In this document: positions 1 through 64,000 of the stretch, one piece after another
Layout of the letters: every line of letters starts with the position of its first letter
How positions within the stretch are numbered: the first letter of the stretch is position 1
Source: Escherichia coli
GTDB lineage: Bacteria; Pseudomonadota; Gammaproteobacteria; Enterobacterales; Enterobacteriaceae
Reading direction: 5' to 3' (one strand)
NCBI RefSeq assembly: GCF_003019035.1
Contig: NZ_CP027447.1
DNA length: 64,000 nt
Notes under the pieces: model-generated
Seen by the model: only the letters and a program-made list of their open reading frames with translations
Told to the model about the DNA's origin: nothing
The model's database searches: none
Translations under genes and position numbers: made by a program

Positions 1-11146: not shown

Positions 11147-11640
11147 TGAGTCAATCGATCTGTTCAACAGGGCTACGCTGGCTGTGGCTGGTGGTAGTCG
11201 TGCTGATTATCGATCTGGGCAGCAAATACCTGATCCTCCAGAACTTTGCTCTGGGGGATACGGTCCCGCTGTTCCCGTCGCTTAATCTGCATTATGCGCG
11301 TAACTATGGCGCGGCGTTTAGTTTCCTTGCCGATAGCGGCGGCTGGCAGCGTTGGTTCTTTGCCGGTATTGCGATTGGTATTAGCGTGATCCTGGCAGTG
11401 ATGATGTATCGCTCGAAGGCCACGCAGAAGCTAAACAATATCGCTTACGCGCTGATTATTGGCGGCGCGCTGGGCAACCTGTTCGACCGCCTGTGGCACG
11501 GCTTCGTTGTCGATATGATCGACTTCTACGTCGGCGACTGGCACTTCGCCACCTTCAACCTTGCCGATACTGCCATTTGTGTCGGTGCGGCACTGATTGT
11601 GCTGGAAGGTTTTTTACCTTCTAAAGCGAAAAAACAATAA
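11146..11640 (+). CDS. lspA: Lipoprotein signal peptidase II
   Basis: 164 aa hydrophobic ORF; its ATG overlaps the ileS stop (ATGA), as in the K-12 operon. Confidence 0.96.
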
Positions 11641-11647
11641 TAAACCC

Positions 11648-11696
11648 TGCCGGATGCAGCCTACAGATTGCTGCGAAATCGTAGGCCGCATCCGGC
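11648..11696. repeat. REP-like palindromic element
   Basis: TGCCGGATGCAGCC...GGCCGCATCCGGCA inverted repeat (one mismatch) between lspA and fkpB. Confidence 0.5.
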
Positions 11697-11726
11697 AAAA
11701 ATCCTCAAAAATAAGAGCAAACCTGC

Positions 11727-12176
11727 ATGTCTGAATCTGTACAGAGCAATAGCGCCGTCCTGGTGCACTTCACGCTAAAACTCGACGATGGCACCACCGC
11801 CGAGTCTACCCGCAACAACGGTAAACCGGCACTGTTCCGCCTGGGCGATGCTTCTCTTTCTGAAGGGCTGGAGCAACACCTGCTGGGGCTGAAAGTGGGC
11901 GATAAAACCACTTTCACGCTGGAGCCCGATGCGGCGTTTGGCGTGCCGTCACCGGACCTGATTCAGTACTTCTCCCGCCGTGAATTTATGGATGCAGGCG
12001 AGCCAGAAATTGGCGCAATCATGCTTTTTACCGCAATGGATGGCAGTGAGATGCCTGGCGTGATCCGCGAAATTAACGGCGACTCTATTACCGTTGATTT
12101 CAACCATCCGCTGGCCGGGCAGACCGTTCATTTTGATATTGAAGTGCTGGAAATCGATCCGGCACTGGAGGCGTAA
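11727..12176 (+). CDS. fkpB: FKBP-type peptidyl-prolyl cis-trans isomerase
   Basis: 149 aa ORF recognised as FkpB/SlpA; conserved position. Confidence 0.93.
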
Positions 12177-12177
12177 C

Positions 12178-13128
12178 ATGCAGATCCTGTTGGCCAACCC
12201 GCGTGGTTTTTGTGCCGGGGTAGACCGCGCTATCAGCATTGTTGAAAACGCGCTGGCCATTTACGGCGCACCGATATATGTCCGTCATGAAGTGGTGCAT
12301 AACCGCTATGTGGTCGATAGCCTGCGCGAGCGTGGGGCTATCTTTATTGAGCAGATCAGCGAAGTACCGGACGGCGCGATCCTGATTTTCTCCGCACACG
12401 GTGTTTCTCAGGCGGTACGTAACGAAGCGAAAAGCCGTGATTTGACGGTATTCGACGCCACCTGTCCGCTGGTGACCAAAGTGCATATGGAAGTCGCCCG
12501 CGCCAGTCGCCGTGGCGAAGAATCTATTCTCATCGGCCACGCCGGTCACCCGGAAGTGGAAGGTACGATGGGTCAGTACAGTAACCCGGAAGGGGGAATG
12601 TATCTGGTCGAATCGCCAGACGATGTGTGGAAACTGACGGTCAAAAACGAAGAGAAGCTCTCCTTTATGACCCAAACCACGCTGTCGGTGGATGACACGT
12701 CTGATGTGATCGACGCGCTGCGTAAACGCTTCCCGAAAATTGTCGGTCCGCGCAAAGATGACATCTGCTACGCCACTACTAACCGTCAGGAAGCGGTACG
12801 CGCCCTGGCAGAACAGGCGGAAGTTGTGCTGGTGGTCGGTTCGAAAAACTCCTCCAACTCCAACCGTCTGGCGGAGCTGGCCCAACGTATGGGCAAACGC
12901 GCGTTTTTGATTGACGATGCGAAAGATATCCAGGAAGAGTGGGTGAAAGAGGTTAAATGCGTCGGCGTGACTGCGGGCGCATCGGCTCCGGATATTCTGG
13001 TGCAGAATGTGGTGGCACGTTTGCAGCAGCTGGGTGGTGGTGAAGCCATTCCGCTGGAAGGCCGTGAAGAAAACATTGTTTTCGAAGTGCCGAAAGAGCT
13101 GCGTGTCGATATTCGTGAAGTCGATTAA
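12178..13128 (+). CDS. ispH: 4-hydroxy-3-methylbut-2-enyl diphosphate reductase
   Basis: Supplied ORF 12094-13128 starts at an upstream alternative codon; the recognised IspH N-terminus [18 protein letters not shown] begins at ATG 12178, giving 316 aa. Confidence 0.93.
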
Positions 13129-13154
13129 GTCATTAGCAGCCTAAGTTATGCGAA

Positions 13155-13182
13155 AATGCCGGTCTTGTTACCGGCATTTTTT
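13155..13182 (+). terminator. Rho-independent terminator after ispH
   Basis: Hairpin GCCGGTCTTGTTACCGGC followed by a T-run. Confidence 0.65.
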
Positions 13183-13193
13183 ATGGAGAAAAC

Positions 13194-14108
13194 ATGCGTT
13201 TACCTATCTTCCTCGATACTGACCCCGGCATTGACGATGCCGTCGCCATTGCCGCCGCGATTTTTGCCCCCGAACTCGACCTGCAACTGATGACCACCGT
13301 CGCGGGTAATGTCTCGGTTGAGAAAACCACCCGCAACGCCCTGCAACTGCTGCATTTCTGGAATGTGGATATTCCGCTTGCCCAGGGCGCTGCCGTACCA
13401 CTGGTTCGTGCGCCGCGCGATGCGGCATCTGTACACGGTGAATCGGGAATGGCTGGCTACGACTTTGTTGAGCACAACCGAAAGCCACTGGGTATACCGG
13501 CGTTTCTGGCAATTCGTGATGCCCTGATGCGTGCGCCAGAGCCCGTTACCCTGGTGGCCATCGGCCCGTTAACCAATATTGCGCTGTTACTTTCACAATG
13601 CCCGGAATGTAAGCCGTATATTCGCCGTCTGGTGATCATGGGCGGTTCTGCTGGTCGCGGCAACTGCACACCAAACGCCGAGTTTAATATCGCTGCCGAT
13701 CCAGAAGCGGCAGCCTGTGTCTTCCGTAGCGGCATCGAAATCGTCATGTGCGGTCTGGATGTCACCAATCAGGCAATATTAACCCCTGACTATCTCGCTA
13801 CTTTGCCGGAGTTGAATCGCACCGGAAAAATGCTCCACGCCCTGTTTAGCCACTACCGTAGCGGCAGTATGCAAAGCGGTCTGCGAATGCACGATCTCTG
13901 CGCCATCGCCTGGCTGGTGCGCCCGGACTTATTCACCCTCAAGCCGTGTTTTGTCGCGGTAGAAACTCAAGGCGAATTTACCTCAGGCACGACGGTAGTT
14001 GATATCGACGGCTGCCTGGGCAAACCAGCCAATGTAAAGGTGGCATTGGATCTGAATGTAAAAGGCTTCCAGCAGTGGGTAGCTGAGGTGCTGGCTCTGG
14101 TGCCGTAA
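13194..14108 (+). CDS. rihC: Non-specific ribonucleoside hydrolase
   Basis: 304 aa ORF with N-terminal DTDPGIDD nucleoside hydrolase motif. Confidence 0.93.
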
Positions 14109-14259
14109 CCTGTCACATGTTATCGGCATGCAGTCATTCATCGACTCATGCCTTTCACTGATATCCCTCCCTGTTTATCATTAATTTCTAATTATCAGCG
14201 TTTTTGGCTGGCGGCGTAGCGATGCGCTGGTTACTCTGAAAACGGTCTATGCAAATTAA

Positions 14260-15096
<837 letters not shown>

Positions 15097-15148
15097 CCAC
15101 AAAATATTTATAGTGATGCAAAAATAACACATTTAATTCATTGAATAT

Positions 15149-15180
15149 AAAGGGCTTTAATTTTTGGCCCTTTTATTTTT
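15149..15180 (+). terminator. Putative terminator after dapB
   Basis: Hairpin AAAGGGC...GCCCTTT followed by TATTTTT. Confidence 0.45.
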
Positions 15181-15499
15181 GGTGTTATGTTTTTAAATTT
15201 AATGCAAATGCTGAAAATTACATGTTTTGTATTCTGTTTTTGTTGTTTTAATGTAAATTTTGACCATTTGGTCCACTTTTTTCTGCTCATTTTGATTTCA
15301 TGCAATCTTCTTGCTGCGCAAGCGTTTTCCAGAACATGTTATATGATCTTTTTGTCGCTTAATGCCTGTAAAACATGCATGAGCCACAAAATAATATAAA
15401 AAATCCCGCCATTAAGTTGACTTTTAGCTCCCATATCTCCAGAATGCCGCCGTTTGCCAGAAATTCGTCGGTAAGCAGATTTGCATTGATTTACGTCAT

Positions 15500-15540
15500 C
15501 ATTGTGAATTAATATGCAAATAAAGTGAGTGAATATTCTC
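15500..15540 (+). promoter_or_regulatory. carAB P2 promoter region with tandem ARG-box-like operators
   Basis: TGTGAATTAATATGCAAATAAAGTGAGTGAATATTC immediately upstream of carA, recognised as the arginine-repressor operator pair at carP2. Confidence 0.55.
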
Positions 15541-15551
15541 TGGAGGGTGTT

Positions 15552-16700
15552 TTGATTAAGTCAGCGCTATTGGTTCTGGAAGACGGAACCCAGTTTCACG
15601 GTCGGGCCATAGGGGCAACAGGTTCGGCGGTTGGGGAAGTCGTTTTCAATACTTCAATGACCGGTTATCAAGAAATCCTCACTGATCCTTCCTATTCTCG
15701 TCAAATCGTTACTCTTACTTATCCCCATATTGGCAATGTCGGCACTAATGACGCCGATGAAGAATCTTCTCAGGTACATGCCCAAGGTCTGGTGATTCGC
15801 GACCTGCCGCTGATTGCCAGCAACTTCCGTAATACCGAAGACCTCTCTTCTTACCTGAAGCGCCATAACATCGTGGCGATTGCCGATATCGATACCCGTA
15901 AGCTGACGCGTTTACTGCGTGAGAAAGGTGCTCAGAATGGCTGCATTATTGCGGGTGACAACCCGGATGCGGCGCTGGCGTTAGAAAAAGCCCGTGCGTT
16001 CCCAGGTCTGAACGGCATGGATCTGGCAAAAGAAGTAACCACCGCAGAACCCTATAGCTGGACACAAGGGAGCTGGACACTGACCGGCGGCCTGCCAGAA
16101 GCGAAAAAAGAAGACGAGCTGCCGTTCCACGTCGTGGCTTATGATTTTGGTGCCAAGCGCAACATCCTGCGTATGCTGGTGGATAGAGGTTGTCGACTGA
16201 CCATCGTTCCGGCACAAACTTCTGCGGAAGATGTGCTGAAAATGAATCCGGACGGCATCTTCCTCTCCAACGGTCCTGGCGACCCGGCCCCGTGCGATTA
16301 CGCCATTACCGCCATCCAGAAATTCCTCGAAACCGATATTCCGGTATTCGGCATCTGTCTCGGTCATCAGCTGCTGGCGCTGGCGAGCGGTGCGAAGACC
16401 ATCAAAATGAAATTTGGTCACCACGGCGGCAACCATCCGGTTAAAGATGTTGAGAAAAACGTGGTGATGATCACCGCCCAGAACCACGGTTTTGCGGTGG
16501 ACGAAGCAACATTACCTGCAAACCTGCGTGTCACGCATAAATCCCTGTTCGACGGTACGTTACAGGGCATTCATCGCACCGATAAACCGGCGTTCAGCTT
16601 CCAGGGTCACCCGGAAGCCAGCCCTGGTCCACACGACGCCGCGCCGTTGTTCGACCACTTTATCGCGTTAATTGAGCAGTACCGTAAAACCGCTAAGTAA
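15552..16700 (+). CDS. carA: Carbamoyl-phosphate synthase small (glutaminase) subunit
   Basis: Recognised CarA begins (M)[18 protein letters not shown] at the TTG codon 15552 (382 aa); the supplied ORF starts at an upstream ATG (15525). Confidence 0.9.
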
Positions 16701-16717
16701 TCAGGAGTAAAAGAGCC

Positions 16718-19700
16718 ATGCCAAAACGTACAGATATAAAAAGTATCCTGATTCTGGGTGCGGGCCCGATTGTTATCGGTCAGGCGTGTGAGTTTGACTA
16801 CTCTGGCGCGCAAGCGTGTAAAGCCCTGCGTGAAGAGGGCTACCGCGTCATTCTGGTGAACTCCAACCCAGCGACCATCATGACCGACCCGGAAATGGCT
16901 GATGCAACCTACATCGAGCCGATTCACTGGGAAGTGGTACGCAAGATTATTGAAAAAGAGCGCCCGGACGCGGTGCTGCCAACCATGGGGGGGCAGACGG
17001 CGCTGAACTGTGCGCTGGAGCTTGAGCGTCAGGGCGTGCTGGAAGAGTTCGGCGTCACCATGATTGGTGCCACTGCCGATGCGATTGATAAAGCCGAAGA
17101 CCGCCGCCGTTTCGACGTAGCGATGAAGAAAATCGGTCTGGAAACTGCGCGTTCCGGTATCGCTCATTCAATGGAAGAAGCGCTGGCGGTTGCCGCTGAC
17201 GTGGGCTTCCCGTGCATTATTCGCCCATCCTTTACCATGGGCGGTAGCGGTGGCGGTATCGCTTATAACCGTGAAGAGTTTGAAGAAATTTGCGCCCGCG
17301 GTCTGGATCTCTCCCCAACCAAAGAGCTGCTGATTGATGAGTCGCTGATCGGCTGGAAAGAGTACGAGATGGAAGTGGTGCGTGATAAAAACGACAACTG
17401 CATCATCGTCTGCTCTATCGAAAACTTTGATGCGATGGGCATCCATACCGGTGACTCCATCACTGTCGCGCCAGCCCAAACGCTGACCGACAAAGAATAT
17501 CAAATCATGCGTAACGCCTCGATGGCGGTGCTGCGTGAAATCGGCGTTGAAACCGGTGGTTCCAATGTCCAGTTTGCGGTGAACCCGAAAAACGGTCGCC
17601 TGATTGTTATCGAAATGAACCCACGCGTGTCCCGTTCTTCGGCGCTGGCGTCGAAAGCGACCGGTTTCCCGATTGCTAAAGTGGCGGCGAAACTGGCGGT
17701 GGGTTACACCCTCGACGAACTGATGAACGACATCACTGGCGGACGTACTCCGGCCTCCTTCGAGCCGTCCATCGACTATGTGGTTACTAAAATTCCTCGC
17801 TTCAACTTCGAAAAATTCGCTGGTGCTAACGACCGTCTGACCACTCAGATGAAATCGGTTGGCGAAGTGATGGCGATTGGTCGCACGCAGCAGGAATCCC
17901 TGCAAAAAGCGCTGCGCGGCCTGGAAGTGGGCGCAACTGGCTTCGACCCGAAAGTCAGTCTCGACGACCCGGAAGCGCTGACTAAAATCCGCCGCGAACT
18001 GAAAGATGCAGGCGCAGAGCGTATCTGGTATATCGCTGATGCCTTCCGCGCGGGCCTGTCTGTAGACGGTGTGTTTAATTTGACCAACATTGATCGCTGG
18101 TTCCTGGTACAGATTGAAGAGCTGGTGCGTCTGGAAGAGAAAGTCGCAGAAGTGGGCATCACTGGCCTGAACGCTGAATTCCTGCGCCAGCTGAAACGCA
18201 AAGGCTTTGCCGATGCGCGTCTGGCAAAACTCGCGGGCGTGCGTGAAGCAGAAATCCGCAAGCTGCGCGACCAGTATGACCTGCACCCGGTTTATAAGCG
18301 CGTGGATACCTGTGCGGCAGAGTTCGCCACCGACACCGCTTACATGTACTCCACTTATGAAGAAGAGTGCGAAGCGAATCCGTCCACCGATCGTGAAAAA
18401 ATCATGGTGCTCGGCGGCGGCCCGAACCGTATCGGTCAGGGTATCGAATTCGACTACTGCTGTGTACACGCCTCGCTGGCGCTGCGCGAAGATGGTTACG
18501 AAACCATTATGGTTAACTGTAACCCGGAAACCGTCTCTACCGACTACGACACTTCCGATCGCCTCTACTTCGAGCCGGTAACTCTGGAAGATGTGCTGGA
18601 AATCGTGCGCATCGAGAAGCCGAAAGGCGTTATCGTCCAGTACGGCGGTCAGACCCCGCTGAAACTGGCGCGCGCGCTGGAAGCGGCTGGCGTACCGGTT
18701 ATCGGCACCAGCCCGGATGCTATCGACCGTGCGGAAGACCGTGAACGCTTCCAGCATGCGGTTGACCGTCTGAAACTGAAACAACCGGCGAACGCCACCG
18801 TTACCACCATCGAAATGGCGGTTGAGAAAGCGAAAGAGATTGGCTACCCGCTGGTGGTGCGTCCGTCTTACGTTCTCGGCGGTCGGGCGATGGAAATCGT
18901 CTATGACGAAGCTGACCTGCGTCGCTACTTCCAGACAGCGGTCAGCGTATCTAACGATGCGCCAGTGTTGCTGGACCACTTCCTTGATGACGCAGTAGAA
19001 GTTGACGTGGATGCCATCTGCGACGGCGAAATGGTGCTGATTGGCGGCATCATGGAGCATATTGAGCAGGCGGGCGTGCACTCCGGTGACTCCGCATGTT
19101 CTCTGCCAGCCTACACCTTAAGTCAGGAAATTCAGGATGTGATGCGCCAGCAGGTGCAGAAACTGGCCTTCGAATTGCAGGTGCGCGGCCTGATGAACGT
19201 GCAGTTTGCGGTGAAAAACAACGAAGTCTACCTGATTGAAGTTAACCCGCGTGCGGCGCGTACCGTTCCGTTCGTCTCCAAAGCCACCGGCGTACCGCTG
19301 GCAAAAGTGGCGGCGCGTGTGATGGCTGGCAAATCGCTGGCTGAGCAGGGCGTAACCAAAGAAGTTATCCCGCCGTACTACTCGGTGAAAGAAGTGGTGC
19401 TGCCGTTCAATAAATTCCCGGGCGTTGACCCGCTGTTAGGGCCAGAAATGCGCTCTACCGGGGAAGTCATGGGCGTGGGCCGCACCTTCGCTGAAGCGTT
19501 TGCCAAAGCGCAGCTGGGCAGCAACTCCACCATGAAGAAACACGGTCGTGCGCTGCTTTCCGTGCGCGAAGGCGATAAAGAACGCGTGGTGGACCTGGCG
19601 GCAAAACTGCTGAAACAGGGCTTCGAGCTGGATGCGACTCACGGCACGGCGATTGTGCTGGGCGAAGCGGGTATCAATCCGCGTCTGGTGAACAAGGTGC

Positions 19701-19939
19701 ATGAAGGCCGTCCGCACATTCAGGACCGCATCAAGAATGGCGAATATACCTACATCATCAACACCACCTCAGGCCGTCGTGCGATTGAAGACTCCCGCGT
19801 GATCCGTCGCAGTGCGCTGCAATATAAAGTGCATTACGACACCACCCTGAACGGCGGCTTTGCCACCGCGATGGCGCTGAATGCCGATGCGACCGAAAAA
19901 GTAATTTCGGTGCAGGAAATGCACGCGCAGATCAAATAA
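16718..19939 (+). CDS. carB: Carbamoyl-phosphate synthase large subunit
   Basis: 1073 aa ORF with duplicated ATP-grasp halves; 17 nt after carA. Confidence 0.98.
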
Positions 19940-19992
19940 TAGCGTGTCATGGCGGATATTTTTCATCCGCTAATTTGATCGAATAACTAATA

Positions 19993-20020
19993 CGGTTCTC
20001 TGATGAGGACCGTTTTTTTT
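19993..20020 (+). terminator. Rho-independent terminator after carB
   Basis: Stem CGGTTCTC / GAGGACCG followed by eight T. Confidence 0.7.
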
Positions 20021-20199
20021 GCCCATTAAGTAAATCTTTTGGGGAATCGATATTTTTGATGACATAAGCAGGATTTAGCTCACACTTATCGACGGTGAAG
20101 TTGCATACTATCGATATATCCACAATTTTAATATGGCCTTGTTTAATTGCTGCAAAACGAGTCATAGCCAGACTTTTAATTTGTGAAACTGGAGTTCGT

Positions 20200-20595
20200 A
20201 TGTGTGAAGGATATGTTGAAAAACCACTCTACTTGTTAATCGCCGAATGGATGATGGCTGAAAATCGGTGGGTGATAGCAAGAGAGATCTCTATTCATTT
20301 CGATATTGAACACAGCAAGGCGGTTAATACCCTGACTTATATTCTGTCGGAAGTCACAGAAATAAGCTGCGAAGTTAAGATGATCCCTAATAAGCTGGAA
20401 GGGCGGGGATGCCAGTGTCAGCGACTGGTTAAAGTGGTCGATATCGATGAGCAAATTTACGCGCGCCTGCGCAATAACAGCCGGGATAAATTAGTCGGCG
20501 TAAGAAAGACGCCGCGTATTCCTGCCGTTCCGCTCACGGAACTTAACCGCGAGCAGAAGTGGCAGATGATGTTGTCAAAGAGTATGCGTCGTTAA
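20200..20595 (+). CDS. caiF: Transcriptional activator of the cai and fix operons
   Basis: Recognised CaiF N-terminus MCEGYVEKPLYLLIAEWMM begins at ATG 20200 (131 aa); the supplied ORF extends upstream. Confidence 0.88.
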   Translation: MCEGYVEKPLYLLIAEWMMAENRWVIAREISIHFDIEHSKAVNTLTYILSEVTEISCEVKMIPNKLEGRGCQCQRLVKVVDIDEQIYARLRNNSRDKLVGVRKTPRIPAVPLTELNREQKWQMMLSKSMRR

Positions 20596-20625
20596 TGTCG
20601 TTTCGTTGATACCGTGCGACCTGGT

Positions 20626-20710
20626 CGCCGGATGCGATGCTGGCGCATCTTATACGGCTTACGGTTGCTTTCCAGCCAGGTCGGATAAGGCGGTTGCGCC
20701 GCATCCGGCA
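20626..20710. repeat. BIME/REP-like inverted pair
   Basis: Degenerate GCCGGATGCG... unit and inverted ...CGCCGCATCCGGCA unit between caiF and caiE. Confidence 0.45.
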
Positions 20711-20713
20711 TGA

Positions 20714-21304
20714 TCACCGTTTCGGCATCACATCCGTCGTCCCCTGCAAACGGGGACGATTTTCCTCCATTTGCCTCAGTGGTTGTGTTTCATGTAACGA
20801 TGCATGACAGCGCCCGACAAGATCCTGATACTCTTTGGTATTCAACCGTTTCCAGTGTAACTCGTCGTCACTAACACTGCGTACAGCGCGGGCTGGCGTA
20901 CCCATCAACAACTGGCGTTTATCGCCGCGAAAGCCCGCTTTGACAAAGCTCATGGCGGCAACAATGCTCTCTTCGCCAATGACCGCGCCATCCATAATCA
21001 CGCTGTTCATCCCGACCAGTGCATCGCGACCAATCACACAACCATGCAGGATCGCTCCGTGCCCGATATGGCCGTTTTCCCCAACGATGGTGTCAGTGTC
21101 GCAGTAGCCATGCATAATGCAGCCATCCTGAATATTGGCTCCCGCTTGCACGATCAACCGCCCGTAGTCACCACGCAGTGAGGCGAGTGGGCCGATGTAG
21201 ACACCGGCTCCCACAATCACATCGCCAATCAAGACCGCACTGGGATGGACAAACGCCGTCGGGTGAACCACCGGAATTAACCCCTCAAAGGCGTAATAGC
21301 TCAC
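20714..21304 (-). CDS. caiE: Carnitine operon protein CaiE (hexapeptide-repeat transferase-like)
   Basis: Recognised CaiE starts (M)[14 protein letters not shown] at GTG 21304-21302 (196 aa); the supplied ORF starts at GTG 21325 and would overlap caiD. Confidence 0.88.
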
Positions 21305-21309
21305 GGTTG

Positions 21310-22095
21310 TTAACGTCCTTTCCACACCGGATCGCGCTTCTCGGCAAACGCCAGCGGCCCTTCAATGGCATCTTCCGAATGCAGAACCGACGGATAGTGT
21401 TTCAACACGCCGCTGCGAATATAGCGATACGCTTCTTCTACCGGCATTTCGCTGGTGGTGCGGTAGATCTCTTTCAGCGCCGCAATCGCCAGCGGAGCGC
21501 TGTTAACCAGCTGCTGCGCCAGTTCGCGGGCGTTATCCATCAGTTCCGCCTGGCTAACCACGCGGTTGACTATCCCCCAACGCAGCGCCTCTTCTGCGCC
21601 CATTCGTCTGCCGGTCATCACCATTTCATTGACGATGGCAGGCGGCAGGATCTTCGGCAGACGCAGCACGCCGCCGCTGTCAGGAACGATGCCCAGTTTG
21701 GCTTCCGGCAGGGCGAAGCTGGCGTTATCGGCACAGACAATAAAATCTGCCGCCAGTGCCAGTTCAAAGCCGCCGCCAAAGGCATAGCCGTTCACAGCGG
21801 CGATAACTGGTTTGTCGAGATTGAAAATTTCGGTTAATCCCGCAAAACCACCCGGGCCAAAGTCAGCATCCGGTGCTTCGCCTTCTGCTGCCGCTTTTAA
21901 ATCCCAGCCCGCGGAAAAGAATTTCTCTCCGGCACCGGTAATAATGGCGACACGTAATTGCGGATCGTCTCGGAAATTTAGAAATACTTCGCCCATTTCA
22001 AAGCTGGTTTTTGCATCAATAGCATTCGCTTTTGGACGATCAAGGGTAATTTCCAGAATTGATCCATTGCGGGTCAGATGTAATGATTCACTCAT
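21310..22095 (-). CDS. caiD: Carnitinyl-CoA dehydratase (crotonase fold)
   Basis: Recognised CaiD N-terminus [18 protein letters not shown] at ATG 22095 with SD AAGGAA upstream (261 aa); the supplied ORF extends 36 codons further. Confidence 0.88.
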
Positions 22096-22203
22096 TCCTT
22101 TTCTCCATTTTTGCTTTTTCAGGGACGACAACATCCCTGCAAAAAATGCATATTGTTTTAGAACGTGATTATTAGCTGGCAGGGTAGTTCCCTGCTGTTT
22201 CAT

Positions 22204-23757
22204 TTATTTCAGATTCTTTCTAATTATTTTCCCCGAGCAATTACGTGGCAGATCTTTTCTGATCTCCAGATAAGAGGGCACTTTAAATTTCGCCATATTT
22301 TGTTCGCAGAAGCGGAAAAATTCCTCTTCGCTCAATGTTTCACCTTCATTCAGCACCACAAATGCTTTGATGGCTTCATCGCGTATCGAATCTTTAATAC
22401 CCACAACCACGATGTCCTGAATTTTCGGGTGCGCGGCGATGATATTTTCCAGCTCCACGCAGGAGACATTCTCGCCCCCGCGTTTGATCATATTGCAGCG
22501 GCGATCGACGAAATAAAAAAAGCCCTCTTCGTCGCGGTATCCGGTATCGCCGGTATGTAGCCAGCCATCGGCTTCCAGTACTTTCGCAGTGGCTTTCGGG
22601 TTGAGAAAATACTCTTTGAAGATGGTTTTCCCTGGTACGCCTTTAATACAGATTTCACCGATCTCACCTGCCGGGAGCGGGCGATTGTGATCGTCGCGGA
22701 TCTCCGCTTCGTAGCAAAACCCCGCCCGACCAATCGACGGCCAGCGTCGTTTATCGCCAGGGCGATCGCCGATAATGCCCACAATGGTTTCCGTCATCCC
22801 ATAAGACGTCAGCAAGCGAACGCCGAAGCGTTCACAAAATGCGTCTTTTTCCTGCTCCGACAAGTTGAGATAAAACATCACTTCCCGCAGGCGGTGTTGC
22901 CGATCGTTCGCTGAAGGCGGCTGTACCATCAACGTACGGATCATCATCGGAATACATTCGGTAATGGTGGCGCGGTACTTCTGCACCTGTCCCCAGAAGG
23001 CGCGGGCGCTGTATTTCTCGACCAGCACAAAGGTGGCCCCGGCAGAAAACGCCGCCATCGCCGCAGTACACTGGCAATCGATATGAAACGCAGGCATTAC
23101 CGTCAGGTAGACGTCATCGTCACGCAGTGCACACTGCCAGGCGGAGTAATATCCAGCGAAGCGCAGGTTGTAATGGGTAATCACCACACCTTTCGGTCGG
23201 GAGGTAGTGCCGGAGGTGAAGAGAATTTCCGCCGTATCGTCAGTCGATAGCGGCGGTGCATAGCACAAGGTGGCAGGTTGTTGATTTTTCAGTTGAGTAA
23301 ACGAACTCACGCCATCATCAGCGGGAAGTGCCACATCTGTCAGGCAAATGTGCCGCAACTGCGTGGCATCTTCCTGCTGAATCTGTTGATACATGGGATA
23401 GAATTGCGCACTGGTCACCAGCAGGCACGCCTGGCTATTTTGCAGGATCCACGCGCTTTCCTCGCGCAACAGGCGGGCGTTAATTGGCACCATAATCGCG
23501 CCAATTTTTGCCAGCCCGAACCAGCAAAAGATAAATTCCGGGCAGTTGTCGAGATGTAGAGCAACCTTGTCGCCTTTGCGAATCCCCAGCGCATAAAACA
23601 GGTTTGCCGTGCGGTTAATCTCCTGATTTAACTCAAGATAACTATACCGGCTAACGACTCCGCTGCTGGATTCACAAATCAGCGCCGTTTTATGACCGTA
23701 AACGTCCGCCAGATCGTCCCACATTTGACGTAGATGTTGTCCGCCAATGATATCCAT
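22204..23757 (-). CDS. caiC: Crotonobetaine/carnitine-CoA ligase
   Basis: AMP-binding enzyme; recognised N-terminus [13 protein letters not shown] at ATG 23757 (517 aa). An alternative ATG lies at 23772. Confidence 0.9.
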
Positions 23758-23830
23758 TGCACCTCTATCCATTGTTGTTCGTTTGTTATTGGGCGGGCGC
23801 TAGCCAGGCAAGCCGACTGACGCCACGCGT

Positions 23831-25066
<1,236 letters not shown>

Positions 25067-25083
25067 TTATGTAGCGCATGACT

Positions 25084-25166
25084 GCCGGATGCGGCGTAAA
25101 CGCTTTATCCGGCCTACATTCGTGCTCCCGTAGGTCTGATAAGACGCGTCAGCGTCGCATCAGGCA
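25084..25166. repeat. BIME (pair of inverted REP units)
   Basis: GCCGGATGCGGCGTAAACGCTTTATCCGGCCTAC followed by TAGGTCTGATAAGACGCGTCAGCGTCGCATCAGGC in the caiB-caiA spacer. Confidence 0.65.
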
Positions 25167-25176
25167 GCGCACGGAC

Positions 25177-26319
25177 TTAGCGGTATTGCTTCAGCACCGC
25201 GCGACCCAGCGTCAGGATCTGCATTTCGTCAGATCCCCCGGAAACGCGGTCTACACGCAGGTCACGCCAGAAGCGGCTGATGCGGTGGTTGCCCGCAATC
25301 CCGACACCGCCCAGCACCTGCATTGCGCTATCCACCACTTCAAATGCCGCATTGGCGCAGAAGTATTTGCACATCGCTGCATCGCCAGAGGTGATGGTGC
25401 CGTTGTCTGCTTTCCACGCTGCTTCATACAGCATGTTTTTCATGGAGTTTAATTTGATCGCCATGTGGGCGAATTTTTCCTGAATCAACTGGAAACGACC
25501 AATAGCCTCGCCAAACTGCACACGCTGGTTGGCGTAGCGCGCCGCATCTTCAAAGGCGCACATCGCCGTACCGTAGTTGGTCAGGGCTACCAGGAAACGT
25601 TCATGGTCGAACTCTTCTTTGACGCGGTTAAAGCCGTTACCTTCCCGACCGAACATGTCTTTCTCGTCCAGTTCCACGTCGTCAAAAGTGATTTCACAGC
25701 AGCTATCCATACGCAGACCGAGCTTTTCAAGTTTGGTCACTTTGATGCCCGGTTTGCTCATATCAACAAACCATTCGGTGTAGACAGGTTTGTCCGGAGA
25801 AGCCCCGTCGCGCGCCATCACCACGATGTACGGGGTGTAGGCGCTACTGGTAATAAAACACTTACTACCATTAAGATAAATCTTACCATTTCTACGGGTA
25901 TAAGTCGTTTTCAGGCTACCCACGTCGGAGCCCGCGCCCGGTTCGGTAATCGCTGAGTTCCACATCTGCTTACCGGTGCCGCGGAAAGCCATAATCTTGT
26001 CGATCTGCTCTTGTGTGCCTTCGCGCAGGAAGGTATTGAACCCGCCCGGCAACTGGTACAGCACATAGGTTGGTGCCCCCAGACGTCCCAGCTCCATCCA
26101 CACGGCGGCGAGAGTCACAAACCCCGCGTCCAGACCACCGTGCTCTTCAGGGATCAGCAGACTGTCGATCCCCATATCCGCCAGTGCTTTGACAAAACGT
26201 TCCGGGTAGACGCTGTCACGGTCGCACTCGGCAAAATAGGCCTCCCAGTTTTCGCTGGCCATCAGTTCGCGGATACCGGCGACAAACAGTTCCTGCTCAT
26301 CATTTAAATTAAAATCCAT
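25177..26319 (-). CDS. caiA: Crotonobetainyl-CoA dehydrogenase (acyl-CoA dehydrogenase family)
   Basis: 380 aa ORF recognised as CaiA. Confidence 0.95.
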
Positions 26320-26349
26320 CTTTCAACCTCTTGATATTTTGGGGGTTAA

Positions 26350-27867
<1,518 letters not shown>

Positions 27868-28114
27868 TTAATTCCACTGTGAAAACGAATATTTATTTTG
27901 CGTTCCCGTTTGTTTTATTTTTGTTAACATTTAATATAATTATTATTAACCTCGTGGACGCGTTAATGGCTAACTCATAATGGGTATTCAATTGGCTGCG
28001 TTCTGTGATGTTAGTCACAGTTTTTTATCGGGTAAAAACAGGGCATCTTTGTGTAAATATTCATTGTTTATCAATGTGATGAGTTTGGTTGTGAGTAAAA
28101 AAATAGCATCTGAC

Positions 28115-28149
28115 TTTCAATATTGGTGATCCATAAAGCAATATTGAAA
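28115..28149. promoter_or_regulatory. Putative CaiF binding site 1: 11-bp inverted repeat with 13-bp spacer
   Basis: TTTCAATATTG (28115-28125), 13-bp spacer, CAATATTGAAA (28139-28149), in the cai-fix divergent control region; matches the reported CaiF site architecture as I recall it. Confidence 0.55.
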
Positions 28150-28171
28150 ATTTCTTTTTGCTACGCCATGT

Positions 28172-28206
28172 TTTCAATATTGGTGAGGAACTTAACAATA
28201 TTGAAA
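28172..28206. promoter_or_regulatory. Putative CaiF binding site 2: same inverted repeat with 13-bp spacer
   Basis: TTTCAATATTG (28172-28182), 13-bp spacer, CAATATTGAAA (28196-28206). Confidence 0.55.
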
Positions 28207-28230
28207 GTTGGGTTTATCTGCGTGTGACAT

Positions 28231-28245
28231 TTTCAATATTGGTGA
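28231..28245. promoter_or_regulatory. Third copy of TTTCAATATTGGTGA without inverted partner
   Basis: Exact 15-mer shared with sites 1 and 2, preceded by GTGTGACA (CRP half-site-like), about 90 bp before fixA. Confidence 0.35.
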
Positions 28246-28336
28246 TTAAAGTTTTATTTCCAAATTAAAGGGCGTGATATCTGTAATTAACACCACCGAT
28301 ATGAACGACGTTTCCTTCATGATTTCTGGAGATGCA

Positions 28337-29107
28337 ATGAAGATTATTACTTGCTATAAGTGCGTGCCTGATGAACAGGATATTGCGGTCAATAATGCTG
28401 ATGGTTCGTTAGACTTCAGTAAAGCCGATGCCAAAATAAGCCAATACGATCTCAACGCTATTGAAGCGGCTTGCCAGCTAAAGCAACAGGCAGCAGAGGG
28501 GCAGGTGACGGCCTTAAGTGTGGGCGGTAAAGCCCTGACCAACGCCAAAGGGCGTAAAGATGTGCTATCGCGCGGTCCGGATGAACTGATTGTGGTGATT
28601 GATGACCAGTTCGAGCAGGCACTGCCGCAACAAACGGCGACCGCACTGGCTGCTGCCGCCCAGAAAGCAGGCTTTGATTTGATCCTCTGTGGCGATGGTT
28701 CTTCCGACCTTTATGCCCAGCAGGTTGGTTTGCTGGTAGGCGAAATCCTCAATATTCCGGCAGTTAACGGCGTCAGCAAAATTATCTCCCTGACGGCAGA
28801 TACCCTCACCGTTGAGCGCGAACTGGAAGATGAAACAGAAACGTTAAGCATTCCGCTGCCTGCGGTTGTTGCTGTTTCCACTGATATCAACTCCCCACAA
28901 ATTCCTTCGATGAAAGCTATTCTCGGCGCGGCGAAAAAGCCCGTCCAGGTATGGTCGGCGGCGGATATCGGTTTTAACGCAGAGGCAGCCTGGTCAGAAC
29001 AACAGGTTGCCGCGCCGAAACAGCGCGAGCGTCAGCGCATCGTGATTGAAGGCGACGGCGAAGAACAGATCGCCGCATTTGCTGAAAATCTTCGCAAAGT
29101 CATTTAA
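28337..29107 (+). CDS. fixA: Electron transfer flavoprotein beta-subunit homolog
   Basis: Recognised FixA N-terminus [18 protein letters not shown] at ATG 28337 (256 aa); the supplied ORF extends upstream. Confidence 0.9.
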
Positions 29108-29121
29108 TTACAGGGGATGCT

Positions 29122-30063
29122 ATGAACACGTTTTCTCAAGTCTGGGTATTCAGCGATACCCCTTCTCGTCTGCCGGAACTGATGAACGGTGCGCAGGCTT
29201 TAGCTAATCAAATCAACACGTTCGTCCTCAATGATGCCGACGGCGCACAGGCAATCCAGCTCGGCGCTAATCATGTCTGGAAATTAAGCGGCAAACCGGA
29301 CGAGCGGATGATCGAAGATTACGCCGGTGTCATGGCTGACACTATTCGCCAGCACGGCGCAGACGGTCTGGTGCTGCTGCCAAACACCCGTCGCGGCAAA
29401 TTACTGGCGGCAAAACTGGGTTATCGCCTTAAAGCGGCGGTGTCTAACGATGCCAGCACCGTCAGCGTACAGGACGGTAAAGCGACAGTGAAACACATGG
29501 TTTACGGCGGTCTGGCGATTGGCGAAGAACGCATTGCCACGCCGTATGCGGTACTGACCATCAGCAGCGGCACGTTTGATGCGGCTCAGGCAGACGCGTC
29601 ACGCACTGGCGAAACGCACACCGTGGAGTGGCAGGCTCCGGCTGTGGCGATTACCCGCACGGCAACCCAGGCGCGCCAGAGCAACAGCGTCGATCTCGAC
29701 AAAGCCCGTCTGGTGGTCAGCGTCGGTCGCGGCATTGGCAGCAAAGAGAACATTGCGCTGGCAGAACAGCTTTGTAAGGCGATAGGTGCGGAGTTGGCCT
29801 GTTCTCGTCCGGTGGCGGAAAACGAAAAATGGATGGAGCACGAACGCTATGTCGGTATCTCCAACCTGATGCTGAAACCTGAACTGTACCTGGCGGTGGG
29901 GATCTCCGGGCAGATCCAGCACATGGTTGGCGCTAATGCGTCGCAAACCATTTTCGCCATCAACAAAGATAAAAATGCGCCGATCTTCCAGTACGCGGAT
30001 TACGGCATTGTTGGCGACGCCGTGAAAATCCTTCCGGCACTGACCGCAGCTTTAGCGCGTTGA
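29122..30063 (+). CDS. fixB: Electron transfer flavoprotein alpha-subunit homolog
   Basis: 313 aa ORF, ETF alpha-like. Confidence 0.94.
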
Positions 30064-30113
30064 TCCACTCTGGCAGGGCTGCATTACGGCCCTGCCGCTG
30101 ACAGGGAGCTCTT

Positions 30114-31400
30114 ATGTCCGAAGATATCTTTGACGCCATCATCGTCGGTGCAGGGCTTGCCGGTTCGGTTGCTGCACTGGTGCTCGCCCGCGAAGGTGCG
30201 CAAGTGTTAGTTATCGAGCGTGGCAATTCCGCAGGTGCCAAGAACGTCACCGGCGGGCGTCTCTATGCCCACAGCCTGGAACACATTATTCCTGGTTTCG
30301 CCGAATCCGCCCCCGTAGAACGCCTGATCACCCATGAAAAACTTGCGTTTATGACGGAAAAGTCAGCGATGACTATGGACTACTGCAATGGCGACGAAAC
30401 CTCGCCATCCCAGCGTTCTTACTCCGTTTTGCGCAGTAAATTTGATGCCTGGCTGATGGAGCAGGCCGAAGAAGCGGGCGCGCAGTTAATTACCGGGATC
30501 CGCGTCGATAACCTCGTACAGCGCGATGGCAAAGTTGTCGGCGTAGAAGCTGATGGCGATGTGATTGAAGCGAAAACGGTGATCCTTGCTGATGGGGTGA
30601 ATTCCATCCTTGCCGAAAAGCTGGGGATGGCAAAACGCGTTAAACCGACGGATGTGGCGGTTGGCGTGAAGGAACTGATCGAGTTACCGAAGTCGGTTAT
30701 CGAAGACCGTTTTCAGTTGCAGGGTAATCAGGGCGCGGCTTGCCTGTTTGCGGGATCACCCACCGATGGCCTGATGGGCGGTGGCTTCCTTTATACCAAT
30801 GAAAATACCCTGTCGCTGGGGCTGGTTTGTGGTTTGCATCATCTGCATGACGCAAAAAAATCGGTGCCGCAAATGCTGGAAGATTTCAAACAACATCCGG
30901 CCGTTGCACCGCTGATCGCAGGCGGCAAGCTGGTGGAATATTCCGCTCACGTAGTGCCGGAAGCAGGCATCAACATGCTGCCGGAGCTGGTCGGTGACGG
31001 CGTACTGATTGCCGGTGATGCCGCCGGAATGTGTATGAACCTCGGTTTTACCATTCGCGGTATGGATCTGGCGATTGCCGCCGGGGAAGCAGCAGCAAAA
31101 ACTGTGCTTTCAGCGATGAAAAGCGACGATTTCAGTAAGCAAAAACTCGCGGAATATCGTCAGCATCTTGAGAGTGGCCCGCTGCGCGATATGCGCATGT
31201 ACCAGAAACTACCGGCGTTCCTTGATAACCCACGCATGTTTAACGGCTACCCGGAACTGGCGGTGGGCGTGGCGCGTGACCTGTTCACCATTGACGGCAG
31301 TGCGCCGGAACTGATGCGCAAGAAAATCCTCCGCCACGGCAAGAAAGTGGGCTTCATCAATCTGATCAAGGATGGCATGAAAGGAGTGACCGTTTTATGA
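30114..31400 (+). CDS. fixC: FAD-dependent oxidoreductase (ETF-quinone oxidoreductase-like)
   Basis: 428 aa ORF with N-terminal FAD-binding GxGxxG (DAIIVGAGLAGS). Confidence 0.94.
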   Translation: MSEDIFDAIIVGAGLAGSVAALVLAREGAQVLVIERGNSAGAKNVTGGRLYAHSLEHIIPGFAESAPVERLITHEKLAFMTEKSAMTMDYCNGDETSPSQRSYSVLRSKFDAWLMEQAEEAGAQLITGIRVDNLVQRDGKVVGVEADGDVIEAKTVILADGVNSILAEKLGMAKRVKPTDVAVGVKELIELPKSVIEDRFQLQGNQGAACLFAGSPTDGLMGGGFLYTNENTLSLGLVCGLHHLHDAKKSVPQMLEDFKQHPAVAPLIAGGKLVEYSAHVVPEAGINMLPELVGDGVLIAGDAAGMCMNLGFTIRGMDLAIAAGEAAAKTVLSAMKSDDFSKQKLAEYRQHLESGPLRDMRMYQKLPAFLDNPRMFNGYPELAVGVARDLFTIDGSAPELMRKKILRHGKKVGFINLIKDGMKGVTVL

Positions 31401-31684
31401 CTTCTCCCGTCAATGTGGACGTCAAACTGGGCGTCAATAAATTCAATGTCGATGAAGAGCATCCGCACATTGTTGTGAAGGCCGATGCCGATAAACAGGC
31501 GCTGGAGCTGCTGGTGAAAGCGTGCCCCGCAGGTCTGTACAAGAAGCAGGATGACGGCAGTGTGCGCTTCGATTACGCCGGATGTCTGGAGTGCGGCACC
31601 TGTCGCATTCTGGGGCTGGGGTCGGCGCTGGAACAGTGGGAATACCCGCGCGGCACCTTTGGTGTGGAGTTCCGTTACGGCTGA
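31397..31684 (+). CDS. fixX: Ferredoxin-like protein
   Basis: 95 aa ORF with Cys cluster, overlapping the fixC stop. Confidence 0.93.
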   Translation: MTSPVNVDVKLGVNKFNVDEEHPHIVVKADADKQALELLVKACPAGLYKKQDDGSVRFDYAGCLECGTCRILGLGSALEQWEYPRGTFGVEFRYG

Positions 31685-31741
31685 TGTTGGTTTGATAAGT
31701 AACGCCGCACTGAATCTCATTGCAAAAAACAGGAATAACCC

Positions 31742-33073
31742 ATGCAACCGTCCAGAAACTTTGACGATCTCAAATTCTCCTCTATTCACCGCCGCATTTT
31801 GCTGTGGGGAAGCGGTGGTCCGTTTCTGGATGGTTATGTACTGGTAATGATTGGCGTGGCGCTGGAGCAACTGACTCCGGCGCTGAAACTGGACGCTGAC
31901 TGGATTGGCTTGCTGGGCGCGGGAACGCTCGCCGGGCTGTTCGTTGGCACATCGCTGTTTGGCTATATCTCCGATAAAGTCGGACGGCGCAAAATGTTCC
32001 TCATTGATATCATCGCCATCGGCGTGATATCTGTGGCGACGATGTTTGTCTCATCCCCCGTCGAACTGTTGGTGATGCGGGTACTTATCGGCATTGTCAT
32101 CGGTGCGGATTATCCCATCGCCACCTCAATGATCACCGAGTTCTCCAGTACCCGTCAGCGGGCGTTTTCCATCAGCTTTATCGCCGCGATGTGGTATGTC
32201 GGCGCGACCTGCGCCGATTTGGTCGGCTATTGGCTTTATGATGTGGAAGGTGGTTGGCGCTGGATGCTGGGTAGCGCAGCGATCCCCTGTTTGTTGATTT
32301 TGATTGGTCGATTCGAACTGCCTGAATCTCCCCGCTGGTTGTTACGCAAAGGGCGAGTAAAAGAGTGCGAAGAGATGATGATCAAACTGTTTGGCGAACC
32401 GGTGGCTTTCGATGAAGAGCAGCCGCAGCAAACCCGTTTTCGCGATCTGTTTAATCGCCGCCATTTTCCTTTTGTTCTGTTTGTTGCCGCCATCTGGACC
32501 TGCCAGGTGATCCCCATGTTCGCCATTTACACCTTTGGCCCGCAAATCGTTGGTTTGTTGGGATTGGGAGTTGGCAAAAACGCGGCGTTGGGGAATGTGG
32601 TGATTAGCCTGTTCTTTATGCTTGGCTGTATTCCGCCGATGCTGTGGTTAAACACCGCCGGACGGCGTCCATTGTTGATTGGCAGTTTTGCCATGATGAC
32701 GCTGGCGCTGGCGGTTTTGGGGCTGATCCCGGATATGGGGATCTGGCTGGTAGTGATGGCATTTGCGGTGTATGCCTTTTTCTCTGGCGGGCCGGGTAAT
32801 TTGCAGTGGCTCTATCCTAATGAACTCTTCCCGACGGATATCCGCGCCTCTGCCGTGGGCGTGATTATGTCCTTAAGCCGTATTGGCACCATTGTTTCGA
32901 CCTGGGCACTGCCAATCTTTATCAATAATTACGGCATCAGTAGCACCATGCTGATGGGGGCGGGTATCTCGCTATTTGGCTTGTTGATTTCCGTAGCGTT
33001 TGCTCCGGAGACTCGAGGGATGTCACTGGCGCAGACCAGCAATATGACGATCCGCGGGCAGAGAATGGGGTAA
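31742..33073 (+). CDS. yaaU: MFS-family transporter
   Basis: 443 aa polytopic ORF in the conserved position after fixX. Confidence 0.88.
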   Translation: MQPSRNFDDLKFSSIHRRILLWGSGGPFLDGYVLVMIGVALEQLTPALKLDADWIGLLGAGTLAGLFVGTSLFGYISDKVGRRKMFLIDIIAIGVISVATMFVSSPVELLVMRVLIGIVIGADYPIATSMITEFSSTRQRAFSISFIAAMWYVGATCADLVGYWLYDVEGGWRWMLGSAAIPCLLILIGRFELPESPRWLLRKGRVKECEEMMIKLFGEPVAFDEEQPQQTRFRDLFNRRHFPFVLFVAAIWTCQVIPMFAIYTFGPQIVGLLGLGVGKNAALGNVVISLFFMLGCIPPMLWLNTAGRRPLLIGSFAMMTLALAVLGLIPDMGIWLVVMAFAVYAFFSGGPGNLQWLYPNELFPTDIRASAVGVIMSLSRIGTIVSTWALPIFINNYGISSTMLMGAGISLFGLLISVAFAPETRGMSLAQTSNMTIRGQRMG

Positions 33074-33180
33074 TTTGTTCAGATTTCTCTCTTTTCTGAA
33101 TCAATATTATTGACTATAAGCCGCGTGAATATATGACTACACTTTGTGGGAAAACAAAGGCGTAATCACGCGGGCTACCT

Positions 33181-33703
33181 ATGATTCTTATAATTTATGC
33201 GCATCCGTATCCGCATCATTCCCATGCGAATAAACGGATGCTTGAACAGGCAAGGACGCTGGAAGGCGTCGAAATTCGCTCTCTTTATCAACTCTATCCT
33301 GACTTCAATATCGATATTGCCGCCGAGCAGGAGGCGCTGTCTCGCGCCGATCTGATCGTCTGGCAGCACCCGATGCAGTGGTACAGCATTCCACCGCTCC
33401 TCAAACTTTGGATCGATAAAGTTTTCTCGCACGGCTGGGCTTACGGTCACGGCGGTACGGCGCTGCATGGCAAACATTTGCTGTGGGCGGTGACGACCGG
33501 CGGCGGGGAAAGCCATTTTGAGATTGGTGCGCATCCGGGCTTTGATGTGCTGTCACAGCCGCTACAGGCGACGGCAATCTACTGCGGGCTGAACTGGCTG
33601 CCACCGTTTGCCATGCACTGCACCTTTATTTGTGACGACGAAACCCTCGAAGGGCAGGCGCGTCACTATAAGCAACGTCTGCTGGAATGGCAGGAGGCAC
33701 ATC

Positions 33704-33711
<8 letters not shown>
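33181..33711 (+). CDS. kefF: KefC ancillary protein (flavodoxin-like quinone oxidoreductase)
   Basis: 176 aa [24 protein letters not shown]...; overlaps the kefC start. Confidence 0.94.
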
Positions 33712-36237
<2,526 letters not shown>

Positions 36238-36322
36238 GTTTGTATATTAGAAGTCCGGCATCACTAATACGTGCAGATATCCGTGTATACTAGACGTATA
36301 AATTGTACAGGAGCACGATATC
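36238..36322 (+). promoter_or_regulatory. Putative promoter/operator of the ccd-like cassette
   Basis: 85-bp AT-rich spacer after folA with dyad symmetry (ATACGT ... ACGTAT around GTATAC) and SD AGGAG 11 nt before the ccdA-like ATG. Confidence 0.4.
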
Positions 36323-36556
36323 ATGACTGCAAAACGTACCACACAAAGTGTGACCGTCACCGTCGACCGTGAGTTAGTCAATCGCGCTCGTGATGCAGGC
36401 TTAAATATGAGCGCCACCCTTACGGTTGCGCTCAATGCTGAACTTAAAAAACATGCAGCAACACGTTGGCGTGAAGAGAACACAGAAGCTATCGCTGCGT
36501 TAAATCAATTGGCTGATGAAACCGGATGTTTCTCTGATGAGTACCGGAGCTTCTAG
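36323..36556 (+). CDS. ccdA: CcdA-like antitoxin
   Basis: 77 aa ORF MTAKRTTQSVTVTVDRELVNRARDAGLNMSATLTVALNAELKKHAATRWREENTEAIAALNQLADETGCFSDEYRSF resembles F-plasmid CcdA as recalled (ribbon-helix-helix N-terminus, ...RWREEN... core, acidic C-terminus); 2 nt before the toxin gene. Confidence 0.75.
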   Translation: MTAKRTTQSVTVTVDRELVNRARDAGLNMSATLTVALNAELKKHAATRWREENTEAIAALNQLADETGCFSDEYRSF

Positions 36557-36558
36557 CG

Positions 36559-36873
36559 ATGCAATTTACGGTATACTGCAGTCGCGGCAGGAACGCCGCG
36601 TTTCCCTTTGTTATCGATGTTACCAGCGACATTATTGGTGAGATTAATCGCCGTATCGTTATTCCATTAACACCTATTGAACGATTTAGCCGTATTCGCC
36701 CACCAGAACGGCTTAATCCAATCCTTTTACTGGTAGATGGCAAAGAATATGTGCTCATGACGCATGAGACTGCAACTGTTCCAGTTAACGCGCTGGGAAC
36801 GAAATTTTGCGATGCCAGCGCGCACCGAACGTTGATTAAAGGAGCATTAGATTTTATGCTCGACGGGATTTAA
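36559..36873 (+). CDS. ccdB: CcdB-like gyrase-poison toxin
   Basis: 104 aa [40 protein letters not shown]... resembles F-plasmid CcdB as recalled (MQFKVY..., ...VDVQSDII..., C-terminal ...W/GI); SD GGAG inside the ccdA 3-prime end. Confidence 0.8.
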
Positions 36874-37718
36874 GACGCGGCCGCCTCTCCCTCACCCATA
36901 TCTTTATGCCGATTCGACGGCTGGACAAAATACTGTTTATCTTCCCAGCGCAGGCAGGTTAATGTCCCGCCCCAACAGCAGCCGGTATCCAGCGCGTAAA
37001 TACCTTCCGGCGTACCTTTGCCCTCCAGCGATGCCCAGTGACCAAAGGCGATGCTGTACTCTTCAGCGACGGGGCCAGGAATCGCAAACCACGGTTTCAG
37101 TGGGGCAGGGGCCTCTTCCGGCGATTCTTTGCTGTACATATCCAGTTGACCGTTCGGGAAGCAAAAACGCATACGGGTAAAGGCGTTGGTGATAAAACGC
37201 AGTCTTCCCAGCCCCCGCAATTCCGGTGACCAGTTATTTGGCATATCGCCGTACATGGCATCAAGGAAGAAGGGATAGGAGTCACTCGACAGCACCGCTT
37301 CTACATCGCGCGCGCACTCTTTGGCGGTCTGCAGATCCCACTGCGGCGTGATCCCGGCGTGGGCCATCACCAGCTTTTTCTCTTCGTCGATTTGCAGCAG
37401 AGGCTGGCGACGCAGCCAGTTAAGCAGCTCGTCGGCATCCGGCGCTTCCAGCAGCGGTGTCAGGCGATCTTTCGGTTTATTGCGGCTGATCCCGGCAAAT
37501 ACCGCCAGCAGATGCAGATCGTGATTGCCCAGCACCAGACGTACGCTGTCGCCTAAGGATTTCACATAGCGCAGAACATCCAGCGAACCCGGGCCGCGCG
37601 CGACCAGATCGCCCGTCAGCCAGAGGGTATCTTTCCCAGGGGTAAATTCTACTTTATGCAGCAATGCGATCAGTTCATCGTAACAACCATGAACGTCGCC
37701 AATAAGGTATGTCGCCAT
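36870..37718 (-). CDS. apaH: Bis(5-nucleosyl)-tetraphosphatase (symmetrical)
   Basis: 282 aa [23 protein letters not shown]..., metallophosphatase motifs. Confidence 0.95.
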
Positions 37719-37724
37719 ATTCTT

Positions 37725-38102
37725 TTAATGAATGAGTGTGGGAACGGCGAGTCGGAATACGGGAATGTCGATGCTGAAAGGGACGCCATTTTCATCGATC
37801 ATTTCGTAGTGACCCTGCATGGTGCCCAGCGGGGTTTCAATGATTGCACCGCTGGTGTACTGGTACTCTTCGCCAGGCGCGATAAGTGGCTGGACGCCAA
37901 CCACTCCTTCGCCCTGGACTTCGGTTTCACGGCCATTGCCATTGGTGATCAGCCAGTAACGCCCCAACAACTGCACTGGCGCTCGCCCCAGATTGCGTAT
38001 GGTTACGGTATAAGCAAAAACGTAACGTTCATTATCAGGTGAAGATTGTGCCTCAATGTAGACGCTTTGAACCTGAATACACACTCGGGGCGAATTGATC
38101 AT
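37725..38102 (-). CDS. apaG: ApaG protein
   Basis: Recognised N-terminus [19 protein letters not shown] at ATG 38102 (125 aa); the supplied ORF extends 18 codons upstream. Confidence 0.9.
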
Positions 38103-38104
38103 CG

Positions 38105-41198
<3,094 letters not shown>

Positions 41199-41250
41199 AC
41201 TTTTTCCATTTCAATTAACCGCACTGCGGATTACGTGGTAAATCAACAAA

Positions 41251-43608
41251 TCACAAAGTGTTTTGATACGGCAGAATGTTCGAACGCAGCATCTCTTGCG
41301 TACCCAGACCGTAGTTGGAGCTCAGGCCGCGAAGTTCGATGTTAAAGCCGATTGCGTTGTCATATATCGCATGTTGTTTATCGTTATCCCAACCGTTCAG
41401 CTTACGCTCATAACCGACGCGAATCGCATAGCAGCAGGAGCTGTATTGCACACCTAACATTGAGTCGGCTTGCTTGTTCGCGTTGGTGTCGTAATAGTAC
41501 GCCCCGACAATCGACCAACGATCGGCGATTGGCCAGCTAGCGACTGCACCCACCTGCGAAATGCCGTTTTTAAACTGTTCATATGTGGAATAATAATTAG
41601 GCAGTGTCGCCTGTATATATTCCGGGCTGGCGTAGCGATAGTTCAGCTGTACCAGACGGTCTTCATCCCGACGGTATTCAATGCTGGTGTTACTGGTGGC
41701 TACGTTATCAAGACGAGTATCGTACTGAATACCGCCCCGCAATCCCCAGCGCTCGGAGATGCGCCAGTAGGTATCGCCAGCCCATACCAGTGAGCCCGTT
41801 TTGTCGTCATTCTCCCATGTTATGTTGTCATCGCCGGTGCGAGACTCCGTGAAATAGTAGATTTGACCAACGGAAATATTAAAACGTTCAACGGCTGCAT
41901 CATCATATACGCGTGTTGTGATACCGGTCGTGACCTGGTTTGCGGAAGCAACACGGTCAAGACCGCCATAAGTCCGGTCCCGGAACAGGCCCGAGTAGTC
42001 GGATTGCAACAGTGCGGAGTCATAGTTATAGATGTCGCTCTGATCGCGATACGGCACATACAGGTATTGTGCGCGCGGCTCCAGCGTCTGGGTGTAACCC
42101 GGCGCCAGCATTTCCATATCACGTTCGAAGACCATTTTGCCGTCAACTTTAAATTGCGGCATTACGCGGTTAACAGAATCTGCCAACTTATTGTTTTGCG
42201 GGTTGCTGTTATACCAGTCGAGATTGGTCTGCTGATAATGGGTAGCCAGCAGCTTCGCTTCGGTATTGATACTGCCCCAGGTGTTGGATAACGGCAGGTT
42301 GATCGTCGGCTCCAGATGAACGCGAGTAGCCTCCGGCATATTGCTGTTTGTATTAACAAAATGCACTGCCTGACCATAAAATCGGGTATCAAACGGGCCG
42401 AGATCGTTATGGTAGTAGTTGACGTCTAACTGCGGTTCAGCGGCATAGCTGTTGCCACTGGTATCATCAAAAACCTGGAATTGTTTATGCGAAAGCGTGG
42501 CGTCAAAGTTCTGCACCGCATAGCCCACGCTGAATTTTTGCGTGGCGTAGCCATCGGTACTGGAACCATATTTATTATCAAAATCATTGAAATAGGTCGG
42601 GTCGCTGACTTTGGTGTAGTCGATGTTAAAGCGCCAAACCTGGTCCATCACTCCGGAGTGTTGCCAGTAGAACAACCAACGGCGTGAATTGCTATCTTCT
42701 GGATGTTCATCTTCATAGACTTTATCCGAAGGCAGATAGTCCAGTTCCATCAAGCCTGCGCCCGCCTGGGTGAGATAACGGAATTCGTTTTCCCACATAA
42801 TGTTGCCACGACGATGCATATAATGCGGCGTGATGGTGGCATCCATATTTGGCGCGATGTTCCAGTAATACGGCAGGTAGAACTCAAAGTAGTTGGTGGT
42901 GGTGTACTTGGCGTTCGGGATTAAGAAACCAGAACGGCGTTTGTCACCCACCGGCAACTGTAAATAGGGGCTGTAAAAGATCGGAACCGGACCCACTTTA
43001 AAACGGGCGTTCCAGATCTCTGCGACTTGTTCTTCGCGGTCATGAATAATTTCGCTACCCACCACGCTCCAGGTATCAGAACCCGGCAGACAGGAGGTAA
43101 AAGTACCGTTATCCAGAATGGTATAGCGGTTTTCGCCACGTTGTTTCATCAGGTCCGCTTTACCGCGGCCCTGACGACCCACCATCTGGTAATCACCTTC
43201 CCAGACATTGGTATCTTTGGTGTTCAGATTCGCCCAGCCTTTCGGCCCTTTGAGGATCACCTGGTTATCGTCGTAATGGACATTACCTAGCGCATCAATG
43301 GTACGTACCGGCTCCGGTTGTCCTGGTGCCTCTTTTTGATGGAGCTGCACTTCATCGGCCTGCAGACGGCTGTTACCCTGCATGATATCCACGCTGCCAG
43401 TAAACACGGCGTCATCCGGGTAGTCCCCTTTCGCGTGGTCAGCATTGATAGTCACGGGTAAGTCATTGGTATCGCCCTGTACCAGAGGACGGTCATAGCT
43501 TGGCACGCCCAACATGCACTGAGAGGCGAGGTCGGCTGCCAGTCCCTGTTGACTATAAAGGGCGGTGGCAATCATGGTGGCCAGGAGAGTGGGGATACGT
43601 TTTTTCAT
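41251..43608 (-). CDS. lptD: LPS-assembly outer-membrane protein
   Basis: 785 aa ORF with signal peptide, recognised as LptD/Imp. Confidence 0.95.
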
Positions 43609-43862
43609 ACGTTGATTTTATTGTTCCATCATCGGTAACGTTGCGCGTGACAAACGGTCAGAGACTAACGTACTCGTCATCTCTACGCTAGTGTTAATCC
43701 TGTCCGAATAGCGTCAGTGGTGTTAGGCACGGCATTGAATGACAGGTATGATAATGCAAATTATAGGCGATGTCCCACAATTGACCGCAGCCGGAAAACG
43801 GTAAAAGCACCTTTATATTGTGGGAGATAGCCCTGATATCCGTGTGTCGATTTGGGGAATAT

Positions 43863-64000: not shown

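Follow-up and report, generated by a model that had tools for sequence, protein, structure and literature searches.

In Escherichia coli, precise RNA 3' ends located directly after stable hairpins arise by one of two routes, i.e. either by intrinsic termination, in which the stem is followed by a U-rich tail, or by Rho-dependent termination and subsequent trimming (Dar & Sorek 2018, PMC6061677). Intrinsic terminators carry a U-rich segment of 7-8 nt after the stem, while on the Rho route transcription terminates further downstream and the RNA is then shortened by PNPase and RNase II as far as a protective hairpin, which may also lie within a downstream gene (PMC6061677). Other elements that bear comparison with the site described here are the bidirectional terminators that Providencia, Proteus and Yokenella carry between caiF and caiE, which end transcription between these two convergent genes, and the REP/BIME elements, i.e. 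stable extragenic palindromes acting as mRNA 3' stabilisers. We describe a hairpin within the 3' coding end of caiE in E. coli, which shares features with each of these systems and differs from each of them.

The DNA analysed, a stretch of 64,000 nt hereafter called the window, belongs to E. coli and shows 100% identity over 1.3 kb to strain SCU-301, and most other complete E. coli genomes match the locus at 96-98% identity. The local gene order is carB (+), caiF (+), caiE (-), caiD (-) and caiC (-), and the features of the locus are listed in Table 1. The MG1655 counterparts of caiF and caiE lie at 34300-34695 and 34781-35371, respectively, and near the hairpin a window coordinate equals the K-12 coordinate minus 14067. 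A mechanical list of open reading frames contains longer GTG-start frames for both genes, i.e. 20714-21325 (203 aa) for caiE and 20095-20595 (166 aa) for caiF, where the annotation has 196 and 131 aa. The fourth residue from the CaiE C-terminus (window 20726-20728) is Met in the window (DVMPKR) and Thr (DVTPKR) in K-12 and most strains.

Table 1. Features of the caiF-caiE locus, in window coordinates
Feature	Position	Strand	Description
caiF CDS	20200..20595	+	131 aa; PGAP annotation of identical/near-identical E. coli records; translation = CaiF
REP pair, BIME-like	20627..20709	.	inverted pair of REP palindromes (approximate unit limits 20627-20662 and 20680-20709) within the gap 20596-20713; belongs to the caiF 3' UTR
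caiE CDS	20714..21304	-	196 aa; PGAP annotation
Hairpin	20738..20758	+	5' arm CGUCCCC 20738-20744, loop UGCAAAC 20745-20751 (7 nt), 3' arm GGGGACG 20752-20758
U-rich tail AUUUUCCU	20759..20766	+	presumed RNA 3' end 20766 (= K-12 34833)
Candidate rut region for read-through transcripts	20967..21044	+ (antisense to caiE)	C-rich, G-poor stretch; by composition only

A sequence-only reading of this DNA had placed a hairpin followed by a short T-run in the last codons of caiE, about 140 nt past the caiF stop, and all of its statements on the sequence are correct. The letters at 20735-20763 are CGTCGTCCCCTGCAAACGGGGACGATTTT; the hairpin contained therein starts 143 nt downstream of the caiF stop and occupies the caiE codons Thr-Gly-Gln-Leu-Arg-Pro-Arg, i.e. 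codons -8 to -14 before the stop codon. Its stem consists of seven Watson-Crick pairs, six of them G-C, and can be extended to nine by the pairs 20737-20759 (U-A) and 20736-20760 (G.U). The predicted fold energy is -16.2 kcal/mol (RNAfold) compared with -8.7 +/- 2.3 for shuffled sequences (z -3.25), none of 200 shuffles being as stable, and the hairpin folds independently in a 201-nt context. Stem and loop lie within the range of intrinsic terminators (stem of about 5-14 bp, loop of 3-8 nt).

The site thus resembles intrinsic E. coli terminators in its GC-rich stem of 7-9 bp, its short loop, its U-containing tail, a 3' end about 8 nt past the stem and its position downstream of the stop codon on the same strand. 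It departs from them in having a short, interrupted U tract (AUUUUCCU; the sequence 3' of the stem is A-UUUU-CC-U-CC-AUUU) and no A tract upstream, in its distance from the stop, and in being situated inside a convergent coding sequence, so that its sequence is constrained by CaiE as well. With 5 U in 8 nt, the tail scores 3.42, i.e. between canonical sites (4.5-5.4) and coding background, and a consensus terminator scan of the window did not list the site, probably since the stem extension consumes one T of the tail. When perfect 7-bp GC-rich stems followed by at least 4 T within 6 nt were counted, the window yielded 12 overlapping matches, corresponding to eight distinct hairpins; dinucleotide shuffles yielded 0.98 +/- 1.27 matches, so chance alone should produce about one such hairpin per window. 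By a looser hairpin-plus-tail score the caiE-internal site ranks 42nd of 803 in the window, level with true terminators and with many coding hairpins, so the sequence by itself is not decisive for a terminator. The strongest hairpin in the window by scan is a 40-nt near-perfect palindrome, GCTAAGGTTGAAGGGGCGTTCCAGCCCCTTCAACCTTAGC, at 45732-45771 (-), with -33.9 kcal/mol.

Mapping of caiF 3' ends by Term-seq, the check that the sequence-only reading had proposed, is available for K-12, where published data give an end at 34827-34839 assigned to caiF. The 3' end of the caiF-sense RNA is therefore already known from a published table, though the papers searched do not discuss it individually. In detail, the TRS re-analysis (PMC10687069, Supplementary Data 2) of the K-12 term-seq data of Dar & Sorek 2018, which derive from BW25113 grown aerobically in LB (PMC6061677), reports a plus-strand 3' terminus at 34827-34839 with the dominant position 34833, a signal of 0.94 and p = 4e-43, 3e-33 and 4e-34 in three replicates (PMC10687069). 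Since the TRS signal is 1 minus the local read-through (PMC10687069), a value of 0.94 means that few 3' ends lie downstream of 34833. The terminus is classified as 'distant primary' of caiF, a class that is assigned only when no terminus was called <=100 nt from the stop codon (PMC10687069). A further implication of this class is that any caiF terminator curated in EcoCyc 25.5 did not extend to 34833.

Mapped with MG1655 and a K-12-like record, K-12 34833 is the last U in GGGGGCG-A-UUUU-CC-U, 8 nt past the 7-bp stem, and is equivalent to window 20766. The claim that the hairpin terminates caiF while also encoding the CaiE C-terminus gains support from this 3' end 8 nt after the stem, which shows that the hairpin marks the end of caiF-sense RNA in vivo. 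Judging from its position, the RNA ending at 34833 probably originates at the caiF promoter, and the perfect-stem allele of the window should behave like the K-12 allele that was measured. A mapped 3' end is compatible with termination as well as with trimming, and so is no proof that transcription terminates there.

Under aerobic conditions, caiF is weakly expressed. The term-seq support for the caiF terminus comes from one dataset among those examined: among the rows listed, neither the other TRS sheets nor the Adams 2021 tables contain a caiF terminus by gene name or coordinate (for Adams 2021, this includes any coordinate 34830-34835), and rows for caiF or caiE are absent from both the Adams 2021 and the TERMITe supplements. 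Among the papers searched, none discusses a caiF terminator.

For calibration, and to check the coordinates, the 45-nt segment preceding each of the 17 TRS-sheet termini in K-12 1-50 kb was folded. All 17 sit 0-8 nt after a hairpin, and they differ in the number of U in the last 8 nt, i.e. the U-rich termini have 7 (thrL, rpsT), 6 (nhaA, dapB) or 5 (thrC, sokC), with 4 for ispH, and the U-poor termini (talB, mog, dnaJ and the REP at lspA) have 1-2. The caiF terminus, with -15.6 kcal/mol and 5 U in the last 8 nt, groups with the U-rich ones, equalling accepted intrinsic sites such as thrC and sokC. At the canonical carB terminator (K-12 34059-34080, window 19992-20013), which consists of ACGGUUCUCUGAUGAGGACCGU followed by U8, the Dar & Sorek/TRS sheet lists no 3' end, in contrast to the caiF site, which looks weaker. 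This is probably due to the repression of carAB in LB.

Based on these observations, we lean towards the hairpin defining the caiF mRNA 3' end as an intrinsic (Rho-independent) terminator of moderate strength, possibly with Rho as a backup. RNA polymerase would exit caiF, traverse the REP pair of the 3' UTR and then enter the 3' end of caiE in antisense, transcribing the GC-rich inverted repeat and A-UUUU-CC-U. The hairpin of 7-9 bp would form and the transcript would be released about 8 nt past the stem (window 20766), the predicted product being a caiF mRNA with a 3' UTR of 171 nt in the window strain, the last 53 nt of which (20714-20766) would be complementary to the coding end of caiE. 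The terminal hairpin would also shield the RNA from 3'-5' exonucleases. On the caiE strand, ACGGAUGUGAUG comes after the hairpin and there is no U tract, so the hairpin is not a bidirectional terminator. Here it differs from the gap terminators of Providencia, Proteus and Yokenella, being one-directional and intragenic and, in the K-12 allele, carrying a C.A mismatch in the caiE sense.

A weak terminator-like hairpin is also found in the 3' coding end of caiF, i.e. CGGCGU-CUUUCUU-ACGCCG at 20496-20514 (-), followed by ACUAAUUUAU, which is oriented toward cai-operon (caiE-sense) transcripts and, with about -7 kcal/mol and a poor U tract, mirrors the caiE-internal hairpin. The cai operon is presumably silent in aerobic LB. 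No minus-strand 3' end was found at the caiF-internal hairpin in the aerobic LB term-seq data (TRS sheet).

How the RNA 3' end is made is the point at which the readings part. On one alternative the caiE-internal hairpin is only protective, i.e. caiF transcription runs into antisense caiE and stops diffusely downstream, either by Rho or by collision with cai-operon polymerases, and PNPase and RNase II trim the RNA to 20766. We consider this possible but rather doubtful. Trimming to hairpins, including those inside downstream genes, is a general and documented mechanism in E. coli (PMC6061677); the RNA beyond the caiF stop is untranslated, and the imperfect U tract fits such a route, as does the caiE-internal hairpin being the 3'-most stable one, so that trimming would halt there before reaching the REPs. 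Moreover, a candidate Rho-loading site lies 200 nt downstream of the hairpin (20967-21044); its C minus G is +21 per 78 nt, whereas the window averages -1.1 (sd 6.3), a difference of over 3 sd, and by composition this stretch matches the downstream C-rich/G-poor sequence of the Rho-dependent class. The site has in common with the protective 3' stem-loops of Rho-dependent transcripts (PMC6061677) a stable hairpin that sets a precise end, a possible location in a downstream coding sequence and a C-over-G enrichment downstream. However, that class typically shows no U enrichment, and the 5 U in 8 nt of the caiF tail exceed the 1-2 U of the U-poor termini in the same dataset; in addition, the 3' end lies 8 nt after the stem, inside the span of the U-rich segment typical of intrinsic terminators, and the signal of 0.94 argues for few 3' ends downstream. 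The same three features, i.e. distance, U content and signal, speak for intrinsic termination, against which stand the short and interrupted tail, the missing A tract and the absence of a consensus-scan call; we infer that termination at the hairpin, and not trimming, produces the end.

A second alternative is that the caiF transcript is ended or stabilised by the REP/BIME elements instead of the caiE-internal hairpin. The gap contains REP-type sequence (GCCGGATGCG...CGCATCCGGC) that weakly matches naRNA4, an Rfam family derived from REPs, base pairing joins the two units in the 201-nt fold, and these two stable palindromes lie directly downstream of caiF; elsewhere in the same dataset, e.g. 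at lspA, REPs do hold 3' ends. On the other hand, no 3' end was called at the REPs in the K-12 term-seq data (TRS sheet), and the 'distant primary' class requires that there is no terminus within 100 nt of the caiF stop, so the REPs between caiF and the hairpin are not the steady-state end, and the REPs were rejected as the caiF terminator. The gap also varies between strains, from 85 bp in K-12 to 118 bp in the window and 208 bp in N18-04097 and SCPM-O-B-8794, corresponding to one, two or four REP units, while the flanking genes, the hairpin and the T-run are unchanged. Therefore, although the caiF 3' UTR does contain such palindromes, we regard a role of the REPs as the caiF end as highly improbable. 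The hairpin itself, with the mapped 3' end, is intragenic and lacks the REP consensus (GCCGGATG...CATCCGGC type). An Rfam search found nothing centred on it, but only the weak REP-related naRNA4 matches, which end in the gap or in the first codons of caiE, apart from one minus-strand match (E=1.9) that reaches 20738, the first base of the stem.

While termination by the caiE-internal hairpin is thus our preferred reading of how the caiF mRNA ends, the hairpin also has to be considered as protein-coding sequence. Its arms are the caiE codons Arg-Pro-Arg (CGT CCC C..) and (Gln)-Gly-Thr (..G GGG ACG), in which Pro CCN complements Gly GGN and Arg CGN complements Thr ACG, and the T-run is the complement of the Glu-Asn codons (GAA AAT). 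Two of the seven stem pairs are fixed by the protein, and the other five each hang on one synonymous (or Arg-family) position. We compared 35 Enterobacterales loci with convergent caiE and caiF, and the C-terminal motif NRPRL[QKR]GTT[DE]V is kept in all of them (35/35). Considering that the CaiE tail codons supply most of the pairing and the T-run, much of the hairpin follows from this conserved motif. When synonymous codons were resampled in the caiF sense using local codon usage, the protein motif alone gave about -9 +/- 3 kcal/mol. For comparison, the actual sequences give -13.5 to -16.2 kcal/mol in E. coli (p 0.005-0.1) and -15.8 kcal/mol in the Citrobacter freundii complex (p about 0.04), and the excess is not significant in Phytobacter, C. 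amalonaticus, Providencia and most Proteus loci, where one of seven (L031) gave p = 0.02. This points weakly, and in some lineages only, to selection acting on the RNA fold as such. The idea of a deeply conserved or covarying hairpin was rejected, as the peptide motif is conserved across the 35 loci and the pairing register is not.

Within the species, the hairpin is widespread. Among 5,426 complete E. coli genomes, 5,390 of which bear caiE, the perfect-stem allele of the window occurs in 73 genomes. The K-12 allele (GGGGGCG; -15.6 kcal/mol), in which the synonymous change A20756G turns a U-A into a U.G pair, is found in 4,712, and a third allele with an additional synonymous change, C20738T, and hence two G.U pairs (-13.5 kcal/mol), in 515. 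Taken as exact haplotypes, these three (73 + 4712 + 515) place the hairpin and T-run in about 98% of the caiE-bearing genomes. The perfect-stem allele, rare in E. coli (73/5,426), is the one present in E. albertii. Read in the caiF sense, both common polymorphisms keep G.U pairing; read in the caiE sense, they give C.A mismatches and weaken the fold to -10.6 kcal/mol for the K-12 allele and -8.6 kcal/mol for the third allele. Pairing that is kept only in the caiF sense is suggestive; as evidence, however, this asymmetry was rejected, because two transitions preserve pairing by chance with a probability of about 1/4.

The comparison of the 35 loci shows a complementary distribution of the two kinds of element. 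In Escherichia and the C. freundii complex the gap contains only REP-like palindromes without a U tract, and both carry the internal hairpin and U tract, while in Yokenella, Proteus and Providencia the gap holds a canonical terminator, in many cases a bidirectional one, and an internal hairpin with U tract is absent. None of the loci compared has both. The Citrobacter hairpin, CCGUCGUGCCUUUCAGGCGCGGCCGG followed by UUUUCUUC or UUUUUUUC, is formed in another pairing register than that of E. coli, and two Citrobacter species of the REP type lack a stable internal hairpin. Drawn from the genome comparison, this complementary pattern, seen in about six independent clades, would fit the view that the internal hairpin is functional in loci whose gap has no terminator.

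The evidence from coding and from comparison bears on a further alternative, i.e. that hairpin and T-run are a coding by-product which exists only through the CaiE C-terminal peptide and its codon usage, the RNA end being incidental and unselected for caiF. The amino acid-fixed pairs, the dependence of each other pair on a single synonymous or Arg-family position, the stability already reached by synonymous resampling and the origin of the T-run in the Glu-Asn codons all agree with it; so do the chance expectation of about one such hairpin per window, the several genera without a stable hairpin at the caiE end, and the registers of E. coli and Citrobacter, which differ such that no compensatory covariation is demonstrable. 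It has to be set against the reproducible RNA 3' end located exactly at the hairpin, i.e. a molecular effect whatever its origin, against the near fixation of the hairpin in Escherichia and against its distribution, which complements that of the canonical intergenic terminators. We therefore judge a pure by-product to be quite unlikely. At the other extreme, one may imagine a relocation of the terminator, in which REPs occupy the gap in Escherichia and Citrobacter, the place of a canonical bidirectional terminator in other Enterobacterales, and caiF termination moved into the coding end of caiE, where it would have been built from synonymous codons on a conserved, quasi-palindromic peptide motif; we hold this scenario to be unlikely as well.

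The caiE-internal hairpin is an ordinary element of terminator type. Its practical value is small, and it opens no new question. For E. coli it fixes the caiF transcription unit, with a 3' UTR of about 140-260 nt depending on the number of REPs and an end within caiE, and it is a clear case of a single stretch of DNA that encodes protein, here the CaiE tail, and also signals where an RNA of the other strand ends. Recoding or deleting the 3' end of caiE, e.g. in engineering of the carnitine pathway, could unintentionally alter the ends of the caiF mRNA as well as antisense transcription into the cai operon. If the relocation scenario were true, the mRNA of the activator would have an obligatory overlap of about 53 nt with the 3' end of the mRNA of its target operon, and this overlap could couple their stability or expression in a cis-antisense fashion.

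Follow-up and report, generated by a model that had tools for sequence, protein, structure and literature searches.

What is the role of a third copy of a regulator half-site that stands without a partner beside fixA in the cai-fix control region of Escherichia coli? The cai-fix locus is a classic case in which CRP and a pathway-specific regulator jointly activate divergent promoters, and it is contained in the 64-kb stretch of DNA analysed here, the whole of which is termed the window. The caiT-fixA intergenic region was assigned to 27865-28336 after its context bounds had been corrected, and exact copies of TTTCAATATTGGTGA occur three times on its plus strand, at 28115-28129, 28172-28186 and 28231-28245, with no further copy in the 64 kb. 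The features that frame the question are the following.

20200-20595, plus strand: caiF, the regulator gene, an open reading frame matching Pfam PF07180 CaiF_GrlA
26350-27864, minus strand: caiT, the first gene of caiTABCDE
28115-28149, plus strand: CaiF site F1, TTTCAATATTG-N13-CAATATTGAAA, with arms at 28115-28125 and 28139-28149
28172-28206, plus strand: CaiF site F2, of the same architecture as F1, with arms at 28172-28182 and 28196-28206
28231-28245, plus strand: copy 3, an exact 15-mer consisting of a lone left-arm half-site and GTGA, without a right arm
28337-29107, plus strand: fixA, the first gene of fixABCX, with its ATG at 28337

The triple occurrence of the 15-mer cannot be chance. 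When up to three mismatches were allowed, TTTCAATATTGGTGA gave 12 matches in the window against a shuffle mean of 2.1, a count that none of 100 shuffles reached, and a repeat search returned the copies as a three-member direct repeat family with spacings of 57 and 59 bp. A sequence-only reading of this DNA had already pointed to three copies in the control region, two of them full sites, and both statements proved exact: the copies begin at 28115, 28172 and 28231, and the repeat search recovered two inverted repeats whose 11-nt arms are perfect and stand 13 nt apart. The architecture that this reading had given for CaiF sites likewise agrees with the published consensus, in which F1 and F2 are each given as 5'-TTTCAATATTG-N13-CAATATTGAAA-3' in the passages of PMC12083890 and PMC3680233 that cite Buchet et al. 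Elsewhere in the window, the search for other copies of the motif returned none except the near-palindrome TTCGATATTGAA at 20299-20310, which lies within the caiF coding sequence, differs from the CaiF core by one mismatch, and is probably a chance match, as the 10-mer gave 11 one-mismatch matches against 5.8 expected.

Copies 1 and 2 are the already published sites F1 and F2 and constitute the known part of the result. Each of the two 15-mers is composed of the left arm of F1 or F2 plus GTGA, and both copies display inverted half-sites, a 13-bp gap and a location between caiT and fixA in a genome that encodes caiF; F1 and F2 share 73% identity over 51 nt. The result is thus mostly a re-discovery, and what it adds is the third element, a candidate that is computationally well supported. 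In the accessible literature, a scope outside which the Buchet 1998 and 1999 papers themselves lie, only F1 and F2 are described, with neither a third site nor binding or expression data for copy 3; the primary papers may conceivably discuss copy 3, or the absence of a footprint there.

Copy 3, which contains TTCAATATTG, is constructed in another way. It had been described beforehand as unpaired, and its right-arm position, 28255-28265, is indeed occupied by TATTTCCAAAT, in which only 4 of 11 positions agree with CAATATTGAAA; in 20 genera the same place is taken by a conserved GTWTTATTT block. Because the inverted repeat is missing, copy 3 is not filed as an F1/F2-type operator and is treated as a candidate CaiF half-site operator within the core promoter. 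A shifted right arm, CCAAATTAAAG at 28260-28270 (7/11, with an 18-bp spacer), was considered and dismissed as chance, since its columns are unconserved across genera. Copy 3 forms the 5' half of a 29-bp module, and its surroundings comprise the following elements.

28224-28229, plus strand: -35-like hexamer GTGACA of a sigma70-like match
28232-28260, plus strand: conserved 29-bp fix core-promoter module, TTCAATATTGGTGA-N5-GTtTTATTTt, from a 20-genus profile
28247-28252, plus strand: -10-like hexamer TAAAGT of the sigma70-like match, 17 bp from GTGACA
28252-28257, plus strand: alternative -10-like hexamer TTTTAT, the version conserved across the order in the multi-genus comparison
28273-28287, plus strand: second conserved patch CGTGATATCTGTAAT, in the presumed fix leader, with the 20-genus consensus c.TG.TAt.T.Tatt

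GTGACA-17-TAAAGT was the sole sigma70-like match on the plus strand in 27800-28400, and copy 3 occupies its spacer (28230-28246); judging from the letters, this match would be the real fix promoter. The promoter can alternatively be read as TTTTCA-16-TTTTAT, with a 16-bp spacer. Other promoter types were tried and rejected: for an extended -10, the TG of GGTGA is displaced by one base from its proper place before TAAAGT, and a sigma54 promoter starting from TTGGTGA is contradicted by the lack of the -12 GC in all genera, where no GG-N10-GC fits. The patch CGTGATATCTGTAAT begins about 41 nt past the module start, and an Rfam search for an RNA element in the fix leader gave a chance match only (E 0.84).

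The cai and fix promoters are each served by separate CRP molecules (PMC3105977). CRP-like motifs were located in the intergenic region as follows.

28005-28020, plus strand: perfect CRP consensus core TGTGATGTTAGTCACA, on the cai side
28125-28140, plus strand: CRP-like GGTGA-N6-AAGCA inside the F1 spacer, read from the sequence
28182-28197, plus strand: CRP-like GGTGA-N6-TAACA inside the F2 spacer, read from the sequence

All three 15-mers end in GGTGA, and in F1 and F2 this tail serves as the left half of the nested CRP-like motifs. Matches to CRP that start from the tail reach 8/10 in F2, 7/10 in F1 and 6/10 in copy 3 (GGTGA-N6-TTTTA), where the right half scores 2/5. Across taxa the tail is fixed and the CRP-like right halves are variable, and lone copies, in which such a right half is missing, preserve the tail just as well. 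The sequence-only reading had further placed a CRP-like TGTGA next to copy 3; the adjacency stands (28223-28227), but the CRP assignment does not. Read as TGTGA-N6-TCACA, the left half matches at 5/5 and the right half, CAATA, at 2/5, which leaves the CRP dyad incomplete, and a CRP site there would be centred within the core promoter, about 29 nt upstream of the presumed start. Because the right half is absent, this TGTGA is more readily taken for a piece of the -35-like GTGACA than for a CRP site.

The transcription start sites can be placed from reported figures. The cai and fix start sites are said to lie 289 bp apart in the 1998 abstract of Buchet, which reportedly also puts a perfect CRP site at -41.5 of cai and CRP sites 2 and 3 at -69.5 and -126.5 of fix, and which is said to describe a 50-bp stretch in cis, lying across the start of the fix mRNA, as necessary for cai transcription. 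If TGTGATGTTAGTCACA at 28005-28020 is taken to be CRP site 1, the fix start presumably falls at 28259/28260, and the figures would put CRP site 2 on GGTGA-N6-TAACA in the F2 spacer (centre 28189.5) and CRP site 3 on GGTGA-N6-AAGCA in the F1 spacer (centre 28132.5). On this assumption the reported figures (289 bp, -41.5, -69.5/-126.5) are consistent with one another and with the sigma70-like match. The 11-mer of copy 3 would presumably lie at about -28 to -18 of a start at 28259/28260, and the reported 50-bp segment over the fix start would, on the same assumption, exclude F2, whose end is 53 bp short of that start, and could include copy 3.

The evolutionary reach of the element was examined in 80 loci obtained by a caiT-based scan with one genome per species, from which 56 enterobacterial loci with a divergent fixA, the window included, were compared. 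The 14-mer TTCAATATTGGTGA was exact in 50 of the 56, carried one mismatch in 4 and two mismatches in 1, and was lost in 1; it is degenerate solely in Entomohabitans. The enterobacterial cai-fix loci yielded a 29-bp module consensus, TTCAATATTGGTGA-N5-GTWTTATTT, and a profile of 20 genera anchored on this module revealed unconserved flanks around one block of near-maximal information, TTCAATATTGGTGAt..AgGTtTTATTTt, which corresponds to 28232-28260 of the window. On these alignments, copy 3 is the most conserved element of the control region across the enterobacteria. Exact 14-mers numbered 120 in the 640 kb of fetched loci, and all of them were found in cai-fix intergenic regions and on the fixA-sense strand.

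The position of the module is also retained, at about 105 nt before the fixA ATG from Escherichia to Proteus/Providencia. Full inverted-repeat sites vary from locus to locus (none in 11, one in 12, two in 25 and three in 8 of the 56), and among the 44 loci with full sites, the distance from the nearest full-site left arm downstream to the module is 59-61 bp in 40 and 118 bp in the remaining 4. In Proteus, three full sites and a lone module are arrayed at -283, -224, -165 and -106 with an exact spacing of 59 bp, which is one full CaiF-type site more than in E. coli. No CaiF-type motif other than the lone module occurs in 11 loci, which belong to Edwardsiella, Hafnia, Serratia H1w, Leminorella, Limnobaculum and Budvicia. 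The 21.5-kb cluster contains one module in Edwardsiella, one in Hafnia and two, in tandem, in Budvicia; the tandem modules of the two Budvicia loci are 27 bp apart and, relative to the fixA ATG, occupy -339 to -283 and -307 to -251, which indicates that the module itself can duplicate.

Two further observations were made outside the module. In three loci of Leminorella and Limnobaculum, a perfect right arm CAATATTGAAA is situated just before the fixA ribosome-binding site, about -35 from the ATG and 233 bp downstream of the lone left-arm module. In the Edwardsiella locus L085, the intergenic DNA between caiF and the abhydrolase gene carries TGCAATATTCGTGA at 3081-3094, which departs from the 14-mer at two positions and faces the abhydrolase gene; this element is absent at the corresponding Hafnia locus.

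Comparison of the profiles also disclosed the polarity of the sites. The left arm and gTGA are common to full and lone sites, and the inner flank of the right arm differs between them, so that the 'palindromic' sites are polar; the unit common to all copies is, in these profiles, an asymmetric element of about 14 bp. The -10-like segment of the module reads TTTTAT in E. coli, TATTAT in Hafnia and Edwardsiella, and TTTAAT in Proteus. The GTGACA hexamer is conserved only in the Escherichia/Salmonella/Citrobacter-type clade and not order-wide, and the -35 is weakly kept in Edwardsiella, Limnobaculum and Serratia (GTAACA, GTGACA and GCAACA). Scans of Hafnia, Proteus and Edwardsiella returned no sigma70-like match overlapping the module, with counts at or below shuffle expectation, and the start site therefore cannot be placed in these genera. 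A -35 hexamer that is not kept order-wide, together with the lack of a sigma70-like match over the module in these three genera, is a pattern typical of activator-dependent promoters.

Within E. coli, the three copies are unchanged in K-12-like strains, UTI89 and O-antigen-diverse strains. The 35-mer 28224-28258, which takes in copy 3 and both the -35 and the -10 hexamer, recurs with 100% identity in 5320 E. coli genomes, and the intergenic region of the window is 90-95% identical to that of 4722 of 5391 genomes, with the divergence concentrated at 27990-28100. This segment, which separates the perfect CRP site from F1, is hypervariable when Escherichia lineages are compared, and F1, F2 and copy 3 are invariant among them. 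The window itself represents an allele with an additional TGTGATGAG at about 28076, which reaches at least 99% identity in only 171 of 5391 E. coli genomes. Of 5403 matches to this intergenic region, 3 were on plasmid-annotated records, and in the swine isolate E. coli SFE8 (locus L004, 601-1448) an IS26 lies about 248 bp into the intergenic region, replacing F1, F2, copy 3 and fixA.

The properties of the regulator bear on how such an element might be recognized. CaiF of the window matched PF07180 CaiF_GrlA with 28.5 bits (cut-off 25), and its closest solved relative is GrlA (4KT5_C), as retrieved by phmmer (E 0.001) and by Foldseek on the model (E 1.3e-4). The AlphaFold2 model, with a mean pLDDT of 75 and a core above 90, contains three helices and a long beta-hairpin wing that carries an invariant GRGCQCQR, and Foldseek ranked GrlA best, followed by MarR-type winged-helix proteins; CaiF is thus predicted to be a winged-helix protein, a single domain of which, through its recognition helix and wing, could plausibly cover an element of 10-14 bp. 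The status of a monomeric activator of the AraC/XylS type has been claimed for CaiF (PMC5806209). This assignment was rejected, in that Pfam returned PF07180 alone, with no AraC-type HTH signal even at E<=10, and the model is a winged helix with MarR-type neighbours.

CaiF orthologues of Edwardsiella, Hafnia and Budvicia are encoded beside the fix operon, share 44-55% identity and match PF07180. Four residues, Y11, N43, Y47 and R75, are invariant across 20 orthologues including those of the three genera, and alanine substitutions at these positions impaired the CaiF biosensor (PMC12083890). In the divergent cai/fix cluster of Shewanella corallii, neither a CaiF_GrlA gene within 10 kb nor the module was found.

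Taken together, copy 3 is probably a functional CaiF target, because it is embedded in the core promoter of fixA and no other piece of the region is as conserved; the evidence for CaiF at this place consists of sequence, promoter position, conservation, polarity, co-occurrence with CaiF and the predicted fold. At slightly better than even chances, a single CaiF protomer would bind copy 3 between -35 and -10 and activate fix directly, a proposal in which binding, stoichiometry and positive sign are all deduced. Copy 3 would then be the regulator-recognition half of a deeply conserved module of about 29 bp, TTCAATATTGGTGA-N5-GTWTTATTT, and one CaiF winged-helix protomer would sit on an asymmetric 10-14-bp element at about -28 to -14 in E. 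coli and activate fixABCX directly by contacting RNA polymerase or reshaping the promoter, in the way reported for the related GrlA at the LEE1 P1 spacer. F1 and F2 would represent lineage-specific additions, 0 to 3 per species, with nested CRP-like motifs, which may add CRP synergy and serve the distant cai promoter.

The identity of the copy 3 half-site with the arms of the published CaiF sites supports direct activation from copy 3. Against it, the published model of a CaiF dimer presupposes a dyad, which is missing from the half-site, the fix spacer has the optimal 17 bp and is not over-long as in activation of the MerR or GrlA type, and the fix and LEE1 P1 spacers have no sequence similarity. 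Moreover, the promoter coordinates of the module are uncertain outside the E. coli clade, where no sigma70-like match overlaps it, and the binding of a protein between -35 and -10 is just as compatible with repression.

The last point leads to an unlikely though coherent alternative, in which CaiF at copy 3 would act as a brake or switch by occluding RNA polymerase, and activation would proceed from F1 and F2 with CRP; fix could be repressed without inducer, in the manner of apo-MerR, or capped when CaiF is abundant. A place between the -35 and -10 of the sigma70-like match is typical of repressor operators, and in Proteus a chance-level sigma70 match would even put the module at about +1. The lone module is, however, the sole CaiF-type motif in 11 loci, the three genera checked encode CaiF, and a purely negative site would leave their operons without a route to CaiF-dependent induction. 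A similarly low probability is given to a mainly architectural role, in which CaiF at copy 3 would act over a long range, by bridging to F1/F2 or displacing H-NS, and fire the cai promoter about 290 bp away. Carnitine metabolism is repressed by H-NS (PMC2131755), which accords with such a role. So does the distance of 59-61 bp to the nearest full site in 40 of the 44 loci. The 50-bp cis segment reportedly described in 1998 presumably can hold copy 3 but not F2. Yet 59 bp corresponds to about 5.6 helical turns, so that successive left arms would face different sides of the helix, and lone-module species offer nothing to bridge to; moreover, this role is compatible with direct activation of fix from copy 3.

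It is also improbable, and a shade more so, that CaiF does not bind copy 3 and that the block is kept for RNA polymerase or another factor such as CRP or ArcA, F1 and F2 having arisen by duplication of a promoter segment. The extension of the conserved block into the -10 region (GTWTTATTT), the resemblance of the GGTGA tail to a CRP half-site and the tandem duplication of the module seen in Budvicia fit this explanation. However, base-for-base conservation of a spacer across an order is not normal for promoters, and the conserved bases are exactly the CaiF arm, co-occurring with CaiF orthologues that have conserved DNA-contact residues; the CRP-like right half is absent (TTTTA or TATTA match TCACA at 2/5), and no sigma54-type GG-N10-GC fits. 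As for a non-functional relic of recent local duplication, three identical 15-mers within 131 bp would suit it, and the 73% identity of F1 and F2 over 51 nt suggests a duplication, but copy 3 is exact and fixed in position and polarity from Escherichia to Budvicia amid adjacent DNA that is unalignable, and the 35-mer is 100% identical in 5320 E. coli genomes vs 90-95% for the intergenic region in 4722 of 5391; the conservation data effectively refute this explanation, which is left with a very slight probability.

Beyond direct activation of fix by CaiF from copy 3, a wider proposal may be put forward tentatively, and it is rather doubtful in its full extent: the lone module would be the ancestral and principal CaiF operator, the mode of a single protomer in the core promoter would be family-wide and shared with GrlA, and the complex at fix would license the cai promoter about 290 bp away. 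To our knowledge, no explanation has been offered for the reported requirement of the 50-bp segment over the fix start in cai transcription, and the ancestral-operator proposal, if true, would explain it.

CaiF and the fix promoter are in use as an L-carnitine biosensor (PMC12083890). If copy 3 were the main CaiF target, the minimal sensor promoter would change, as would the stoichiometry assumed for CaiF on DNA, and the CaiF/GrlA family would activate from a non-palindromic site inside a core promoter. Copy 3 would in that case be a concrete candidate for what lies behind the old deletion result, which reportedly showed that DNA at the fix start is needed for cai expression.

Comparison with known systems places copy 3 between several types of operator. 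With F1 and F2 it shares the identical left arm, the GTGA tail, the intergenic region and the polarity, but it differs from them in lacking the right arm, in being placed within the core promoter of fix and not upstream, and in being more widely conserved. Another relative is the target of GrlA, which may activate LEE1 P1 in a MerR-like manner from an 18-bp spacer without dyad symmetry, as stated in the part of PMC4730234 that cites Islam 2011. CaiF and GrlA both belong to PF07180, and the reported target of GrlA and the putative one of CaiF at copy 3 each lie within the -35/-10 spacer and are free of dyad symmetry, whereas the spacer measures 18 bp in LEE1 P1 (TTGACA-18-TACACA, upstream of ler in the retrieved sequence) and 17 bp in fix, and the two spacers share no sequence. 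A global alignment of them scored -1, with 65% of shuffles as good or better, and since there is no spacer similarity the parallel is architectural only.

With respect to activation from within the spacer in general, copy 3 was found between the hexamers and its putative regulator in the CaiF/GrlA family, and the over-long spacer was lacking, as 17 bp falls short of the supra-optimal 18-19 bp. The likeness to MerR consists in a candidate operator between -35 and -10, on which the regulator may stay bound with and without effector, but MerR operators are dyad-symmetric in 19-bp spacers and the winged helix of CaiF belongs to another family. Finally, CaiF has no AraC-type HTH signal and its predicted fold is a MarR-like winged helix, unlike MarA, SoxS and Rob, but its putative target at copy 3 resembles the class II sites of these activators in being an asymmetric element of fixed orientation that overlaps the core promoter, in a module whose -35 is poor or absent in most genera.

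Follow-up and report, generated by a model that had tools for sequence, protein, structure and literature searches.

The spacer between folA and apaH in the stretch of Escherichia coli DNA analysed here (64,000 nucleotides of contig NZ_CP027447.1, hereafter the window) holds a two-gene cassette that is, almost certainly, a CcdA/CcdB module of the ccdO157 type, a chromosomal type II toxin-antitoxin (TA) operon. This confidence concerns the identification of the cassette, not the activity of the allele it carries. The original descriptions of ccdO157 as a type II TA islet are said to be those of Wilbaux 2007 and Mine 2009; their findings, and those of Gupta 2017, reportedly agree with the accounts given in reviews. 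Publications on the islet date from 2007-2009 onwards and cover where it sits, how it is distributed and how it decays; both genes are annotated in RefSeq, and the expectation of the original prediction that the system had probably been described already is confirmed by the reviews of ccdO157. The cassette therefore has little weight as a discovery, being a known and common islet. Its residual value is the documentation of a rare natural variant of the toxin, CcdB R7C, on the background of a common allele.

The left border of the islet is the core gene folA (dihydrofolate reductase; 35758..36237, + strand, stop codon at 36235-36237), which aligns with K-12 folA (b0048) and with the annotated folA of SCU-301, Sakai and Nissle. 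Position 36238 is the first base past this stop codon and opens a spacer of 85 bp (36238..36322, + strand), which, by analogy with F, is presumed to be the ccd promoter/operator. The ccdA-family antitoxin gene follows (36323..36556, + strand; ATG at 36323, TAG at 36554-36556), encoding 77 residues and corresponding to allele WP_000125568.1 (T54), and then the ccdB-family toxin gene (36559..36873, + strand; ATG at 36559, TAA at 36871-36873), encoding 104 residues and corresponding to allele WP_096987052.1 (C7, G10, E28). On the right, the convergent core gene apaH (diadenosine tetraphosphatase; 36870..37718, - strand) borders the islet, and its stop codon and that of ccdB overlap by 4 nt.

Within the cassette, a gap of only 2 nt (36557-36558) separates both genes. 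The Shine-Dalgarno sequence of ccdA (AGGAG, 36309-36313) is found 9 nt ahead of its ATG, and that of ccdB (GGAG, 36546-36549) is located inside the 3' end of ccdA, also 9 nt ahead of the start codon. This arrangement, a small antitoxin gene followed in the same orientation by the toxin gene, with a minimal gap and the translation signal of the second gene inside the first, is the layout of a type II TA operon. The two linked reading frames, their gap and the internal Shine-Dalgarno sequence had been predicted from the letters of the sequence, and a comparison with the list of open reading frames and the raw sequence shows those coordinates to be correct to the base. Both reading frames are intact and of full length, as opposed to the frameshifted and remnant copies present in two other E. 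coli genomes.

Family membership, genomic site and distribution

The 77-residue protein matches the Pfam CcdA family (PF07362) with E = 4.1e-26, its residues 8-77 aligning on positions 2-71 of the 71 of the model. This full-length match includes the N-terminal ribbon-helix-helix strand, whose sequence TVTVD is common to the window protein and the CcdA of the F plasmid, and the structure of the latter (PDB code: 2adl) is matched with E = 9e-6. For the 104-residue protein, the match to the Pfam CcdB family (PF01845) is also of full length, with residues 2-103 on positions 1-101 of 101 (E = 5.1e-31), and the E values against CcdB chains in the PDB range from 2e-16 (Vibrio fischeri, PDB code: 2kmt) to 1e-10 (F CcdB, PDB code: 1vub). 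The resemblance to CcdA and CcdB, which had been proposed from the sequence, is thus upheld by profile searches and by matches to solved structures, the latter also settling the fold.

On the other hand, neither protein reaches the whole-protein score that the NCBI curators set for the F-type equivalogs, as judged with the NCBIfam pair NF010264 and NF010262. The window CcdA reaches 38.9 of the 100 bits required, and the window CcdB 60.7 of 147; therefore, both proteins are members of the CcdA and CcdB families rather than equivalogs of the F proteins. The RefSeq names given to them in identical genomes, "type II toxin-antitoxin system CcdA family antitoxin" and "CcdB family protein", agree with these sub-equivalog scores. 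Also, none of the anti-phage defence families modelled in PADLOC matched either protein at E<=0.01, and membership of the pair in a defence system was rejected on this basis.

A comparison with F ccdAB (CcdA of 72 and CcdB of 101 residues) shows that both systems have in common the two Pfam families, the order and close spacing of the genes, the TVTVD strand, the final G-I of the toxin and the upstream motif GTATAC-N5-GTAT. However, the window CcdB is only 37% and the window CcdA 28% identical to the F proteins, the upstream region is of 85 bp instead of the 113 bp of the F operator, and the window system is chromosomal whereas that of F is plasmid-borne. Moreover, the C-terminal triad of F CcdB needed for gyrase poisoning, W99-G100-I101, is incomplete in the window toxin, which ends in ...FMLDGI and keeps only G-I (D102-G103-I104), with D102 in the place of W99. 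The best match among solved structures is the chromosomal CcdB of V. fischeri (PDB codes: 2kmt and 3jsc; E = 2e-16), whose C-terminus, ...DFLITGI, also lacks the F tryptophan when compared with ...DFMLDGI of the window; nevertheless, it belongs to another species and another genomic setting, and over the 103 residues aligned it is moderately identical to the window toxin.

Among plasmid-borne systems, the nearest relative found is the ccdA/ccdB pair of a Hafnia alvei plasmid (NZ_CP015380.1), whose CcdB is 73% identical to that of the window. Its proteins are also of 77 and 104 residues, the gap is also of 2 nt and the C-terminus is likewise FMLDGI, but the plasmid is mobilizable and the upstream region contains the inverted repeat GTGTAAgTTACAC and no GTATAC. 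Against this homologue, ccdA has a dN/dS of 0.15 and ccdB one of 0.07, values of which only the direction is meaningful because dS is saturated; within E. coli, the ccd genes show only 1-3 differences of each kind, too few for an informative dN/dS. The comparison with Hafnia marks ccdA and ccdB as real genes under long-term purifying selection at the protein level.

Regarding the genomic site, folA ends at 50302 and apaH starts at 50380 in K-12 MG1655, and the spacer between them, given in the original prediction as about 77 bp, is exactly 77 bp in the alignment of both loci; it holds a REP-type palindrome and no ccd genes. The window and K-12 have both junctions in common, the left one being ...TAA(T/G)TTTGTATA and the right one TTTAAGACGC. 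Since these junctions are shared, the cassette and the REP element of K-12 are alternative fillings of one site. The proposal that the cassette was inserted in the folA-apaH spacer was then right about the location, but the alignment shows that it is not a simple insertion into the K-12 spacer. Reviews describe ccdO157 in the same terms, as a genomic islet between folA and apaH of O157:H7, in a plastic site that holds REP sequences in other strains. A further alternative filling is apparent from the sequence of E. coli 2017-02-2CC, where the site (L006, 3341-4071) contains a 615-bp gene annotated as "IS1096 element passenger TnpR family protein" and, after it, a 72-nt remnant of the 3' end of ccdB.

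In O157:H7 Sakai, the same cassette occupies the same folA-apaH site as ECs_0052 ("CcdA-like") and ECs_0053 ("CcdB-like"), and it is also found there in NZ_CP124740.1, a genome deposited as EDL933. Sakai was preferred as the O157 reference because NZ_CP124740.1 measures only 5.14 Mb, about 0.36 Mb less than Sakai. The window and O157 cassettes share 98.4% of their nucleotides, 76 of the 77 residues of CcdA and 101 of the 104 residues of CcdB, as well as the junctions, the 4-nt overlap with apaH and the upstream GTATAC motif. This near-identity, together with a chromosomal location in the place of the 77-bp REP spacer of K-12, is what defines the ccdO157 islet. The predicted match to ccdO157 therefore stands for the cassette and its site but not for the allele, which differs at positions 7, 10 and 28 of CcdB and 54 of CcdA.

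The cassette is present in 2024 of the 5426 complete E. coli genomes (37%), always in the chromosome and always as a single copy, and is absent from the other 63%; in 102 complete genomes the identity is at least 99% over its 636 bp. Members of the protein cluster also come from Escherichia fergusonii. A decayed copy was observed in one E. coli genome, where a 13-nt deletion in ccdB leads to its annotation as frameshifted. No true plasmid carrying the exact cassette was found, the sole "plasmid" match of high identity being an 834-kb record that also holds apaH, and on genuine plasmids the closest relatives have a DNA identity of 64-74%; a plasmid origin of the exact cassette was rejected on these grounds. 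F-type ccdB, for its part, is very common on the plasmids of E. coli, with 2317 Escherichia plasmid records.

A minor difference was also noticed in the neighbouring apaH, whose product has 282 residues in the window versus 280 in K-12 (...DLGEAAAS), the cause being a 6-nt indel adjoining the ccd junction (window 36876-36900). The same 849-bp form of apaH occurs in Sakai, in Nissle and in the strain with the ccdB remnant, and it seems that this 3' end of apaH accompanies the ccd-type filling.

The upstream region

The 85-bp spacer ahead of ccdA is crowded with A+T-rich hexamers that are palindromic or nearly so: GTATAT (36242), TAATAC (36265), GATATC (36276), GTATAC (36285), GTATAA (36296), TGTACA (36304) and GATATC (36317). 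In addition, a 14-nt direct repeat, TGTATAyTAGAmGT, starts at 36241 and at 36284. The palindromes of the GTATAC type that characterize the upstream region of a ccd operon are therefore present in the sequence, as the perfect GTATAC at 36285-36290, the GTATAA located 5 nt further on, at 36296, and the GTATAT at 36242. The first two form the motif GTATAC-N5-GTAT (36285..36299, + strand), a putative operator core situated 38 nt upstream of the ATG of ccdA, which occurs a single time in the 64-kb window, where 0.08 occurrences would be expected by chance. The same arrangement, GTATACccgaaGTATGT, is found 33 nt upstream of the ATG of an F-type ccdA (L011). Then, this short upstream region keeps the core of the F operator although the proteins are only 28-37% identical to those of F.

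The F operator spans 113 bp and contains eight sites for CcdA, with one perfect and two imperfect GTATAC palindromes at its centre; its binding by chains in which CcdA2 and CcdB2 dimers alternate depends on their ratio (PMC5389731). In the window, the motifs starting at 36242, 36265, 36276, 36285, 36296 and 36317 fall within 2 nt of a grid of 10.7 nt anchored at 36242; the misfits are the palindrome at 36304, which is off by 3 nt, and the grid point near 36253, where there is no motif. By analogy, the 85-bp spacer may be a compact version of the F operator, a prediction under which alternating chains of CcdA2 and CcdB2 on a multi-site operator would repress the operon to a degree set by the toxin:antitoxin ratio. 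As a separate observation, a second perfect GTATAC is located at 36571-36576, 12 nt inside ccdB, so that two of the eight GTATAC sites of the 64-kb window lie in the 636-bp cassette.

With respect to transcription, a promoter scan of the 85-bp spacer gave no sigma-70 site reaching 9/12, and a strong sigma-70 promoter was rejected for this reason. The best hexamer resembling a -10 element is TATACT (36286-36291), which overlaps the GTATAC palindrome and is accompanied by a poor -35 element. The ccd promoter of O157 is reported to be weaker than that of F. Also, no terminator-like hairpin was found in the spacer between folA and ccdA. The ccd genes may plausibly be transcribed weakly on their own, by some read-through from folA, or in both ways.

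Two RNA elements were considered and rejected. A structured RNA in the folA-ccdA spacer is at odds with its folding (z = -0.02), and no Rfam family was detected in the cassette. A terminator-like hairpin inside ccdB (36583-36600) is perfect in the alleles with G10 and broken in the S10 allele of O157; as an internal attenuator it was attributed to chance, given a folding z of -0.47 against shuffled sequences and its absence from the Hafnia homologue.

The R7C allele and the activity of the module

The 18 kb around the cassette (window 28000-46000) are 100.0% identical to E. coli SCU-301 (NZ_CP051751.1), an isolate from a human rectal swab. Only three of the 5426 complete genomes reach at least 99% identity over this segment, which indicates a sparsely sampled lineage. 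Compared with O157, which has R7, S10 and V28 in CcdB and A54 in CcdA, the window allele has the changes R7C, S10G and V28E in the toxin and A54T in the antitoxin; as judged from these differences, the allele is distinct from that of O157. The host, matching SCU-301, is a non-O157 strain. The window CcdA is identical to that of BroCaecum-55, and R7C is the only difference between the window CcdB and WP_001160966.1, the common chromosomal allele of Nissle 1917 and BroCaecum-55.

The cysteine at position 7 arises from a C-to-T change at 36577. Because the Hafnia outgroup has R7, G10 and D28, the glycine at position 10 and an acidic residue at position 28 are probably ancestral, S10 and V28 being derived in O157 and C7 derived in the window. 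Both G10 and E28 are also common states. The variant is rare: the exact first 95 nt of the window ccdB are found in one of the 2021 ccd-positive complete genomes, which is SCU-301 itself, and the exact protein is present on 175 contigs of a large collection versus at least 1000 for the O157 allele.

For the O157 system, it is reported that the toxin targets gyrase and that the antitoxin is degraded by Lon, with an affinity of CcdB for gyrase about fivefold lower than that of F CcdB (PMC5543033). By inference from the characterised F and O157 systems, the window allele would be toxic, would have gyrase as its target and would come with an antitoxin labile to Lon. In such a mechanism, CcdB would bind the GyrA dimer and trap gyrase on cleaved DNA, leading to growth arrest and SOS induction, and a Lon-labile CcdA would neutralise the toxin. 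It is more probable than not that the window copy continues to be a functional TA pair. The tryptophan of the F triad replaced by aspartate, the scores under the equivalog cut-offs and the lack of a convincing sigma-70 promoter all count against reading the cassette as a TA operon of this type. Regarding the first of these, the effect of the aspartate in CcdB of the CFT073 type was called untested by one paper, yet the O157 toxin has the same C-terminal aspartate and is reported to target gyrase (PMC5543033).

The main alternative to an active pair is a decaying module, in which the antitoxin would be functional but CcdB R7C would be inactive or strongly attenuated, the cassette being a neutral relic heading for loss. 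Reports on chromosomal ccd describe a near-neutral evolution with frequent loss of the toxin, a toxin gene that is not under selection, and an inactive toxin in 21-30% of the natural ccdO157 variants tested. Since R7C is rare and about a fifth to a third of the natural toxins are inactive, this change could be among the inactivating ones; moreover, it is derived and non-conservative, the outgroup having arginine, and the frameshifted ccdB and the 72-nt remnant mentioned above show that decayed copies do exist in the genome set. However, the ccdB reading frame of the window is intact and of full length, and all its other residues are those of the common Nissle 1917 allele. Also, E. coli alleles have R, H or C at position 7, where V. 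fischeri CcdB has K and F CcdB has T; being so variable across the family, this position is not a conserved core residue, and a substitution in it does not necessarily disrupt the fold. It closes the first strand of the protein and is remote from the C-terminal helix, which bears the gyrase-binding residues in F CcdB. For these reasons, decay through R7C is a possible but doubtful reading, and an active pair is preferred.

A change at this position could also have an effect short of inactivation. One review links the specificity for the CcdA tail to Tyr8 of F CcdB versus an arginine in the chromosomal toxin, paired with Asn69 versus Tyr in CcdA. Residue 7 might then be a polymorphic hot spot adjoining the stretch of tail specificity, and R7C might alter the hold of the antitoxin or the toxicity of CcdB, as a natural "tuning" variant and not a neutral or dead one. 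This idea is speculative and we consider it quite improbable.

Another proposal concerns the role of the module. Here, the cassette would be kept for the benefit of the host as a stress or persistence switch, in which the Lon-mediated loss of CcdA frees an attenuated CcdB and provokes a reversible slow growth, with more drug-tolerant cells. Persister formation with ccdO157 was reportedly observed by Gupta et al. 2017, as summarised in reviews. At the folA-apaH locus of strain NRG857c, bile salts raise the expression of ccdB-1 8- to 32-fold, and a preprint associates chromosomal ccdAB with phylogroups B2, D and F, with frequent truncation of ccdB and with patterns of topoisomerase mutation, the mutations concerned being outside the QRDR. 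A link of the ccdO157 operon to drug-tolerant persisters is also cited in PMC5543033, but the same source notes that connections between TA systems and persistence are generally contested. Besides, the absence of the cassette from 63% of the genomes, the frequent loss of the toxin and the reported neutral evolution do not favour maintenance for host benefit. This reading is unlikely as an explanation of the cassette; it refers to biological role and not to molecular mechanism, and is compatible with an active ccdO157-type pair.

Lastly, that the chromosomal CcdA acts in anti-addiction, neutralising CcdB from F-type plasmids that enter the cell or are lost from it and sparing the host from post-segregational killing, has in its favour the abundance of F-type ccdB among plasmids, the demonstration of such a role for the chromosomal ccd of Erwinia chrysanthemi against F (as given in a review) and one 2024 review that ascribes to the chromosomal CcdA of O157 the ability to protect from F CcdB, but it is highly improbable, given that the window CcdA is only 28% identical to F CcdA and that the majority account, followed here, reports the opposite for ccdO157, with a chromosomal antitoxin without effect on the F toxin and an F ccd that still kills in the ccdO157 background (reviews including PMC5543033). 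According to this account, cross-neutralisation is one-way, the plasmid antitoxin neutralising the chromosomal toxin and not the reverse, and chromosomal ccdO157 gives no post-segregational killing (PMC5543033).

Other features of the window

In the flanks of the cassette, lptD stands out between 41500 and 43000, where each bin of 500 nt has 47-105 mismatches to Nissle 1917 and BroCaecum-55, whereas 0-20 are observed in nearly every other flank bin. This peak of divergence looks like a recombined or diversifying segment.

Nothing in the segment of K-12 used for comparison (12000-84000) corresponds to the first part of the window (1-6488); in K-12, rpsT has IS1A and nhaR as neighbours. This part of the window contains a chaperone-usher fimbrial operon on the - strand, with an usher (819-3269; NF011763, 1484 bits), a StcB-like chaperone (3282-3965) and a YehD-like major subunit (4015-4548). 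In the same part, a reading frame of 473 residues (4849-6270) gave no NCBIfam match and only a weak hint of pentapeptide repeats.

A second segment absent from K-12 is an insert of 1.4 kb between polB and araD (window 52274-53705), which contains three small reading frames on the + strand, of 116, 88 and 147 residues. None of the three matched an NCBIfam model, and the one of 147 residues shows a sub-threshold match to the Pfam family SMI1/KNR4 (SUKH-1, immunity-protein-like; E = 0.0097). Finally, two Rfam families score above their gathering thresholds in the window: the ES003 sRNA at 15452-15504 (+ strand, 87 bits) and a TPP riboswitch at 63300-63399 (- strand, 66 bits), upstream of the thi transporter operon.

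Follow-up and report, generated by a model that had tools for sequence, protein, structure and literature searches.

When a toxin gene and a core gene converge so closely that their stop codons share bases, one may ask whether the two ends have shaped each other or have simply come to lie side by side. The question is raised by ccdB and apaH in the window (the whole stretch of Escherichia coli DNA that was analysed, 64,000 nucleotides of contig NZ_CP027447.1). The initial annotation allowed for either an extremely precise insertion or co-evolution of the two 3' ends, and proposed that convergent transcription could couple the toxin-antitoxin pair to the surA-pdxA-rsmA-apaG-apaH operon. We consider it likely that the TTAA in which both genes end is the right edge of a known islet, that both stop codons are native to their genes, and that the join between them is passive and inherited.

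A known islet between folA and apaH

The gene order in the window is kefC-folA-ccdA-ccdB-apaH-apaG. The parts of the locus are listed below.

35758-36237, plus strand: folA, dihydrofolate reductase, the core gene to the left of the islet (Pfam DHFR_1, 3.1e-60; annotation of the SCU-301 genome)
36238-36322, plus strand: spacer between folA and ccdA, the presumed ccd promoter/operator, with two 14-nt direct repeats and without a folA terminator
36241-36254 and 36284-36297, upstream of ccdA: the 14-nt direct repeats, TGTATATTAGAAGT and TGTATACTAGACGT respectively (repeat search)
36323-36556, plus strand: ccdA antitoxin gene, 77 aa (Pfam CcdA PF07362, 3.6e-26; RefSeq)
36559-36873, plus strand: ccdB toxin gene, 104 aa, ending ...DFMLDGI* (Pfam CcdB PF01845, 4.6e-31, profile positions 1-101 of 101)
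36870-36873, both strands: TTAA palindrome that ends both genes (direct reading)
36870-37718, minus strand: apaH, Ap4A hydrolase, 282 aa, the last gene of the surA-pdxA-rsmA-apaG-apaH cluster (ORF; Metallophos, 8.5e-17; annotation)
36885-36896, minus strand: two tandem GGNGAG units that encode Gly-Glu-Gly-Glu in the ApaH tail (junction alignments)
37725-38102, minus strand: apaG, the cluster gene directly upstream of apaH (SCU-301 annotation)

These parts make up the published ccdO157-type CcdA/CcdB islet, and the TTAA is its right-hand edge. A full-length CcdB-family toxin is preceded immediately and on the same strand by ccdA (the gap from the ccdA stop to the ccdB start is 2 nt), and the pair stands between folA and apaH in place of the 77-bp spacer of K-12. 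The initial annotation was right in identifying a ccdB-like toxin that converges on apaH without a spacer, as the Pfam matches and coordinates confirm, but it did not recognise the published islet in this pair. The spacer upstream of ccdA is 93% identical in E. albertii. Its repeats resemble the GTATAC-type operators of F-plasmid ccd, and the operator role is assigned from this likeness. The first repeat copy begins 4 nt past the folA stop, where K-12 keeps TTTGTATA..GAA. Chromosomal ccd islets are known to sit between folA and apaH, in an intergenic region described as plastic, and K-12 and HS have there a 77-bp spacer with a REP element instead (PMC3184786; PMC7167474; PMC7232551). The islet literature searched, to which the primary report of Mine et al. 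2009 does not belong, makes no mention of the stop-codon overlap itself.

Among 5426 complete E. coli genomes, the folA-apaH region is seen directly in three states. The 77-bp REP spacer of the K-12 type is present in 2857 genomes (53%) and the ccd islet in 2021 (37%), while 537 (10%) have a third state that consists of a truncated ccdA, a hypothetical ORF and a DUF4291 ORF. Alternative states of the locus, a ccdA-remnant state included, were reportedly described by Mine et al. 2009. In all three states, similarity to the window sets in again precisely at the apaH stop, TTAAGACGC, and BLAST boundaries agree with this point (query position 771 in the ccd-islet search and 1426 in the third-state search). 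The third-state occupant, with its ORFs on the apaH strand, was delimited by sequence reading in two strains.

13E0780, locus 2576-4000: third-state occupant
SMS-3-5, locus 7486-8910: third-state occupant

It comprises a 138-nt ccdA remnant, which corresponds to a 45-aa divergent CcdA, followed by a 155-aa hypothetical ORF and the 199-aa DUF4291 ORF. The latter two gave no PADLOC match, and the only Pfam match was DUF4291 itself. The DUF4291 ATG lies 24 nt past the apaH stop and is preceded by a ribosome-binding site of the GGAGG type; hence, this ORF may be co-transcribed with apaH.

Away from this locus, the window holds a further putative accessory insertion and a group of hypothetical ORFs. 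At 44973-45926, between rluA and djlA, the T3SS effector gene espY1 adjoins a transposase pseudogene fragment, and this region looks like another small accessory insertion. Three small ORFs on one strand, annotated as hypothetical proteins in SCU-301 RefSeq, lie between araD and polB (52528-53660).

Geometry of the shared stop codons

Positions 36868-36875 of the window read ATT TAA GA. In the ccdB frame (36559 + 3n) the last codon is Ile ATT (36868-36870) and the stop is TAA (36871-36873). On the minus strand, apaH has Ser TCT as its last codon and then the stop TAA at 36872-36870, the reverse complement of TTA at 36870-36872. The two stops thus have bases 36871-36872 in common, within a gene overlap of 4 nt (36870-36873). 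The initial annotation had placed this overlap correctly to the base, and RefSeq gives the same gene ends. Since TTAA reads TAA on either strand, one base out of register, both genes terminate correctly without any spacer. The same 4-nt overlap is present in the RefSeq annotation of SCU-301, O157:H7, CFT073 and E2348/69.

The lack of a spacer is locally unusual, because the remaining three convergent pairs within 50 kb of the locus have spacers of 16, 46 and 118 nt. As a geometry, the overlap is known and commonplace. Convergent 4-nt overlaps on CTAA, TTAA, CTAG or TTAG are documented as an over-represented, common class, and 58 convergent overlaps are reported for E. coli (PMC2174442). The TTAA at 36870-36873 places ccdB and apaH in this class of stop/stop pairs.

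The initial annotation named a true apaH or ccdB stop lying elsewhere, through an error of sequence or frame, as the circumstance that would overturn its observation. We looked for signs of this and found nothing in its favour. The window is 100% identical to the finished genome of SCU-301 over a 1,001-nt query, 2021 genomes match along the full islet and across its junction with apaH, and the joining sequence, GGGATTTAAGACG, is identical in each islet-bearing sequence read. The PGAP pipeline arrives at the same gene ends. At the protein level, CcdB matches its Pfam profile from end to end, its homologues stop at the same residue, and ApaH of other genera ends at the equivalent position. We therefore reject a sequencing or annotation error, the probability of which we regard as negligible.

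Gene ends and the origin of the join

If the stops of ccdB and apaH had been adjusted to each other, their ends should depart from those of homologues that lack the partner. For ccdB this is not so. Its closest plasmid homologues, from Hafnia (73% identity), Klebsiella aerogenes (70%) and an IncL/M plasmid (61%), are all 104 aa long and end in DFMLDG[IV]*. DNA similarity between the plasmid ccdAB genes and the window ends at the stop codon, and the sequences downstream are mutually unrelated. Hence, the conserved ccd unit ends there, and the ccdB stop is the family's own and native. In the donor search, the flanks of the best plasmid match (Hafnia, 73%) share nothing with the window, so that the 3' flank of the donor is not reconstructable.

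The ApaH tail leads to a similar result. In strains with the cassette ApaH has 282 aa and ends in ...D[ML]GEGEAAAS; in K-12-type strains it has 280 aa and ends in ...DLGEAAAS. The initial annotation had suggested a comparison of C-termini with and without the cassette, and these indeed differ, but it is the REP allele, without the cassette, that is derived. In Salmonella, Citrobacter koseri, Klebsiella pneumoniae and Enterobacter the protein always has 282 aa, with GEGE, GKGE, DEGE or GEDE ahead of the final four residues. Since all these outgroup genera have 282 aa, this length is ancestral and the 280 aa of K-12 is derived. At the DNA level, one of the two GGNGAG units (6 nt) is gone from K-12-type apaH (K-12 locus 816-840 compared with window 36885-36896). 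From its sequence, this loss appears to be a typical slippage deletion in the cassette-free lineage, and not an adaptation to ccdB. All 21 of 21 evenly sampled REP-state genomes align ungapped to K-12 over 181/181 nt, and non-REP genomes align to K-12 only beyond the apaH indel; in this sample, the 6-nt deletion and the REP state therefore go completely together.

The cassette-associated tail is also found where ccdB is absent. The window strain has an ApaH identical to that of ccdB-less third-state SMS-3-5 (WP_000257195.1), and O157:H7 shares its ApaH with ccdB-less third-state 13E0780 (WP_000257187.1). The apaH stop is likewise native to its gene. An end sequence specific to genomes with both partners, as a co-evolved overlapping pair would have, was not found. 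Adaptation of the ApaH tail to ccdB was considered and rejected, the same tail being present in outgroup genera and in ccdB-less strains. The proposal of co-evolved 3' ends consequently finds no support on either side of the join: the length and C-terminus of CcdB are those of plasmid homologues in unrelated contexts, and the ApaH tail that accompanies the cassette is the ancestral 282-aa form.

Separately, we noted that the codons for Ala-Ala-Ala in the ApaH tail of the window contain an 8-bp palindrome, GCGGCCGC (a NotI site), at 36877-36884. In O157 and E. albertii this position reads GCGACCGC or GTGACCGC, and the palindrome is probably incidental.

What stood between folA and apaH before the islet may be approached through the outgroup genera, in which the two genes are separated by 105-251 bp containing strong REP/BIME-type hairpins (folding energies of -47 to -111 kcal/mol). 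In Klebsiella, a clear hairpin with a T-run follows folA. The spacers lie as follows, in the coordinates of each genus's own locus.

Salmonella, 2650-2754: folA-apaH spacer
C. koseri, 2650-2765: folA-apaH spacer
K. pneumoniae, 2650-2900: folA-apaH spacer

In all four outgroup genera examined, the apaH stop is TGA (TCAGGx), as against TTAAGA in all Escherichia states. The end of apaH is TCAGGACGC in Klebsiella versus TTAAGACGC in Escherichia, and the two bases that differ are silent for apaH (TGA to TAA; Ser TCC to TCT). These are exactly the bases that make the TAA of ccdB, and some adjustment of the apaH end at integration is possible from this comparison. The join may have been made in one exact integration step, through microhomology with a T/TTAA already in place, or by the trimming of a spacer at a later time. 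As a description, the "extremely precise insertion" of the initial annotation holds, in that both stops are native and the whole ancestral spacer is gone; its counterpart, co-evolution of the 3' ends, is not supported.

One origin, which we hold to be a tentative possibility, would have the islet replace the last four bases of apaH (TCAG to TTAA), with the REP and third states both descending from a ccd-bearing ancestor. The TGA stop of every outgroup apaH and the contrast between Klebsiella and Escherichia fit such a replacement, and so does the presence of TTAAGACGC in each Escherichia state, with or without ccdB and K-12 included. However, two silent differences are unremarkable over the distance between E. 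coli and Klebsiella, because synonymous sites are near saturation, and the Escherichia sampled comprise E. coli and E. albertii, in both of which ccd is known at this locus. Descent from a ccd-bearing ancestor also agrees with the derived 6-nt deletion in the apaH tail of the REP state, and with the motif that REP and ccd states share just past the folA stop, which in ccd is one copy of the 14-nt repeat, although the latter resemblance may be due to chance. Of the reference strains compared, those of phylogroups B2, E and F have the ccd islet or its remnant, as does E. albertii, and those of A and B1 have the REP state. The REP/BIME spacers of the outgroup, in turn, fit a REP-type ancestor equally well. 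Should this origin be true, the TAA and the Ser TCT of apaH would be a silent molecular scar, and the REP spacer and 6-nt deletion of K-12 would be secondary.

Alternatively, in an Escherichia ancestor with a K-12-like spacer, a ccd unit ending in ...ATTTAA may have joined a pre-existing ...TGTGTTTAAGACGC at T/TTAA by illegitimate recombination that at once deleted the REP part of the spacer. This we likewise hold to be a tentative possibility. REP-containing spacers are the outgroup condition, and K-12 and the ccd states share TTTAAGACGC, one base beyond the gene overlap, but five shared bases are weak evidence. The ends of the islet showed no target-site duplication, terminal inverted repeats or integrase, the only notable repeat being the 14-nt one upstream of ccdA, which is consistent with joining that is not site-specific; the integration mechanism of such islets is stated in reviews to be unknown (PMC7167474). 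The apaH tail speaks against a simple form of this origin: the tail of the REP state, with its 6-nt deletion, is derived relative to that of the ccd state and the outgroups, so that the REP alleles of today cannot represent the recipient in unaltered form. The difference between TGA in other genera and TAA in Escherichia offers a cheap test of the ancestral state of the Escherichia locus.

In the reading that we prefer, a passive join between two native ends, the islet occupies the whole space between folA and apaH, the ccd unit finishes at the ccdB stop without a conserved 3' UTR, and the ancestral REP-containing spacer has been displaced as far as the coding sequence of apaH. The stops coincide because the ccd unit ends at the ccdB stop and the replacement extends up to apaH.

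The join is also old. In a scan of one genome per species, close CcdB relatives were confined to E. coli and E. albertii NBRC 107761. The latter has a decayed ccdAB between folA and apaH (locus 2175-2809): ccdA carries a 1-nt deletion near its 3' end, a frameshift, and its stop is changed from TAG to TGG, while the ATG of ccdB has become ATA. The GGGATTTAAGACG join to apaH is identical to that of E. coli. The E. albertii cassette is ~95% identical to the window, versus 90-94% for kefC, folA, apaH and apaG, a level that is compatible with either old shared ancestry or transfer along with the flanks. Within E. coli, ccdB of AVS0972 (locus 1190-1474) has a premature stop, G95* (GGA to TGA), and that of 20Ec-P-124 (locus 1060-1361) is a frameshifted pseudogene; in both, the DNA join to apaH is unchanged. 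In such decayed alleles the effective stop moves upstream, so the stop-stop overlap is lost and the DNA join is kept. The join is thus inherited irrespective of an intact toxin. It dates back at least to the time from which E. coli and E. albertii have the locus in common, and it outlasts the decay of ccdB.

Transcription across the join and comparison with known systems

A tool-based scan for intrinsic terminators gave none at or after either stop or after folA, with a count no higher than in shuffled sequence. A lenient scan for hairpins followed by a U-tract likewise gave no credible terminator after folA, ccdB or apaH and only weak internal candidates, such as a minus-strand U-tract near 36453, inside ccdA antisense (dG -15.5). 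No RNA family was found in an Rfam E-value scan of 35500-38200, the sole match being a chance miRNA (E 0.29). The plus-strand RNA is C-rich and G-poor for ~180 nt past the ccdB stop (C/G 1.4-1.9), a bias that is weaker on the other strand. Rho-dependent termination limits untranslated antisense RNA in E. coli, and the C-rich stretch weakly fits termination of this kind. Because no intrinsic terminator separates ccdB and apaH, the 3' end of each transcript is expected to lie inside the other gene, with the transcripts overlapping; Rho or weak hairpins within the genes probably determine where these ends fall. Similarly, the folA-ccdA spacer (36238-36322) has no terminator-like structure, and read-through from folA could therefore add to ccdAB transcription.

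ApaH is both an Ap4A hydrolase and an Np4A-RNA decapping enzyme. Coupling of the toxin-antitoxin pair to the surA-pdxA-rsmA-apaG-apaH operon by convergent transcription, as raised in the initial annotation, is possible given the predicted transcript ends. A more demanding explanation would have the zero-spacer layout kept by selection for read-through antisense RNA, which would tie ccdAB to the apaH operon or ApaH levels to toxin-antitoxin activity. With no intrinsic terminator on either strand at the junction, overlapping 3' ends are unavoidable, and E. coli and E. albertii have kept the same join. In O157 Sakai, ccdAB mRNA rises 5.3-fold at entry into stationary phase, on an array that was not strand-specific (PMC2241611), and antisense regulation through a 3' overlap has a precedent in mscL-arfA of E. 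coli (PMC10070815). However, the join is unchanged where ccdB is dead (in E. albertii, in the G95* allele and in the frameshifted one), which agrees better with inheritance than with selection. A REP spacer takes the place of the islet in over half of the E. coli genomes, and the apaH tail shows no cassette-specific change. In addition, ccdBO157 is, reportedly from Mine et al. 2009, evolving neutrally and decaying. Its decay is also noted elsewhere (PMC2654758). Given that dead alleles keep the join and that the REP spacer occupies the locus in over half of the complete genomes, we find selected coupling very improbable. A bolder addition to the proposal that the islet overwrote the end of apaH is that the obligatory overlap of 3' transcripts could link toxin-antitoxin expression to ApaH.

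Returning to the passive join that we favour, the overlap provides no evidence for co-evolution or a special regulatory design. The islet and the overlap class have both been described already, and the feature is a boundary detail of the former; mildly new are the derived status of the cassette-free ApaH allele and the TGA/TAA contrast with other genera. The boundary illustrates how small islets can fit an intergenic space exactly, with a stop codon as the limit on either side. Overall, the locus is a textbook toxin-antitoxin 'genomic islet', of little significance beyond housekeeping.

Among known systems, the closest is the ccdO157 islet of O157:H7, which has the same genes, order, folA-apaH position and 4-nt overlap (Wilbaux et al. 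2007; Mine et al. 2009, Genetics 181:1557). CcdB of the window is 96-97% identical to CcdB of O157 and SCPM, and is nonetheless an allele distinct from that of O157: at residue 7 (window 36577-36579) the window has Cys, whereas O157 and AVS0972 have Arg and SCPM-O-B-8794 has Leu. The ccdAB pair of plasmid F is from the same Pfam families, with the antitoxin gene likewise ahead of the toxin gene in the operon, and its CcdB also ends in ...GI right before the stop. There, CcdB is a gyrase poison and CcdA its antitoxin, and the pair acts in post-segregational killing. F-plasmid CcdB is, however, only ~35% identical to that of the window, and F-plasmid ccd is plasmid-borne, without a convergent core gene abutting it. 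In geometry, the locus is the same as generic 4-nt convergent overlaps, in which opposite-strand stops share the middle two bases; those are usually discussed as products of stop-codon mutation or genome compaction between resident genes, whereas here one partner is a horizontally acquired islet (PMC2174442). The pair mscL-arfA resembles ccdB-apaH in that the genes stand tail to tail and the transcripts are complementary at their 3' ends, which makes it a precedent for the proposed coupling; in mscL-arfA regulation was shown experimentally, whereas ccdB-apaH is known from sequence and its layout persists in decayed alleles.
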